From Pseudolabrys sp. (lineage in GTDB: Bacteria; Pseudomonadota; Alphaproteobacteria; Rhizobiales; Xanthobacteraceae), in NCBI GenBank assembly GCA_035546875.1, contig DASZVZ010000020.1, forward strand, positions 2,371 to 66,370: a DNA stretch of 64,000 nucleotides, read 5' to 3'. Below the pieces are notes generated by a model. The model saw only the letters and a list, made by a program, of their open reading frames with translations, was not told the origin of the DNA and did no database searches. This document shows, piece after piece, positions 1-64,000 of the stretch; positions within the stretch are counted from its first letter, which is position 1; every line of letters begins with the position of its first letter. A program made the translations under genes and the position numbers.

Positions 1-258
1 GGGCCCTTCGACCAGCTGTTCGTCGGCCCGTACGCTGGCTTCATCCGGCTTGGTCAAGCCGGCGATGATATCGAGCAGCGTCGATTTCCCGCAGCCGCTC
101 GGCCCCACCATGCAGACGAATTCGCCGCCGCGCACGGTGAGATTCACGTTCGCGAGCGCATGGACGCTCGCGCGCTCGGTGCGAAACCACTTGTTGACAT
201 GCTCGACGACGAGCGTCGCCGGCGGGGCGGCCTGTGGCTCGGCTGAAATCGCGCTCAT
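1..258 (-). CDS. ABC transporter ATP-binding protein (nitrate/sulfonate/taurine-type), N-terminal part only; gene runs off the window start
   Basis: Reverse translation from ATG at 258 gives MSAISAEP...FVCMVGPSGCGKSTLLDIIAG (Walker A). ATGA start/stop overlap with the upstream binding-protein gene. Confidence 0.85.
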   Translation of the reverse strand, partial: MSAISAEPQAAPPATLVVEHVNKWFRTERASVHALANVNLTVRGGEFVCMVGPSGCGKSTLLDIIAGLTKPDEASVRADEQLVEGP

Positions 259-1229
259 GGATGCGCGACCAGTTGCGCCATATCCGGTGCGCCGCGCAGA
301 AAGCCTGCCGACTGCGCGCTCGTCACGAATTTCTGCAGCGCCTCGGCCGAAATGTCGGCGGTCGCAACGATGCGCGGCCACGCACCTGCGACGAGCTCGG
401 CCGGAAACTTGGCGCGCATCTCGGCATCGAGTTCCTCGCGCACCATGTGTTGCGCCTGCTCCGGATTCTGCACGATCCAGTCCGTGAGCGCGCGGTGCGC
501 CGCGACGAACTTGCGCACAAGGTCCTTCTGCGTCGCGAGCAGGTCGACGCGCGTCACCAGGACGGTGGTAATCGCCTCGCGGTCGTCAACCAGGATCTTG
601 CCGCCCGCCTCGCGCTCGAGCCGCGACACCCAGGGCTCGACCGTCCAGACCGCGTCGAGCTGCTTCTGCTTGAACAGCCCCAGTTGATCCGGGTTGGCGG
701 TCGGCACAACCTGCGCGTCGCCGCCCGACTGCGTGATCTTCAATCCGCCGGCCTTGAGCCAGGCGCGCGCGGCAACGTCCTGCGTGTTGCCGAATTGCGG
801 CGTCGCGATTTTCTTGCCGCGGAAGTCCGCGGCGGTTTTCATCGTCGAGTCGCCCTGCACAACCAGCGCCGAGCCGCCATTGACCGCGCCGGCGACGATG
901 CGCACCTCCTGCCCACGCGATTTGGCATAAGCGTTGATCGCGGGATTCGGGCCGACATAGGTGAGGTCGATCGATTTCGCGAAGATTGCTTCCATCGCGC
1001 TCGGACCGGCGTTGTACACGTACCATTCGATCCTTACGCCGGGCCCGAGCCGTTGCTCGAACCAGCCCTTGCCTTGCCGCGACATGTTGTGCGCGACCAG
1101 AGCCTGGACGTGCGTGATGTTCGGAAAATGCCCGATGCGCAGCGTCGTCTGCGCGGCGGCAGGCGTTGCGGCCAAGGCCGCTGCAAGCAGAACTCCAATC
1201 AAGGCGGTGTGGCGGTTCAACGTCGTCAT
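255..1229 (-). CDS. ABC transporter periplasmic substrate-binding protein (NMT1/sulfonate-nitrate type)
   Basis: Track ORF 255..1424 trimmed to ATG at 1229 (MTTLNRHTALIGVLLAAALAATPAAAQ signal peptide). Typical NMT1-like SBP sequence; coupled to the downstream ATPase. Confidence 0.8.
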   Translation of the reverse strand: MTTLNRHTALIGVLLAAALAATPAAAQTTLRIGHFPNITHVQALVAHNMSRQGKGWFEQRLGPGVRIEWYVYNAGPSAMEAIFAKSIDLTYVGPNPAINAYAKSRGQEVRIVAGAVNGGSALVVQGDSTMKTAADFRGKKIATPQFGNTQDVAARAWLKAGGLKITQSGGDAQVVPTANPDQLGLFKQKQLDAVWTVEPWVSRLEREAGGKILVDDREAITTVLVTRVDLLATQKDLVRKFVAAHRALTDWIVQNPEQAQHMVREELDAEMRAKFPAELVAGAWPRIVATADISAEALQKFVTSAQSAGFLRGAPDMAQLVAHP

Positions 1230-1586
1230 CGTCACTGACCTCCCGGGAAAATCCGAGCTCGGACCATTCGAAATGTGGTGCGGGCGGACAGCTTCGCGGT
1301 AACAAAAACCGGACGCAAGAGTTCCGGAGCAAAAAGACACAAACGGTCGCCGACGGATTGTATTTGGAAATTTTTCGTGCAAATCCGCCGTTCCGCATGC
1401 GGCATTTTCGCGGGAAACGCCCAAAAACGATGCAGCCGTCGGATTTCAGGTGGAAATGGAAACGACCACGAACGTAAAAGCGCGCGTACATCCGGCGTCG
1501 CTTTATCGTCGTGGCCGTCAGACGATGGATACTCTACGCTTCCATCGCCACTTGTGGACCTTATAGCGCTAGATTGTGACGGACCG

Positions 1587-2393
1587 ATGACCGGCAAAAA
1601 GGGCAGGATTTACGCGGGGATAGGCGGGTGGACATTTGAGCCGTGGCGCGGCGTGTTCTATCCGGACAAACTGCCGCACGCGCAGGAATTGCACTATGCG
1701 AGCCGGCGCCTCACCACCATCGAGATCAACGGCACGTTTTACCGAACGCAGACGCCGAAAACGTTCGCGAAATGGGCAAGCGAGGTGCCGGACGGCTTCG
1801 TTTTCGCGGTGAAAGGCGTGCGCTACGTCACCAATCGGCGCGTGCTGGCCGAAGCGGAAAAGTCCATTCAACTGTTTCTCGATTCCGGCGTCACCGAAAT
1901 GGGCGACCGGCTCGGCCCCCTGCTCTGGCAATTCCAGCCGACCAAGAAGTTCGATCCGGATGATTTTGCAAAATTCCTGGCGCTGCTTCCGGCAAAGCAT
2001 CGCGGCATGAGCCTGCGCCATGTCGTGGAAGTGCGGCATGACTCATTTTGTACGGCGGAATTCATCGCGCTCGCCCGCAAGCATGCGGTTGCGATTTGCT
2101 ACGCCGAGCACGCAACTTATCCGGAGATCGCCGACGTCACGGCGGATTTCGTATACGGCCGCCTGCAAAAGGGCAAGGACAGCGTGATCACCGCCTATCC
2201 GCCGAAGCAGATCGACGAATGGGCCAAGCGCGCCGAGACATGGGCGAAGGGCGCCGCGCCGAAGGATCTGCCGCTCGTCGACAAGAAGCACAAGCTCGCG
2301 TCAATGCCGCGCGACGTCTATCTCTATTTCATCCACGAAGGCAAAGTGCGCGCGCCCGCCGCGGCGATGGCGCTGATCGAGCGGACCAAATGA
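1587..2393 (+). CDS. DUF72 (YecE-like) family protein
   Basis: ORF 1275..2393 trimmed to ATG 1587 (MTGKKGRIYAGIGGWTFEPWRGVFYP...INGTFYR), the DUF72 N-terminal signature as I recall it. Confidence 0.75.
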   Translation: MTGKKGRIYAGIGGWTFEPWRGVFYPDKLPHAQELHYASRRLTTIEINGTFYRTQTPKTFAKWASEVPDGFVFAVKGVRYVTNRRVLAEAEKSIQLFLDSGVTEMGDRLGPLLWQFQPTKKFDPDDFAKFLALLPAKHRGMSLRHVVEVRHDSFCTAEFIALARKHAVAICYAEHATYPEIADVTADFVYGRLQKGKDSVITAYPPKQIDEWAKRAETWAKGAAPKDLPLVDKKHKLASMPRDVYLYFIHEGKVRAPAAAMALIERTK

Positions 2394-2890
2394 AAAAGGC
2401 CAGGACGCAGGGCAAGGCGAAGCCGAAGAGCAAGACGAAAGCGCCGCTCTTCACCATCGGCTATGAGCAAGCCAAGCCCGCCGCCGTGCTCGACGAGATC
2501 GCCGGCGCCAAAATCGATGTCCTGGTCGACACCCGCGCGGTCGCGGCCTCACGCCGGCCCGGCTTCTCCAAGCGCCAGCTCGCGGCCGCGCTTGACGAAA
2601 AAGGCGTGGCCTACATCCATCTGCAAAAGCTAGGCACGCCGGCGGAAGGCCGCGAGGCCGCGCGCGCGGGCGACTATGACACGCTCTGGCAGATCTTCGA
2701 CAAGCATATCAAGGGCGCACCCGCGCAGGCGGAGCTTGGCGAACTCGTCGCGCTGGTGAAATCCGGCAAGCGGATTTGTCTCTTGTGTTATTGCCGCGAC
2801 CCGGCCCACTGCCACCGCAGCCGTATTTCCGCGCTGGTGAAGAAGCGCACCGGCGTCAAAATCGACGACCTGATCCCGCCGCTGTTCTGA
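2390..2890 (+). CDS. DUF488 family protein
   Basis: ATG 2390 overlaps the DUF72 stop (ATGA). Contains FTIGYE...VLVDTR...SKRQL...LLCYCRDPAHCHR, typical of DUF488. Confidence 0.75.
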   Translation: MKKARTQGKAKPKSKTKAPLFTIGYEQAKPAAVLDEIAGAKIDVLVDTRAVAASRRPGFSKRQLAAALDEKGVAYIHLQKLGTPAEGREAARAGDYDTLWQIFDKHIKGAPAQAELGELVALVKSGKRICLLCYCRDPAHCHRSRISALVKKRTGVKIDDLIPPLF

Positions 2891-4114
2891 TCATTCCGCG
2901 GGCTGCACCGCGCGCTGCCGCCCCTCGACACTTACGATCATCGCGACAAGTCCGATCGTCGCGATGAACAACAGCAGCGCGATCGCCGCGTTGGCGCCGA
3001 GGACGAGCGTGAAGCCGCCGGTCTGGTGCAGGACCGAGATCATGCCGATGGCGGCGCCGGCGCTTACGAACAGCAGGAAATAACGCACGGCGTACACACG
3101 GCCGCGCCAGGCATCGGCTGTGTAGCGCGCCATGATCATGTCGTTGACGGTCACCTGCCCGTAGATCGCCGCCACCGAGACCGCAAGCGCGACCATCAGG
3201 TTCATGCCGCCGGCATAGGCGGCCCACAGATTGCCGATGAAGCCCAAGCCCGTCACCGCGGCAAAGATGATGTGCGGCGGCACCCATTCGACCAGACGCC
3301 CGACCGTGAGCTGCGCCAGCGCGCCGCACACCAGCACCGCGGTCGCGATGCTGCCGACGATCACCAGCGGCATGTCGGCGGAGAGCCGCTCGTCGACGAT
3401 CTTCGGCAGCGCGATGGTCAGCACGTTGAACACGAGGCCTGCGCTCAACGCGATGATGATGAACAGGCCGAACAGCATCACCGCGAGCTTCGGCGTCAGC
3501 GGCACGGCCGGCTTGGTCACGCGCTTGTCGGCGTGGTGGCGGTCATCCGGGGTGAGCATGAAATACGCGACGCCGACCGCGATCGAGAGTGCCGCCGGCA
3601 CAAAAAAGGCCGCGCGCCAGCTCAGCCAGTACGCAAGCGCGCCGCTGATGCCGGCGGCAAGCGAGACGCCGAGGTTGCCGCACACGCCGTTAAAGGCGAG
3701 CGTGCGCCCCCTCGCCTTCGAGGCTTCGATCAGCATAGCCATCCCGACCGGATGATAGATCGCGGCAAACACGCCCAGCATGAACATCGCGGCCGACAGC
3801 GTGAACAAATTCGGCGCGAGGCCGATCGCAATCAGCGACAAGCCGCAGCCGATGTAGAATAGCGTCATCATGTTCCGGCGGCTCCAGCGGTCGGCAAGCC
3901 AGCCCGCAGGCAGCGAGAAGATACCGAAAGCGACGAATGCCGTGCTCGACAACGCGATCAGTTCGCTATACGGGCGATTGTAGACCACCTCGAGTCCGAT
4001 CACGACGGTCGGATAGATCAGCAGCACGAAGTGGTCGATCGCATGCGCCACGTTGAGGAATGCGATCGAGCGACGCGTTTCAATATCGGCGGCGGAAGCG
4101 GAAACGTCGGTCAT
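2891..4114 (-). CDS. MFS transporter
   Basis: Track ORF 2891..4159. Twelve-helix-like hydrophobic profile with an MFS loop motif (LADRWSRRN). ATG at 4114 preferred (MTDVSASAAD). Confidence 0.8.
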   Translation of the reverse strand: MTDVSASAADIETRRSIAFLNVAHAIDHFVLLIYPTVVIGLEVVYNRPYSELIALSSTAFVAFGIFSLPAGWLADRWSRRNMMTLFYIGCGLSLIAIGLAPNLFTLSAAMFMLGVFAAIYHPVGMAMLIEASKARGRTLAFNGVCGNLGVSLAAGISGALAYWLSWRAAFFVPAALSIAVGVAYFMLTPDDRHHADKRVTKPAVPLTPKLAVMLFGLFIIIALSAGLVFNVLTIALPKIVDERLSADMPLVIVGSIATAVLVCGALAQLTVGRLVEWVPPHIIFAAVTGLGFIGNLWAAYAGGMNLMVALAVSVAAIYGQVTVNDMIMARYTADAWRGRVYAVRYFLLFVSAGAAIGMISVLHQTGGFTLVLGANAAIALLLFIATIGLVAMIVSVEGRQRAVQPAE

Positions 4115-4291
4115 AAAGGCCTCAGGTGCCCGCGCGGACGCGAAACCATTTGCACGCATATAGCTGGTTCGCTTTCGCTATCCTATTCGCTTTTTTGCAG
4201 ACCGGCCTCGACACTAATGCGGAGACACGCTTTAGTTGTACCCCTAACCGGCGCGTGACAGGCCGGAATCAAACGGGGCTTGGGGGCCTCG

Positions 4292-5017
4292 ATGTGTGGG
4301 AGGCGCGTCTACGCGGCGGCGTCCGTCGCCGCGGCCTTCGTGATCGTGGCGAGTAGCGTGTCGGCGGAGCCGGTCGGGGCCGACAGCGCACGGTTCATTT
4401 TTTTCTCAGGCGTCGACCTCTGGCGCGAAGGTAGCTTCGCGCATGGCGGCCTCTTGTGGTCGCCCGGCGGACTTGCGCAGGAAGGCTTCACACTCAAGGC
4501 GCTGATTTCGGGCGGCAGCTACCGCTATTTTTCCGGCGGCCTCGGCACGACGGTCAACGGCACCGAGACCACCGCACAGTTCCTGCCCGGCTGGCGCTTC
4601 AAACACGGCACGATGGATCTGCAAGTCTTCGCCGGCCTGGACGTCGAGGAGCATCGCCTCTCGCCCGACGATCCTTCGAGCGGTTTGCGTGGACATGATG
4701 TCGGCGTACGCGGCGCCTTCGATTTCTGGTACGAGCCCGCGCCCGGTATGATGGTTGCGGCCGACGGCTCGCTCTCGTCCATTATCGGTACCTATTCGGC
4801 ACGCGGTGCGCTCGGCTGGCGCGCATTCGGTCTCGCCTATGTCGGCCCGGAAGCGCAGACCTACGCCTGCGACGGCTATCGCGAGATTCGTCTCGGCATG
4901 CACATAACTGGCCTGAAGACCGGCCAATTCGAATGGTCGATCGCCGCCGGATGGGCGCGCGATTCCGACGCGCGCACCGGCGCCTATGGCCGCGTCAGCG
5001 TGATGATGCGGCGCTAG
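4292..5017 (+). CDS. Secreted beta-barrel-like protein, BcsS-like (cellulose biosynthesis protein S family?)
   Basis: Signal peptide (VAAAFVIVASSVSAEP). Alternating aromatic/Gly-rich strands; resemblance to BcsS is from memory only. Confidence 0.5.
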   Translation: MCGRRVYAAASVAAAFVIVASSVSAEPVGADSARFIFFSGVDLWREGSFAHGGLLWSPGGLAQEGFTLKALISGGSYRYFSGGLGTTVNGTETTAQFLPGWRFKHGTMDLQVFAGLDVEEHRLSPDDPSSGLRGHDVGVRGAFDFWYEPAPGMMVAADGSLSSIIGTYSARGALGWRAFGLAYVGPEAQTYACDGYREIRLGMHITGLKTGQFEWSIAAGWARDSDARTGAYGRVSVMMRR

Positions 5018-5071
5018 CCCATGATCCCGAAAAGGGACACCGGCTTTCGGAAAGGATATTGCGCAAACGCA

Positions 5072-6232
5072 TCAATCCAATGTGCGGCGGAAGCGCGTGA
5101 CGGCTATCGTCATCGCGACCAGCATCAGGCCGGCGAGCGCGACCGCGTCGAAGCGCATATCGGCGATGGTCGAGCCCTTGAGCATGATCGAACGAACGAT
5201 GCGGAGGTAATGCGTGAGCGGCAGCGCCTCGCCGATCCATTGCGCCCAGCGTGGCATGCCGGCGAACGGAAACATGAAGCCGGACAGGAGAATGTTCGGC
5301 AGGAAAAACATGATCGACATCTGCATCGCCTGTAGCTGGTTCTGCGCCACCGTCGAGAACGTGTAGCCGATCGACAGGTTCGCGGCGATGAACAGTGTCG
5401 ACAGCAGCGCGAGCATGCCGAGACTGCCGATGATCGGTACGCCGAACACCAGGATTCCGATGCCGATGATCAGCGTCGCCTGGAGAAAACCGACGAGAAT
5501 GTAGGGAATGATCTTGCCGAGCATGATCTCAACCGGCGTGATCGGCATCGACAGGAGGCTTTCCATGGTGCCACGCTCGATCTCGCGCGTGACCGACAGC
5601 GCGGTGAAGATCAGCATCGTCATAGTGAGGATGGTGCCGACGAGGCCGGGCACAATGTTCAACTGGCTCGAGCCTGCCGGGTTGTAGCGCGGATGCGCGC
5701 GAATCTCGAACGCCGGCCGGCCGGCGTCCGGCACCGCGCGGTCGTGATCGAGCGCGCTTTGCACGATCTCGCCGAGCGCGCCGAGCGCCGAGCCGGACGC
5801 CACCGGATCGGTGGCGTCCGCGGCGACCAGCATCGCCGGCTTGTCGCCGCGCCGCACGGCTCGCTCGAAATTCGCGGGGATCTCGATCGCAAACAGCACC
5901 TTGCCGGAAGCCAGCAATTGGTCGAGCTCGGCTTCGGTATGCGGAAGCTGTGTGACCTTGAAATATTTCGTGTTTTCCAGTGCCGCCAGGATCGAGCGTG
6001 CAATGTCGCTGCGTTCCTGCAAGAGCACCGCCGTCGGTAGGTCGCGCGGCGTCGTGTTGATCGCGTAGCCGAACAGCAGAAGCTGGATCAGCGGGATCAT
6101 GATGATCATGGCGAACGAGACGCGGTCGCGCTTGAGCTGGATGAATTCCTTGATCAGCACCGCCCAGGTCTTGCGCCAGAAGCCGTCGCCCTTTAGCCGC
6201 CGCGCCGGTGCGCTCGGGATGACGTGCGTCAT
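5072..6232 (-). CDS. ABC-2 type transporter permease
   Basis: 386 aa with an N-terminal TM, a large loop and then five TMs (YbhS/YhhJ-like). ATGA-type overlap with the upstream ATPase. Confidence 0.85.
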   Translation of the reverse strand: MTHVIPSAPARRLKGDGFWRKTWAVLIKEFIQLKRDRVSFAMIIMIPLIQLLLFGYAINTTPRDLPTAVLLQERSDIARSILAALENTKYFKVTQLPHTEAELDQLLASGKVLFAIEIPANFERAVRRGDKPAMLVAADATDPVASGSALGALGEIVQSALDHDRAVPDAGRPAFEIRAHPRYNPAGSSQLNIVPGLVGTILTMTMLIFTALSVTREIERGTMESLLSMPITPVEIMLGKIIPYILVGFLQATLIIGIGILVFGVPIIGSLGMLALLSTLFIAANLSIGYTFSTVAQNQLQAMQMSIMFFLPNILLSGFMFPFAGMPRWAQWIGEALPLTHYLRIVRSIMLKGSTIADMRFDAVALAGLMLVAMTIAVTRFRRTLD

Positions 6233-7167
6233 TGGAAATTGTCCTTGGCCTTGCTCATCAGGTCGATGAACACGTCCTCCAGCGACGGCTCTCCACGCCG
6301 CCAGGTGAAACCTTCGTGCTGGCGGTAAGGCGCAATCGCCTTATCGAGGGCGGCCGCGTCGCGGCCAGACACGTGCAGGCTGGTGCCGAACGGCGCCACC
6401 ATGTTGACGCCGGGCTTGCCCGCGAGCTCGTCGGAAAGCTTGTTCAGCCCTTCGCCGTTCGCGGCGCCGACGATGTAGGTCGTCAGGTGCGAGGAGGCGA
6501 TGACCTCCTCGACCGTGCCGCGCGCGAGCAGATTGCCGTAAGCGATATAGGCAATCTCGTGGCATCGCTCGGCTTCGTCCATGTAGTGCGTCGAGACGAG
6601 CACGGTGAGACCGTCGGCTGCGAGCGCATGGATCTCGTTCCAGAACTCGCGCCGCGCCTTCGGATCGACCCCGGCGGTCGGCTCATCGAGCAGCAGCAAT
6701 TGCGGGCTCGGCAGCGTGCAGGCGCCGAGCGCGAGGCGCTGCTTCCAGCCGCCCGACAACTCTCCCGCAAGCTGCTGCTCGCGGCCGGACAATCCCAGCC
6801 GCTCGATCGCCGCGCGCGCGGCGGCGGCCGGATTGGCAATGCCGTAGACGCGCGCGATGAATTCCAGGTTCTCGCGCACCGACAGGTCCTGATAGAGGCT
6901 GAAGCGTTGCGTCATGTAGCCGACCTGACGCTTGATCTTGTCGGTCTCGGTGCGAATGTCGTAGCCGAGACAGGTGCCCTCGCCTTCGTCCGGCGTAAGC
7001 AGGCCGCACAGCATGCGGATCGTCGTCGTCTTGCCGGAGCCGTTCGGTCCGAGGAAGCCGTAGATCGTGCCGCGCGCCACCTGCATCGACAGGTCGCGCA
7101 CCACCGTGCGGCCGTCGAAACTCTTGGTCAGGCCGTGCACGTCGATGACGATGTCGGCGGCGTTCAT
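6229..7167 (-). CDS. ABC transporter ATP-binding protein
   Basis: GPNGSGKTT Walker A, LSGGWKQRL signature and LLLLDEPT Walker B. Confidence 0.9.
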   Translation of the reverse strand: MNAADIVIDVHGLTKSFDGRTVVRDLSMQVARGTIYGFLGPNGSGKTTTIRMLCGLLTPDEGEGTCLGYDIRTETDKIKRQVGYMTQRFSLYQDLSVRENLEFIARVYGIANPAAAARAAIERLGLSGREQQLAGELSGGWKQRLALGACTLPSPQLLLLDEPTAGVDPKARREFWNEIHALAADGLTVLVSTHYMDEAERCHEIAYIAYGNLLARGTVEEVIASSHLTTYIVGAANGEGLNKLSDELAGKPGVNMVAPFGTSLHVSGRDAAALDKAIAPYRQHEGFTWRRGEPSLEDVFIDLMSKAKDNFQ

Positions 7168-7949
7168 TTCGCCACCTTCCGCGCCGTGTCGTCCGGCAGG
7201 GCGACGCTGACCGGCTGGCCGACACGGAATTTTTCCGGATGCTCCGGCCGTGCCTCGACCATGAAGACAAGCTTGGCGCGCTCTTCGAGGCTGTAGATCA
7301 CGGGCGGCGTGAACTCGGCGCTGCGCGCGATGAAGCTGACCTTCGCGCTCAATCCTTGCTCGCAGCCGTCGCAGCTCACCCCGACGCTTGCGCCGAGCTT
7401 GATGTCGGCGAGCGCCGTTTCCGGCACGAAGAAACGGATCTTCAAATTAGGCGGCGGCAGGATCGCAACAACGGGCTTGCCGGCCGGCACCATCTCGCCG
7501 GCGCGGTAATAAACCTGCTCGATCGTGCCGGCGACCGGACTGAACACGCGCCGTCGCGTCAGTCTGGTCTGCGCCGAAGCGAGGTTGGCATTGGCCTGAC
7601 GCAGTGCCGCTTCGGCATCGTCATACGTTTTCTGCGTGCCGGCTGCGGTTTTCAGCAGCTCTTTCGCACGGTCGAAGGTTTGCTGTGCATTGGTGACGGC
7701 GGCCTTTCTCACGGTGAGGTCCGCCTGTTGCAGATCGTCGTCGACGGTGAAAAGCGGCGCGCCTTTGCCGACCGCATCGCCCTCGCGCACACTCAGCGTT
7801 TCGACGCGGCCAGTCTCGTCGGGACTGACGAAGATCAGATCGGCCTCGACCCAGCCTTGCGCCATTTTCGTCTTGTTGTCGTCGCAGCCAGCAAGCGCGA
7901 GCGACGCGCCGATCAACAGGAACCCCAAAATGCGCGAAGAAAAAGTCAT
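7164..7949 (-). CDS. HlyD-family membrane fusion lipoprotein
   Basis: Lipobox LALAGC; coiled-coil and barrel-sandwich sequence. Overlaps both neighbouring genes by 4 nt. Confidence 0.85.
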   Translation of the reverse strand: MTFSSRILGFLLIGASLALAGCDDNKTKMAQGWVEADLIFVSPDETGRVETLSVREGDAVGKGAPLFTVDDDLQQADLTVRKAAVTNAQQTFDRAKELLKTAAGTQKTYDDAEAALRQANANLASAQTRLTRRRVFSPVAGTIEQVYYRAGEMVPAGKPVVAILPPPNLKIRFFVPETALADIKLGASVGVSCDGCEQGLSAKVSFIARSAEFTPPVIYSLEERAKLVFMVEARPEHPEKFRVGQPVSVALPDDTARKVAK

Positions 7950-8626
7950 GGCGCCCTCCCCGGGCCGAACAACAAATCGACATGCGCCCGCATCAACGCC
8001 TCGACATCGAGCGGCGCGAAGCGGTCGAACAAACCGTTCCAGATGATGGCGACGACGCCCGGCGCGGCGATCAACTGCGGGAAACGCGCGAGCGCTTCGG
8101 GCACCTCGCCGCGCGCGGCGGCCCGCGTCATCAACGCGCGCACAGCCGTCATGATGTGCGAGAGCACCTCGCGATAGTAGAATTCGGCGAGCTTCGGGAA
8201 GCGGCGGCCCTCGCTGATCATGAGGCGCACGACATCCTTGCGTTTCGTTCCGAAGATTTCGTGCACGAACAGCTGCACGATGCGCTCGGCCAGCATGGCG
8301 ACCGGAATGTCGGCCTTGCCAAGCGCCTCGATGGTCCCGACCAGCGGCGTCAGCGTCGAACGGATGAGCTCCTGAAACAGGCTCTCTTTGTCGCGGAAAT
8401 AGAGATAGATCGTGCCCTTGGCGATGCCCGCCCGTTTGGCCACGTCGTCGAGCCGCGTCGCCGCAAAGCCGCGCTCGGAAAATTCCTCCAGCGCCGCCGT
8501 CAGGATCGCTTCGCGCCGCGCGGCGCTGCGCGCTTCGCGTGCGTTACCCCGCCCGCGCGCGGTGGCAGCGTGCGCCGAAGCGGGCGTTTTCGGTGAGGAA
8601 CGTGCTTTGCTGCGCGGCCTGGGCAT
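7946..8626 (-). CDS. TetR/AcrR family transcriptional regulator
   Basis: TetR-type HTH (FAATRLDDVAKRAGIAKGTIYLYFRDKE). First gene of the efflux operon. Confidence 0.9.
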   Translation of the reverse strand: MPRPRSKARSSPKTPASAHAATARGRGNAREARSAARREAILTAALEEFSERGFAATRLDDVAKRAGIAKGTIYLYFRDKESLFQELIRSTLTPLVGTIEALGKADIPVAMLAERIVQLFVHEIFGTKRKDVVRLMISEGRRFPKLAEFYYREVLSHIMTAVRALMTRAAARGEVPEALARFPQLIAAPGVVAIIWNGLFDRFAPLDVEALMRAHVDLLFGPGRAP

Positions 8627-8636
8627 GGGAAAATAC

Positions 8637-8654
8637 TGACTGACCGGTCAGTCA
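8637..8654. promoter_or_regulatory. Perfect 18-bp palindrome TGACTGACCGGTCAGTCA; candidate TetR operator
   Basis: Read directly from the sequence. Lies 11 nt upstream of the TetR ATG (8626). Confidence 0.6.
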
Positions 8655-8758
8655 TTTATAATGCCGGGCGAAGGTCCGCGCAAGGGCAAAAAAATATCCT
8701 TGCAAATCAACCCATTAGGTCTTGGAAAAGACGATGGTCCGGCAGCGGCGACGGCGGC

Positions 8759-9160
8759 TCAGCCCTTGGCGTCGCAGAAGAACGTGCGGATCATGCAGTC
8801 CTTGCCGCCATCCTTGTAGCAGGAGCGCAATGCATCGTTCTGCGCGGTGCCGAGGCGCGAGGCCTTGCCCCAGCCGTGCGCGCCGCACGGATCGGTCCCG
8901 TCGACCGCGAAGGCGGCGCAACCGTGCCTGGTCGTGGTCACGATGCGGCAGGGTTTGCCTTCGCATTTGCCGAGCGCGCTTTCGCTGGCTTCCTTGGCAT
9001 TGGGGAAATCGTAGGCCTGCCCGTAAGCGCCGCATTTGCCGATCGCCAGCGCGCCCGCGGCCCGCGCCGCATTCACCGTGACGAACATCAACGTTACGGT
9101 GGCAAGCAGAAGCGTCGCGGCGACAACCGCGCGAATGGCTGGCGTCCAGATATCTGTCAT
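8759..9160 (-). CDS. DUF4189-like secreted Cys-containing protein
   Basis: Signal/TM segment followed by GALAIGKCGAYGQAYDF...ALGKCEG...C. ATG at 9160. Confidence 0.6.
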   Translation of the reverse strand: MTDIWTPAIRAVVAATLLLATVTLMFVTVNAARAAGALAIGKCGAYGQAYDFPNAKEASESALGKCEGKPCRIVTTTRHGCAAFAVDGTDPCGAHGWGKASRLGTAQNDALRSCYKDGGKDCMIRTFFCDAKG

Positions 9161-9229
9161 TCCCACCCTCACCCAATTCCGGTCGCAAGCTAGGGGGTGA
9201 GTCGGCCCGACCGATCAATGATTCGAGTC

Positions 9230-10852
9230 TCAGGCACGTTCGATTTCGGCCTTGACCGCCGAAAGCGACTCAGGGGTGTCGACATCGGTGAGCGCCGCCG
9301 CGCCGGCGACCGGCACTTCCGCGACGGCCTCCACATAACTGCCGATCAGGTGCCGGGCGCCGATGTCGCCGCCGATCGCCATCAGGTCATGGAAGAAACG
9401 CCGCGCCCAGACGACCGGATTGCCGCGCCGCCCGTCGATTGTCGGCACCACGACCAGTGCGCCGCGCTCGGGATCGAACGCCGCCAGCAGCCGGTCGATC
9501 AGCGCGGCATCGACCTGCGGCATGTCGCCGAGGCAGACGATGGCGCCGTCGGCATTTTCCGGCACCGCCGCGATGCCGGCCTTCAGCGAGGTGCCGAGTC
9601 CTTCCGCGTAATCCGGATTGTGCACGAAGCGCACGTCGAGGCCCTTGAGCGCGCCTTCCACCTTCTCCTTCTCGTGTCCCGTCACGACGATCACCGGGCT
9701 CGCGTGCGAGGCGAGCGCCTGCTCGGCGGCGATGCGCACCAGCGGCTTGCCGCCGATCTCGGCGATCAGCTTGTTGATTGCGCCCATGCGCGTGGAGCGT
9801 CCGGCCGCGAGCACGACCGCGGCGATGCGGCGGCCTTTCTCCGGCGCGGGCTCCTCGCGCGGCTGCGGACGCGTCACGATCTCCATCAGGAGGCCGCCGA
9901 CGCCCATGCCGGTAATGTCTTCCCGCCCGACCGGAATGCCGGCAAGCATGCGCATCAGCACCCAGTCGAAACCGTTTTCCTTCGGCGAGCGCGCGCAGCC
10001 GGGCGCGCCGATCACCGGCAGGCCGCGCGCCTGCCCGATCAGCATCAGGTTGCCCGGATCGACCGGCATGCCGAAATGCTCGATGGTGCCGCCGACCGCT
10101 TCAACCGCCGCCGGGATGACGTCCCGCCGATCCGCAATCGCCGACGCGCCGAACACCACGGCCATCTCGGCGCCGGCCTTCATCACCTCGTCGATCGCCT
10201 TTGCAAGCGCCGCCTGTTCATGCGGCACGCGCCGCTCGGCCATGATGGTCGCGCCCGCCGGCGCGATGCGCTCGCTCATCACGCGCAAGGTCTTCTCGAC
10301 AACCTTCGTCGCAAGGCCGGGCAGCAACGTCGACACCACGCCGATCTTGCGCACCTTGTAGGGCGCGACGCGGATCACCGGCTTCGTCTTCGCAGCCTCG
10401 GCAAGCGCCTTGTCGCGCGCGGCCTTCTCGACCGCGAACGGAATGATCTTCACCGTCGCGATCATCTCGCCTTCCACCACCGGCTTGAACGCGGGCAGCG
10501 TCGCGAACGTCACCGCTTCGTCGACACGGTTGAGCCGGTCGACGGCGTCCTTGTCGATGACGAGTATGCCTGCCGTCTTGGCGAACAGATTGCAGCGCCC
10601 GGTGAACGCCCGATCGGTGCGCACGCCTTCGCCCGCAACCGCCGAAGCGATCTCGGCGGCGGCTTCGTCCTCCGAGACGTCGCCGGGCTCGAGACGGGCG
10701 ACCACGATCTCCTTCACGCCGGCCGCCTTGAGCGCCGCGACTTCCGCCGCGCGGATAACGGTGCCCTTTTTGAGCACCAGCTCACCCTGGCGGATGGAAT
10801 GCACCGCCGTGCCGCCGAGCGCCTGGTCGGGCGATACCGGACCGAATTTCAT
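9230..10852 (-). CDS. Molybdopterin-binding domain fused to a MobA/MocA-like nucleotidyltransferase (molybdenum cofactor cytidylyltransferase-like)
   Basis: ORF 9230..11170 trimmed to ATG 10852 (ATGA overlap with the XdhC stop). C-terminal half has AAVVLAAGRSTRMG...CLGDMP (MobA-like NTP transferase). N-terminal half is MoCF-biosynthesis-like. Confidence 0.75.
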   Translation of the reverse strand: MKFGPVSPDQALGGTAVHSIRQGELVLKKGTVIRAAEVAALKAAGVKEIVVARLEPGDVSEDEAAAEIASAVAGEGVRTDRAFTGRCNLFAKTAGILVIDKDAVDRLNRVDEAVTFATLPAFKPVVEGEMIATVKIIPFAVEKAARDKALAEAAKTKPVIRVAPYKVRKIGVVSTLLPGLATKVVEKTLRVMSERIAPAGATIMAERRVPHEQAALAKAIDEVMKAGAEMAVVFGASAIADRRDVIPAAVEAVGGTIEHFGMPVDPGNLMLIGQARGLPVIGAPGCARSPKENGFDWVLMRMLAGIPVGREDITGMGVGGLLMEIVTRPQPREEPAPEKGRRIAAVVLAAGRSTRMGAINKLIAEIGGKPLVRIAAEQALASHASPVIVVTGHEKEKVEGALKGLDVRFVHNPDYAEGLGTSLKAGIAAVPENADGAIVCLGDMPQVDAALIDRLLAAFDPERGALVVVPTIDGRRGNPVVWARRFFHDLMAIGGDIGARHLIGSYVEAVAEVPVAGAAALTDVDTPESLSAVKAEIERA

Positions 10853-11538
10853 GCGGCCTCCGCCGGCGCGTGCAGCCGCTCGGTGATCTCGCCCATGATG
10901 GCGACCGCGATCTCGGCCGGGGAAATCGCGCCGATGTCGAGGCCGATCGGCGCATGGATGCGCGCGATATCGGCGTCGGCAAGGCCCTTCTCCTTGAGCC
11001 GCGCGACGCGCTTGGCGTGCGTTTTCTTCGAACCGAGCGCGCCGATGTAGAAGCAGTCGCGCGACAGCGCATGCAGCAGCGCGGGATCGTCGATCTTCGG
11101 ATCGTGCGTAAGCGCGACGAAGGCGGTGTAATGGTCGATGTTGAGCGGCGGCAACGCGACATCCGGCCATTCCGCGATCACCTTGACGTCGGGGAAACGC
11201 TCGATCGAGGCAAATGCCGTGCGCGGGTCGACGATGGTCACGTCATAGCCGAGCAGTTGCCCGATCGGCGCCAACGCCTGGCTGATGTGCACCGCGCCGG
11301 TGATGACGAGCTTGGCCGAGGGCACATGCACGGTGAGGAACACGCGCCCCTGCGCCGTCTCTTCCATGCCGCTTTTCGCCATGCGCAGGCGTTTTTCCAG
11401 CGCGTCCTTGATCGGATCCTTCGCAATGTCCGCCGCCTTGACGAGCCGCTGCGCGCCGCTTGCGACGTCGGTCACGACAACGACCGCGCGGCGCGCCGCG
11501 CGCTCCTCGTTCAGCGTATGTAGCAGTGTGAGATCCAC
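10849..11538 (-). CDS. XdhC family accessory protein (Rossmann-type XdhC_C part)
   Basis: KLVITGAVHISQALAPIGQLLGYDVTIVDPR...YIGALGSKKTHAKR. Start assigned to GTG 11538 (overlaps the upstream TAG by 1 nt); start uncertain. Confidence 0.75.
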   Translation of the reverse strand: MDLTLLHTLNEERAARRAVVVVTDVASGAQRLVKAADIAKDPIKDALEKRLRMAKSGMEETAQGRVFLTVHVPSAKLVITGAVHISQALAPIGQLLGYDVTIVDPRTAFASIERFPDVKVIAEWPDVALPPLNIDHYTAFVALTHDPKIDDPALLHALSRDCFYIGALGSKKTHAKRVARLKEKGLADADIARIHAPIGLDIGAISPAEIAVAIMGEITERLHAPAEAA

Positions 11539-11861
11539 TATTTCACCTTCTCCACATAAACCCGGATCGTGCCGCCGCACGAGAGCCCGACGTTCCACGC
11601 CGTCTCGTCCGCAACGCCGAATTCCAGCATCTTCGGCTTGCCGCTGTCGATCACGTCAAGCGCCTCGGTCACCACCGCGCCCTCGACACAGCCGCCGGAC
11701 ACGCTGCCGAGAAAATTGCCCTCATCGTCGATCACCAGATTGGAGCCGACCGGCCTCGGCGCCGAGCCCCAGGTCTCGACTACCGTCGCGAGCGCCACGC
11801 CGCGCCCGCTTTTCCGCCAGTCTTCGGCCGCTTTGAGAATGTCTTCATCGCGCGAAAGCAT
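11538..11861 (-). CDS. XdhC/CoxI N-terminal-domain protein (stand-alone)
   Basis: 107 aa, ALATVVETWGSAPRPVGSNLVI...GSVSGGCVE motif. Confidence 0.8.
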   Translation of the reverse strand: MLSRDEDILKAAEDWRKSGRGVALATVVETWGSAPRPVGSNLVIDDEGNFLGSVSGGCVEGAVVTEALDVIDSGKPKMLEFGVADETAWNVGLSCGGTIRVYVEKVK

Positions 11862-11889
11862 TGTCTGTCTCCATTCTCTCCTTGGTCAT

Positions 11890-11957
11890 GGCCGGCTTAT
11901 CCCGGCCCTCCACGCCTTAGCTAGGAAGACGTGGATGCCCGGCACAAGGCCGGGCAT
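11890..11957. repeat. Pair of GC-rich REP-like hairpins (GGCCGG-N6-CCGGCC; ATGCCCGGC-N5-GCCGGGCAT)
   Basis: Stems read directly. Fills the coxE-xdhC intergenic gap. Confidence 0.6.
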
Positions 11958-11965
11958 GACAGATG

Positions 11966-13222
11966 CTACGCCACCTTGTTCAGCCACGCCTTCGGATCGT
12001 GGTCGCGCGCGCTCATGTGCGACAAGGCGCGCACCAATTCTCGCATGGACTCCAGATTGTGGATCGGCCGCAATTCGTCAACGTGCGGCAAAATGGTCTT
12101 CACGCCCTTGGCGCGCGCCTCGAAGCCCTCAAAGCGCAACAGCGGATTGAGCCAGATCAGCCGCCGGCACGAGCGATGCAGCCGGTCGATCTCGAAGGCG
12201 AGCGTATCGTCGGCGTCGCGCTCGAGCCCGTCGGTAATCAGCAGCACGACCGCGCCCTGCGTCAGCACGCGGCGCGCCCATTGCTTGTTGAACGTATGCA
12301 GCGAGGTCGCGATGCGCGTGCCGCCCGACCAGTCGGCGACATTGGCCGAGCAGGCCGCGAGCGCTTCGTCCGGATCGCGATGCTTGAGCGCGCGGGTCAC
12401 GTTGGTGAGCCGCGTGCCGAACAGAAACGTCGTCACGCGCTTGCGCGCATCGGTGACCGCGTGCAGGAAGTGCAGGAACAGCCGCGTGTATTGACTCATC
12501 GAGCCTGAAATATCGAGCAGCGCGACGATCGGCGGCTCCTTCGTCTTCGGCCCGAGATACTTGAGATCGATCACCGCCCCACCCGCCTTCATGCTGGCGC
12601 GCAGCGTGCGGCGCACGTCGATGATGTGACCGCGCCGGTTGGGCGCGAGCCGCCGCGTGCGCACCTCGTCGAGCGGCAACACCAGCCCGGCGATCGCGTC
12701 TTTCGCCGACGCGATTTCGGCCGCACTCATTTGCGCGAAGTCCTTCCTCTGCAACACCTCGCGATCCGATACCGTCAGCCGCGCATCGATCTCGACCTCG
12801 GATTTGTCGCGCTCGCGCTCGCCTAGGCCCGCAAACAAGGCTTCCTGCACCCGCTGGGTGCCGGGCGGCGGCGCTTTCGCCGCATCGGCCGGCGCCTGCG
12901 GCAGCATCATCGCGATCAGTTTGTCGATGAAGGCGCGCTTGCGGAAGAAAAGCCTGAACGCCTGATCGAACAGCACCGAATGTTCGTGCCGCTTCACGAA
13001 GACGGCGTGCAGCGTCCAGTAGAAATCGTCGCGCGAGCCGACCTGCGCGACCTTGACCGCTTCCAATGCATCGAGCACCGCGCCCGGCCCAACCGGCAGC
13101 CCGGCCGCGCGCAGCGCGCGCGCGAAATAGACGATGTTTTCGGCAAGGCGGCCGTCTTTCTTCTCCCTCTCTCCTTGAGTGAGAGAGTTGGGGTGAGCGG
13201 GAAGCGATCTATCGGTCATCAA
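11966..13222 (-). CDS. coxE: VWA domain protein, CoxE-like
   Basis: MIDAS motif LLDISGSMSQY. Conserved N-terminal IVYFARALRAAGLPVG. Follows the MoxR ATPase gene. Confidence 0.85.
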   Translation of the reverse strand: MMTDRSLPAHPNSLTQGEREKKDGRLAENIVYFARALRAAGLPVGPGAVLDALEAVKVAQVGSRDDFYWTLHAVFVKRHEHSVLFDQAFRLFFRKRAFIDKLIAMMLPQAPADAAKAPPPGTQRVQEALFAGLGERERDKSEVEIDARLTVSDREVLQRKDFAQMSAAEIASAKDAIAGLVLPLDEVRTRRLAPNRRGHIIDVRRTLRASMKAGGAVIDLKYLGPKTKEPPIVALLDISGSMSQYTRLFLHFLHAVTDARKRVTTFLFGTRLTNVTRALKHRDPDEALAACSANVADWSGGTRIATSLHTFNKQWARRVLTQGAVVLLITDGLERDADDTLAFEIDRLHRSCRRLIWLNPLLRFEGFEARAKGVKTILPHVDELRPIHNLESMRELVRALSHMSARDHDPKAWLNKVA

Positions 13223-13269
13223 TCAAATCAGCTCCCAAGCTCCTCAGGCGGATCGCTTCGCGCGCGGGC

Positions 13270-14190
13270 CTACTCCGCCGCCCGCAGCTCCGACTTCACT
13301 TCCTCAAGCAACGTTTTCACCTTGCTGCCGTCGAGGCGCGCGATGTCGTCCTGATATTTGAGCAGCGCCCCGAGCGTGTCGGATACCGTCGCCGGATCGA
13401 GCGCCACCACGTCGAGTTCGGTGAGCGCACCGGCCCAGTCGAGCGTCTCGGCGACGCCGGGCGACTTGAACAGATCTTCCTTGCGCAGCGCCTGCACGAA
13501 GGCGACCACCTGTTCGGACAATTTCTTGCCGATGCCCGGCACTTTCGCGCGCAGGATCTTCAATTCACGCTCGGCGGTCGGATAGCCGACCCAGTGGTAG
13601 AGGCAGCGGCGCTTGAGCGCGTCGTGCACCTCGCGCGTGCGGTTCGACGTCACGACGACGATCGGCGGACGCTCGGCCTTGACCGTGCCGAGTTCTGGCA
13701 CCGTCACCTGGAAATCGGCGAGCACTTCGAGAAGAAAAGCCTCGAACGCTTCGTCGGTGCGGTCGATCTCGTCGATCAGCAGCACGGGCGGGCCGTCGGG
13801 ATCCGGCTCGAGCGCCTGTAACAGCGGCCGCTTGATCAAAAAGCGTTCGGAGAAAACGTCGTGCTCGATGCGCTCCTTGTCGCCCTCGCCTTCCGCTTCG
13901 GCGAGACGAATGGCGATCATCTGCGCGCCGTAATTCCATTCGTAAACGGCGGCGGCGACGTCGAGGCCCTCGTAGCATTGCAGGCGGATCAGCCGGCGCC
14001 CGAGCGCCTGCGCCAGCACCTTGGCGATCTCGGTCTTGCCGACGCCCGCCTCGCCTTCGAGAAACAGCGGACGGCCCATGCGCAGGGCGAGAAAGAGGAC
14101 GGTCGCGAGCGAGCGGTCGGCGATGTAATCGGCCCCGCTCAAGAGTTCGAGGGTGGCGTCGATCGAGGCCGGAATTGACTTACCTGGCAT
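13270..14190 (-). CDS. coxD: MoxR-type AAA+ ATPase, CoxD-like
   Basis: Walker A GEAGVGKT and Walker B LLIDEIDR. Confidence 0.9.
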   Translation of the reverse strand: MPGKSIPASIDATLELLSGADYIADRSLATVLFLALRMGRPLFLEGEAGVGKTEIAKVLAQALGRRLIRLQCYEGLDVAAAVYEWNYGAQMIAIRLAEAEGEGDKERIEHDVFSERFLIKRPLLQALEPDPDGPPVLLIDEIDRTDEAFEAFLLEVLADFQVTVPELGTVKAERPPIVVVTSNRTREVHDALKRRCLYHWVGYPTAERELKILRAKVPGIGKKLSEQVVAFVQALRKEDLFKSPGVAETLDWAGALTELDVVALDPATVSDTLGALLKYQDDIARLDGSKVKTLLEEVKSELRAAE

Positions 14191-14282
14191 TGGCTTCCCT
14201 GGTGTTTCCGGGACTTTATCCTAGCGCAGCGGGGTCTTACATGTGGGTATTCATGCGCCCAGAAGCCACCTAGGATGCGTCC

Positions 14283-14807
14283 ATGTCAAAGCCCGAAACG
14301 CTGGAAAAAGAAGCCCTGCGCCTGCCCACCATCGATCCGCGCGTGCGTATCGGCCATGTGCATCTGAAGGTCGCCGACCTTCAGCGCGCGCTCGATTTTT
14401 ACTGCGGCGTGCTCGGCTTCGAATTGACCACGAGCCGGCCCGGCGCGGCCTTCATCTCCGCCGGCGGCTATCACCATCACCTCGGCCTCAATACGTGGGA
14501 AAGCCTCGGCGGCTCGCCGCCACCTCCCGGTACCACCGGCCTCTATCACACGGCGATCCTCTACCCGACGCGGCGGCTCCTGGCCGACGCGCTCAAGCGT
14601 CTGATCGTCGCCAAGATCCCGCTCGAAGGCGCAAGCGACCACGGCGTCAGCGAAGCGCTTTACCTGCGCGATCCGGACGACAACGGCGTCGAGCTTTATT
14701 GGGACCGGCCGCAAGAGATGTGGCCGAAGCGGCCAGACGGCGGCCTGCGGATGTACACCAATCCGCTCGACCTGCATGACCTGCTGGCGGAGCTGGACCG
14801 AAAATAA
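14283..14807 (+). CDS. VOC/glyoxalase-family (extradiol dioxygenase-like) protein
   Basis: IGHVHLKVADLQRALDFYCGVLGF...HHHLGLNTW...ALYLRDPDDNGVELY. Confidence 0.8.
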   Translation: MSKPETLEKEALRLPTIDPRVRIGHVHLKVADLQRALDFYCGVLGFELTTSRPGAAFISAGGYHHHLGLNTWESLGGSPPPPGTTGLYHTAILYPTRRLLADALKRLIVAKIPLEGASDHGVSEALYLRDPDDNGVELYWDRPQEMWPKRPDGGLRMYTNPLDLHDLLAELDRK

Positions 14808-14995
14808 CTGTCATGTCGAAGCGCGGCTAAATGACCGCGAACCGGAATCCATCTACGCGAAAATGGGAGACGCGCCCAACGCCCTGCTCGCGCAATTCAG
14901 CGACAAGGAGCTCGCGGTGATTCTGAGCTTCCTCAAAAAAGCAAACGACACGCAGCCGTAAAGCCGCGTGCCGTGAATTCCTTCGGACGAGCCGC

Positions 14996-15796
14996 TTAGG
15001 CCGTCGCCTTGGCCACCGCGCGGCGCGCAAGCACGCCGACGAGATGCGCGCGATATTCCGCGCCCGCATGGATGTCGGAGTTCATTCCGGTCGCCGGAAT
15101 GGTCATGCCCTCGAGCGATTTCGCCGCGAAGCGCTTCTTCAGCGCCTCCTCGAACGATTTCACGCGGAAGACGCCGTTCGCGCCGGCGCCGGTTACGGCG
15201 ACACGGATGTCCGAGCCGCGCTTCGACACGAACACGCCGACCAGCGCGAAGCCCGACGCCGGATGCTTGAACTTCACGTAGGCCGCTTTCTTGGCGATCG
15301 GGAAGCTCACCTTGGTGATGATCTCGCCGTCCTCGAGCGCGGTCGAAAACATGCCGGTGAAGAAATCGTCGGCCGCGATCTTGCGCTTGTTGGTGATGAT
15401 GGTGGCGCCGAGGCCGAGGCACGCCGCCGGATAATCCGCGTTCGGATCGTTGTTGGCGATCGAGCCGCCGATCGTGCCCCAGTTGCGCACCTGCGGATCG
15501 CCGATCGAGCCGGGAACTTCGGCAAGCCCCGGCAACGCCTGCTGCATCACCGGCGAATTGGCGACGTCGGCATGGCGCGTCATCGCGCCGACCACGACCG
15601 AGCGCCCTTTGAGCTCGACGCCGGCAAGACCCTCGACCTTCGACAGGTCGATGATCGCCGACGGCTGCGCCAGCCGCTGCTTCATCACGGGGATGAGCGA
15701 GTGACCGCCTGCGAGCAGTTTGCCGTCGGGATTTTTCGCCAGCAGGCCCGCCGCCTGGCGGACCGTGGTGGGCCGATGGAAAGTGAAATTGTACAT
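14996..15796 (-). CDS. coxM: FAD-binding medium subunit of a CODH/xanthine dehydrogenase-family molybdoenzyme
   Basis: Track ORF 14996..16786 trimmed to ATG 15796 (MYNFTFHRP...LLAGGHSLIPVMK). Confidence 0.9.
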   Translation of the reverse strand: MYNFTFHRPTTVRQAAGLLAKNPDGKLLAGGHSLIPVMKQRLAQPSAIIDLSKVEGLAGVELKGRSVVVGAMTRHADVANSPVMQQALPGLAEVPGSIGDPQVRNWGTIGGSIANNDPNADYPAACLGLGATIITNKRKIAADDFFTGMFSTALEDGEIITKVSFPIAKKAAYVKFKHPASGFALVGVFVSKRGSDIRVAVTGAGANGVFRVKSFEEALKKRFAAKSLEGMTIPATGMNSDIHAGAEYRAHLVGVLARRAVAKATA

Positions 15797-15807
15797 GTGT
15801 CTCTCCG

Positions 15808-18177
15808 TTATTCCGCCGCCTTGCGTGCAGCGGGTGTCCGCTGCAGCGCCGACCAGACGGCACTCGCCGTCGCCGGCATGGAAATTTGTTCGGATCCGAT
15901 GGCGTCGGTGATCGCGTTGATCACCGCCGCCGGCGCCGCGATCGCGCCCGCCTCGCCGCAACCCTTGATGCCGAGCGGATTGGACGGCGATTTCGTTTCG
16001 GTGAGCCCGACGTTGAACGACGGGAGATTGTGCGCGCGCGGCATGGTGTAATCCATGAGCGAGCCGGTCACGAGCTGCCCGTCCTTGTCGTAAACCGCGC
16101 CTTCGAGCAGCGCCTGGCCGACTCCCTGCGCGATGCCGCCGTGCACCTGCCCCTCGACGATCATCGGATTGATCACCGTGCCGAAGTCGTCGACCGCGGT
16201 CCAGCCGACGATCTCGGTGTTGCCGGTCTCGATGTCCACTTCGACCTCGCAGATATGGCAACCGGCCGGGAACGTGAAGTTGGTCGGATCGTAGAACGAC
16301 GTCTCCTTCAGGCCGGGCTCGAGCTCCTGGCCCGCGAACTTGTGCGCGATGTAGGCATTGAGCGCGACGTCGCCCCAGGCCGCCGTCTTGTCGGTGCCGG
16401 CGACGCTGAACTTGCCGTCCTTGAACTCGATGTCGCCTTCCGCCGCCTCCAGCATGTGCGCGGCGACCTTCTTCGCCTTGGCCTCGATCTTGTCGAGCGC
16501 CTTCACGATCGCCGACATGCCGACCGCGCCGGAGCGCGAGCCGTACGTGCCCATGCCGAACTGCACCTTGTCGGTGTCGCCGTGCACGATCGAGACGTTC
16601 TCGAACGGGATGCCGAGCCGCTCGGACACGAGCTGCGCGAACGTCGTCTCGTGGCCCTGTCCGTGCGCGTGCGTGCCGGTGAGCACTTCGACGCTGCCGG
16701 TCGGGTTGACGCGAACTTCCGCCGACTCCCACAGGCCGACGCCGCAACCGAGCGAGCCGACCGCCTGCGACGGCGCGATGCCGCACGCCTCGATGTAGGT
16801 CGAGTAGCCGATGCCGCGCAGCTTGCCGTTGCGAGCGCTCTCGCGCTTGCGCTTGCCGATCCCCTTCACGTCGGCAAGCTCCATCGCCTTCTTGAGCGAC
16901 GCGTTATAGTCGCCCGCGTCGTAGGCCATGATCACCGGCGTCTGGTGCGGGAACGACTTGATGAAGTTGCGCTTGCGCAATTCGGCGGGCTCGATGCCTA
17001 TCTCGCGCGCGGCGACCTCGACCAGCCGCTCGACCACGAAGGTCGCTTCCGGCCGGCCCGCCCCGCGATAGGCGTCGACCGGCACGGTGTTGGTGTAGAC
17101 CGCATCGACCTCGCAATAGATTTGCGGGATGTCGTACTGGCCCGACAGCAGCGTGCCGTAGAGATAGGTCGGCACCGACGACGAGAACGTCGACATGTAG
17201 GCGCCGAGATTGGCGATCGTTTTCGCGCGCAGCGCGAGGATCTTGCCGTTGCCGTCGAGCGCAAGCTCGGCGTGCGTGACGTGATCGCGGCCGTGCGCGT
17301 CGGTCAGGAACGACTCCGAGCGCTCCGCCGTCCACTTCACCGGGCGCCCGACCTTGCGCGAGGCCCACAGGCAGACGACCTCCTCCGGATAGATGAAAAT
17401 TTTCGAACCGAAGCCGCCGCCGACATCCGGCGCGATGACGCGCAGCTTGTGCTCTGGCGCCATGCCGACGAAGGCGGCGATCACAAGCCGCGCGACGTGC
17501 GGGTTCTGCGACGTGTTCCAGAGCGTGAGCTGATCGGTGCCGGAGTCGTACTCGGCGAGCGCGGCGCGCGGTTCGATCGCATTCGGCACCAGGCGATTGT
17601 TGATGAGGTCGAGCCGCGTCACGTGCTTGGCCTGCGCAAAGGCGGCTTCGACCGCCTTCTGGTCGCCAAGATGCCACTGGTAGATCGTGTTGTTCGGCGC
17701 CACCTCGTGGATCTGCGGGGCGCCCTTGCCCTGCGCCTTGCCCGGATCGACGACGGCGGGCAACGGCTCGTAATCGACCTTCACCTTTTCAGCCGCGTCG
17801 CGCCCTTGCGCCTTCGTTTCCGCGATCACGACCGCGACCGCGTCGCCGACGTGATTGACGGACGTCGCGGCGAGCGCCGGGTGCGGCGCCATCTTCATCG
17901 GCGAGCCGTCCTTGGAGTGGATCATCCAGCCGCAGATGAGATTGCCGATCTTGTCGTTGGCAAGCTCCGCGCCGGTGAGCACCGCGACGACGCCCGGCAT
18001 CTTCTTCGCTTCGTTGACGTCGATGCTTTTGATTTTCGCGCGCGCATGCGGCGAGCGCACGAACACGGCGCGCGTCTCGCCGGGGCGGATCACGTCGTCG
18101 GTGTACTGGCCCTTGCCGGTGATGAAACGGAGGTCTTCCTTGCGGCGCACCGCTGCGCCGATTCCGGTCGCGCTCAT
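15808..18177 (-). CDS. coxL: Molybdopterin-binding large subunit, form-II CoxL-like
   Basis: 789 aa. Active-site loop reads AYRGAGR (17053..17073), not the form-I VAYRCSFR. Confidence 0.9.
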   Translation of the reverse strand: MSATGIGAAVRRKEDLRFITGKGQYTDDVIRPGETRAVFVRSPHARAKIKSIDVNEAKKMPGVVAVLTGAELANDKIGNLICGWMIHSKDGSPMKMAPHPALAATSVNHVGDAVAVVIAETKAQGRDAAEKVKVDYEPLPAVVDPGKAQGKGAPQIHEVAPNNTIYQWHLGDQKAVEAAFAQAKHVTRLDLINNRLVPNAIEPRAALAEYDSGTDQLTLWNTSQNPHVARLVIAAFVGMAPEHKLRVIAPDVGGGFGSKIFIYPEEVVCLWASRKVGRPVKWTAERSESFLTDAHGRDHVTHAELALDGNGKILALRAKTIANLGAYMSTFSSSVPTYLYGTLLSGQYDIPQIYCEVDAVYTNTVPVDAYRGAGRPEATFVVERLVEVAAREIGIEPAELRKRNFIKSFPHQTPVIMAYDAGDYNASLKKAMELADVKGIGKRKRESARNGKLRGIGYSTYIEACGIAPSQAVGSLGCGVGLWESAEVRVNPTGSVEVLTGTHAHGQGHETTFAQLVSERLGIPFENVSIVHGDTDKVQFGMGTYGSRSGAVGMSAIVKALDKIEAKAKKVAAHMLEAAEGDIEFKDGKFSVAGTDKTAAWGDVALNAYIAHKFAGQELEPGLKETSFYDPTNFTFPAGCHICEVEVDIETGNTEIVGWTAVDDFGTVINPMIVEGQVHGGIAQGVGQALLEGAVYDKDGQLVTGSLMDYTMPRAHNLPSFNVGLTETKSPSNPLGIKGCGEAGAIAAPAAVINAITDAIGSEQISMPATASAVWSALQRTPAARKAAE

Positions 18178-18208
18178 AGCGGTCTCCTCCCGAATTTTTC
18201 CAGCGACG

Positions 18209-18706
<498 letters not shown>

Positions 18707-19020
18707 AACTTCCTCCCAAATTCGGGGCCGAAGGCCCACTTTTAGCCTTGCCCGCGAGGGGCGGCGGCATTTCGGGGCCGAAATCTAGCCGAATTCGCCC
18801 CGAACGCGCTTTTGAACCGAAATAAGTCTGAACCCTGCCTGCGGGCGCGGTCAAGGCGCTTGCCGCCGCATGTTTGCTCAAACCGCAGTGATCGGGGCGC
18901 TCGGCAGCAGGCGGCGGCGCGCCGAAACGGCGGCGGGCGCAAGGCATTGGCGGGAACGGCGCACGTTCAGCGCGAAGATGAAACGGCCGCCTACGGGCCG
19001 CCCAGGACCGCCGCAGGCGC

Positions 19021-19470
19021 TCAGCCGCCGCCGACGTTCTTTGCGAAATTGGCGAAGAACTCGTCGGCCACCTTCTTGGCCGCGCCGTTGACCAGCCGCT
19101 GCCCCAACTGGGCGAGCTTGCCGCCGATCTGCGCTTCGACGTTGTAGGTGAGCAGCGTGCCGCCATCCTTGTCAGCGAGTTTCACCGTCGCGCCGCCTTT
19201 GGCAAAGCCGGCCACGCCGCCGTCACCCTGCCCGGAGATCTTGCAGCCGTTCGGCGGATCAAGATCGGTCAGTTGCACATTGCCTTTGAAGCGCGCCTTC
19301 ACCGGTCCGATCTTGGTGACGGCGACCGCCTGGAATTCGGTGTCGGAGGTTTTGTTGAGCTCCTCGCAGCCGGGGATGCAGGCCTTGAGCGTCTCGGGGT
19401 CGTTGAGCTTTTCCCATACCGTTGCGCGCGGCGCAGGAAGCTGCACCTCGCCCGTCATCGTCATAGCCAT
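19021..19470 (-). CDS. coxG: SRPBCC-fold CoxG-like protein
   Basis: 149 aa, typical CoxG sequence (PRATVWEKLNDPETLKACIPGCE...). GAGGAGA SD. Confidence 0.85.
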   Translation of the reverse strand: MAMTMTGEVQLPAPRATVWEKLNDPETLKACIPGCEELNKTSDTEFQAVAVTKIGPVKARFKGNVQLTDLDPPNGCKISGQGDGGVAGFAKGGATVKLADKDGGTLLTYNVEAQIGGKLAQLGQRLVNGAAKKVADEFFANFAKNVGGG

Positions 19471-19620
19471 GGCTCTTGTCTCCTCGGCGCCCGCGGGCTC
19501 GCGCTAGGACTTAAGCGCTCTTGTCGGCCCTGAAAAGAGCTTTGCAGCAAGCACCGCGGGCTTTAATTGTTCTGCGGTTGCCCGCCTGTGATCAATGACA
19601 AGGGCCAAGGGAGGAATTTC

Positions 19621-20400
19621 ATGCCGATGATCGACGCCGACGGTTGCCCGCTCAACGTTCAGGTCGACGGGCCCGAAGGCGCGCCCGTGCTGATGCTGTC
19701 GAATTCGCTCGGCACCAATCTGCACATGTGGGACGACCAGGTGCCGGAATGGAGCAAACATTTCCACGTCGTGCGCTACGACCGGCGCGGCCACGGCAAG
19801 TCCGGCGTCAGCAAGGGCCCCTACAGCTTCGACCGCTTCGGGCGCGACATCCTCGCGATCATCGACGCGCTCAAGATCAGGAAGATGAGCTGGTGCGGCC
19901 TGTCGATGGGCGGCATGGACGGCCAGTGGCTCGGCGCCAACGCGCCCGACCGCGTCGAAAAGCTGATCCTCTCCAACACCAATTTCTATTACGCCGACAA
20001 GAAGCCGTGGGCCGACCGCATCACCTTCGTGAAGGAAAAAGGTCTGCGCGAGCTTGTGGGACCGAACATGGAGCGCTGGTTCACCGCCGATTTCCGCGCG
20101 CGGGCGCCGCAGGCGATCGCGCGCATGACCGAGATGTTTGTCGCGACCCCGGTGGAAGGCTACATCGCCTGCTGCGAGGCGATCCGCGACATGGATTTCC
20201 GCGCCTCCAATCCGCGGATCACCACGCCGACGCTCGTTATCGTCGGCAAGCATGATCCGGCGACACCGCCGGCCGCCGGCGAGGAAATCCAGCGTCAGAT
20301 CAAGGGCGCCAAGCTCGCGGTCGTCGATGGCGCGCATATCGCCAATCTCGAGCAGCCGAAGGCGTACACCGACGTCGTGCTCGACTTCCTCAAGAGCTAG
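19621..20400 (+). CDS. pcaD: 3-oxoadipate enol-lactonase (alpha/beta hydrolase)
   Basis: ATG 19621 with GGGAGGA SD. Nucleophile elbow GLSMGG; adjacent to pcaC. Confidence 0.8.
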   Translation: MPMIDADGCPLNVQVDGPEGAPVLMLSNSLGTNLHMWDDQVPEWSKHFHVVRYDRRGHGKSGVSKGPYSFDRFGRDILAIIDALKIRKMSWCGLSMGGMDGQWLGANAPDRVEKLILSNTNFYYADKKPWADRITFVKEKGLRELVGPNMERWFTADFRARAPQAIARMTEMFVATPVEGYIACCEAIRDMDFRASNPRITTPTLVIVGKHDPATPPAAGEEIQRQIKGAKLAVVDGAHIANLEQPKAYTDVVLDFLKS

Positions 20401-20406
20401 CGCGTC

Positions 20407-20796
20407 ATGGAAGACAAGGAACGCCACGAACGCGGCATGGGACGGCGCCGGAAAGTTCTCGGCGCCGCATGGGTGGACCGCGCCAATGCACGCAAGAATT
20501 CCTTCAACGGGGAATTCCAGGATCTGATCACACGCTACGCGTGGGGCGAGATCTGGACCCGCCCGCACTACGACGAACGCACCCGCCGCGTGCTGGTGAT
20601 CGGCACCATGATCGCACTCGCCCAGTGGGATGAATTCCGCCTGCACGTGCGCGCCGCGCTTGCCGAAGGCGGCTTCTCGGAAGCCGACATCAAGGAAATC
20701 ATCCTTCAGCAGGCGATCTATTGCGGCGTGCCCGCGGCCAACCACGCCTTCAAGGAAGCGGGCGAGATCGTCGCCGAGTTGGCGAAATCGAAATGA
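20407..20796 (+). CDS. pcaC: 4-carboxymuconolactone decarboxylase
   Basis: 129 aa CMD-family sequence (EIWTRP...RVLVIGTMIAL...EIILQQAIYCGVPAA). Confidence 0.8.
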   Translation: MEDKERHERGMGRRRKVLGAAWVDRANARKNSFNGEFQDLITRYAWGEIWTRPHYDERTRRVLVIGTMIALAQWDEFRLHVRAALAEGGFSEADIKEIILQQAIYCGVPAANHAFKEAGEIVAELAKSK

Positions 20797-20798
20797 AA

Positions 20799-20822
20799 AC
20801 GGGCGCCCTTGCGGGCGCCCGT
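20799..20822. terminator. 10-bp GC hairpin between convergent genes
   Basis: ACGGGCGCCC-TTGC-GGGCGCCCGT read directly. No clear T-tract. Confidence 0.45.
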
Positions 20823-20845
20823 ATCGCTTGAAAGCCGCCGGCGGT

Positions 20846-21364
20846 TCAGCGCCAGGGCGAGAACCAGCGCGCGGACTCTTTCGCGTTAGCCGGCGCGGCA
20901 ACGGCCGGCGCCGCGCCGAAGCGCTCGATGATGCACAGCGCTGCGGCAAGCGCCGCCAGCAGCAGCGGAATGATCTGCTCGCGCGCCGCGTCGAAATTGT
21001 GCGCCCACACGACCGGCATCGCGGCGGCGAGGCTCGCGATGACCGCGAGCATCAGCCCGGCTTCAAGAATCTCGGTGTCGCTCTTGCGGCCGAACAGCGA
21101 GCGCACGCGCTCCATGAGGTGCCACGCGCACACGCCCGCGACGATAAGCTTGAGCGCGCCGAATACGGCGGCAATCTTGACCAGACCATCGGGGCTGGCG
21201 CCGAGCATGCGGCCGAGCGCAAACACGAACTGCGAATGCCAGACTTCGTCGAGCCCATAGGTCGGCGAGGTGAACGTACGGAACGCGTCGAATCCCCACA
21301 CGAGCGTGAAGTAGACGGCGATCGCCATGATCATCATCGTGATGGCGCCGGGTGCCTTGCGCAT
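20846..21364 (-). CDS. Hypothetical integral membrane protein
   Basis: ORF 20846..21622 trimmed to ATG 21364 (MRKAPGAITMMIMAIAVYF). About four hydrophobic helices. Confidence 0.55.
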   Translation of the reverse strand: MRKAPGAITMMIMAIAVYFTLVWGFDAFRTFTSPTYGLDEVWHSQFVFALGRMLGASPDGLVKIAAVFGALKLIVAGVCAWHLMERVRSLFGRKSDTEILEAGLMLAVIASLAAAMPVVWAHNFDAAREQIIPLLLAALAAALCIIERFGAAPAVAAPANAKESARWFSPWR

Positions 21365-21585
21365 TTCGCGTTCCTCCGAAAAAGAGAAACCCGGCGTAGT
21401 CGCATCAAATGCTAATTTCAAAACAAACCAAAATTTTACCTTACTTGTTAGCCTCTTAACCACGGCGTCGCACGACTTGCGCGCGCAATCGGGTGCAGAA
21501 ATCGGGTGGGTTCCCGGAACGCGCGCCTTTATCTCCGCCTTATCGTCGCATCCACGAAAAACTTGAATCGTCACAAGGTTCCGCA

Positions 21586-23007
21586 ATGACCGTTGCCGTC
21601 GCCAAAAGCGAATCCGAAACAACGAGACGCCACCCTCGCCTCGTCCTGCTCACGACATCGCTCGCCGTGCTGCTGGCGCAGATCGACACGTCTGCCGTCA
21701 ACCTTGCGCTCAAGAGCATCGGCGGCGACTTGCACGCCGGCGTGAGCGAAATGCAGTGGGTGATCGACGCCTATAATCTCATCTACGCGAGCCTGCTCTT
21801 GACCGCCGGGACGCTTGGCGACCTTTACGGCCGCCGCCGCGTGTTCGCGCTCGGCGTTCTCCTGTTTTCCGCCGGAACGCTCGCCTGTGCGCTCGCGCCC
21901 AACGCCGCAACCCTGATCGCCGGCCGCGTGGTGAGCGGATTGGGCGCGGCTTTTGCCGTCCCGATGTCGCTGGTGCTGCTGACCATCGCTTATCCGGGCC
22001 GCGAGGAACGCGCGCACGCGATGGGCATCTGGGCAAGCTGCAACGGGCTTGCCTTCATCATCGGCCCGACGCTCGGCGGCTGGCTGCTCGCCAGCATCGG
22101 CTGGCGCAGCATTTTCTATCTCGCGCTTCCGGTCTGTGCCGTTACGCTCGCGCTGGCTTACTACGCCGTGGAGGAATCGTCCGCGCCAAAGGGACGCAAG
22201 CTCGATCTTCCCGGCCAGGGTCTTGCCATCGCCGGCCTTGCCGCCTTCGCGTTCGCCGCGATCGAAGGATCGCACTGGGGCTTCCTGTCGCCACCCATCC
22301 TGTCGATCGCCGGTTTCGCGCTCGTTGCGCTCATCCTGTTCGTGTGGGTCGAAACGCGCACCAGCGGGCCGCTGCTGCCGATTTCATTCCTGCGCCGTCC
22401 GGTGTTCTCGGCCGCGCTCGCATCCGCCGGGCTGATGACTTTCGGCATGTACGCCCTGCTGTTCATCATGCCGCTCTATTTCCAGATCATGCGCGGCGCG
22501 ACGCCGCTCGTCGCCGGCTTCGAGTTGCTGCCGATGTCGGTGAGCTTCGTCATCGTCTCGCAGACGGTCGGCTATCTCACCAACAGCTTCGGCCCGCGCG
22601 CCGTGATGACCGCGGGCATGGCATGCATGGGCTTCGGTGAACTGGCGCTGGCCTTCATCGGGGCCGATACGAGCATTTGGTTCACGTCGATCGCGCTCTT
22701 CGTCATCGGCATCGGGCTTGGGCTCAACACCGCGCCGGTCAACGGCGTCGCGGTGGCGGCGCTGCCGCCGGAGCGTTCCGGCACCGCGTCGGGCGTGCTC
22801 AATACCGCGCGCATGGTCGGCGCGACGTTCGGCGTCGCCATCCTCGGCGCGGTCTTCGCCGCCTACGCCGGCCAGGAACCGACGATGGGCCCCGGGTTCC
22901 TCCCGGGCCTCCGCGCCGCGCTTGTCGGCGGCGGCATCGGCGAACTCATTGGCGCCGTCGTGGCGTTCGCGCTCATTCGCGGCGACTCTTTGAAGACGAA
23001 AAAATAG
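21586..23007 (+). CDS. MFS transporter, DHA2/EmrB-like (14 TMS)
   Basis: Motifs LGDLYGRRRVF and GRVVSGLGAA; length and hydrophobicity. ATG 21586. Confidence 0.85.
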   Translation: MTVAVAKSESETTRRHPRLVLLTTSLAVLLAQIDTSAVNLALKSIGGDLHAGVSEMQWVIDAYNLIYASLLLTAGTLGDLYGRRRVFALGVLLFSAGTLACALAPNAATLIAGRVVSGLGAAFAVPMSLVLLTIAYPGREERAHAMGIWASCNGLAFIIGPTLGGWLLASIGWRSIFYLALPVCAVTLALAYYAVEESSAPKGRKLDLPGQGLAIAGLAAFAFAAIEGSHWGFLSPPILSIAGFALVALILFVWVETRTSGPLLPISFLRRPVFSAALASAGLMTFGMYALLFIMPLYFQIMRGATPLVAGFELLPMSVSFVIVSQTVGYLTNSFGPRAVMTAGMACMGFGELALAFIGADTSIWFTSIALFVIGIGLGLNTAPVNGVAVAALPPERSGTASGVLNTARMVGATFGVAILGAVFAAYAGQEPTMGPGFLPGLRAALVGGGIGELIGAVVAFALIRGDSLKTKK

Positions 23008-23898
23008 TCAGCCGCCGCGCCCTTCGCGGAAAGCCTGCGGCGTCATGCCGGTCTGCTTGCGGAAGAAGCGCGTGAAGTGCGACGGATCCGAGAAGGTGAG
23101 ATCGTAGGCGATCTCGTGGATCGGCTGATTGGTGAAGACGAGCTGGCGCTTGGCTTCGGTCAACACACGCTGGCGGATGAGGTGGCCGGCGGTGACGCCG
23201 GTCGATCGCTTCACGTGGTCGTTGAGGCGGTCCGGCGTCATCGCGAGCTTCCTGGCGTAGAAACTGATCAAGCGTTCCTTGCGGAAGTGTTCCTCGACCA
23301 GCCTGCGCAATTCCTCGACGCGCGGATCGGCGGACGCGAGCGTCACCGCGCCGCTGCGCGCGCGGCTGACCGCCAGCCGCACGACCTCGATCGCGATCAG
23401 CGCGAGCAGGCCCCGCATCGCCAGGCGGTAGCCTTCGCGCGCGAGAAAGCTTTCCTCGTGCAGTTCGGCGCACAGTGTCGACAGCCGCTTGCTCTCCGCC
23501 GCGGCCGATAGCGGCACCAGCGGATGCGCGGCAATCGCCCGGAGCCGCGCCAGCGCTTCGTCCGAACGCTCGCCGAGCGCGGACGTGACGTCTTCGGTGA
23601 AGCTGATCACCCAGCCGTCGGTGACGTTGGCGTTGAAGCGGAAGCCATGCGCGGTCGTCGCCGGCACCAGGATTGCGGCCGGCGCGGTGAACGGCATGAT
23701 CGACGCCTCGAAGGTCATCTCGCCGCCGCCCTTCTCGATCAGCAGGATCTGAAACAGGTTGCGGTGGCGGTGCGCGCGGATCGTCCAGTCGTGAATGGAC
23801 GAGCGCGAGGAAATCGTCTCGATGTGAATGAAATCGAATGCGGAGTCGTCCGGCGGATCGCCGTACAGATGAAAGAGCGGTAACGCCGACGTCGCCAT
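23008..23898 (-). CDS. AraC family transcriptional regulator
   Basis: C-terminal AraC HTH (IHEIAYDLTFSDPSHFTRFFRKQTGMTPQAFR). ATG 23898. Confidence 0.85.
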   Translation of the reverse strand: MATSALPLFHLYGDPPDDSAFDFIHIETISSRSSIHDWTIRAHRHRNLFQILLIEKGGGEMTFEASIMPFTAPAAILVPATTAHGFRFNANVTDGWVISFTEDVTSALGERSDEALARLRAIAAHPLVPLSAAAESKRLSTLCAELHEESFLAREGYRLAMRGLLALIAIEVVRLAVSRARSGAVTLASADPRVEELRRLVEEHFRKERLISFYARKLAMTPDRLNDHVKRSTGVTAGHLIRQRVLTEAKRQLVFTNQPIHEIAYDLTFSDPSHFTRFFRKQTGMTPQAFREGRGG

Positions 23899-23961
23899 GG
23901 CGCGAGCATAAGCGAGACGCGCGCCAAGGCCAACGCAAGAGCCGCCGCGCCGCACAATAGA

Positions 23962-23985
23962 AAGCCCCGCCGTCGGGCGGGGCTT
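23962..23985 (-). terminator. Rho-independent-like hairpin after the Gln-rich gene
   Basis: AAGCCCCGCC-GTCG-GGCGGGGCTT (10-bp stem), followed on the minus strand by TTCTATTG. Confidence 0.6.
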
Positions 23986-24004
23986 CCGGCGTGTTGCTTC
24001 GACC

Positions 24005-24220
24005 TTAGTGCTTGCGCTCGCTGCCCGGCTGCTGCTGGCCGCCCTGGCCCGGGCGCTGCTGCTGTTGCTCGCCCTGCTGCTGCTGACCCGGCTTCAAGTT
24101 CTGTTGCCGGCCTTGCTGACCTTGCTGGCCTTGCTGGCTCTGTTGGCCCTGCTGGCCCTGCTGACCTTGCTGGCTTTGCTTCTGATTCTGATTCTGGCTT
24201 TGGTTCGGATTCTGGCTCAT
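24005..24220 (-). CDS. 71-aa Gln/Gly-rich low-complexity hydrophilic protein
   Basis: MSQNPNQSQNQNQKQSQQGQQGQQGQQSQQ... Only the last 71 codons of track ORF 24005..24706 are plausible. Confidence 0.6.
   Translation of the reverse strand: MSQNPNQSQNQNQKQSQQGQQGQQGQQSQQGQQGQQGRQQNLKPGQQQQGEQQQQRPGQGGQQQPGSERKH
24112..24174. repeat. Seven tandem copies of a 9-nt unit (YYTGYTGRC; encodes QGQ/QSQ on the minus strand)
   Basis: Read directly: cttgctgac cttgctggc cttgctggc tctgttggc cctgctggc cctgctgac cttgctggc. Confidence 0.8.
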
Positions 24221-24281
24221 CGGCTGCTCTTTCTGTTGTTGGGGTTGTTGTGAGTGAGCACTCCTCCCGAACAATACGAAC

Positions 24282-24307
24282 AACGCCCCGGCGCGAACCT
24301 TCGTTCC
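24282..24307 (-). promoter_or_regulatory. GGAAC-N17-CGTT motif (alphaproteobacterial EcfG general-stress sigma type)
   Basis: Minus strand reads GGAAC GAAGGTTCGCGCCGGGG CGTT. The -10 element lies about 60 nt upstream of ATG 24220. Confidence 0.55.
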
Positions 24308-24409
24308 GCGGCGGCGTTTAAGCGACCAAGAAAGATACCCGAGCACCGCTGCGGGAACTTTTATCGGCCGTTGCGAGTTGGGCCCCAAAATCAACGAAGG
24401 GACTGAGCC

Positions 24410-24493
24410 ATGGGACGTTATCTGCTGCTTTGGTTGCTTGGAATTCCGCTTCCGATCCTTGTGCTGATCTGGCTGCTCGGCGGCCTGCACTAG
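24410..24493 (+). CDS. 27-aa hydrophobic mini-protein (not in the ORF track)
   Basis: ATG 24410 preceded by GAAGGGA SD. MGRYLLLWLLGIPLPILVLIWLLGGLH, then stop. A hairpin follows. Confidence 0.45.
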   Translation: MGRYLLLWLLGIPLPILVLIWLLGGLH

Positions 24494-24510
24494 GAACGGC
24501 GCGAACAATA

Positions 24511-24543
24511 AAGCCGGGCGCGGACGATCATCCCGCCCGGCTT
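24511..24543 (+). terminator. 10-bp-stem hairpin followed by a T-rich run
   Basis: AAGCCGGGCG-N13-CGCCCGGCTT then TCTTCGTT. Overlaps the 3' end of the convergent desaturase gene. Confidence 0.45.
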
Positions 24544-25343
24544 TCTTCGTTCCGGTCGCTGCGAAACGGCTGCGTGAGCAGGTGATCGAGCCGCAGCTCG
24601 CGTACATCGCGGAAAATCGGCAATCCGATTTCGACCCGTTCGCCCGCCTCAGCCTGCGCACGATACGTGCCGAACAGGCGATCCCACCACGGCAAATTGA
24701 AACCAAAATTGCTGTCGTGCTCTCGCTGCACCACCGAATGATGCACCTGGTGCATCTGCGGCGTCACCAACAGCCAGCGAACAACTGGCTCGAGCCGCGG
24801 CGGCAGCGCCACGTTGCTGTGGTTGAACATCGACGTGGCGTTGAGAACCACCTCGAAAATCAGCACTGACACGGCCGGAATACCGAGCGCAGCCACCGCC
24901 GCGATCTTGATCGCCGCCGACAGTAAAATTTCGAGCGGGTGGAAGCGCACGCCGGTGGTCACGTCGATATCGAGATCGGCATGGTGCGTGCGATGCAACC
25001 GCCACAGGATCGGCACGGCGTGAAAGACGCGGTGCTGGAGGTAGATGACGAGATCGAGCAGCACGAAGCCGATGACGCCGGCGGCCCACATAGGCAAGCC
25101 CAGCAGCGGAAGCAGCCCCCACCCGCGTTCGGCGGCGAGCAATGCCACGCCGACCGCCGCCACCGGCACGATCAGCCGCACCGCAACAATATCGACGGCG
25201 AGGATCCCGAGATTGTTCACCCAGCGCGGCCCGCGTCCGACCTTGAGCGCCCGCCGAGGCGCCAACCATTCCCATGCCGCCATCGCGGCGAACACGGCGG
25301 CGTAACAGCTGACACGTACCGCAATCTCAATGCCCGGACTCAC
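24528..25343 (-). CDS. Fatty acid hydroxylase / sterol desaturase family membrane protein
   Basis: Three His boxes: HRVFH, HRTHH and HQVHH. Confidence 0.85.
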   Translation of the reverse strand: MSPGIEIAVRVSCYAAVFAAMAAWEWLAPRRALKVGRGPRWVNNLGILAVDIVAVRLIVPVAAVGVALLAAERGWGLLPLLGLPMWAAGVIGFVLLDLVIYLQHRVFHAVPILWRLHRTHHADLDIDVTTGVRFHPLEILLSAAIKIAAVAALGIPAVSVLIFEVVLNATSMFNHSNVALPPRLEPVVRWLLVTPQMHQVHHSVVQREHDSNFGFNLPWWDRLFGTYRAQAEAGERVEIGLPIFRDVRELRLDHLLTQPFRSDRNEESRAG

Positions 25344-25469
25344 GTGCGACCTCGTCCACCGCGCGAATTAACGAGATGCGGCGCTTGCGTCGTTGCCGCC
25401 CCCACAACGCCCTGTTAAGACTACATGATCCGCCATCGGCCGGGCGGCAAGGGGAGGCGCGCCGGACGC

Positions 25470-26387
25470 ATGGAAGTTTTTCTCCAGCAGCTCATCAACG
25501 GCATTACGCTCGGCTCGATCTACGGGCTCATTGCCATCGGCTACACGATGGTTTTCGGCATCATCGGGATGGTGAACTTCGCCCACGGCGACGTGTTCAT
25601 GGTATCCGCCTTCATCGCCCTCATCGCTTTTCTCATTCTGACCAGCTGGCTCGGCATCGGCTCTATCGCGCTGGCGCTCTTCATCGTGCTGATCGTCGCC
25701 ATGATCTTCACGTCGGTGGTCAATTGGGCGATCGAGCGCGTCGCCTACCGGCCGCTGCGCGGGTCCTTCCGTCTCGCCCCGCTGATCTCGGCGATCGGTA
25801 TGTCGATCTTCCTGTCCAATTTCGTGCAGGTGACGCAAGGCCCGCGCAACAAGTCGATCCCGCCCATGGTGCAGGGCGAATTCGTGCTGATGACGCGCAA
25901 CAATTATCCGGTCACGATCTCGGTCAAGCAGCTCATCATCTGGGGCGTGACGGTCCTGCTCCTCATCGCGTTCTGGTATCTCGTCGCCAAGACCAAGCTC
26001 GGCCGCGCGCAACGCGCCTGCGAGCAGGACCAGAAGATGGCGGCGCTTGTCGGCGTCAATGTCGACCAGACCATTTCCATGACCTTCGTGATCGCCGCCG
26101 CGCTCGCCGCCGTCGCCGGCACCCTGTACCTCATGCATTACGGCGTGGTGAGCTTCTCCGACGGCTTCGTGCCGGGCGTGAAGGCCTTTACCGCCGCCGT
26201 GCTCGGCGGCATCGGTTCGCTGCCCGGCGCGGTCGTCGGCGGTATCCTCATCGGCCTCATCGAGACATTCTGGTCGGCTTATTTTTCCATCGACTACAAG
26301 GACGTCGCCGCATTCTCGGTTCTCGCCATCACGCTGATCTTCCTGCCACAGGGCCTGTTCGGGCGGCCTGACGTCGAAAAGGTGTGA
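25470..26387 (+). CDS. livH: Branched-chain amino acid ABC transporter permease
   Basis: [30 protein letters not shown] start; typical LivH sequence. Confidence 0.9.
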
Positions 26388-26388
26388 G

Positions 26389-27755
<1,367 letters not shown>

Positions 27756-27756
<1 letters not shown>

Positions 27757-28664
27757 TGGCGGGCGGCCGCGACATCGTGCTGCGCGTCGAGCATCTGTTC
27801 ATGCGTTTCGGCGGCCTCGTCGCCGTGGACGATCTTTCCTTCGAGGCCGCGCGCGGCGAGATCACCGCCTTGATCGGCCCGAACGGCGCCGGCAAGACCA
27901 CCGTGTTCAACTGCATCACCGGCTTCTACAAGCCGAGCGAAGGCCGCCTCACCCTGCACCACGGTGACCCGGCGCTGTGGAGCGCGCTTGAAGGCCTCAC
28001 CGCCAGCGGCGAGCGCAGTCTGCATCAATCCGGCAGCGCGCTTTTCCTGCTCGAGCGCATGCCGGACTATCTGGTCACGCAAAAGGCCCGCGTCGCGCGC
28101 ACATTCCAGAACATCCGTCTCTTTCCCGGCATGACCGTGCTGGAGAACCTGATGGTCGCCCAGCACAATCCGCTGATGATCGCGTCGGGTTTCACGTTTC
28201 TCGGCATTCTCGGCTTTCCGTCCTATGCGACCGCCGAACGCGCGGCGATCGACAAGGCACGCGGCTGGCTCGACCGTATCGGATTGATCGACCGCGCCGA
28301 CGACCCCGCCGGCGACCTGCCCTACGGCGCGCAGCGCCGCCTCGAAGTCGCGCGCGCGATGTGCACCGATCCGGTTTTGCTCTGCCTCGACGAGCCGGCC
28401 GCCGGACTCAATCCGCACGAAAGCACCGAGCTCAACGAGCTGCTGCTCGATATCCGCAAGGAATACGGCACCTCGATCCTGCTGATCGAGCATGACATGT
28501 CGGTGGTCATGGAAATTTCCGACCACATCGTGGTGCTCGACTACGGCGTCAAGATTTCCGACGGCACGCCCGCGGAAGTGCGCAACGATCCCAAGGTGAT
28601 CGCGGCCTACCTCGGCGTGCAGGAAGAGAAGGTCGAGGAAGTCGAGGCGGAGGTCGGGCTGTGA
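27756..28664 (+). CDS. livG: Branched-chain amino acid ABC transporter ATP-binding protein
   Basis: ATG 27756 overlaps the livM TGA by 1 nt. GPNGAGKTT. Confidence 0.9.
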
Positions 28665-29398
28665 CCGAGCCTCTGCTCAGCGTGCGCGGCGTCAAGACGT
28701 TCTACGGACGCGTAATGGCGCTCAAGGGCGTCGATCTCGACGTCAACGACGGCGAGATTGTCACGCTGATCGGCGCCAATGGCGCCGGCAAGTCCACGCT
28801 CATGATGACGGTATGCGGCAATCCCCGCGCGCGCGAAGGAACCATCCGTTTTGACGGACGCGATATCACGCGCCTGCCGACGCACGAGATCGCGCATCTC
28901 AAGCTGGCGCAGGCACCGGAAGGCCGCCGTATCTTCTCGCGCATGACGGTCCTGGAAAATCTGCAGATGGGCGCGATCGTCGCCGACCCTGCGCATTTCG
29001 ATCAGGATCTTGAACGGCTGCTGGTGATGTTTCCGCGCCTGAAGCAACGCCTCGATCAGCGCGGCGGCACGCTGTCGGGCGGCGAGCAGCAGATGCTCGC
29101 GATTGCGCGCGCCTTGATGAGCCGCCCGCGGCTCCTGCTGCTCGACGAGCCCTCCCTCGGGCTTGCGCCTTTGATCGTCAAGCAAATCTTCGACGCGATC
29201 CGCGCGCTCAACAAACAGGACAAGCTCACCGTCTTCCTCGTCGAGCAGAACGCGTTCCACGCGCTCAAGCTTGCGCATCGCGGCTACGTGATGGTCAACG
29301 GACTCATCACGCTTTCGGGCACCGGCCGCGAATTGCTGGATCGGCCGGAAATCAAATCCGCCTACCTCGAAGGCGGGCGCCAGCAGGTGGAGATCTAG
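28661..29398 (+). CDS. livF: Branched-chain amino acid ABC transporter ATP-binding protein
   Basis: GTGA overlap with livG. GANGAGKST and LSGGEQQML. Confidence 0.9.
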   Translation: MTEPLLSVRGVKTFYGRVMALKGVDLDVNDGEIVTLIGANGAGKSTLMMTVCGNPRAREGTIRFDGRDITRLPTHEIAHLKLAQAPEGRRIFSRMTVLENLQMGAIVADPAHFDQDLERLLVMFPRLKQRLDQRGGTLSGGEQQMLAIARALMSRPRLLLLDEPSLGLAPLIVKQIFDAIRALNKQDKLTVFLVEQNAFHALKLAHRGYVMVNGLITLSGTGRELLDRPEIKSAYLEGGRQQVEI

Positions 29399-29761
29399 AT
29401 GGACTTCTCCATCCCCGAGTTCCTGTACGAGGAAGGTTCCTTCAGCGTGTTCATTCTCGTCACAATTGTGCTCGGCGGCGGGGCTGCCGCGCTTGCGGGC
29501 CGTGCCGTCGCGGCGACCTGGCGGCCGTGGCGGCAGGTCATCGGCTACATGCTGGTCCTGGGCGCCGTGGTGCGTTTCTTTCACTATTCACTGTTCGGCG
29601 GCACGCTATTGTCGCTGCACTACTATTTGGTCGACAGCGCGGTTTGCGTCATTGCAGGCCTGATCGGTTACCGGGTGACCCGGGCGGCCCAGATGGTCAC
29701 GCAGTATAGCTGGCTCAACGAGCGCGCCGGGGCGATGCGCTGGCGCCGGAAAGCGCCTTGA
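29399..29761 (+). CDS. Small membrane protein embedded in the liv operon (DUF6867-like, from memory)
   Basis: Starts immediately after the livF stop. Three hydrophobic helices. Confidence 0.6.
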   Translation: MDFSIPEFLYEEGSFSVFILVTIVLGGGAAALAGRAVAATWRPWRQVIGYMLVLGAVVRFFHYSLFGGTLLSLHYYLVDSAVCVIAGLIGYRVTRAAQMVTQYSWLNERAGAMRWRRKAP

Positions 29762-29820
29762 GCTAGCATTAAGTTTGGTCTTGCCTCATCGTCAGACTGA
29801 ATCATCGAGGGAGAGAACGA

Positions 29821-30969
29821 ATGAAAAGAATCACCATGCTCGGCCTCGCGCTGGGCTTTTCCGTCGCGCTCGCCGGTTCCGCCTCCGCGCAAGTGAAGTT
29901 TGGCGTCGGCGGCCCGATCACCGGCGCCAACGCCGCATTCGGCGCGCAGCTCAAGAACGGTGCCGACCAGGCTGTCGCCGACATCAACGCGGCCGGCGGC
30001 ATTCTCGGCCAGAAGCTTTCCGTCGAATATGGCGATGACGTTTCCGATCCGAAGCAGGGCGTTTCGGTCGCGAACAAGTTCGCCGGCGACGGCGTCAAGT
30101 TCGTCATCGGCCACTTCAATTCCGGCGTGACCATGCCCTCCTCCGAGGTCTATCAGGAGAACGGCATCCTCGAGATCACGCCCGCCTCCACCAACCCCAA
30201 GATCACCGAGCGCGGCATGTGGAACATCTTCCGCACCTGCGGCCGTGACGATCAGCAGGGCGCGGTTGCCGGCGCGTACATCCTCAAGCACTTCAAAGGC
30301 AAGAAGATCGCCATCGTCCACGACAAGACGACGTACGGCAAAGGCCTCGCCGACGAAACGAAGAAGGCGATCAACAAAGGCGGCATCAAGGAAGTGCTCT
30401 ACGAAGGTATCAACATCGGCGAGAAGGACTTCTCCGCGCTGGTGTCGAAGATCAAGCAGTCGAACGCCGATCTCGTCTATTGGGGCGGCCTGCACACCGA
30501 AGGCGGCCTGATCGTGCGGCAGATGCGCGACCAGGGCGTCAAGGCTCCGCTGATGGGCGGCGACGGCATCACCACCGACGAGTTCGCTCAGGTCGGCGGC
30601 CCCGGAGTCGAAGGCACGCTGATGACCTACGGCCCCGACGCGCGAAACAATCCGGCCGCCAAGGCGGTGGTCGCGAAGTTCCGCGCCAACAAGTTCGAGC
30701 CGGAAGCCTACACCCTCTACAGCTACGCCGCGGTGCAGATCATCAAGCAGGCCGCGGAAGCCGCGAAGTCGATCGACCCCAAGAAGGTCGCCGAGAAAAT
30801 GCATTCCGGCATGAAGTTCAAGACCGTGATCGGCGACTTCGGTTACGACAAGAAGGGCGACATCACCCGCCTCGACTACGTGATGTATCTCTGGACCAAG
30901 GACAAGGACGGCAAGATCACGTATCACGAGTGCCCGGGCAACGACTGCACCAAGATGAAGATGTACTGA
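29821..30969 (+). CDS. Branched-chain amino acid ABC transporter substrate-binding protein
   Basis: Signal peptide plus LivK/type-I PBP sequence (VKFGVGGPITGANAAFG...). Confidence 0.9.
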   Translation: MKRITMLGLALGFSVALAGSASAQVKFGVGGPITGANAAFGAQLKNGADQAVADINAAGGILGQKLSVEYGDDVSDPKQGVSVANKFAGDGVKFVIGHFNSGVTMPSSEVYQENGILEITPASTNPKITERGMWNIFRTCGRDDQQGAVAGAYILKHFKGKKIAIVHDKTTYGKGLADETKKAINKGGIKEVLYEGINIGEKDFSALVSKIKQSNADLVYWGGLHTEGGLIVRQMRDQGVKAPLMGGDGITTDEFAQVGGPGVEGTLMTYGPDARNNPAAKAVVAKFRANKFEPEAYTLYSYAAVQIIKQAAEAAKSIDPKKVAEKMHSGMKFKTVIGDFGYDKKGDITRLDYVMYLWTKDKDGKITYHECPGNDCTKMKMY

Positions 30970-30987
30970 TCGCCCGTTTGCAAAAGA

Positions 30988-31029
30988 CGGCCCCGGCTGG
31001 AGCGAGCCTCCGCCGGGGCCGATTTGTTT
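30988..31029 (+). terminator. Rho-independent terminator
   Basis: CGGCCCCGG...CCGGGGCCG stem followed by ATTTGTTTT. Confidence 0.75.
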
Positions 31030-31035
31030 TGCGTA

Positions 31036-31770
31036 TCAGCCGATCTTCGACAACGCCGGAAACGTGTCGAGCAGCCAAACGCTCATTTGCGTGATGGTGC
31101 CGGTCAGAAAGGCGATGCCGGTAAGCACGAGAAGCGCGCCCATCGCCTGCTCGACGCGATGAAGGTATTTGCGGAAATGCGTGAGAAACGCCGCGAACGG
31201 CTCGATCGCGAACGCCGCGACAACGAAGGGGATGCCAAGGCCGAGCGAATAGACCGCAAGCAGTCCGGCGCCGCGCGCGACCGTTTGCTGGGACGCGGCG
31301 ACCGCCAGGATCGCCGCAAGGATCGGCCCGATGCACGGCGTCCAGCCGAACGCAAAGGCAAGACCCATCACGTACGCGCCCCACAGGCCGACCGGCTTTG
31401 GCACTTCCACGCGCTTCTCGCGCATCAACAGCGCGATGCGTGTCAGGCCGAGAAAATGCAATCCCATGACGATGATGACGACGCCTGCGACGATCGAGAG
31501 CGTTGCGGAATAGGCGCGGATCAGCGAGCCGACCGCGCTGGCGCTTGCGCCGAGCGACACGAACACGGTCGCAAAACCCAGCACGAACAGCACGGCTGCG
31601 GCCACCGTCTCGCGCTTGACCCTCGGCTCGGTTTCGGCGCTGGCGAGCCGCTCCAGCGAGGTGCCCGCCAGATAGACGAGATAAGGCGGCACCAGGGGCA
31701 GCACACAAGGGGAAAGGAAACTCACCAACCCGGCGATCAGGGCGGCAAAGAGGGTCACGTCGCTATGCAT
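31036..31770 (-). CDS. ccdA: Cytochrome c biogenesis thiol-disulfide transporter CcdA/DsbD-like
   Basis: LSPCVLPLVPPYL and TPCIGPIL motifs; six TMs. Confidence 0.85.
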   Translation of the reverse strand: MHSDVTLFAALIAGLVSFLSPCVLPLVPPYLVYLAGTSLERLASAETEPRVKRETVAAAVLFVLGFATVFVSLGASASAVGSLIRAYSATLSIVAGVVIIVMGLHFLGLTRIALLMREKRVEVPKPVGLWGAYVMGLAFAFGWTPCIGPILAAILAVAASQQTVARGAGLLAVYSLGLGIPFVVAAFAIEPFAAFLTHFRKYLHRVEQAMGALLVLTGIAFLTGTITQMSVWLLDTFPALSKIG

Positions 31771-31869
31771 GGCGCCTTGATGCGATGCATTGCCGCGCGA
31801 AGCAAGCGCCTCGCGTCCTATTCGCCGGAACGTGATCGGCCGTGATAGATTTCATCCGAAGAGGTTTTC

Positions 31870-32865
31870 ATGGCGCGCAATCTCATTACCGATGTCCCCG
31901 GCATCAAGGTCGGCCACGCCGGCGACGCGAAGCTCGGCTCCGGTGCGACCGTCGTGCTGTTCGATGCCGCGGTGGTGGCGAGCGTCGACGTGCGCGGCGG
32001 CGGGCCGGGCACGCGCGAGACCGCGCTGCTCGATCCGGCGCAGACGGTTGAAGGCATCGACGCCATCGTGCTCTCCGGCGGCTCCGCGTTCGGACTCGAC
32101 GCGGCCTCCGGCACGCAAGCCTGGCTGCGCGAGCAGGGCCGCGGATTCCAGGTGCGCGACGCGCGCGTGCCGATCGTGCCGGCGGCGATTCTGTTCGACC
32201 TCTTGTCCGGCGGCGACAAGGACTGGGGGCGCTACCCGCCCTACCGCGAGTTCGGCTACGACGCCGCGAAAAGCGCCGGCGCCGATTTCGCACTCGGCAG
32301 CGTCGGCGCGGGGCTCGGCGCAACCAGCGTCAATCTCAAAGGCGGCATCGGCTCGGCCTCCGCGCAGACGCGCGACGGCATCACCGTCGGCGCCATCGCC
32401 GCCGCGAACGCCGCCGGCAGCATGACCATCGGTGACGGGCCGCATTTCTGGGCGGCGCCATTCGAAGCGGACAAGGAATTCGGCGGACGCGGCTGGCCGG
32501 GCTCGTTTCCGCCGGACGCGCTGAAATTTCGCAGCAAGGGCTCGCCTGGGGAGAATACGACGCTCGCCGTGGTCGCGACCGATGCGAAGCTCACCAAGGC
32601 GCAGGCGAAGCGTCTCGCGGTCATGGCGCAGAGCGGTCTGTCGCGCGCGATTTATCCCGTGCACACGCCGCTCGACGGCGACGTGGTATTCGCTGCCGCC
32701 ATGGGCAAAAAGCCGCTGCCCGATCCGGTGTTTTCGCTCAGCGCGCTCGGCATGACCGCGGCGAATGTGCTTGCGCGCGCGATCGCACGCGGCGTCTATG
32801 AGGCGGCTTCACTCCCCTTCCCCAACGCGCTGCCGAGCTGGAAGGACAAGTTCGCCAAGACCTGA
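31870..32865 (+). CDS. P1/S58 family peptidase (DmpA-like aminopeptidase)
   Basis: NLITDVPGIKVGH...VDVRGGGPGTRET...LSGGSAFGL. Confidence 0.8.
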   Translation: MARNLITDVPGIKVGHAGDAKLGSGATVVLFDAAVVASVDVRGGGPGTRETALLDPAQTVEGIDAIVLSGGSAFGLDAASGTQAWLREQGRGFQVRDARVPIVPAAILFDLLSGGDKDWGRYPPYREFGYDAAKSAGADFALGSVGAGLGATSVNLKGGIGSASAQTRDGITVGAIAAANAAGSMTIGDGPHFWAAPFEADKEFGGRGWPGSFPPDALKFRSKGSPGENTTLAVVATDAKLTKAQAKRLAVMAQSGLSRAIYPVHTPLDGDVVFAAAMGKKPLPDPVFSLSALGMTAANVLARAIARGVYEAASLPFPNALPSWKDKFAKT

Positions 32866-32901
32866 CCAGAACCGGGAGCGGCCTCGGCACGTTGTACCGC
32901 C

Positions 32902-33108
32902 ATGCCATCGACCGCGATATCGGACATCGACTACGACGAAAGCCGCGAGACGTTGACGGTCACTTTTATCACCGGCCGGATGTACGAATATTTCGATCTC
33001 CCCCTCGACGTCGCGCATGCCTTCCAGCGCGCGAGTTCCAAGGGGGCGTTCTTCAATCGGAAAATTCGCGACCGCTACAAATTCCGCGAGATCGCGCGGA
33101 TCAATTGA
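32902..33108 (+). CDS. KTSC domain protein
   Basis: 68 aa, ...LTVTFITGRMYEYFDLPLDVAHAFQRASSKGAFFNRKIRDRY. Confidence 0.75.
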   Translation: MPSTAISDIDYDESRETLTVTFITGRMYEYFDLPLDVAHAFQRASSKGAFFNRKIRDRYKFREIARIN

Positions 33109-34339
33109 AACGCTCGGCGCGGAACGGCGCGGGATCGCAGAACGGCGTTGTGCCGGCGATCATCTCGCCGATGAGACGTCCAGTCACCGGGCCGAGCGTC
33201 AGGCCCCAGTGCGCGTGGCCGAATGCGAGCCACAGACCGGTCTGCCCCGGCGCACGGCCGATCACCGGCCGCGAATCCGGGAAGCACGGACGCGAGCCCA
33301 TCCAGGTCGGACCGATCTGCTCGCCGAGCGAAAAGAGCTCCTGCGCGTTCGGCATGAGCCGGTTGAACTGCACCGGCGTCGGGCTCGCGTCGCGCGCGGC
33401 GAACTCCGCGCCGGTGGTGATGCGGATGCCCTGCTCCATCGGCGTGATCAGGTAGCCGCCGTCGGCATCGAGCACCGGCCGCGACAGGTTGGCGTTGCCC
33501 CGCGCCTTGAAGTGCCGGTGATAGCCGCGCTTGACCTGCATCGGCAGCTTGAGGCCAAGCGGCTTGAGCACGTCCGGCGACCACGGCCCGAGCGCAACGA
33601 TCGCCTCGTTTGCGTCGATCGCGCCCTCATCCGTCTCCACCCTCCAACGCGTGCCGATGCGATGCAACGACGCCGCATCGCCGTTGAGGACGACGCCGCC
33701 GAGCGCGGAAAAGCGCGCGACATAGGCGCGCGTCACCGCCAGCGGGTTGCTGAGGCTCACTGCGCTTTTCCAGAACACGGCGTTGCCGAACACCGGCGCG
33801 AGCGACGGTTCGAGCGCGCGCGCCGCATCTGTGCCGATCGTCTCGATCGGGATGCCGAATTCGGCGGCAACGTCGAGTTCGGCTTCGAGATCCCTGAAAT
33901 GGCGTTCGTCGCGGTAAAGCTTGAGCCAGCCGGTCTTGCGCAAATAGCGTGTCGCGCCGGCCTCGTGCATCAGCGCTTCGTGCTCGGGTATCGCGCGCGC
34001 AAACAGCGGGCGCACCAGCCGCGCGTGCTCGATCAGCTTCGCCGGCCGCGTCGCCGCGCGAAAGGCCATCAGCCACGGAAGAACTTTCGGCAGAAACGAA
34101 AGATGATAGTTCGCCTCCGGCGCACGGTTGAACGCGACGCGCATCAGTCTGCCGAAATCCGGAAATGCCGGCGGGAAGACCGTATTGCCTTCGATGATGC
34201 CGGAATTGCCGTAGGAGGTTTCCTCGCCCGGACCGCGTCGGTCGACGAGCGCGACCGACAGTCCGCGTTTGGCGAGCTGCAACGCGATCGATGCGCCGAC
34301 AATGCCTGCGCCAAGCACAATCGCGTCAGTGCGCGCCAT
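33101..34339 (-). CDS. FAD-dependent oxidoreductase (DAO/D-amino-acid dehydrogenase-like)
   Basis: N-terminal dinucleotide fold DAIVLGAGIVGASIALQLAKRG. Confidence 0.8.
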   Translation of the reverse strand: MARTDAIVLGAGIVGASIALQLAKRGLSVALVDRRGPGEETSYGNSGIIEGNTVFPPAFPDFGRLMRVAFNRAPEANYHLSFLPKVLPWLMAFRAATRPAKLIEHARLVRPLFARAIPEHEALMHEAGATRYLRKTGWLKLYRDERHFRDLEAELDVAAEFGIPIETIGTDAARALEPSLAPVFGNAVFWKSAVSLSNPLAVTRAYVARFSALGGVVLNGDAASLHRIGTRWRVETDEGAIDANEAIVALGPWSPDVLKPLGLKLPMQVKRGYHRHFKARGNANLSRPVLDADGGYLITPMEQGIRITTGAEFAARDASPTPVQFNRLMPNAQELFSLGEQIGPTWMGSRPCFPDSRPVIGRAPGQTGLWLAFGHAHWGLTLGPVTGRLIGEMIAGTTPFCDPAPFRAERFN

Positions 34340-34430
34340 GAAAATCTCCTTTCCCTTGCCTGCAAGCTAATAGCTGGATCGAAGCGGACAAGAGCGGTAT
34401 CAAGTTCCTGCCTGCCGGAGCCGTTGCCCC

Positions 34431-35384
34431 ATGAAAATCATCCGTCCGATCGTGGCCGCGCTCGAATTTCTCGGCCGCCACGGGACCCTCATGGTCGCGC
34501 TATCGATTTTCGTCGGTCTGTTGGTGCCGCAGCTCGCCTCCGGTTTCAAGCCGCTGCTCGGCGAAGCGATCTTCATGATGCTGACTCTCGCCTTTCTGCG
34601 CGTCGACACCGGCGAGTTGCGCGCGCTGTTTGTGCGGCCCGGGCTGGTGCTCGCTGCCTCCGCCTGGGTGATGTTGGCGACGCCGATCGTCCTCGGGACG
34701 CTTTTTCGCGTAGCCACCGTCGACAAGGTGGCGCCCGGGCTGTTCTTCATCTTGATCCTGCAGATGTCGGCACCCGGCCTGATGTCTTCGCCGGCGCTCG
34801 CGGCCTTGATGGGTCTCGACGTCGCCCTGACGCTCGCGAGCCTCGTCGTCTGCGCCGCGGCAACCCCCGTGACCGCGACCTTTTTCACGCATCATTTTCT
34901 GGGCGCCGCCGTCATATCGCCGATACCGTTCGGCTTCATGCTGTTCGCCTACATCGCCGGATCGGCATTGATCGCGGCGGTCATCCGGCGGATCGCCGGC
35001 AAAGCGCGCGTCGAAGCGCAACACGCGCGTATCGACGGCCTCAGCGTCATCGCGATGTTCGTATTCGCCGTCGCGGCGATGGATAACGTTTCGGCGCATT
35101 TCCTCGCCGATCCTGCCAGGGTCGCCAAGCTCGCACTTCTCGCCTTCGGACTTTCGATGGCGCTGATCGTGCTGACGACCTTGATCTTCCTGCCGGCGGG
35201 ACGCGCACGCGCCTTCGCGATCGGCCTGATCGCCGGCAATCGCAATCTCGGCCTGATGCTGGCGGGCACCGGCTTCATCGCGCCGGACGTAGCCTGGCTT
35301 TATTTCGGCCTGGCACAGATCCCGATTTATCTATTGCCGCATCTGCTGAAGCCGCTGGCGGCGCGGCTGGTGCAGGCAGCCTAG
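34431..35384 (+). CDS. Polytopic membrane transporter, bile acid:Na+ symporter (BASS)-like
   Basis: About ten hydrophobic helices. Family call is from overall resemblance only. Confidence 0.55.
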   Translation: MKIIRPIVAALEFLGRHGTLMVALSIFVGLLVPQLASGFKPLLGEAIFMMLTLAFLRVDTGELRALFVRPGLVLAASAWVMLATPIVLGTLFRVATVDKVAPGLFFILILQMSAPGLMSSPALAALMGLDVALTLASLVVCAAATPVTATFFTHHFLGAAVISPIPFGFMLFAYIAGSALIAAVIRRIAGKARVEAQHARIDGLSVIAMFVFAVAAMDNVSAHFLADPARVAKLALLAFGLSMALIVLTTLIFLPAGRARAFAIGLIAGNRNLGLMLAGTGFIAPDVAWLYFGLAQIPIYLLPHLLKPLAARLVQAA

Positions 35385-35743
35385 ATCAGCGCGAGCAGCG
35401 AACCGGCCGCCGGCAGCAGGGCTTGCGCTCCCTTGGTGAGCAGTTGCGCGAACTGATCGGCGGGCGTGCCGTTGGCTGCCGACGGATCGTTCGACTGCTG
35501 GCTCTGCATCGAAATCATCGAGCCGAGCGTGTCGGGGCTGAATTTCGACTGGCCCGTGCTCGCGACCGGCGCGGTCGGACCATCCGTTTCGTCCGTGTCA
35601 TCGGCGGAGTCGGACGTGGCCTGCAACAGTGCCGAAAGCGGATCGGTGACCTTCGATTTGCCTTCCGCGCTCTTGGGGTCCTGCGCCGCATGGGCGTGCG
35701 AATGGTGATGCAGGGCGTGCGTTGCGCCGACTGAAATGGACAT
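35381..35743 (-). CDS. Hypothetical protein with a His-rich N-terminus
   Basis: ATG 35743 with GGAGGA SD. MSISVGATHALHHHSHAHAAQ..., otherwise an acidic, low-complexity protein. Confidence 0.5.
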   Translation of the reverse strand: MSISVGATHALHHHSHAHAAQDPKSAEGKSKVTDPLSALLQATSDSADDTDETDGPTAPVASTGQSKFSPDTLGSMISMQSQQSNDPSAANGTPADQFAQLLTKGAQALLPAAGSLLALI

Positions 35744-36121
35744 GGTCTTCCTCCACAACCGCTCTCCGCCGCCAACTCGCGCGGCGCGGCCCCTGCCGCC
35801 TCTCTCGCAAGACCCGCGCCAGTTCATGCCGCCGCGAGAAACCCTGAATTTACGGACTTTCGCGGCGCCGCAGCCGGTCGCAGCCACTGCAAACCGGCAA
35901 ATTTTGCCGCGTGCGCCGCCCCCCTTTGCCGGGTCCGGCGACCTTGGCGCGTTTGGCGCTGCTGCACTCATCGCCAACGTCGCGGCAGGAACCCACCCCG
36001 CATCATCCGGCGTTCCGCAAAAAAATTAACCGCCGGCTACATCATCTGGGGGTGAGCGATTTGACGCACGTTGCCCAGTACGGCCACGCGTGTTAGTCGA
36101 AGCCGTATCCGGAGACAGTTC

Positions 36122-36796
36122 ATGCGTCCTTTGATCATCGCGCCGTCGATCCTCGCGGCCGATTTCGCAAAGCTTGGCGATGAAATCCGCGCGGTCGAGG
36201 CGGCCGGCGCCGACTGGATCCATGTCGACGTAATGGATGGACACTTCGTCCCCAACATTTCCATCGGCCCGGATGTGGTGAAAGCGATCCGTCCGGTCAC
36301 CGGCAAGACACTCGACGTGCACCTGATGATCGCGCCGTGCGATCCCTATCTCGAGGCCTTCGCGAAGGCGGGTTCCGACATCATCACCGTGCATGTGGAA
36401 GCAGGTCCCCACGTGCACCGTTCGCTGCAGGCGATCCGCGCGCTCGGCAAGAAAGCCGGCGTGACGATGAATCCCGGAACGCCCGCTTCCAGCATCGAGC
36501 ATGTGATCGACATGGTCGACCTTATCTTGGTGATGTCGGTCAATCCGGGCTTCGGCGGGCAGAAGTTCATCCCCTCCGCGCTCGACAAGGTGCGCGAGAT
36601 TCGCACGATGGTCGGCGCGCGTCCGATCGACATCGAGGTCGACGGGGGCGTGACCGCCGAAAATGCCGCCGAGGTGGTCCGCGCCGGCGCCAACGCGCTG
36701 GTCGCCGGCTCCGCTGTGTTCAAGGGCGGCAACTACAAAGGCAACATCGCCGCGATCCGGCAGGCGGCGGCGATGGCGCGAGGTGAAGCGGCGTGA
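36122..36796 (+). CDS. rpe: Ribulose-phosphate 3-epimerase
   Basis: [13 protein letters not shown] and [10 protein letters not shown] motifs. Confidence 0.95.
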
Positions 36797-36814
36797 ACTG
36801 CGTAGAGGCAAGGA

Positions 36815-37189
36815 ATGACGGATGATGTAATTCCCGAAGATGTTCGGGATTTCATCTTGCGACATATCGACTCGATAACGCAGCTCGAAGCGTTGCTCTT
36901 GTTGCGCGCGAACAGCGAAAAGCGGTGGGATGTTCCTCACGTCGCTGCCCGCCTCTACAGCAGCGAAGACGAAACCAGAGAAGTGCTCACTCGACTGAAC
37001 GCCGACGGGCTGCTGTCGCATGAAGAAGGCCGGTACCGCTATTCGACCTCGGGCGAGATGCAGACGCTGGTCGATCGCACCGCGGAAGTTTACCGGCGCC
37101 ATCTCATCCCCGTGACCAACGTCATCCATGCCAAATCGCCGCGCATCCGCGAATTCGCGAATGCGTTCAAATTCCGCAAGGACAAATAG
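36815..37189 (+). CDS. Hypothetical cytoplasmic protein (possible winged-helix)
   Basis: 124 aa ORF, visibly lower GC than its neighbours. First gene of a tightly packed three-gene set. Confidence 0.6.
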   Translation: MTDDVIPEDVRDFILRHIDSITQLEALLLLRANSEKRWDVPHVAARLYSSEDETREVLTRLNADGLLSHEEGRYRYSTSGEMQTLVDRTAEVYRRHLIPVTNVIHAKSPRIREFANAFKFRKDK

Positions 37190-37191
37190 CA

Positions 37192-37449
37192 ATGGCCGTA
37201 GCGATCTATAGCCTGTGCGCTCTGACCGCCGCTGTCTGCGCCTGGCTCTTGCTGCAGCACTACCGCCGCTCCGGCTACCGCCTGTTGCTCTGGGCGGGGC
37301 TGTGTTTTGCCGGGCTGACGCTCAACAACATCGCTCTGATCTTTGATAAACTCATCCTGCCGACGTGGGATCTTTCGATCTTGCGGACATCGACCGCCTT
37401 GGCGGGCATGGCAATTCTTCTGTATGGACTGATCTGGGACACCGAATGA
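37192..37449 (+). CDS. Small 3-TM membrane protein (DUF5985-like, from memory)
   Basis: Starts 2 nt after the upstream stop; 85 aa. Confidence 0.6.
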   Translation: MAVAIYSLCALTAAVCAWLLLQHYRRSGYRLLLWAGLCFAGLTLNNIALIFDKLILPTWDLSILRTSTALAGMAILLYGLIWDTE

Positions 37450-37721
37450 GTCCGATCGTAAATGCCGTATTGACCGGCGCGGTGGCGATGGCTGCCTTCG
37501 TCGCGACGCTGTTTTTCCTGCGCTTTTGGCGGCAGACGCGCGACACCCTGTTCCTGCTGTTCGCCCTCGCCTTTGCGATCGAGGGCGTAATGCGGTTCAT
37601 CCTCGGCCTCGCGCACCTGTCCAACGAGACGGAGCCGCTCTATTACATTCCCCGTCTTGTCGCATTCGGCCTGATCATTCTCGCGATTGTGCTCAAGAAC
37701 CGCCCGGGACGACAAAATTGA
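37446..37721 (+). CDS. Small 3-TM membrane protein, paralogue of the previous gene
   Basis: ATGA overlap at 37446. MSPIVNAVLTGAVAMAAFVATLFFLRFW... Confidence 0.6.
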   Translation: MSPIVNAVLTGAVAMAAFVATLFFLRFWRQTRDTLFLLFALAFAIEGVMRFILGLAHLSNETEPLYYIPRLVAFGLIILAIVLKNRPGRQN

Positions 37722-37773
37722 CGAAACTTTTTTCACGCCTGCTCCGTCCGGATTTCATGCCGATGGCCGCTCG

Positions 37774-39081
37774 ATGATCCTGCGCTATTCCCGCCCCGAG
37801 ATGACCGCGATCTGGGATCCGCAGACGCGCTTTCGCATCTGGTTCGAGATCGAGGCACACGCCGCCGACGCCATGGCCGATCTCGGCATCGTGCCGAAGG
37901 ATGCCGCCAGAAAGATCTGGGAAAAGGGCAAGAACGCCAAATTCGACGTTGCGCGCATCGACGCGATCGAAGCGGAGGTCAAGCACGACGTCATCGCCTT
38001 CCTGACGCATCTTGCCGAGATCGTCGGCCCCGACGCGCGCTTCGTGCATTCCGGCATGACCTCGTCCGACGTGCTCGACACCTGCCTGAACGTGCAACTC
38101 GTGCGCGCCGCCGACATCCTCATCGCCGGCGTCGACAGGCTGCTCGCCGCACTCAAACGGCAGGCGCTCGAACACAAGATGACGCCGACGGTCGGGCGCT
38201 CGCACGGCATCCATGCAGAGCCGACCACCTTCGGGCTGAAAATGGCCTATGCCTATGCCGAATTTTCCCGCGGCAAAGCCCGCCTCGAGGCCGCTCGCAA
38301 GGAAGTCGCGACCTGCGCCATCTCCGGCGCGGTCGGCACCTTCGCGCAGGTCGATCCGCGTGTCGAAGCGCACGTCGCCAAAGCGATGGGCCTTTCCGTC
38401 GAGCCGGTCTCGACGCAGATCATCCCGCGCGACCGTCATGCCATGTATTTTGCAACGCTCGGCGTCGTCGCCTCTTCCATGGAGCGGCTGGCGGTCGAGA
38501 TCCGTCACCTGCAGCGCACCGAAGTGCTGGAGGCGGAAGAATTCTTCTCCGAGAAGCAGAAGGGCTCTTCCGCGATGCCGCACAAGCGCAACCCCGTGCT
38601 GTCGGAGAACATCACCGGGCTTGCGCGCATGGTGCGCGCCTACTCCCTTCCCGCGATGGAAAACGTCGCGCTCTGGCACGAGCGCGACATCTCCCACTCC
38701 TCGGTCGAGCGCATGATCGGCCCGGACGCTACCGTCACGCTCGACTTTGCGCTCAATCGCCTCGCCGGGATTATCGAAAAGCTGATCGTCTATCCCGCCA
38801 ACATGCAGAAAAATCTCGACCGGCTCGGCGGGCTTGTGCACTCGCAGCGCGTGTTGATCGCGCTCACGCAGAAAGGTGTGGCGCGCGAGGACGCCTACCG
38901 AATCGTGCAGCGCAACGCCATGAAGGTCTGGGCCGGCGAAGGTGATTTTCTTACGCTGTTGAAGGCCGACAAGGATGTGAGCGCAAAGCTCACGCCGCAG
39001 GAGATCGAAGCCAATTTCGACCTCGGCTATCACCTCAAGCACGTCGACACGGTGTTCAAGCGCGTGTTCGGGAGTGCCTAG
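37774..39081 (+). CDS. purB: Adenylosuccinate lyase
   Basis: SSAMPHKRNP signature. ATG 37774 (MILRYSRPEMTAIW). Confidence 0.95.
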   Translation: MILRYSRPEMTAIWDPQTRFRIWFEIEAHAADAMADLGIVPKDAARKIWEKGKNAKFDVARIDAIEAEVKHDVIAFLTHLAEIVGPDARFVHSGMTSSDVLDTCLNVQLVRAADILIAGVDRLLAALKRQALEHKMTPTVGRSHGIHAEPTTFGLKMAYAYAEFSRGKARLEAARKEVATCAISGAVGTFAQVDPRVEAHVAKAMGLSVEPVSTQIIPRDRHAMYFATLGVVASSMERLAVEIRHLQRTEVLEAEEFFSEKQKGSSAMPHKRNPVLSENITGLARMVRAYSLPAMENVALWHERDISHSSVERMIGPDATVTLDFALNRLAGIIEKLIVYPANMQKNLDRLGGLVHSQRVLIALTQKGVAREDAYRIVQRNAMKVWAGEGDFLTLLKADKDVSAKLTPQEIEANFDLGYHLKHVDTVFKRVFGSA

Positions 39082-39086
39082 GCCCG

Positions 39087-40913
39087 CTACGCCATCCACG
39101 GCCGTCGGCGGCGCAGGACCCGAAGAATCCAATAAGGCGAGAACACGACAAGCGCCACCACACCGGTGACGATCCCGAGCAACGGAACGAACAGCCCTCG
39201 CCAGATCGTCCGGTAAAGCCACGCCGTGATCGGACGCAAGGCGCGCGCCACGATGTTGCGCCAATCCGTCGCCGGCTGCGCGGAGGGCTCGAGATGCTTG
39301 TGCGCCGCCCAGGCCCATTCGGCGAGAACCTCGATCCGCCGCTCGAGTTTCGGCGACCAGCCGAAGAACGACCAGGCAAGCAGCGCCAGCGAGACGATTC
39401 CGCTCAAGGGATATTTCCGGAAGGACGGCACCGTCGGGCTCGCCCAGCCGGGCAGCAGCGCGCCGACATGATCGAGCAGCCAGTTCCATGCAGCGGCAAT
39501 CATGCCGGTCAGTGTCGCACCGAGCGCCGCCGTGACGAACGACCAAAGCCAGCCGAGGATCGCCTCGGTGGTTCCCAGGATGCATTCCGGCCAATCAAAC
39601 ACGAGACGGAGCACAAACAGGCAGACGAATGCGCTCAACGCGAGTGTCGTGAAGTACGCAAGGCGGCGCCACCACACCAGGTCCCACGCATTCTCCATCG
39701 CCACGGTGTCGGCGGGAGGCTGCCTTGCGCCGCCCACACTGAACGGGCAGTCGAGGCTGACCGGCTCGTAATCACGCCGCCGCGCCGCAATTCGCTCGAA
39801 GGCCGCGGGATGGACACGTACGACCGGCACCGTGACGCCGTGATCGACATCGTCGCACAGCGCGCCAACCTGGCGCGGCCCGTAGCGGTAATAGCCCGCG
39901 ACGCCCGATCGTGAATCGTATTCCTCGCCGTCCGGATTGACGCGCGCGGCGATTTCATCGCGCGCCCATTTGTCGTAGCGAAGTCCGGCCTTCTCCGCTT
40001 CGTCCATCATCCATTTGAGCGAGGTGAACGCCAGACCGTCATCCGGATAGCCGCCGCCGATATTGGCATGCACGCCGGCGAACCAGACCTGCTGAATCCG
40101 ATCGGCGCCGATGATCTTCTGCTTTGCCGCGTCGTCGGGATGGCGGCGATCCTTGATCACTTCATTCCACAACACCGGCCGGAACGTCGGGCGCTCGTCG
40201 TCGAGCGACAAGGCGTGGCGCATCACCAGCAGACGGTCGGACGGGTCGCGATCCGCAAAGCTCATCGGCCAGACCCATTCGTCGATCGCGAGCTTGAGCT
40301 CGTCGACCGGCATGGCGTAGGCATCGACGGTGTCCCAGACGCCGAGGAAACGGATGTCGGGGAATATCTGCTCGCAGCCGACGTCCGACAAATCGACCAC
40401 GGGCGAAGGATTGCCCGCTTCGTCGGGAATGTATTTCGGCGAGCGCAGGATGCGGTGATAGATCATGTGGCGGCGCTTTGACGCGCGCAGCAGGTAGTCG
40501 CGGCGATAGGCCTCGTACGCCATCTGCACACAGTCGACGAGCTGCGCCTCGCTGCGCGCCTTGACGATGCCGCACTTCCCGATCAGTCCCATCACCAGGC
40601 GGATGGTGAAAGCGCCGCGGCTGAAACCGAAGCCGTAGATCAAATCGCCGAGCTCGAAGTTGCGGCAGACGAAGGTGTAAATGTCGCGCACGTTCTTCCA
40701 GACGCCGATGCCGAGCGCACCGCCGAGCGCGGCGATCGGCTTGAAGTTTTCCGTGCCGACGCCGTTGTCGTAGAAAACGAGTTGCGGCGCATCCTTGCCG
40801 TTGACCGGCGGCTTGATGTCGACCGCCTGATACAGCCGCCACACGTTCGTCTTGAACGGACTTGCCGCGCTGTTGCCGGTGCCGTCGGACAACAGGACGA
40901 TGTTTTTGGCCAC
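39087..40913 (-). CDS. DUF2235 alpha/beta-hydrolase domain protein with a C-terminal polytopic membrane domain
   Basis: NIVLLSDGTGNS start and GFSRGA nucleophile elbow. The last ~190 aa contain 4-5 hydrophobic helices. Confidence 0.8.
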   Translation of the reverse strand: MAKNIVLLSDGTGNSAASPFKTNVWRLYQAVDIKPPVNGKDAPQLVFYDNGVGTENFKPIAALGGALGIGVWKNVRDIYTFVCRNFELGDLIYGFGFSRGAFTIRLVMGLIGKCGIVKARSEAQLVDCVQMAYEAYRRDYLLRASKRRHMIYHRILRSPKYIPDEAGNPSPVVDLSDVGCEQIFPDIRFLGVWDTVDAYAMPVDELKLAIDEWVWPMSFADRDPSDRLLVMRHALSLDDERPTFRPVLWNEVIKDRRHPDDAAKQKIIGADRIQQVWFAGVHANIGGGYPDDGLAFTSLKWMMDEAEKAGLRYDKWARDEIAARVNPDGEEYDSRSGVAGYYRYGPRQVGALCDDVDHGVTVPVVRVHPAAFERIAARRRDYEPVSLDCPFSVGGARQPPADTVAMENAWDLVWWRRLAYFTTLALSAFVCLFVLRLVFDWPECILGTTEAILGWLWSFVTAALGATLTGMIAAAWNWLLDHVGALLPGWASPTVPSFRKYPLSGIVSLALLAWSFFGWSPKLERRIEVLAEWAWAAHKHLEPSAQPATDWRNIVARALRPITAWLYRTIWRGLFVPLLGIVTGVVALVVFSPYWILRVLRRRRPWMA

Positions 40914-41016
40914 GGCGCTGCCCCCGCCCCGATAATCCGCTATGCGAGATTGTCGTCCCTATTTCTACAACTTGCAAGGGAAGCCCTGGCGCTGCGGCCG
41001 GTCTAAACGGCGCATG

Positions 41017-41045
41017 AAAAAGCAGCCGCGATTTGCCGCGGCTGC
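41017..41045 (-). terminator. Rho-independent terminator
   Basis: GCAGCCGCG-N6-CGCGGCTGC followed on the minus strand by TTTTT. Confidence 0.75.
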
Positions 41046-41056
41046 TTTGCCATTCC

Positions 41057-41434
41057 TTAGTGGTGGTGGTGCCAATGATGATGGCGGTGCCATCTGCCAT
41101 GCCATCCGCCGCCCCAACCAAAACCGAAGCCGATGACCGGCGGCGCGACGACGACCGGCGGTGCAGCGGCATACACGGGGCCGCTCACGTAGGCGCCGCC
41201 TCCGATATAACTCGCGCTCGCATAACCTACCGCTCCGCCCCAGGCGACGCGGCACCACGAGCCGGAACAGCCGAGTACATCAACCTGCGCGCCCGCCGGC
41301 ATCACGGCAACGACACCGTAACCGGTGCCGGGTCCGCTGCGCAGATTGAGATCGGATTGAACGACCGCCGCATTCGCGATCCCGGCGCCGGCCAGAAACA
41401 CCGCACCCGCCAACATTACCGATTTGAAAGACAT
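41057..41434 (-). CDS. Secreted SH3b-domain protein with a Gly/Trp/His-rich C-terminal tail
   Basis: Signal peptide. LNLRSGPGTGYGVVAVMPAGAQVDVLGCSGSWCRV (bacterial SH3). Tail GFGFGWGGGWHGRWHRHHHWHHHH. Confidence 0.75.
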   Translation of the reverse strand: MSFKSVMLAGAVFLAGAGIANAAVVQSDLNLRSGPGTGYGVVAVMPAGAQVDVLGCSGSWCRVAWGGAVGYASASYIGGGAYVSGPVYAAAPPVVVAPPVIGFGFGWGGGWHGRWHRHHHWHHHH

Positions 41435-41569
41435 GGTTCCTTTCCTTTGAATCGAAGCGCGCCCCGCTCTCTCCTTCGTCAACGGACAAGCGCCGCATTT
41501 CCGGGCGCGACCCATTGTCACCCGGCAAGCGCCGTGCCTTAAGCTCGCGCAACGCAAGGTCGATTCGAC

Positions 41570-42352
41570 ATGTCCGGCGCTCCAAACATTCTCGTGTTCG
41601 ATTCCGGCCTCGGCGGTCTCACCGTCTTTCGGGAGATCACCCATGTTCGGCCCGACGCGCATTTCATTTACGCAGCGGACGACGCCGCTTTTCCCTACGG
41701 CGCGCTTGACGAAGACGCGCTGATTGCGCGCGTGCGCAAGGTCGTCGGTGAATTGATCGAGCAGTATCGGCCGAACATCGTGGTGATCGCGTGCAACACA
41801 GCTTCCACACTCGCGCTCGGTGAGCTGCGCGCAAAATTCAGCGTGCCCTTCGTCGGCACGGTGCCGGCCATCAAGCCCGCCTGCGCGCAATCGAAATCGA
41901 AACTCGTGACAGTGCTCGGCACGCAAGCGACCGTCGGCCGCGAATACACCCGCGCGCTGATCCGCGAATTCGCCGGCGCGTGCGACGTGAGCCTCGTCGG
42001 CTCGGCGCATCTTGCGGCCTATGCGGAAGCCGAGCTCAACGGCAATCCGGTGGACGACAAGGAGATCGCGGCTGAGATCAAGCCTTGCTTCGTGCTCGAC
42101 GACAAGCGGCGCACCGATACGATCGTGCTCGCCTGCACGCATTACCCGTTGCTGTTCGAGCGCCTGCGCAAGAACGCGCCGTGGCCGGTTTCCTGGGTCG
42201 ACCCGGCGCCGGCGATCGCGCGGCGCGTGGTCGACCTCATCGGGCCTTCGCACGGGCATCATGGAGCGACGCAATGGCGCCTCGTCTTCACGTCCGGCAA
42301 GACGCCCTCTGCCGCGCTGTCGCGGGCTCTGCCCCACTACGGCCTCCACTAG
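41570..42352 (+). CDS. murI: Glutamate racemase
   Basis: FDSGLGGL, ACNTAS and CTHYP motifs. Confidence 0.95.
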   Translation: MSGAPNILVFDSGLGGLTVFREITHVRPDAHFIYAADDAAFPYGALDEDALIARVRKVVGELIEQYRPNIVVIACNTASTLALGELRAKFSVPFVGTVPAIKPACAQSKSKLVTVLGTQATVGREYTRALIREFAGACDVSLVGSAHLAAYAEAELNGNPVDDKEIAAEIKPCFVLDDKRRTDTIVLACTHYPLLFERLRKNAPWPVSWVDPAPAIARRVVDLIGPSHGHHGATQWRLVFTSGKTPSAALSRALPHYGLH

Positions 42353-42565
42353 AAAAGCCGCTGTGGGGCGATTTGACACCCCGGCCCGATCCCCCTAAAA
42401 AGCCCGCGCTGCGCGGGGGTTTAGCCCCCGCGCCGTGTTTCGCACCCGCGGTTTTGTTGGTTTTCGCAAGTCTTTGCGCTTTGGCCTCAAAACCTGTCGG
42501 TTCCGGGAAATCCGGGACAGAGGAGGGCGCGGTTCCTCAACCGTAACGTCAGTCAAGAGGACGCG

Positions 42566-43183
42566 ATGACCAAGCGCCATGAAGCCAAGTACAAGCTCGA
42601 CCGCCGTATGGGCGAAAACGTCTGGGGCCGCCCGAAGAGCCCCGTTAACCGCCGCGAGTACGGTCCCGGCCAGCACGGCCAGCGCCGCAAGAGCAAGCTC
42701 TCCGATTACGGCGTGCAGCTCAAAGCCAAGCAGAAGCTGCGCGGCTACTACGGCAATATTTCCGAGAAACAGTTTCGCGGCATCTATCAGGAAGCCCGCC
42801 GCCAGAAGGGCGACACCGGCGCGCACATGATCGGCCTGCTCGAGCGCCGTCTCGACGCGATCATCTTCCGCGCCAAATTCGTGCCGACGGTTTTCGCCGC
42901 GCGCCAGTTCATCAGCCACGGCCACATCAAGGTGAACGGACGGCGCGTGACCATTCCGAGCTTCCGCGTCAAGGTCGGTGACGTGATCGAGGTCAAGGAA
43001 AAATCCAAGCAACTCGCGCTCGTGCTCGAGGCGGTCGCGCTCGCCGAACGTGAGGTACCTGATTACATCGATGTCGACGCGAGCAAGCTCACCGCCAAGC
43101 TCACGCGCATCCCTGCGCTCACCGACGTGCCCTACGCGGTAATGATGGAGCCGCACCTGGTGGTCGAATACTACTCACGCTGA
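42566..43183 (+). CDS. rpsD: 30S ribosomal protein S4
   Basis: 205 aa, canonical S4 sequence. Confidence 0.97.
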
Positions 43184-43220
43184 CGCAAGCGGGCGGCTGC
43201 CCGCGCCTGCCACAAAATGC

Positions 43221-43251
43221 AAAACCCCGTCTCAGTGAGGCGGGGTTTTTG
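43221..43251 (+). terminator. Rho-independent terminator
   Basis: AAAACCCCG...CGGGGTTTTT. Confidence 0.8.
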
Positions 43252-43399
43252 CTGCGCGCTGTCCACCCAATCCTCACTATCAACAGGCTTCCGGAAAATT
43301 CTCTAATGAAAACAATACCTAATATAGGGGCTCCCTTGTCACAGAAGCCTATATTTAGTAGGGTAGAGTCGCTGAGGAGTGAATCAGGGAGAATCGCTC

Positions 43400-43633
43400 A
43401 TGGATGCTCTGAATCGCGTGAAGTCTTGGATCGGCTCGCTGACGGAAATCGGCCTGATGCTGCTGGCTTTCGCCATCGTGGCCTCCCTTCTCGTGGGAGC
43501 CCAACTGCCGTTCTTCGGCGGGGTGGTCGCCAATATCGTCGCGCTGATCAAGGAGTTGGGGTCAAACGGTCTCGTAGGGCTCATCGCCCTCGGTATCATC
43601 CTCTGGTTGTTCTCTAAACGCTCGATGGCCTGA
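43400..43633 (+). CDS. 77-aa two-helix membrane protein, unknown function
   Basis: ATG 43400 with GGGAGA SD 8 nt upstream. Paralogous to 43809..44045. Confidence 0.55.
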   Translation: MDALNRVKSWIGSLTEIGLMLLAFAIVASLLVGAQLPFFGGVVANIVALIKELGSNGLVGLIALGIILWLFSKRSMA

Positions 43634-43686
43634 CCGGGCGGCGAGCGATCTGGTAGCGCCGGCGTTCGACATCGCACGCCGGCCAT

Positions 43687-43716
43687 ATTGGGTGGGGACA
43701 ACCCTCCCCACCCAAT
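43687..43716. repeat. Perfect 12-bp-stem hairpin ATTGGGTGGGGA-N6-TCCCCACCCAAT
   Basis: Read directly. Lies between the two paralogous mini-genes. Confidence 0.7.
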
Positions 43717-43808
43717 TATCCCCTGCGGCGCGAGTCCGAACTTAGTACCGGTTTTCGGAAACGATTTTGCTTGCGCGAGGTACGGGTGACCGCGCCATCA
43801 TAGGTGCC

Positions 43809-44045
43809 ATGATGGACATTCTCGATAAGACCAAGCGTTATCTGTGGACGTTCATCGAGCTCGGCTTTGCCGCCGTGCTCGCGATCATGCTGATCTACCT
43901 GATCCTCGGGCAGAGCTCGGGCGTGTTCGTGTTGTCGGTCGCCGACAATGTGACAAAATTCGCCAATGCGGTGCCGACGCCAAGCCTGGTCGGGCTCGGG
44001 TTGATCCTGGCGCTTATCTACCTGATCGTGAACCGGCTCAAGTAA
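43809..44045 (+). CDS. 78-aa two-helix membrane protein, paralogue of 43400..43633
   Basis: Shared pattern MD.L...K....E.G...LA...L.G...F...VA.N...LVGL...L...R. Start at 43809 or 43812. Confidence 0.5.
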   Translation: MMDILDKTKRYLWTFIELGFAAVLAIMLIYLILGQSSGVFVLSVADNVTKFANAVPTPSLVGLGLILALIYLIVNRLK

Positions 44046-44066
44046 GCCTTCGCGCGCGAGACGGCC

Positions 44067-44405
44067 TCAGGTGTCGGCGCCTGCCCGCACCGCGACGCCT
44101 TTTTCCTTGAGCGTCTGCTGCAATTCACCGGCCTGGAACATCTCGCGCACAATGTCACAGCCACCGACGAATTCGCCCTTCACATACAGCTGCGGGATGG
44201 TCGGCCAGTTGGAATAGGCCTTGATGCCGTTACGCAACTCGTCGGATTCCAGCACGTTGAGGCCTTTATAGGCGACGCCGAGGTGGTCGAGGATCTGCAC
44301 CACCTGCCCCGAAAAGCCGCACATCGGGAATTGCGGCGTGCCCTTCATGAACAGCACGACGTCGTTGTTCTTCACTTCGTTGTCGATGAATTGCTCGATT
44401 GCCAT
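44067..44405 (-). CDS. grxD: Monothiol glutaredoxin (Grx4 family)
   Basis: CGFS active site. Confidence 0.95.
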
Positions 44406-44513
44406 GGTCTTCTAGGTCCTGTCGGGCGCCCGTTGGGCGATTCACCCCTGCTTGCGGCATATATGTAGCGCAAGTACCGCCGTCACCCCAAGAAATCTTG
44501 CGTTAATACCGGC

Positions 44514-44912
44514 TCATCGCCCGCCAGGCGCGTAAAACGTGCCTTCCACCTCGAAAATATCGTCCTGATTGAGCCTTTTGACCTCGATAATCGTGCGCGG
44601 CGGATACCCCCCGTCCGGCCAGAATTCCTCCTGGACCCTGTTAACGAGCGGCCGGAGTTTTCCCATGTCGGTAACATAGACGACGATGCGCACGCAGTCG
44701 GAAAGCGCCGCGCCTTCCGATGCCGCAACGGTTTTCATGTTCGTGAAAGCCTGCCGTATGCGCGCTTCCTCGCCCGCGACCAAGGTGTTGCTCTGCGGAT
44801 CGATGCCGCGCATTCCGGCAACGAAGACGAAGTCGCCGGCCCGCGCGCCAACGCTCCACGTCCCGGTCGGCGCGATCGCACCCGCCGGCGACAGCAGCCT
44901 GACCGCTTTCAT
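44514..44912 (-). CDS. RidA/YjgF family protein
   Basis: 132 aa, ...GDFVFVAGMRGIDP...RTIIEVKRL. Confidence 0.8.
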   Translation of the reverse strand: MKAVRLLSPAGAIAPTGTWSVGARAGDFVFVAGMRGIDPQSNTLVAGEEARIRQAFTNMKTVAASEGAALSDCVRIVVYVTDMGKLRPLVNRVQEEFWPDGGYPPRTIIEVKRLNQDDIFEVEGTFYAPGGR

Positions 44913-44915
44913 GGA

Positions 44916-45152
44916 TCAGTTTTCCGGCGTGCCGGTCTGCAGCGCGAGCGCGTGCAGGACGCCGCCCATCTGCCCCTTGAGCGCCTCATAGACGAGTTGG
45001 TGCTGTTGCACGCGCGACTTGCCGCGGAACGAGGCGGATATCACCGTCGCCGCGTAATGATCGCCGTCGCCGGCGAGATCGCGGATGGTCACTTCAGCGT
45101 CCGGAATCCCGGCCTTGATCAGTCGTTCGATATCGCCTGCGTTCATCGGCAT
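44916..45152 (-). CDS. bolA: BolA family protein
   Basis: 78 aa, ...GDGDHYAATVISASFRGKSRVQQHQLVY. Confidence 0.9.
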   Translation of the reverse strand: MPMNAGDIERLIKAGIPDAEVTIRDLAGDGDHYAATVISASFRGKSRVQQHQLVYEALKGQMGGVLHALALQTGTPEN

Positions 45153-45319
45153 CGAAGTGCTCCGGGCGCGCCATGGCGCGCGGCGTGGCGACAGAGAATC
45201 CGGTAGAAACTATGATCGGTTTTTTTACGGGTGACAAATGGCCGGCGGTGATAGGCTTTATGCTTGCCAAACCGCCCCATTTTATCTTTTACGGCCGCAG
45301 GCCACGCGAAGGAAATGAA

Positions 45320-45934
45320 ATGCGTGTGACGCCGACCGATCCGTGCGCGCTTCTTTGCCGCTGCATTCTTGCGCTCTCGCTGTGCGCGAGCACAATGCCG
45401 GCTTCCGCGCAGCAGACGGAGCCATCCACGCCGCCGGCGCCGCCAGCCTTCAACAATATTCCGCCGATCACCGCCGCTCCACCGCCGCCTGCGACCTCCA
45501 GCCGCCCGCCGCCGCCCGCCAGCGTGGCGCCACCCGCTCCCGCGGCGACCCAGCCAGCACCGCCACCGGCCGCTCCGAAAGAGACGGCAACGCAGCCTTC
45601 CGCCACGCCGCCGGCGAGTGCGCCTAAAAGCGCGCCCACAAACGCGCCTGCGACGACACCGAAGAGCGCGGTCACCAACGCACCCAAGGACGCAGCCAAG
45701 AACGCACCGAAACCCGCGTCCAAGCCGGCGCCGAAAACTCCGCCGCGGAAGCCCGCGATGTCCGCGCGCGAAGAATACACGCTGCTGATGAACCCGTGCC
45801 GCAACGAGCTTTTGCGTTACTGCCGCACGGTCCGCTTCGGCAACGGCCGGACCGTCGCATGCCTTAAGCGCCACGAAGCCGCGCTCGGCCGCGCGTGCAA
45901 CGCCGCGGTCGCGCGGGCTGCGGCGCGTCTTTGA
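45320..45934 (+). CDS. Secreted Pro/Ala-rich protein with one C-terminal 4-Cys repeat
   Basis: Signal peptide, about 130 aa of P/A/T/S-rich linker, then NPCRNELLRYCRTVRFGNGRTVACLKRHEAALGRAC. Confidence 0.65.
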   Translation: MRVTPTDPCALLCRCILALSLCASTMPASAQQTEPSTPPAPPAFNNIPPITAAPPPPATSSRPPPPASVAPPAPAATQPAPPPAAPKETATQPSATPPASAPKSAPTNAPATTPKSAVTNAPKDAAKNAPKPASKPAPKTPPRKPAMSAREEYTLLMNPCRNELLRYCRTVRFGNGRTVACLKRHEAALGRACNAAVARAAARL

Positions 45935-46151
45935 GAGGGCATACCACGTTCATGGGATGGGTCGGCGTGCGGAACCTTGATTAGGTGCCGGGCGTGTTTG
46001 CGACGCAAACAGCTTTCCGGCAGCGCCCTGCGCTGATTTACCGCGAAATACCGGATGACAAGGGCAGCAAGGCCGATACGATTACAGGCAACGTGAGCTT
46101 CGCGCGGCATAAGGCATCGCGCCGGGCTCGACAAAAAAAGGGGATTCTCAA

Positions 46152-46406
46152 ATGAACGTCCGCGGAATTATCGTCACGCTGCTTGCTCTTGTCGGACTTT
46201 TCTCACTCACGCAGACGCTGCTGGCGCAACCGACAGCGGCGCAGCAGAGCGCGATGCGCGCCAATTGCCGCTCCGATTTCATGTCGAAGTGCTCCGGCGT
46301 CACGCCTGGCACCAAGGATGCGCTCGAGTGCTTGCAAAAGAACGTCGCAGGCCTCTCGCCCAATTGCCAGAAGGCGGTGAGCGCCACGATGTCGGCGAAA
46401 AAGTAG
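46152..46406 (+). CDS. Secreted single-copy cysteine-rich-repeat protein
   Basis: Signal peptide plus AQQSAMRANCRSDFMSKCSGVTPGTKDALECLQKNVAGLSPNCQKAV. Confidence 0.7.
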   Translation: MNVRGIIVTLLALVGLFSLTQTLLAQPTAAQQSAMRANCRSDFMSKCSGVTPGTKDALECLQKNVAGLSPNCQKAVSATMSAKK

Positions 46407-46417
46407 CGGGTTCGGCG

Positions 46418-47383
46418 ATGACATCGAAACTCAACCGCGCAAGCTTCGCGTCGGTGGTCGCCGCGATTGCCGTGACCGCGCTGACGCAGAGCGCCGCCGC
46501 GCAGCTGTCCTCCGCGCAGCAAAGCGCGATGCGCTCGAACTGCCGCTCCGACTTCATGGCAAAATGCTCCGGGGTGACGCCCGGCGGCAAGGAGGCGCTC
46601 GAGTGCCTTCAGCACAACGTCGCGACGCTCTCGCCGGCTTGCAAAAGCGTCGTGAGCACGACGATGGCGGCCCCGGCTGCACCGGCGGCGGCGCCCGTTC
46701 CTGTGGCCGCCGCGGCCGCCCACCCGCCAACCGCCGCACAACAGAATGCGATGAAAAAGTCCTGCCGCTCCGATTTCATGGCGCATTGCTCCGGCGTTGC
46801 GCCCGGCGGCAAGGACGCGCTCGCGTGCCTGCAACGCAACGTCGGCGTCCTGTCGGCGAGCTGCAAGAAAGTTGTCGCCTCGACCATGCCGGGCGCGGCC
46901 GCGCATACGGCGGCGCGTCCTCCCGCCGCCGTGCCTGCACGCGCGGCCGCCGCTCCGGCACCGGCCGCACCGACCGCCGCCCAGCAGAACGCGATGAAGC
47001 AGGCCTGCCGCTCCGACTTCATGTCGAAGTGCTCGGGCGTCGCGCCCGGCGGCAAGGATGCGCTCGCCTGCCTGCAACGTAACGTCGCCGGCCTCTCGCC
47101 GAGCTGCAAACAGGTCGTCGCCTCGACAATGCCGGGCGGTGCTCCGCCCGCGGCTCAGCCCGCAGCGGCGGTCGAGACCGAAGCGGCGCCGAGCGGCGGC
47201 GGCTTCGTGCCCGGCGCCGGCATTATCCTGAAAGCCTGCGCACGCGATCTGCTCATGCATTGCCGCGGGATCGCCGGAAACGGCAAGGCGGTTGCGTGTC
47301 TCAGGGAACGCGAGGCGAGCGGGCACCGCCTGGGTATCCGCTGTGGCATCGCCTTGAAGATGCAGTCGAAGCTGCAGCACTGA
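46418..47383 (+). CDS. Secreted cysteine-rich-repeat protein (three good repeats plus one degenerate)
   Basis: ATG 46418. Repeat AQQ.AM...CRSDFM..CSGV.PGGK.AL.CLQ.NV..LS..CK.VV..TM x3, separated by Ala/Pro linkers. Confidence 0.75.
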   Translation: MTSKLNRASFASVVAAIAVTALTQSAAAQLSSAQQSAMRSNCRSDFMAKCSGVTPGGKEALECLQHNVATLSPACKSVVSTTMAAPAAPAAAPVPVAAAAAHPPTAAQQNAMKKSCRSDFMAHCSGVAPGGKDALACLQRNVGVLSASCKKVVASTMPGAAAHTAARPPAAVPARAAAAPAPAAPTAAQQNAMKQACRSDFMSKCSGVAPGGKDALACLQRNVAGLSPSCKQVVASTMPGGAPPAAQPAAAVETEAAPSGGGFVPGAGIILKACARDLLMHCRGIAGNGKAVACLREREASGHRLGIRCGIALKMQSKLQH

Positions 47384-47418
47384 GCGAGCGTTATCGCCCC
47401 GAGAACCGGCCGGTCCCG

Positions 47419-49629
<2,211 letters not shown>

Positions 49630-49653
49630 GTTATGCGAACTCGGCTTTTCTTA

Positions 49654-49786
49654 CCCTCTCCCCTTGTGGGAGAGGGTGGTTCGAGCATCGCGCAGAGCGG
49701 TGCGAGAACCGGGTGAAGGGGACAGACTCGTCGCAATGCCGGCCCCCTCACCCGGCTCGCTTCGCCTCTCCCACAAGGGGAGAGGG
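49654..49786. mobile_element. MITE/REP-like structured element with 22-23 nt terminal inverted repeats that are themselves hairpins
   Basis: Left end CCCTCTCCCCTTGTGGGAGAGGG. Right end CCTCTCCCACAAGGGGAGAGGG, the reverse complement of the left. Central imperfect hairpin GGGTGAAGGGG...CCCCCTCACCC. Confidence 0.65.
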
Positions 49787-49789
49787 TAT

Positions 49790-50491
49790 TCACGCCGCTC
49801 GCGCCAGCGCCTCAGCCAGGCCGGCGAACAGGCCGCGGCCGTCGGTCGATCCGATCACGCTTTCGACGTGATTTTCCGGATGCGGCATCATGCCGAGCAC
49901 GTTGCCGCGCTCGTTGACGATGCCGGCAATCGCGTTGGTCGAGCCGTTGACGTTGAAATTGTCGGTACGCGTGCCATCCGGCGCGACGTAGCGGAAAACC
50001 ACCCGCCCCTCGCCTTCCAGCCGCGCGATGGTGTCGGCGTCCGCGACGTAATTGCCTTCGCCGTGCGCGGTCGGCACGCGGATCACTTGCCCCGCGTTAT
50101 AGCCGCGCGTGAACGGCGTGTCGGACCGTTCCACTTTCAGGAACACGTCGCGGCAGATGAACCTGAGACGCGCGTTGCGCATCAATACGCCCGGCAGCAA
50201 TCCCGCCTCGCAGGCGATCTGGAACCCATTGCAGACGGCGAGCACGAGCCCGCCCTTCTCCGCAAAGCCGCGCACGGCGTCCATGACCGGCGCGCGCGCA
50301 GCGATCGCACCGCAGCGCAGATAATCGCCGTAGGAAAACCCACCGGGGATGACCACGAGATCGGTTCCGGCCGGCAGCGCGGTCTCCGCGTGCCACACCA
50401 TCGCCGGCGCTTGTCCGGACACGAGCTTGAGCGTGCGCGCCATGTCGCGCTCGCGATTGATGCCTGGGAAGACGAGAACGGCGGCTTTCAT
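49790..50491 (-). CDS. purQ: Phosphoribosylformylglycinamidine synthase glutaminase subunit PurQ
   Basis: LAVCNGFQ catalytic Cys and HPE motif. Confidence 0.95.
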
Positions 50492-50507
50492 GCACTTTCC
50501 CCGATCG

Positions 50508-50750
50508 TCATCCCAGCACTTCCACCCGGTAATTCTCGATCACGGTATTGGCGAGAAGCTTGTCGGCCGCCTGCTTGAGCAGCGCCTCGGCTTTCGCCCG
50601 ATCGCCGCCTTCCAACTCGATATCGAAGACCTTGCCCTGCCGCACGCTGGCGACCCCGGCGACGCCGAGCGAGCGCAGCGCGCCCTCAATCGCTTTCCCC
50701 TGGGGGTCGAGGATGCCGGATTTCAGCGTGACGGTGACGCGGGCTTTCAT
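50508..50750 (-). CDS. purS: Phosphoribosylformylglycinamidine synthase subunit PurS
   Basis: 80 aa, [18 protein letters not shown]... Confidence 0.9.
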
Positions 50751-50882
50751 TGGGGTGATGTACCGCATGAATCGGCGGAACGGCCGACAATTAGCCAGCT
50801 ATCCACGCCTAAACTATGAGCAAAAAGGGCCGGAACAAGGTCGGGAAAACCGCGGGAGCGAACGGGCCAATCCCGCCCGCTC

Positions 50883-50960
50883 ATTCCCGCGCAGCGCGAA
50901 TCCAGCGCAACAAATCTGCAATCTCGGAACACCGCACGGGGTCCCCGCTTGCGCGGGGAC
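50883..50960. repeat. Two REP-like hairpins (ATTCCCGC..GCGCGAAT imperfect; GTCCCCGC-TTGC-GCGGGGAC perfect)
   Basis: Read directly in the purC-purS spacer. Confidence 0.55.
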
Positions 50961-50983
50961 GAGCGGAGGAAAAGCCGTGCCGG

Positions 50984-51751
50984 TCAGCCCTTCACCAGCA
51001 CGGGGCCGGCGCCGCGTGGCGGCTCGCCCTCGTTGAGGATGCCGAGCCGCTTGGCAACCTCGGTATAGGCCTCGACCAGCCCGCCGAGGTCCCGGCGGAA
51101 CCGGTCCTTGTCGAGCTTGTCGTTGGTCTTGATGTCCCACAGCCGGCAACTGTCGGGCGAAATCTCATCCGCGACGACGATGCGCATCACGTCGTTTTCC
51201 CAGAGACGGCCGGTTTCCATCTTGAAATCGACGAGGCGGATGCCGACGCCGAGGAAAAGGCCCGAGAGGAAGTCGTTGACGCGGATCGCCAGCGCCATGA
51301 TGTCGTCGATTTCCTGCGGTGAAGCCCAGCCGAAGGCCGTGATGTGCTCTTCCGATACCATCGGATCGTTGAGCTTGTCGTTCTTGTAATAGAACTCGAT
51401 GATCGAGCGCGGCAGTTGCGTGCCTTCCTCGATGCCGAGCCGCGTCGCCAGCGAGCCGGCGGCGACGTTCCGCACCACCACCTCGAGCGGGATGATCTCG
51501 ACCTCGCGGATCAGTTGCTCGCGCATGTTGAGGCGCTTGATGAAGTGCGTCGGAACTCCGATGTCGTTCAGATGCTGGAAGATGTATTCGGAAATACGGT
51601 TGTTGAGGACGCCTTTGCCCTCGATAACCTCGTGTTTCTTGGCATTGAAGGCCGTCGCGTCGTCTTTGAAGTGCTGAATCAGCGTTCCAGGCTCGGGGCC
51701 TTCATAGAGGACCTTCGCCTTGCCTTCGTAGATGCGGCGACGGCGGCTCAT
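50984..51751 (-). CDS. purC: Phosphoribosylaminoimidazole-succinocarboxamide synthase
   Basis: [36 protein letters not shown]... ATG 51751. Confidence 0.95.
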
Positions 51752-52047
51752 GGGCGTGTACCGTGGTTTTTGAAAGTCCATGGATGTGCCGTGGCTCCAT
51801 AAAAGAGGAATTGCAAGATCCGCGGCGGAGGGCCGGATAACGCCTCTGCGCTAACAAATATCCGGGCACGTCGGCAACCTAGCTGATCGGGGTGAGCAGC
51901 ACAATCTACGTTGTCCCGCGTTTTCCACTTCGCATTTTAGCCAATGTGACTCCTCATCACGTTGCCTTGACCGGGGCTAGACGATATGCAAGGCGCGACG
52001 TTCAATGTGTGTTCGCGATCGTGAGATCGCAATTTCATGAGGGCGGC

Positions 52048-52374
52048 ATGACCACCACTTTCGACAAGCGCGAGGAAGGCTTCGAAAAGCAGTTCGCGCA
52101 CGACGAGGAACTGCGCTTCAAGGCGACCGCGCGGCGCAACAAGCTGCTCGGCCAGTGGGCGGCGGCGAAGTTCGGCCTTTCCGGCGCGGAGGCCGACGCC
52201 TACGCCAAGGAAGTCGTTATGGCGGACTTCGAGGAGACCGGCGATCACGACGTTTTCCGCAAGGTTCGCAAGGACTTCGACGCCCGCAACGTGACCGTCA
52301 GCGACCAGGATATCCGCACCGCCATGACCGAGCTGATGGCGCAGGCGATCGCCCAGATCAAGGCGAGCGGCTGA
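52048..52374 (+). CDS. DUF1476 protein (alphaproteobacterial F1-ATPase inhibitor zeta-subunit family)
   Basis: MTTTFDKREEGFEKQFAHDEELRFKATARRNKLLGQWAA... closely resembles the Paracoccus zeta subunit as I remember it. Confidence 0.8.
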   Translation: MTTTFDKREEGFEKQFAHDEELRFKATARRNKLLGQWAAAKFGLSGAEADAYAKEVVMADFEETGDHDVFRKVRKDFDARNVTVSDQDIRTAMTELMAQAIAQIKASG

Positions 52375-52378
52375 GCGG

Positions 52379-53155
52379 ATGCCGGCGCCCGGTTTCACGC
52401 TCGCGCAGCGCTTTGCCGCCGGCGAAACGGTTTTCTGCGGCTGGAGCGCGCTCGCCGCGCCGATCATCGCGGAAGTTCTCGCGCGCGAGGGATTTGCCGC
52501 GGTCAACATCGACCAGCAGCACGGCATGTGGGACACGGCCGCGACCGTGACCGGCATCGCCGCGATCCGCCAGGCCGGCGCCGCGCCGATCGTGCGTATT
52601 CCGCTCGGGCAATTTTCCGCAGCAAGCCGCGCGCTCGATTTCGGCGCGGAAGCGATCATCGCGCCGATGATCAACACCGCCGCCGACGCGCGCGCCTTCG
52701 TCGCGGCCGCGAAATATCCCCCGCTCGGCGAGCGCAGCTGGGGGCCTAACCGCGCCACCATGCTCGCCGGCATCCCCGACCAGAAGACCTATCTGCGCGA
52801 GGCCAACGCGGCGACCGTCACCATGGCAATGGTCGAGACCACGACCGCGATCGCCAATCTCGACGCCATCGCGGGCACGCCCGGCATCGACTTGCTGTTC
52901 GTCGGGCCGTCCGATCTGTCGATCGGGCTCACCAACGGCGGCGTGCTCGACCCGCATTCGCGCGAGGTCGAGGCCGCGCTCGACAAAATCCTCGCCGCGG
53001 CGAAAAAGGCCGGCAAGCTCGCCGGGCTTTATTGCGCCAATGCCGAACGCGCGCTTGCCGCGGCCAGGCGCGGCTTCTGCTTCCTCGCCGTCGGCAGCGA
53101 CCTCGGCTTCCTGCGCGCCGGCATCGGCGAGCAGATGAAGGCGCTCAAGGGCTGA
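52379..53155 (+). CDS. HpcH/HpaI family aldolase
   Basis: 258 aa with TIM-barrel aldolase motifs (VRIP..., ETT.A..NLDAI...GID.LFVGP.DL). Confidence 0.8.
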   Translation: MPAPGFTLAQRFAAGETVFCGWSALAAPIIAEVLAREGFAAVNIDQQHGMWDTAATVTGIAAIRQAGAAPIVRIPLGQFSAASRALDFGAEAIIAPMINTAADARAFVAAAKYPPLGERSWGPNRATMLAGIPDQKTYLREANAATVTMAMVETTTAIANLDAIAGTPGIDLLFVGPSDLSIGLTNGGVLDPHSREVEAALDKILAAAKKAGKLAGLYCANAERALAAARRGFCFLAVGSDLGFLRAGIGEQMKALKG

Positions 53156-53165
53156 CTACCATCGC

Positions 53166-53264
53166 CCCGTCATCCTGAGGTGCGCCCCGAAGGCGCGCCT
53201 CGGAGGATGGCGGGCAATCACCCTTCGAGGCCGACGCTACGTGACGGCACCTCAGGGTGACGGG
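53166..53264. mobile_element. MITE-like element with 17-nt terminal inverted repeats (16/17) and a long internal imperfect hairpin
   Basis: Left end CCCGTCATCCTGAGGTG (53166-53182). Right end CACCTCAGGGTGACGGG (53248-53264). Internal CATCCTGAGGTGCGCC/GGCGCGCCTCGGAGGATG. Confidence 0.6.
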
Positions 53265-54454
53265 CTGTTGTCGATGGCGCCTGCGAGACCGTCCAGCACC
53301 TTCGCGACGTCCGCCTCGACCGCCGCAGCCGTCACCAGGATGACCTTGTAGCCGTGCTCCTCCAGCCAGATGCGCTTGGTGTCGCGCGCATGCGCGGCCG
53401 CTTCCTCCTCGCCCGCCGGCACAAGATCGATCACGCACTTGAGCGGAAAAGAGACGAAGTCTGTGATGTGCCGCCCGACCGGTACCTGCCGCTTGAAGCC
53501 GCGACCGGCGAAGCGGCGGTCGTTGGTGAGCGCCTGCCACAGGATGCGCTCGGCCTCGGTCGGATTGCGCCGCAGCAGGCGGGCAAGCCCGCGTGCAGGC
53601 GCGCGCTCGCCCTGCCCGCCCTGCTCGGCGAGCAAATTGCGCAGCATCTCGGCCTGCGCCCCGTCGAGCACGCCGCCGCGCGCCGGCCCTTTGCGCCCCT
53701 GCGCGAGTCCCATGAAGATCCCATGCAACGTGCGTACGTCCTGCTCGGACGGCGTCATGCGGTTGAATATGTTGCGCAGGTTGACGCTCATGGTTCCCCG
53801 CTTCTCGTGCGGGCGATAGAACTCGATGGCATCGAGCTCGCGCTCGAGATCGGCAAAGAACGCGTCGAGTTGCTGCTTGGGCGCCGACGGCGATTTATCC
53901 GGCATCGAAAACGGCAATTCACCGCCGCCCGCCCGCTTGAACCACTCGTAGGCGACGATGATCACCGCCTGCGCGAGATTAAGCGAGGCAAACGCCGGAT
54001 TGACCGGCAGCGTCAGGATGCGGTCCGCGAGACCGACTTCGTGATTTTCCAGTCCGTTGCGCTCGCGCCCGAACACCAGCGCCACCGTCTCGCCGGCCGC
54101 CACCTTGGGCGCGATCAGCCCGGCGGCGGCTTCCGCGCTCACCACCTCTTTCGCCTGGTCGTGATTGCGCGCCGTCGTCGCGATCACGAAGGTGCAATCG
54201 CCGATTGCTTCGTTCAGCGTCTCGTAGAGCGCGGCGTTGTCGAGGATGCGGTCGGCCCCCGCCGCCATCACGCGCGCCTTGTCGTTCGGCCAGCCCTGCA
54301 CCGGCTTGACCAGGCGGAGCTTCGACAAGCCGAAATTCGCCATCGCGCGCGCCGTAGCGCCGATGTTCTCGCCGAGCTGCGGCTCGACCAGCACCACCAC
54401 CGGCGCGGGTGTTTCGATCCAGCGCTTCGTCTTGTCGGTTCCTGAACCCGGCAT
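53252..54454 (-). CDS. TrmJ/SpoU-class RNA 2'-O-methyltransferase fused to a C-terminal DUF559 (Vsr-like endonuclease fold) domain
   Basis: N-terminal VVLVEPQLGENIGATARAMANFG...LVFGRERNGL...LNLAQAV. C-terminal NPTEAERILWQAL...GFKRQVPVGRHITDFV... ATG 54454. Confidence 0.75.
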   Translation of the reverse strand: MPGSGTDKTKRWIETPAPVVVLVEPQLGENIGATARAMANFGLSKLRLVKPVQGWPNDKARVMAAGADRILDNAALYETLNEAIGDCTFVIATTARNHDQAKEVVSAEAAAGLIAPKVAAGETVALVFGRERNGLENHEVGLADRILTLPVNPAFASLNLAQAVIIVAYEWFKRAGGGELPFSMPDKSPSAPKQQLDAFFADLERELDAIEFYRPHEKRGTMSVNLRNIFNRMTPSEQDVRTLHGIFMGLAQGRKGPARGGVLDGAQAEMLRNLLAEQGGQGERAPARGLARLLRRNPTEAERILWQALTNDRRFAGRGFKRQVPVGRHITDFVSFPLKCVIDLVPAGEEEAAAHARDTKRIWLEEHGYKVILVTAAAVEADVAKVLDGLAGAIDNSPSP

Positions 54455-54588
54455 AAGCTTCTCCGGCAGCCGGTATAGCGGCGAGCCGTCCCCACCAAAA
54501 GCGCCGGGCACGTTGATTTTGACCCGTGGCTCTGGAAATCTTTGCGCCGAACGCGCCGGATTGAACGGCCGCGTTCGAGGGGGCATTC

Positions 54589-55707
54589 ATGACATTTCGC
54601 CGCAGCGCGCCTGCCGCGCTCATCGCCGTGGCAGCGCTCGTTATTGCCGTCATTACATGGGCGACACACTGGATGTTCACCGGGCTGACGGCCGCGACCG
54701 AAGCGAGCCAGTTTGAGCTCATGCAAGCTGCCGTCGCGCGCGCCATCGGCAACGGCGCCGTGCAGGCCCTGGCCCGCGCGGAGATCGTCGCGGCGTCGAG
54801 CACCACCAAGCAGGCGGTCGCCGCGCGCGACCGCACGCGCCTGCTCGAAGAATATGCCGAAATGTTTCAGGTGCAGAAGGAGCGCCGCGGCGTCGATCAG
54901 GCGGCATTTCACATTCCGCCCGCGACCTCTCTCCTGCGGTTGCAAGCGCCCGACAACCACGGCGACGATCTCACCAAATTCCGCCCGATGGTCGTCGCCG
55001 TCAATCGCGAGCATAACGGCCGCGGCGGCCCGGCTCTCGGCCGCACCGGTCCGGCCGTTTTCGGCGTCGCTCCGGTGACCGACAAACAGGGCCAGCACAT
55101 CGGAAGCTTCGAATTCGGCCTCGATCTCGCGCCCATGCTCGACAGTCTCAAGGCCGCTTACGGTTTCGATTTCGCGCTCTTCATCGAGGAAAAGCCGTTG
55201 CGCGAATACGCCCGCGGCGTCGACCCCGCCAAGCTCAGCGACCAGAACCGCGTCGGGCGCTTCATGCGCTTCCACACCACCAACAAGGCCGTGATGACCG
55301 ACCTCGTCGGCGAGAGCGACATCGCGACGGTGACCGAACCGACCCACTACACGCGCGAGTCGCAGAATCTCACCTACGGCGTGTTGCAGGTGCCATTGCG
55401 CGACAGCGCCGGAAGCCCGATCGGCGTCATCAGCGTCGCGCGCGATTTCAGCGCGACCCGCGCCGCCGTCGGCCGCGCATTCGCCTGGCAACTGTGGCTC
55501 GCGATCTGCGGACTCGTCATCCTCGCCGGAGCCATCGTCGTCGTGATCCGCGGCTTCCTGCTGCGCCCGCTCGACGTCATCAACGAACGCTTTGCGGCGA
55601 TGGAAAGCGGCAAGCCGCCCGCCCCGCTGCCGCCGGGCGAAAAATTCTGCGCCGAAATCACCGAGCTTGCGCGTCACCAGGAGCGGCTGCTGGCCGCGCG
55701 TGCGTGA
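54589..55707 (+). CDS. Membrane sensor: TM - double-Cache-type periplasmic domain - TM - HAMP, with no output domain
   Basis: GAGGGGG SD. Cache hallmarks (LRLQAPDNHGDDLTKFRPMVVAVN; HIGSFEFGLD). HAMP-like RPLDVINERFAAMESG...EITELARHQERLL, then stop. Confidence 0.8.
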   Translation: MTFRRSAPAALIAVAALVIAVITWATHWMFTGLTAATEASQFELMQAAVARAIGNGAVQALARAEIVAASSTTKQAVAARDRTRLLEEYAEMFQVQKERRGVDQAAFHIPPATSLLRLQAPDNHGDDLTKFRPMVVAVNREHNGRGGPALGRTGPAVFGVAPVTDKQGQHIGSFEFGLDLAPMLDSLKAAYGFDFALFIEEKPLREYARGVDPAKLSDQNRVGRFMRFHTTNKAVMTDLVGESDIATVTEPTHYTRESQNLTYGVLQVPLRDSAGSPIGVISVARDFSATRAAVGRAFAWQLWLAICGLVILAGAIVVVIRGFLLRPLDVINERFAAMESGKPPAPLPPGEKFCAEITELARHQERLLAARA

Positions 55708-55711
55708 CGTC

Positions 55712-56776
55712 ATGCGGCGCGCCTTGCTCACCCTGGTGATCGCGCTGTTTGCCGCGAGCGCGGCGCAGGCGCAGACCGGCGTCCCGACCGGAAAGGGCCT
55801 CCCGGTGCGCGTGAACGTCGCGGTCGAATTTGTCGAGCTCATCGGGTTCAAGGAAAACACCGGCGTTCTCACTGCAACGGTCGACGTGCGGCTGCGCTGG
55901 CAGGATTTGCGGCTGCGCCGCTCCGCGCAGGACGCGAGCCAGTCTCCGCAAATCTTCCGCGGGGCGGAAGCCGGCGCCCAGATCGCGAAGATGTGGGTGC
56001 CGCCCGTCGAATTCGCCAACCAGCGCGGCAAGGCTGCCTACACCAGCGCCGGCTTGTGGATCTATCCCGATGGCAGCGTCGAGATGATCAAGCGCACCAG
56101 CGGCGACTTCGCCTCCAGCGTGAGCGTCGACAGTTTTCCGTTCGACCGGCAGAAATTGCGTCTCGACATAGCTGTCCGCGACGTCGACGCGCAAACCGTC
56201 GTGCTGGTCTTCGACGAAAACGACCTTAACGACAGCCGGCGCTCGAAGCAGGCATCGCTCGACGGCTGGGAGCTCGGCAACGTGACCTTGCGCGGCGAAG
56301 CGATGAACGGCTGGCACGGCGCGACCCATTCGCAGGTCGTCGCCTCGCTCGAGATCATCCGCGAGCCCGCGATGATCATCGCGTCGATCTTCATCCCGCT
56401 GTTCGCCTCGCTGCTCATCCCGATGCTGTCGATCTGGCTCAACCGCAGCAAGGACGGAAATTTCCGCATCGAGACCTTCGAGCTGGTGAACATCATCATC
56501 GGCGGCCTGTTCGCGGTCATTGCGCTCAACTTCACCATCAATTCGACCTACGAGATGCTCGGCTCCGGCGCCAATCCGGTGCACGAATTGCTGGCGCTCA
56601 ACTACCTCACGCTCGGAATAGGCCTCGTCGTCAACGTGCTGCTGTTCCGATACGGCGTCGTCGCGCGCCTGTTCGGACGCTACGTGCAGGAGCAGGTGTA
56701 TTTCTTCGTGTGCTGGGCGCTGCCCGTGCTCACGCTGGCGACGGCGGCGATGGTCATCGGCATTGCGCTCGCCTAG
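55712..56776 (+). CDS. Prokaryotic pentameric ligand-gated ion channel (Cys-loop receptor superfamily) homologue
   Basis: Signal peptide. VRLRWQDLRL; MWVPPVEFAN; FPFDRQ (56135-56152). Four C-terminal TM helices with a short M3-M4 loop. Confidence 0.8.
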   Translation: MRRALLTLVIALFAASAAQAQTGVPTGKGLPVRVNVAVEFVELIGFKENTGVLTATVDVRLRWQDLRLRRSAQDASQSPQIFRGAEAGAQIAKMWVPPVEFANQRGKAAYTSAGLWIYPDGSVEMIKRTSGDFASSVSVDSFPFDRQKLRLDIAVRDVDAQTVVLVFDENDLNDSRRSKQASLDGWELGNVTLRGEAMNGWHGATHSQVVASLEIIREPAMIIASIFIPLFASLLIPMLSIWLNRSKDGNFRIETFELVNIIIGGLFAVIALNFTINSTYEMLGSGANPVHELLALNYLTLGIGLVVNVLLFRYGVVARLFGRYVQEQVYFFVCWALPVLTLATAAMVIGIALA

Positions 56777-56829
56777 CCGACGCAAAAAACGATTCGCGAA
56801 ATGGGAGCCGCCGCGCCGAAAGCCGTTGC

Positions 56830-57456
56830 TCAGAACAGACCGGCGAGCAGGAAATCGACGACGAAGGAGACAATGCTGCCGGCCACCGCGAGCAGAAATG
56901 CCGTGCCCATGCCCGGCAGCGCGAAGGCCACCTTCATGATCCGCATCGGAAAGAAGATGGCGACCGCGACCGCCGCGACGCCATGCATGACGAGCGCCCA
57001 CCACGGCTCATGCGCGCTGATGCCAAAGCGGACGATCATGATGCCCGGCGCGACCAGCGCGGCAATCGTCCACAGGTAACCGACCAGGCCGGGCAGCACG
57101 CGCTCAGGCGCGGCCACCAGCCGGGCAAGGCCCCAGGTGACGGCGCCCGCGACGATGAACCTCATCGCCGTCCCGAAAGTGACGATGGCGAGAACGATCG
57201 CCGTGGCGCGGGCGTTGATGCTTACGAGGTGGCGCGCCTCCGCGCTGGTGCCGATCGCGTAGCCGACTTGAATGACGACGAACAGCACCAGCGGGAGAAT
57301 GAAATCGGTCCAGCGCACCTCGGCATTGCGGAAAACATCGTGGTCGCCGGGACGGCCGAAGGCGATCTTGTAGATCGAGACGATATAGTCGCCGACCGTC
57401 CGCCGCAGTCGAACGGCGTCGTCCGGCACGACCTGCCCGGCAGGCTGCGTGGTCAT
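56830..57456 (-). CDS. Hypothetical polytopic membrane protein
   Basis: ORF 56830..57597 trimmed to ATG 57456; five hydrophobic helices. Confidence 0.55.
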   Translation of the reverse strand: MTTQPAGQVVPDDAVRLRRTVGDYIVSIYKIAFGRPGDHDVFRNAEVRWTDFILPLVLFVVIQVGYAIGTSAEARHLVSINARATAIVLAIVTFGTAMRFIVAGAVTWGLARLVAAPERVLPGLVGYLWTIAALVAPGIMIVRFGISAHEPWWALVMHGVAAVAVAIFFPMRIMKVAFALPGMGTAFLLAVAGSIVSFVVDFLLAGLF

Positions 57457-57643
57457 GGCAGTCACCCCTGACGGCAATCCTAGTGCAGGCGCCCGCGCGT
57501 GTCGCCGGCGTTTCGTTTCAGCGCTTGGCCTTATCGGTACCGGCCCGCCGCCACCGGCCCTCCACGGGGCGGCATGGCGCGGGCCGAATCCGGCCAATGG
57601 TCACGAAAGGCAGGCTTTGAAGCCCCGCGGGCGGGTGCTATAG

Positions 57644-59899
<2,256 letters not shown>

Positions 59900-59914
59900 T
59901 CCGGGTGTTTTAGG

Positions 59915-61129
59915 ATGGCGAAGATCAAGGTCACAAATCCCGTCGTCGAAATGGACGGCGACGAGATGACCCGCATTATCTGGCAGCTCATCAAGGACAA
60001 GCTGATCCATCCCTATCTCGACGTTCAGCTGCTCTATTACGATTTGAGCATCCAGAAGCGCGACGAGACCAACGACCGGATCACCATCGACGCGGCCAAC
60101 AAGACGCGCGAGGTGGGCGTCGCCGTCAAATGCGCCACCATCACGCCGGACGAAGGCCGCGTGAAGGAGTTCGGCCTCAAGGAGATGTGGCGCTCGCCGA
60201 ACGGCACCATCCGCAACATTCTCGGCGGCACGATTTTCCGCGAGCCGATCATCTGCAGGAACGTGCCGCGCCTCGTGCCCGGCTGGACCAAGCCGATCAT
60301 CATCGGCCGCCACGCCTACGGCGACCAGTACCGCGCGACCGATTTCAAGTTTCCGACACCCGGCACGATCTCGATCAAGTTCATCGGCGACGACGGCACG
60401 GTGATCGAGCGCGAAGTCTTCAAGGCGCCCGAGAGCGGCGTCACGATGGCGATGTACAATCTCGACGGCTCGATCCGCGATTTTGCCCGCGCCTCGATGA
60501 ACTACGGATTGAATCGCGGCTACTCGGTCTACCTCTCGACCAAGAACACGATCCTCAAGCAGTACGACGGCCGCTTCATGGAGCTGTTCCAGGAAGTGTT
60601 CGACAACGAGTTCAAGGACAAGTTCGCCGCGAAAAAGATCACCTATGAGCATCGCCTGATCGACGACATGGTCGCGTCATCGCTCAAGTGGTCGGGCGGC
60701 TACGTCTGGGCGTGCAAGAACTACGACGGCGACGTGCAGTCCGACACGGTCGCGCAAGGTTTCGGATCGCTCGGTTTGATGACGTCCGTGCTGATGACGC
60801 CGGACGGCAAGGTGGTCGAGGCAGAAGCCGCGCACGGCACCGTGACGCGCCACTACCGCGAGCACCAGAAGGGCAAGGAAACCTCGACCAACTCGATCGC
60901 GTCGATCTTCGCCTGGACACGCGGGCTCGCGCATCGCGCCAAGCTCGACAACAACTCGCAGCTCGCGAATTTCGCGACCACGCTGGAAAAGGTCTGCGTC
61001 GACACTGTCGAGGCTGGTTTCATGACCAAGGATCTCGCGTTGCTCGTCGGCCCCGACCAGAAGTGGCTCTCGACCACCGGCTTCCTCGACAAGGTCGACG
61101 AGAACCTCAAGAAGGCGATGGCGGCCTAG
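59915..61129 (+). CDS. icd: NADP-dependent isocitrate dehydrogenase, homodimeric type-II (eukaryote-like, 404 aa)
   Basis: [23 protein letters not shown]...GRHAYGDQY... Confidence 0.95.
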
Positions 61130-61325
61130 CGGCAAGGCGGCGTGCGCGATCGCGCGGCGCGCGACGCGAGGCCGCAGCGCGGTGTCCGCCGCCGACCGCT
61201 GCATCGACTGAGGCATGACGGAAAAGTTCCGCAGCCCAGCCGCTGGTGCAATCGGAGGTAGCATCGCGCCGCGCCGGTTGCTAAGATTTGCGCCGGCGGC
61301 GACGTAGCGGGTTGAGGACATCACA

Positions 61326-63047
61326 ATGAAGACGCGCCGCCCCACTGCGAGCCTGCTCGCAGCGGTCACTCTGGCTGTTTTGACGTCGAGCGCGCACGCC
61401 GCCTGCACGCAGATTACGACTGGGGCGCAGTTGCAGGCGATGCAAAGCAATCTCGCCGGCGACTATTGTCTGGCCAACGATATCGATCTCTCGTCGATCG
61501 CCAATTTCGCGCCGGTCGGCACGAACGCAACGCCGTTCACCGGCACCTTCGACGGCCGAAACCATGTCATCTCCAACCTGAAGATCAACGCGGCATCCGG
61601 AAGCAGCATCGGCCTGTTTGGCCACGCGACCGGCGTCACCCTGGGCAACGTCACTATTCGCGACGCCAAAGTAACCGCACGCACGGTCACGTTGTTTTCC
61701 ATCGGCATCCTCGCGGGCGAAGTGGAAGGGCCGAGCACCGTCGCGCACGTTAAAGTCAGCGGCAAAGTCAGTTGTGCGTCGGACTGCTACGCCGGCGGCC
61801 TTATCGGCTGGATCGCAGGGGTGACGACGGTCAGTCATTCCTCGAGTGCGGCCGATGTTGTCGCCTCCAACAATACCCAGCTGGCCGGCGGGCTGGTGGG
61901 CTTTGTCGAGGACGGGACGTCGATGGTCACCCGCAGTTACGCCACGGGCAATGTCACCTGCCAGGGCGATGCCTGCTACGCCGGAGGTCTCGTCGCCGAG
62001 GACATCGGCACCGTCAGATTTTCGTTCGCGACCGGCTCGGTTCTCAGCAGCGGCACGGACAACAACTTTGCCGGCGGCCTGATCGGATATGATTTCAACA
62101 CCGGCTCCGGACCGACCCACCAGTCCTTCGCGCTCGGCCGGGTGTCGGCCGTAACCGGCGCCAACGGCGGCGCCGGCGGGCTCGCCGGTGAATCGTTCAC
62201 GTCGCACACGGACCAGACTTACGCCGCGGGCTCCGTCGGCAGCAGCGGCGGCGCCCCCGCCGGCGGCCTTGTCGGTTCCTCGCTTTTTTCGAGCGCGGTC
62301 GTGACCAATTCGTACTGGGACAATCAGACGTCAGGGCAAACGACGAGCGCCGGCGGAGTGGGTGCCTCTACCCGGTACCTGACCCGCAAGCTTCCGGCAG
62401 GCTTCGGCAGCGACTGGAGCATTACCCCGGGACGGAGCTTCCCGTTCCTCACCGATCCCCAAATCGACTTCAAAGCGCCGCTCGCCACGCTCGTGCATGG
62501 CGACACGCTGTTCACGTTCCTGCCGATCGGCCAGCTCGATTTGGCGAACTACATCGGCAAGCCCGCGCATGCCGGCCTGGCTTCGCTTGCCGCCGTCTAT
62601 ACGATGATCGCGCGCGCGGTGAGCATCAGCGACGATGTTGCGTCGCTGTCGGACGTGAAGATCAACAAATATTTCTGGCACGACCGCACCGAAAAGACGA
62701 CCTACGCCGGTCCGGTGACGGCGTACGCGACACTTGGAACGCTTGCGACGATACCGAGCACCGCGCCGATAAACCGCTTCAACGTGCTCGGCCAGATGAA
62801 CGCGGGGCGCCCGGTGATCCTGCGCGGCACCTACAAGACCGGCAAGACGACGACCGCGACGCACTACATGCTCGGCACGCTCTACACGACCGACGCGCAA
62901 AACCACCCGCATCAGCTTATCGCCAACGATCCCTACACCGGCGAGCAGGTGCGCATCGATCTCGTGAAGAAGACTGTCGTCGCGCCCGCGCGCTTCCCCC
63001 TCGCCCACTTCACGGTCGACGGCTATCAGCCGGTGACGCTCAACTGA
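61326..63047 (+). CDS. Secreted GLUG-motif repeat protein with an uncharacterised C-terminal domain
   Basis: Signal peptide. About eight repeats ending in (A)GGL(I/V)G. NSYWDNQTSGQTTSAGG. About 210 aa of unassigned C-terminus. Confidence 0.75.
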   Translation: MKTRRPTASLLAAVTLAVLTSSAHAACTQITTGAQLQAMQSNLAGDYCLANDIDLSSIANFAPVGTNATPFTGTFDGRNHVISNLKINAASGSSIGLFGHATGVTLGNVTIRDAKVTARTVTLFSIGILAGEVEGPSTVAHVKVSGKVSCASDCYAGGLIGWIAGVTTVSHSSSAADVVASNNTQLAGGLVGFVEDGTSMVTRSYATGNVTCQGDACYAGGLVAEDIGTVRFSFATGSVLSSGTDNNFAGGLIGYDFNTGSGPTHQSFALGRVSAVTGANGGAGGLAGESFTSHTDQTYAAGSVGSSGGAPAGGLVGSSLFSSAVVTNSYWDNQTSGQTTSAGGVGASTRYLTRKLPAGFGSDWSITPGRSFPFLTDPQIDFKAPLATLVHGDTLFTFLPIGQLDLANYIGKPAHAGLASLAAVYTMIARAVSISDDVASLSDVKINKYFWHDRTEKTTYAGPVTAYATLGTLATIPSTAPINRFNVLGQMNAGRPVILRGTYKTGKTTTATHYMLGTLYTTDAQNHPHQLIANDPYTGEQVRIDLVKKTVVAPARFPLAHFTVDGYQPVTLN

Positions 63048-63063
63048 GCGCGGCGCAAGGCGG

Positions 63064-64000
63064 TCAGCTTCCGGCCGCCTTCGCCAATTTGCCCAGCTCG
63101 GCCGTCCGCATCGCGTCGAGACGTTGCGCGATCGTTTCCTCCGGCAGATCGAGGCTTTCCAGCACGCGCGAGGCAAGCTGCAGGCTTGCCTCTACCGTCA
63201 CCGGGATGACGCCGACCGCACCGAGCGCGAGCAGCCGCTCGGCGTGCGCCGTATCGTTGGCGCGCGCGAACACCAGCGCGTCCGGCTTGATCTGGCGCGC
63301 GGCGGTAACCATGCGCTCGGCGGCGCGCTTGTCGTTGACCGTGACGACAAAGGCGCGCGCCCGCTCCGCGCCGATCTTGTGCAGCAACTCGTGCCGTCCC
63401 GCATCCCCGAAAAAGGCCGGGCGCCCTTGCGCGCGCAGGCGCGCGACTGTTTCGCCGTCGGTGTCGAGCGCGATATAGGGCACGTTCTCGGCCTGCAGCG
63501 CTTCCGCGACCAGCCGTCCGACCCGGCCGAGCCCGCCGATGACGATATGCCCTTCGAGGTCGGCCGCGACCTCGCCCGGCGCGTTGTGCCCGTTAGCGCC
63601 GGCGTCCAGCCGGCGCGCGAGCGCGCGGCCCGCATAGGACAATAGCGGCGTCGCCATCATGCTGAGACCCACGACCGCCACCGCCCCGCTCGTCAGCCGC
63701 GGCGAGAGCAGCGCGCCGGTTTGCGCGACGCTGATGACCACGAAGGCGAACTCGCCGGCCTGCGCCAGCAGCAGTGCGACTTCGGCCGCCACCGGCTTCG
63801 GAACGCCGAACGCGCGCGCGGCGCCGTAGAGCACCGCGCTCTTGACGGCGAGCAGCGCGACCAGCGCGAGCGCGATCCATGCCGCATCGGCGGCGACCGC
63901 GGCGATGTCGACGTGCGTGCCGACCGTGATGAAGAATATGCCGAGCAGCAGCCCTTTGAACGGCTCGAGGTCGACCTCGACATGGTGGCGCGCTTCGCTG
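63064..64000 (-). CDS. CPA2 (Kef-type) cation:proton antiporter, C-terminal part with a TrkA-N/RCK domain; 5' end beyond the window
   Basis: The frame stays open upstream of track ORF 63064..63834 to the window end (…FKGLLLGIFFITVGTHVD…). Rossmann motif IVIGGLGRVGR. Confidence 0.85.
   Translation of the reverse strand, partial: SEARHHVEVDLEPFKGLLLGIFFITVGTHVDIAAVAADAAWIALALVALLAVKSAVLYGAARAFGVPKPVAAEVALLLAQAGEFAFVVISVAQTGALLSPRLTSGAVAVVGLSMMATPLLSYAGRALARRLDAGANGHNAPGEVAADLEGHIVIGGLGRVGRLVAEALQAENVPYIALDTDGETVARLRAQGRPAFFGDAGRHELLHKIGAERARAFVVTVNDKRAAERMVTAARQIKPDALVFARANDTAHAERLLALGAVGVIPVTVEASLQLASRVLESLDLPEETIAQRLDAMRTAELGKLAKAAGS

Follow-up and report, generated by a model that had tools for sequence, protein, structure and literature searches.

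What does a periplasmic sensor that carries no signalling domain of its own report to, when the next gene along codes for a ligand-gated ion channel? The question is raised by two adjacent genes in the window, as we call the entire 64,000-nucleotide stretch of Pseudolabrys sp. DNA that was analysed. [quoted passage not shown] Both open reading frames were read directly from the sequence: gene 1 extends from the ATG at 54589 to the TGA at 55705-55707 (372 aa, + strand), and gene 2 from the ATG at 55712 to the TAG at 56774-56776 (354 aa, + strand).

54577..54583, + strand: SD-like GAGGGGG, 6 nt before the gene 1 ATG (sequence)
54589..55707, + strand: gene 1, sensor without an output domain, composed of TM1, dCache_3, TM2 and a HAMP-like stub (ORF, Pfam, homologues)
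55705..55714, + strand: gene junction, consisting of TGA, a 4-nt spacer (cgtc) and ATG (sequence)
55712..56776, + strand: gene 2, GLIC-like pentameric ligand-gated ion channel subunit (Pfam, NCBIfam, fold)

The sensor protein and its C-terminal tail

The sequence-only reading of this locus had described the gene 1 product as TM1, a Cache-type periplasmic region and TM2, and both Pfam and the AF2 model agree with this layout. The dCache_3 domain (PF14827) scored 100.1 bits over residues 48-288 (cutoff 25.7, E 1.9e-28), and the model is composed of an N-terminal TM/stalk helix, two alpha/beta PDC modules and the TM2 helix 288-339, with low confidence in residues 111-154 and 201-226; the AF2 models of the two proteins are of moderate quality (pLDDT 68 and 74). 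In Foldseek comparisons, the gene 1 model matched dCache ligand-binding domains of chemoreceptors and kinases, as well as full-length MCP models, and a sequence comparison with the PDB yielded nothing but insignificant CitA fragments.

54613..54681, + strand: TM1, approximately residues 9-31 (hydrophobic run that follows RR; modelled by AF2 as the N-terminal helix)
54730..55452, + strand: dCache_3 periplasmic putative ligand-binding domain, residues 48-288 (Pfam, Foldseek)
55480..55548, + strand: TM2, approximately residues 298-320 (inside the continuous AF2 helix 288-339)
55549..55704, + strand: divergent HAMP-like helix-connector-helix stub at the C-terminal end, residues 321-372 (AF2, profile comparison)

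The cytoplasmic N-terminus preceding TM1, MxFRRxAP, retains M1, F3, R4 and P8 at conservation levels of at least 80-95% in 83 sequences, W300 and Q301 at the periplasmic end of TM2 are invariant in the family alignment, and the motif FHxPPAxSxLRL...GDDLxxFRP, conserved in the family, is shared with a true dCache_3 MCP. As had been supposed, gene 1 lacks an output module: Pfam gave no match to MCPsignal (PF00015), kinase or GGDEF domains in its product, which stops 52 residues past TM2.

A sensor terminating at this point might be viewed as the remnant of a truncated MCP that adjoins a pLGIC gene by chance, given that it shares its N-terminal architecture with dCache_3 MCPs and that JGI names its homologues “methyl-accepting chemotaxis protein”. 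However, close homologues share the same end point and contain no MCPsignal, being 368-415 aa in length when derived from the loci, and 330-421 aa among the best 120 matches listed; more than 100 homologues of the same length occur among the matches listed, and an exhaustive search delineated 77 clusters at 50% identity with E < 1e-30. No close relative with a full-length MCP at the position of gene 1 was found, and those relatives that do bear MCPsignal or GAF/PAS outputs are only ~30% identical, with none closer. We rejected the remnant explanation as exceedingly improbable on the basis of uniform homologue length, large family size, and the overlap of the stop codon by the downstream gene in most relatives. 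The “methyl-accepting chemotaxis protein” label attached to gene 1 homologues in public data therefore represents a systematic mis-annotation, which is corrected here.

The segment of about 50 aa that follows TM2 had been read as HAMP-like, and this description holds in part. PF00672 could not be detected by Pfam in the window protein, even when the isolated tail was searched at E up to 10, but the AF2 model has the expected helix-loop-helix outline over these 52 residues (helix up to residue 339, loop 340-354, helix 355-371), sub-threshold HAMP matches were obtained for 6 of 10 family tails (12.9-23.1 bits against a cutoff of 25), and hhalign compared the family tail to HAMPs of dCache_3 relatives with 85% probability (E 5.8e-6). 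Furthermore, the BLASTP alignment between the gene 1 product and an MCP, P0316, extends into the Pfam HAMP of the latter. The tail keeps the RPL, G and E-[ILM]-x-x-L pattern, with the canonical DEIG replaced by C-x-E-[ILM], and RGxLLRPL at the TM2-HAMP junction is conserved across phyla. Judging from these patterns, the tail appears to be a degenerate segment lying below the Pfam threshold; we call it HAMP-like, and not HAMP, because Pfam is negative on the window's own tail.

The channel protein

Gene 2 had been interpreted as coding for a signal peptide, an ectodomain with pLGIC signatures and four TM helices with a short M3-M4 loop, and the sequence, Pfam and AF2 are all in accord with it. 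The LRWQDLRL, WVPPVEFAN and FPFDRQ motifs are all present, Neur_chan_LBD (PF02931) scores 56.6 bits over residues 28-219 (cutoff 26, E 3e-15), NCBIfam LGIC_1 also matches, and the model contains helices M1 (219-242), M2 (255-279), M3 (289-313) and M4 (323-353), the last two joined by a short link.

55712..55774, + strand: signal peptide, residues 1-21 (...AAQA/Q) (sequence; N-terminal helix followed by a low-confidence linker in the model)
55793..56368, + strand: periplasmic putative ligand-binding beta-sandwich, residues 28-219 (Pfam; strands 32-217 in AF2)
56135-56152, + strand: Pro-loop FPFDRQ, residues 142-147 (sequence)
56366..56770, + strand: transmembrane pore domain M1-M4, residues 219-353 (AF2 helices, conservation)
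56474-56548, + strand: M2, near-invariant IIGGLFAVIALNFT (conservation, 83 sequences)

The closest solved relative is GLIC, both by sequence (profile E 2.7e-22) and by fold, with Foldseek aligning the model to full-length GLIC at a TM-score of 0.71-0.82 over ~336 columns, and also matching it to ELIC, DeCLIC, GlyR and RDL. Neur_chan_memb (PF02932) gave no Pfam match in the gene 2 product at E up to 1, and its homologues likewise carry PF02931 alone; the model suggests that the TM domain has diverged in sequence and kept the pLGIC fold. Overall, the domain assignments made for this locus stand at the level of profile searches for dCache_3 and Neur_chan_LBD, each above its cutoff, but not for Neur_chan_memb and HAMP, neither of which was matched.

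Residues F142, P143, F144 and Q147, together with the pre-M1 R217, are invariant in 15 homologues, and at least 80% of 83 sequences retain D145 of the Pro-loop; in pLGICs, the pre-M1 basic residue pairs with the acidic residue of the Pro-loop. The M2-M3 Pro is conserved as well, and M2 itself hardly varies from phylum to phylum. In the ectodomain (ECD), conservation is seen in the loop-C motif GWYGxxH (G200, W201, G203, H206) and in the aromatic residues W95 and W186, so that the channel may bind its own ligand independently of the sensor. On the cytoplasmic side there are two family-specific elements, NRxEDGxFQIE in the M1-M2 loop and FGRYVQEQ in the M3-M4 link. In the profile alignment to GLIC, the M1-M2 loop is extended by a 9-residue insertion and E257 falls at -1', although the latter, as any other pore-lining assignment, depends on a low-confidence part of that alignment. 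With a ring of E at the cytoplasmic mouth of M2, the channel is probably cation-selective.

Conservation and organization of the gene pair

On the channel side, a full-length Cache gene is located directly upstream on the same strand in 76 of the 80 genome loci, and the remaining four consist of two contig ends and two decayed copies. On the Cache side, the channel is present downstream in each of the 28 loci having at least 260 nt of downstream sequence. Among distant Cache stubs, whose identity to the window protein falls as low as 33%, all four that have downstream sequence precede a Neur_chan_LBD gene, and gene calls there reveal the same junction type as in other relatives; in a Cache variant with an added 4HB domain it is the channel N-terminus that comes next. 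Since it is present in every assessable related locus, the Cache-channel adjacency is far beyond chance, and the pairing suspected from a single locus turns out to be reciprocal and strict in both directions across phyla. The carriers belong to Alphaproteobacteria, Myxococcota, Verrucomicrobiota, Acidobacteriota, Polaromonas and Leptospiraceae, representing at least five phyla. Two metagenome loci (L112 and L113) initially resembling a deeper clade were rejected, as their contigs are full of frameshifts.

The two proteins also diverge together, with their pairwise distances showing a correlation of r = 0.90, and decay together, with both genes degraded in loci L070 and L071. The GC content of the gene pair equals that of its flanks and no plasmid homologue was found, and a horizontal-transfer signature was accordingly rejected.

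The junction in the window is as the sequence-only reading had it: the TGA at 55705-55707 lies 4 nt before the ATG at 55712, and the 20 nt preceding this ATG contain no GGAG, GAGG or AGGA in a motif scan. No sigma-70-like promoter was found in a scan of positions 54000-57300, and the promoter and terminator scan yielded no signal exceeding shuffled background. The accompanying suggestion of coupled translation gains strength from the relatives, in which the channel and Cache genes share a 4-nt start/stop overlap (ATGA/GTGA) in 73 of 82 distinct pairs, against a chance expectation that we roughly estimate at ~25%. Judging by these overlaps, translational coupling is even better supported in the relatives than in the window.

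Stoichiometric co-translation, however, would also suit a chaperone or an obligate structural subunit, and the Cache protein may act as a helper in assembly, trafficking or ligand capture, either as a chaperone for the pentamer or by concentrating the agonist and presenting it to the orthosteric site of the channel itself, without passing on any conformational signal and with the tail serving only as a dimerisation or stability element. The degenerate nature of the HAMP and the conserved loop-C and aromatic residues in the channel ECD, which fit a binding site of its own, are in line with such a role, and a “preliminary concentration or sensing” function was attributed to operon-linked binding proteins by Tasneem et al. 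2005 (PMC549065). Nevertheless, a sensor with two TM helices, in which RGxLLRPL and the cytoplasmic N-terminus are conserved across phyla, exceeds the needs of a ligand presenter. The ligand-presenting partners known to us are soluble or lipid-anchored binding proteins, and we regard the helper explanation as unlikely, if still deserving consideration.

Even lower probability is assigned to the possibility that the two proteins are co-regulated and act independently, whereby the stub would signal to an unlinked partner, for instance as a heterodimer with full-length dCache_3 MCPs or kinases, and the channel would constitute a parallel response to the same cue. Heterodimerisation is conceivable because, outside the stubs themselves, dCache_3-HAMP MCPs and GAF/PAS proteins are the nearest relatives. 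Inter-protein covariation (APC-corrected mutual information, 88 pairs, Neff 55) gave no sensor-channel contact signal, which would fit independence; it picked up clade markers only and no interface, and is uninformative because the highest-ranking pairs keep returning to the same few clade-marker columns and join cytoplasmic with periplasmic positions. By contrast, strict reciprocal pairing and the 4-nt overlap persist in phyla with very different signalling repertoires, the two genes decay jointly, and no conserved third gene emerged when flanking ORFs within 4.5 kb were clustered for 78 loci. The most frequent neighbour cluster, an ABC-F ATPase, occurs in 12 of the 78 and reflects lineage-level synteny only.

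A proposed sensor-channel module and its relation to known systems

We conclude, with a probability of roughly 0.6, that the two genes form an obligate sensor-channel pair, with the Cache/HAMP protein controlling the channel as its dedicated auxiliary subunit. As the genes are constantly paired across at least five phyla, the channel is very probably the output of the gene 1 sensor. They would constitute a self-contained, co-translated module, in which the periplasmic double-Cache domain of gene 1 would bind a small molecule and the signal would run via TM2 into the short degenerate HAMP. The gene 2 product would assemble as a homopentamer, GLIC-like and with its gating hardware intact. We infer that the two proteins form a physical complex, with control directed from sensor to channel: ligand-driven motion of the sensor TM helices and HAMP would reach the channel and bias its opening by one of three routes: contacts between Cache domain and ECD in the periplasm, contacts between lipid-facing TM surfaces, or the conserved loops in the cytoplasm that are specific to the family. 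In the family alignments, both proteins do possess conserved cytoplasmic segments. Once the channel opens, the chemical cue in the periplasm would be turned into a flow of cations or a shift in membrane potential, as the presumed physiological read-out. It should be noted that HAMP and dCache sensors are normally dimeric and the channel is predicted to be pentameric, a mismatch that weighs somewhat against this reading.

More tentatively, and with somewhat less confidence than even odds would warrant, the pair may define an unstudied and widespread pLGIC class, which works only as a heteromer with a dedicated HAMP-terminated double-Cache subunit. The channel would in that case be a direct HAMP-sensor output, a type unrecorded for Cache/HAMP receptors. 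No other prokaryotic pLGIC that depends on an auxiliary subunit acting in trans is known to us, and the pair would be a bacterial counterpart of channel-subunit pairs such as CaV-alpha2delta. HAMP would possibly acquire a new partner, an ion channel, instead of a kinase, chemotaxis array or cyclase. With a pLGIC clade tied to its own sensor, the identity of the Cache ligand would reveal the physiological cue, and the pair offers a tractable model for auxiliary-subunit modulation of pLGIC gating. Several cultured strains hold the pair (Azorhizobium oxalatiphilum CCM 7897, Bosea sp. BK604, Rhizobium herbae DSM 26427, Brevundimonas sp. TWP2-3-2, Polaromonas sp. SM01 and Verrucomicrobia bacterium LW23), and the idea is therefore open to direct test.

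Comparison of the gene 2 product with GLIC, ELIC and other prokaryotic pLGICs shows that they have in common the full-length fold with a beta-sandwich ECD and M1-M4, a Pro-loop (FPFD) that lacks cysteines, the WxP motif, an Arg just before M1 and a short M3-M4 link. Identity to this group is only ~19%, however, the M1-M2 loop is longer by ~9 residues and strongly conserved, the M3-M4 link is conserved, and M2 is unusual in having G at 6' and F at 9' and 16', according to tentative assignments. While GLIC and ELIC, as far as is known, work as stand-alone homopentamers, the gene 2 clade is always accompanied by a dedicated upstream Cache-HAMP gene.

The sequence-only reading knew of no characterised example of such a pairing. 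Indeed, we found no experimental study of it in the literature searched, and no characterisation beyond Tasneem 2005 in full-text literature on the association and on dCache_3 ligands, including Jaiteh 2016; nevertheless, the association itself is already on record. In Rhodopseudomonas palustris, a pLGIC and a stand-alone Cache gene were placed in a predicted operon, and their cooperation in chemoreception was proposed (Tasneem, Iyer, Jakobsson, Aravind 2005, PMC549065). That remark consists of one sentence about one genome, with no HAMP tail, TM topology, translational coupling, phyletic survey or experiment. The R. palustris pair is absent from our 80 loci; it combines an alphaproteobacterial pLGIC of simple architecture with a separate Cache gene, as in the window, and probably belongs to the same family.

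Sensor domains fused to pLGICs in cis, which offer a precedent, are described in the same paper as MCP-N+Cache-pLGIC proteins from Methanosarcina, Cytophaga and Microbulbifer (PMC549065), and in DeCLIC an N-terminal domain (NTD) modulates gating (PMC9897478, PMC12664993). These proteins resemble our pair in adding an extra periplasmic sensor module to a pLGIC core. Here, in contrast, the sensor is a separate polypeptide that has its own two TM helices and, on the cytoplasmic side, a HAMP-like stub. Coupling therefore has to work in trans, possibly by way of the membrane or the cytoplasm.

Homology of the sensor half to dCache_3-HAMP MCPs and dCache_3-HAMP-GAF/PAS sensors extends, at ~30-32% identity, through dCache_3 and TM2 into HAMP and includes the common motif FHxPPAxSLLRL...GDDLxxFR, but gene 1 ends after AS2 of the HAMP, without MCPsignal, kinase, GGDEF or GAF/PAS. 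The 2016 census of Cache domains gives HK, MCP and GGDEF/EAL as dCache_3 outputs, and ion channels are not listed there (PMC4822843). Finally, the alpha2-delta protein of animal voltage-gated calcium channels is likewise a Cache protein that accompanies an ion channel as a separate auxiliary subunit, and appears as a weak entry (6jp5_F) in the Foldseek list for gene 1. It differs in having dCache_1 with VWA and no HAMP, and in partnering with another channel superfamily; the two systems are not homologous, and the parallel, also drawn by Tasneem 2005 (PMC549065), is one of functional analogy only.

The sensor and channel genes

The Cache/HAMP-like sensor gene (gene 1) and the GLIC-like channel gene (gene 2) are co-oriented and 4 nt apart in the window, with a GC content (0.63-0.67) equal to that of their surroundings; their neighbours are housekeeping genes, read from other strands or belonging to other operons. 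The absence of a Shine-Dalgarno sequence at the junction, noted in the sequence-only reading, was confirmed in the window sequence, where no Shine-Dalgarno-like purine run precedes the gene 2 ATG; GAGGGGG is located 6 nt 5′ of the gene 1 ATG.

Features of the locus (window coordinates, strand, description)
54589-55707, +, gene 1, ORF of 372 aa, ATG 54589 to TGA 55705-55707
55712-56776, +, gene 2, ORF of 354 aa, ATG 55712 to TAG 56774-56776
57677-59899, +, monomeric isocitrate dehydrogenase, 740 aa (PF03971, 1298 bits)
59915-61129, +, dimeric-type isocitrate dehydrogenase (Iso_dh), 404 aa (PF00180)

Upstream, a divergent ORF (53252-54586, −) encodes, in a single 444-aa frame, a SpoU rRNA methylase domain (residues 63-213) and, at the C-terminus, DUF559 (334-434); its listed start abuts the gene 1 ATG, so that the true start is probably further in. 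Downstream, a hydrophobic membrane ORF of 255 aa (56830-57597, −), convergent with the channel gene, yielded no Pfam match and is not kept beside the pair at other loci, and the isocitrate dehydrogenase genes, which encode different enzyme types, stand in tandem 15 nt apart.

The gene 1 protein is, as proposed, a Cache sensor lacking an output module: residues 48-288 match dCache_3 (Pfam, E 1.9e-28, 100 bits vs a cutoff of 25.7), the only significant match, with none to MCPsignal, kinase, GGDEF or HAMP. In its AF2 model (pLDDT 68), a long N-terminal TM/stalk helix is followed by two PDC modules of alpha/beta fold; the TM2 helix (288-339) comes next, then a loop of 15 residues and a last helix (355-371). 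Foldseek matched the model best to those of full-length chemoreceptors and to dCache ligand-binding domains. The proposed HAMP segment stood in part. The 52-residue tail of the window protein is not recognised as HAMP by Pfam; six of ten family tails give full-length HAMP matches, all sub-threshold (best 23.1 bits vs a cutoff of 25), an hhalign comparison of the family-tail profile with Pfam-verified HAMPs of dCache_3 relatives yields 85% probability (E 5.8e-6), and when the protein is aligned by BLASTP with a true dCache_3-HAMP-MCPsignal protein (32% identity), the match continues through TM2 into the HAMP of the latter. From these comparisons we therefore describe the tail as a HAMP-like stub that has diverged, its homology to HAMP being positional and its match staying below the curated threshold.

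A search for full-length methyl-accepting chemotaxis proteins (MCPs) among close relatives, which could make gene 1 a truncated remnant, found none: the 120 best homologues listed measure 330-421 aa, mostly 370-380, and the counterparts at 80 genome loci 368-415 aa. An exhaustive HMMER search returned 3137 relatives, with 77 cluster representatives at E < 1e-30, mostly of about 365-395 aa; it is only at about 30% identity that MCPs, GAF/PAS sensors and thus greater lengths become common. These uniform lengths rule out a truncated MCP. Homologues of about 375 aa are systematically labelled “methyl-accepting chemotaxis protein” by JGI, though without an MCP signalling domain, and the partner channels are mostly “hypothetical protein” in public databases; despite the JGI label, the gene 1 product is not an MCP but a dCache_3 sensor ending in a HAMP-like stub.

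[quoted passage not shown] It matches Neur_chan_LBD (Pfam, E 3.1e-15, above threshold) and LGIC_1 (NCBIfam), in line with the original assignment, and the closest solved protein is GLIC, both by sequence (E 2.5e-15 with the single sequence, 2.7e-22 with the family profile) and by fold (TM-score 0.71-0.82 over the full chain); ELIC, DeCLIC, GlyR and RDL structures match the model as well. In the model, a signal peptide precedes a beta-sandwich, which is followed by four TM helices; the link between M3 and M4 is short. The Pro-loop FPFD, WxP motif, pre-M1 Arg217 and M2-M3 proline are conserved in the family, invariant apart from D145, and therefore the standard ECD-TMD gating hardware is intact. 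Profile alignment with GLIC shows that the M1-M2 loop carries 9 inserted residues, and tentatively numbers M2 as E257 −1′, N260 2′, G264 6′, F267 9′, A271 13′ and F274 16′. Since cation selectivity in nicotinic-type receptors is classically determined by a ring of glutamates at −1′, the channel may be cation-selective, at low certainty given this weak stretch of the alignment.

Pairing and coupling across genomes

The channel alignment, run against a single genome for each species, picked up 80 loci from Alphaproteobacteria, Myxococcota, Verrucomicrobiota, Acidobacteriota, a Polaromonas and a Leptospiraceae MAG. A full-length Cache homologue lies directly upstream on the same strand at 76; of the other four, two are contig ends and two are decayed copies with damage in both genes. 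In the opposite direction, the Cache alignment picked up 34 loci in metagenomes, and the channel comes next at each of the 28 where the downstream sequence extends for at least 260 nt. The pairing anticipated from the single locus is thus conserved both ways. Downstream sequence was also available for four more remote stubs, with identity to the window protein as low as 33%; in every case the next gene encodes Neur_chan_LBD, and the overlap is 4 nt in three and 1 nt in one. A variant sensor with an added N-terminal 4HB_MCP_1 (locus L115, 928-2867) overlaps by 4 nt an ORF that opens with the channel signature ...MGKGLPV, the N-terminus of the channel; such extended dCache_3 stubs, also seen in proteins P0250 and P0296, measure 582-790 aa.

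In decayed locus L070 (Rhizobium sp. RCAM05350, CP087974.1, ~4960-7020) both genes are broken across reading frames, and in L071 (Verrucomicrobiae MAG, ~5780-6860) a deletion fuses Cache residue ~104 to channel residue ~70; both partners are damaged together, although sequencing or assembly errors are possible. The pair occurs twice in some genomes: L062 and L076 (Myxococcota MAG bin73) are divergent paralogues, with channels 45% and 39% identical to that of the window, and L007 and L008 (Rhizomicrobium MAG) are identical matches on two contigs. Pairs in MAGs labelled “uncultured Clostridia bacterium” (L012, L016), about 50% identical in protein sequence to alphaproteobacterial ones, could reflect mis-binning or horizontal transfer.

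The channel ATG or GTG overlaps the Cache TGA by 4 nt in 73 of 82 distinct relative pairs, the 4-nt spacer of the window being a minority variant. As an in-frame NTGA overlap would be expected by chance in roughly a quarter of cases (our rough estimate), the overlap is conserved in the manner typical of subunits whose translation is coupled, which upholds the suggested coupling. Pairwise divergence of the sensors correlates with that of the channels (r = 0.90), a figure to which shared phylogeny contributes. We found no third gene kept around the pair and no plasmid copy; the module is self-contained and occupies unrelated chromosomal contexts. That the two proteins act independently, with an unlinked partner, appears quite improbable beside this pairing.

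A proposed sensor-controlled pore

The pair is real rather than an artefact, and forms a conserved sensor-channel module. The channel M2 IIGGLFAVIALNFT is nearly invariant (83 sequences, several phyla), and two family-specific cytoplasmic channel segments, the M1-M2 loop NRxEDGxFQIE and the M3-M4 link FGRYVQEQ, are strongly conserved; in the sensor, conservation extends to the short cytoplasmic N-terminus MxFRRxAP, both ends of TM2 (WQ...RGxLLRPL) and the HAMP-like pattern. Judged by conservation, these would be candidate contact elements; inter-protein covariation returned clade markers only and no interface signal.

It is most economical to regard the channel as the putative output of the sensor, because the latter has no output of its own, is never found without the channel, is translated with it from one message and has no other conserved partner. 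An obligate functional pair is very probable. The fuller interpretation, in which the Cache/HAMP auxiliary subunit would control or tune a cation-selective pentameric pore and so convert a periplasmic chemical cue into ion flux, is that of the sequence-only reading and the best available; we put it at roughly 60%. Its main difficulties are the mismatch between dimer and pentamer symmetry and the channel’s own conserved loop-C motif. We consider it unlikely that the Cache protein is a non-signalling helper, acting as assembly factor or ligand presenter.

Comparison with known systems

The association is not entirely novel: Tasneem et al. 2005 (PMC549065) recorded that in Rhodopseudomonas a simple pLGIC and a separate Cache gene form a predicted operon, likened this to the Cache-pLGIC fusions found elsewhere and suggested that the two cooperate in chemoreception. 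No later treatment was found in the literature searched, and ion channels are absent from the dCache_3 outputs listed in the 2016 Cache census (PMC4822843). What is new is the strict conservation of the pairing, in both directions and across phyla, with the conserved 4-nt overlap, the two-TM and HAMP-stub architecture with family-specific cytoplasmic elements, and the 4HB-extended variant and joint decay. The pair would represent a pLGIC with a trans auxiliary sensor, and its 4HB_MCP_1-extended form mirrors the “MCP-N + Cache” pLGIC fusions described in 2005.
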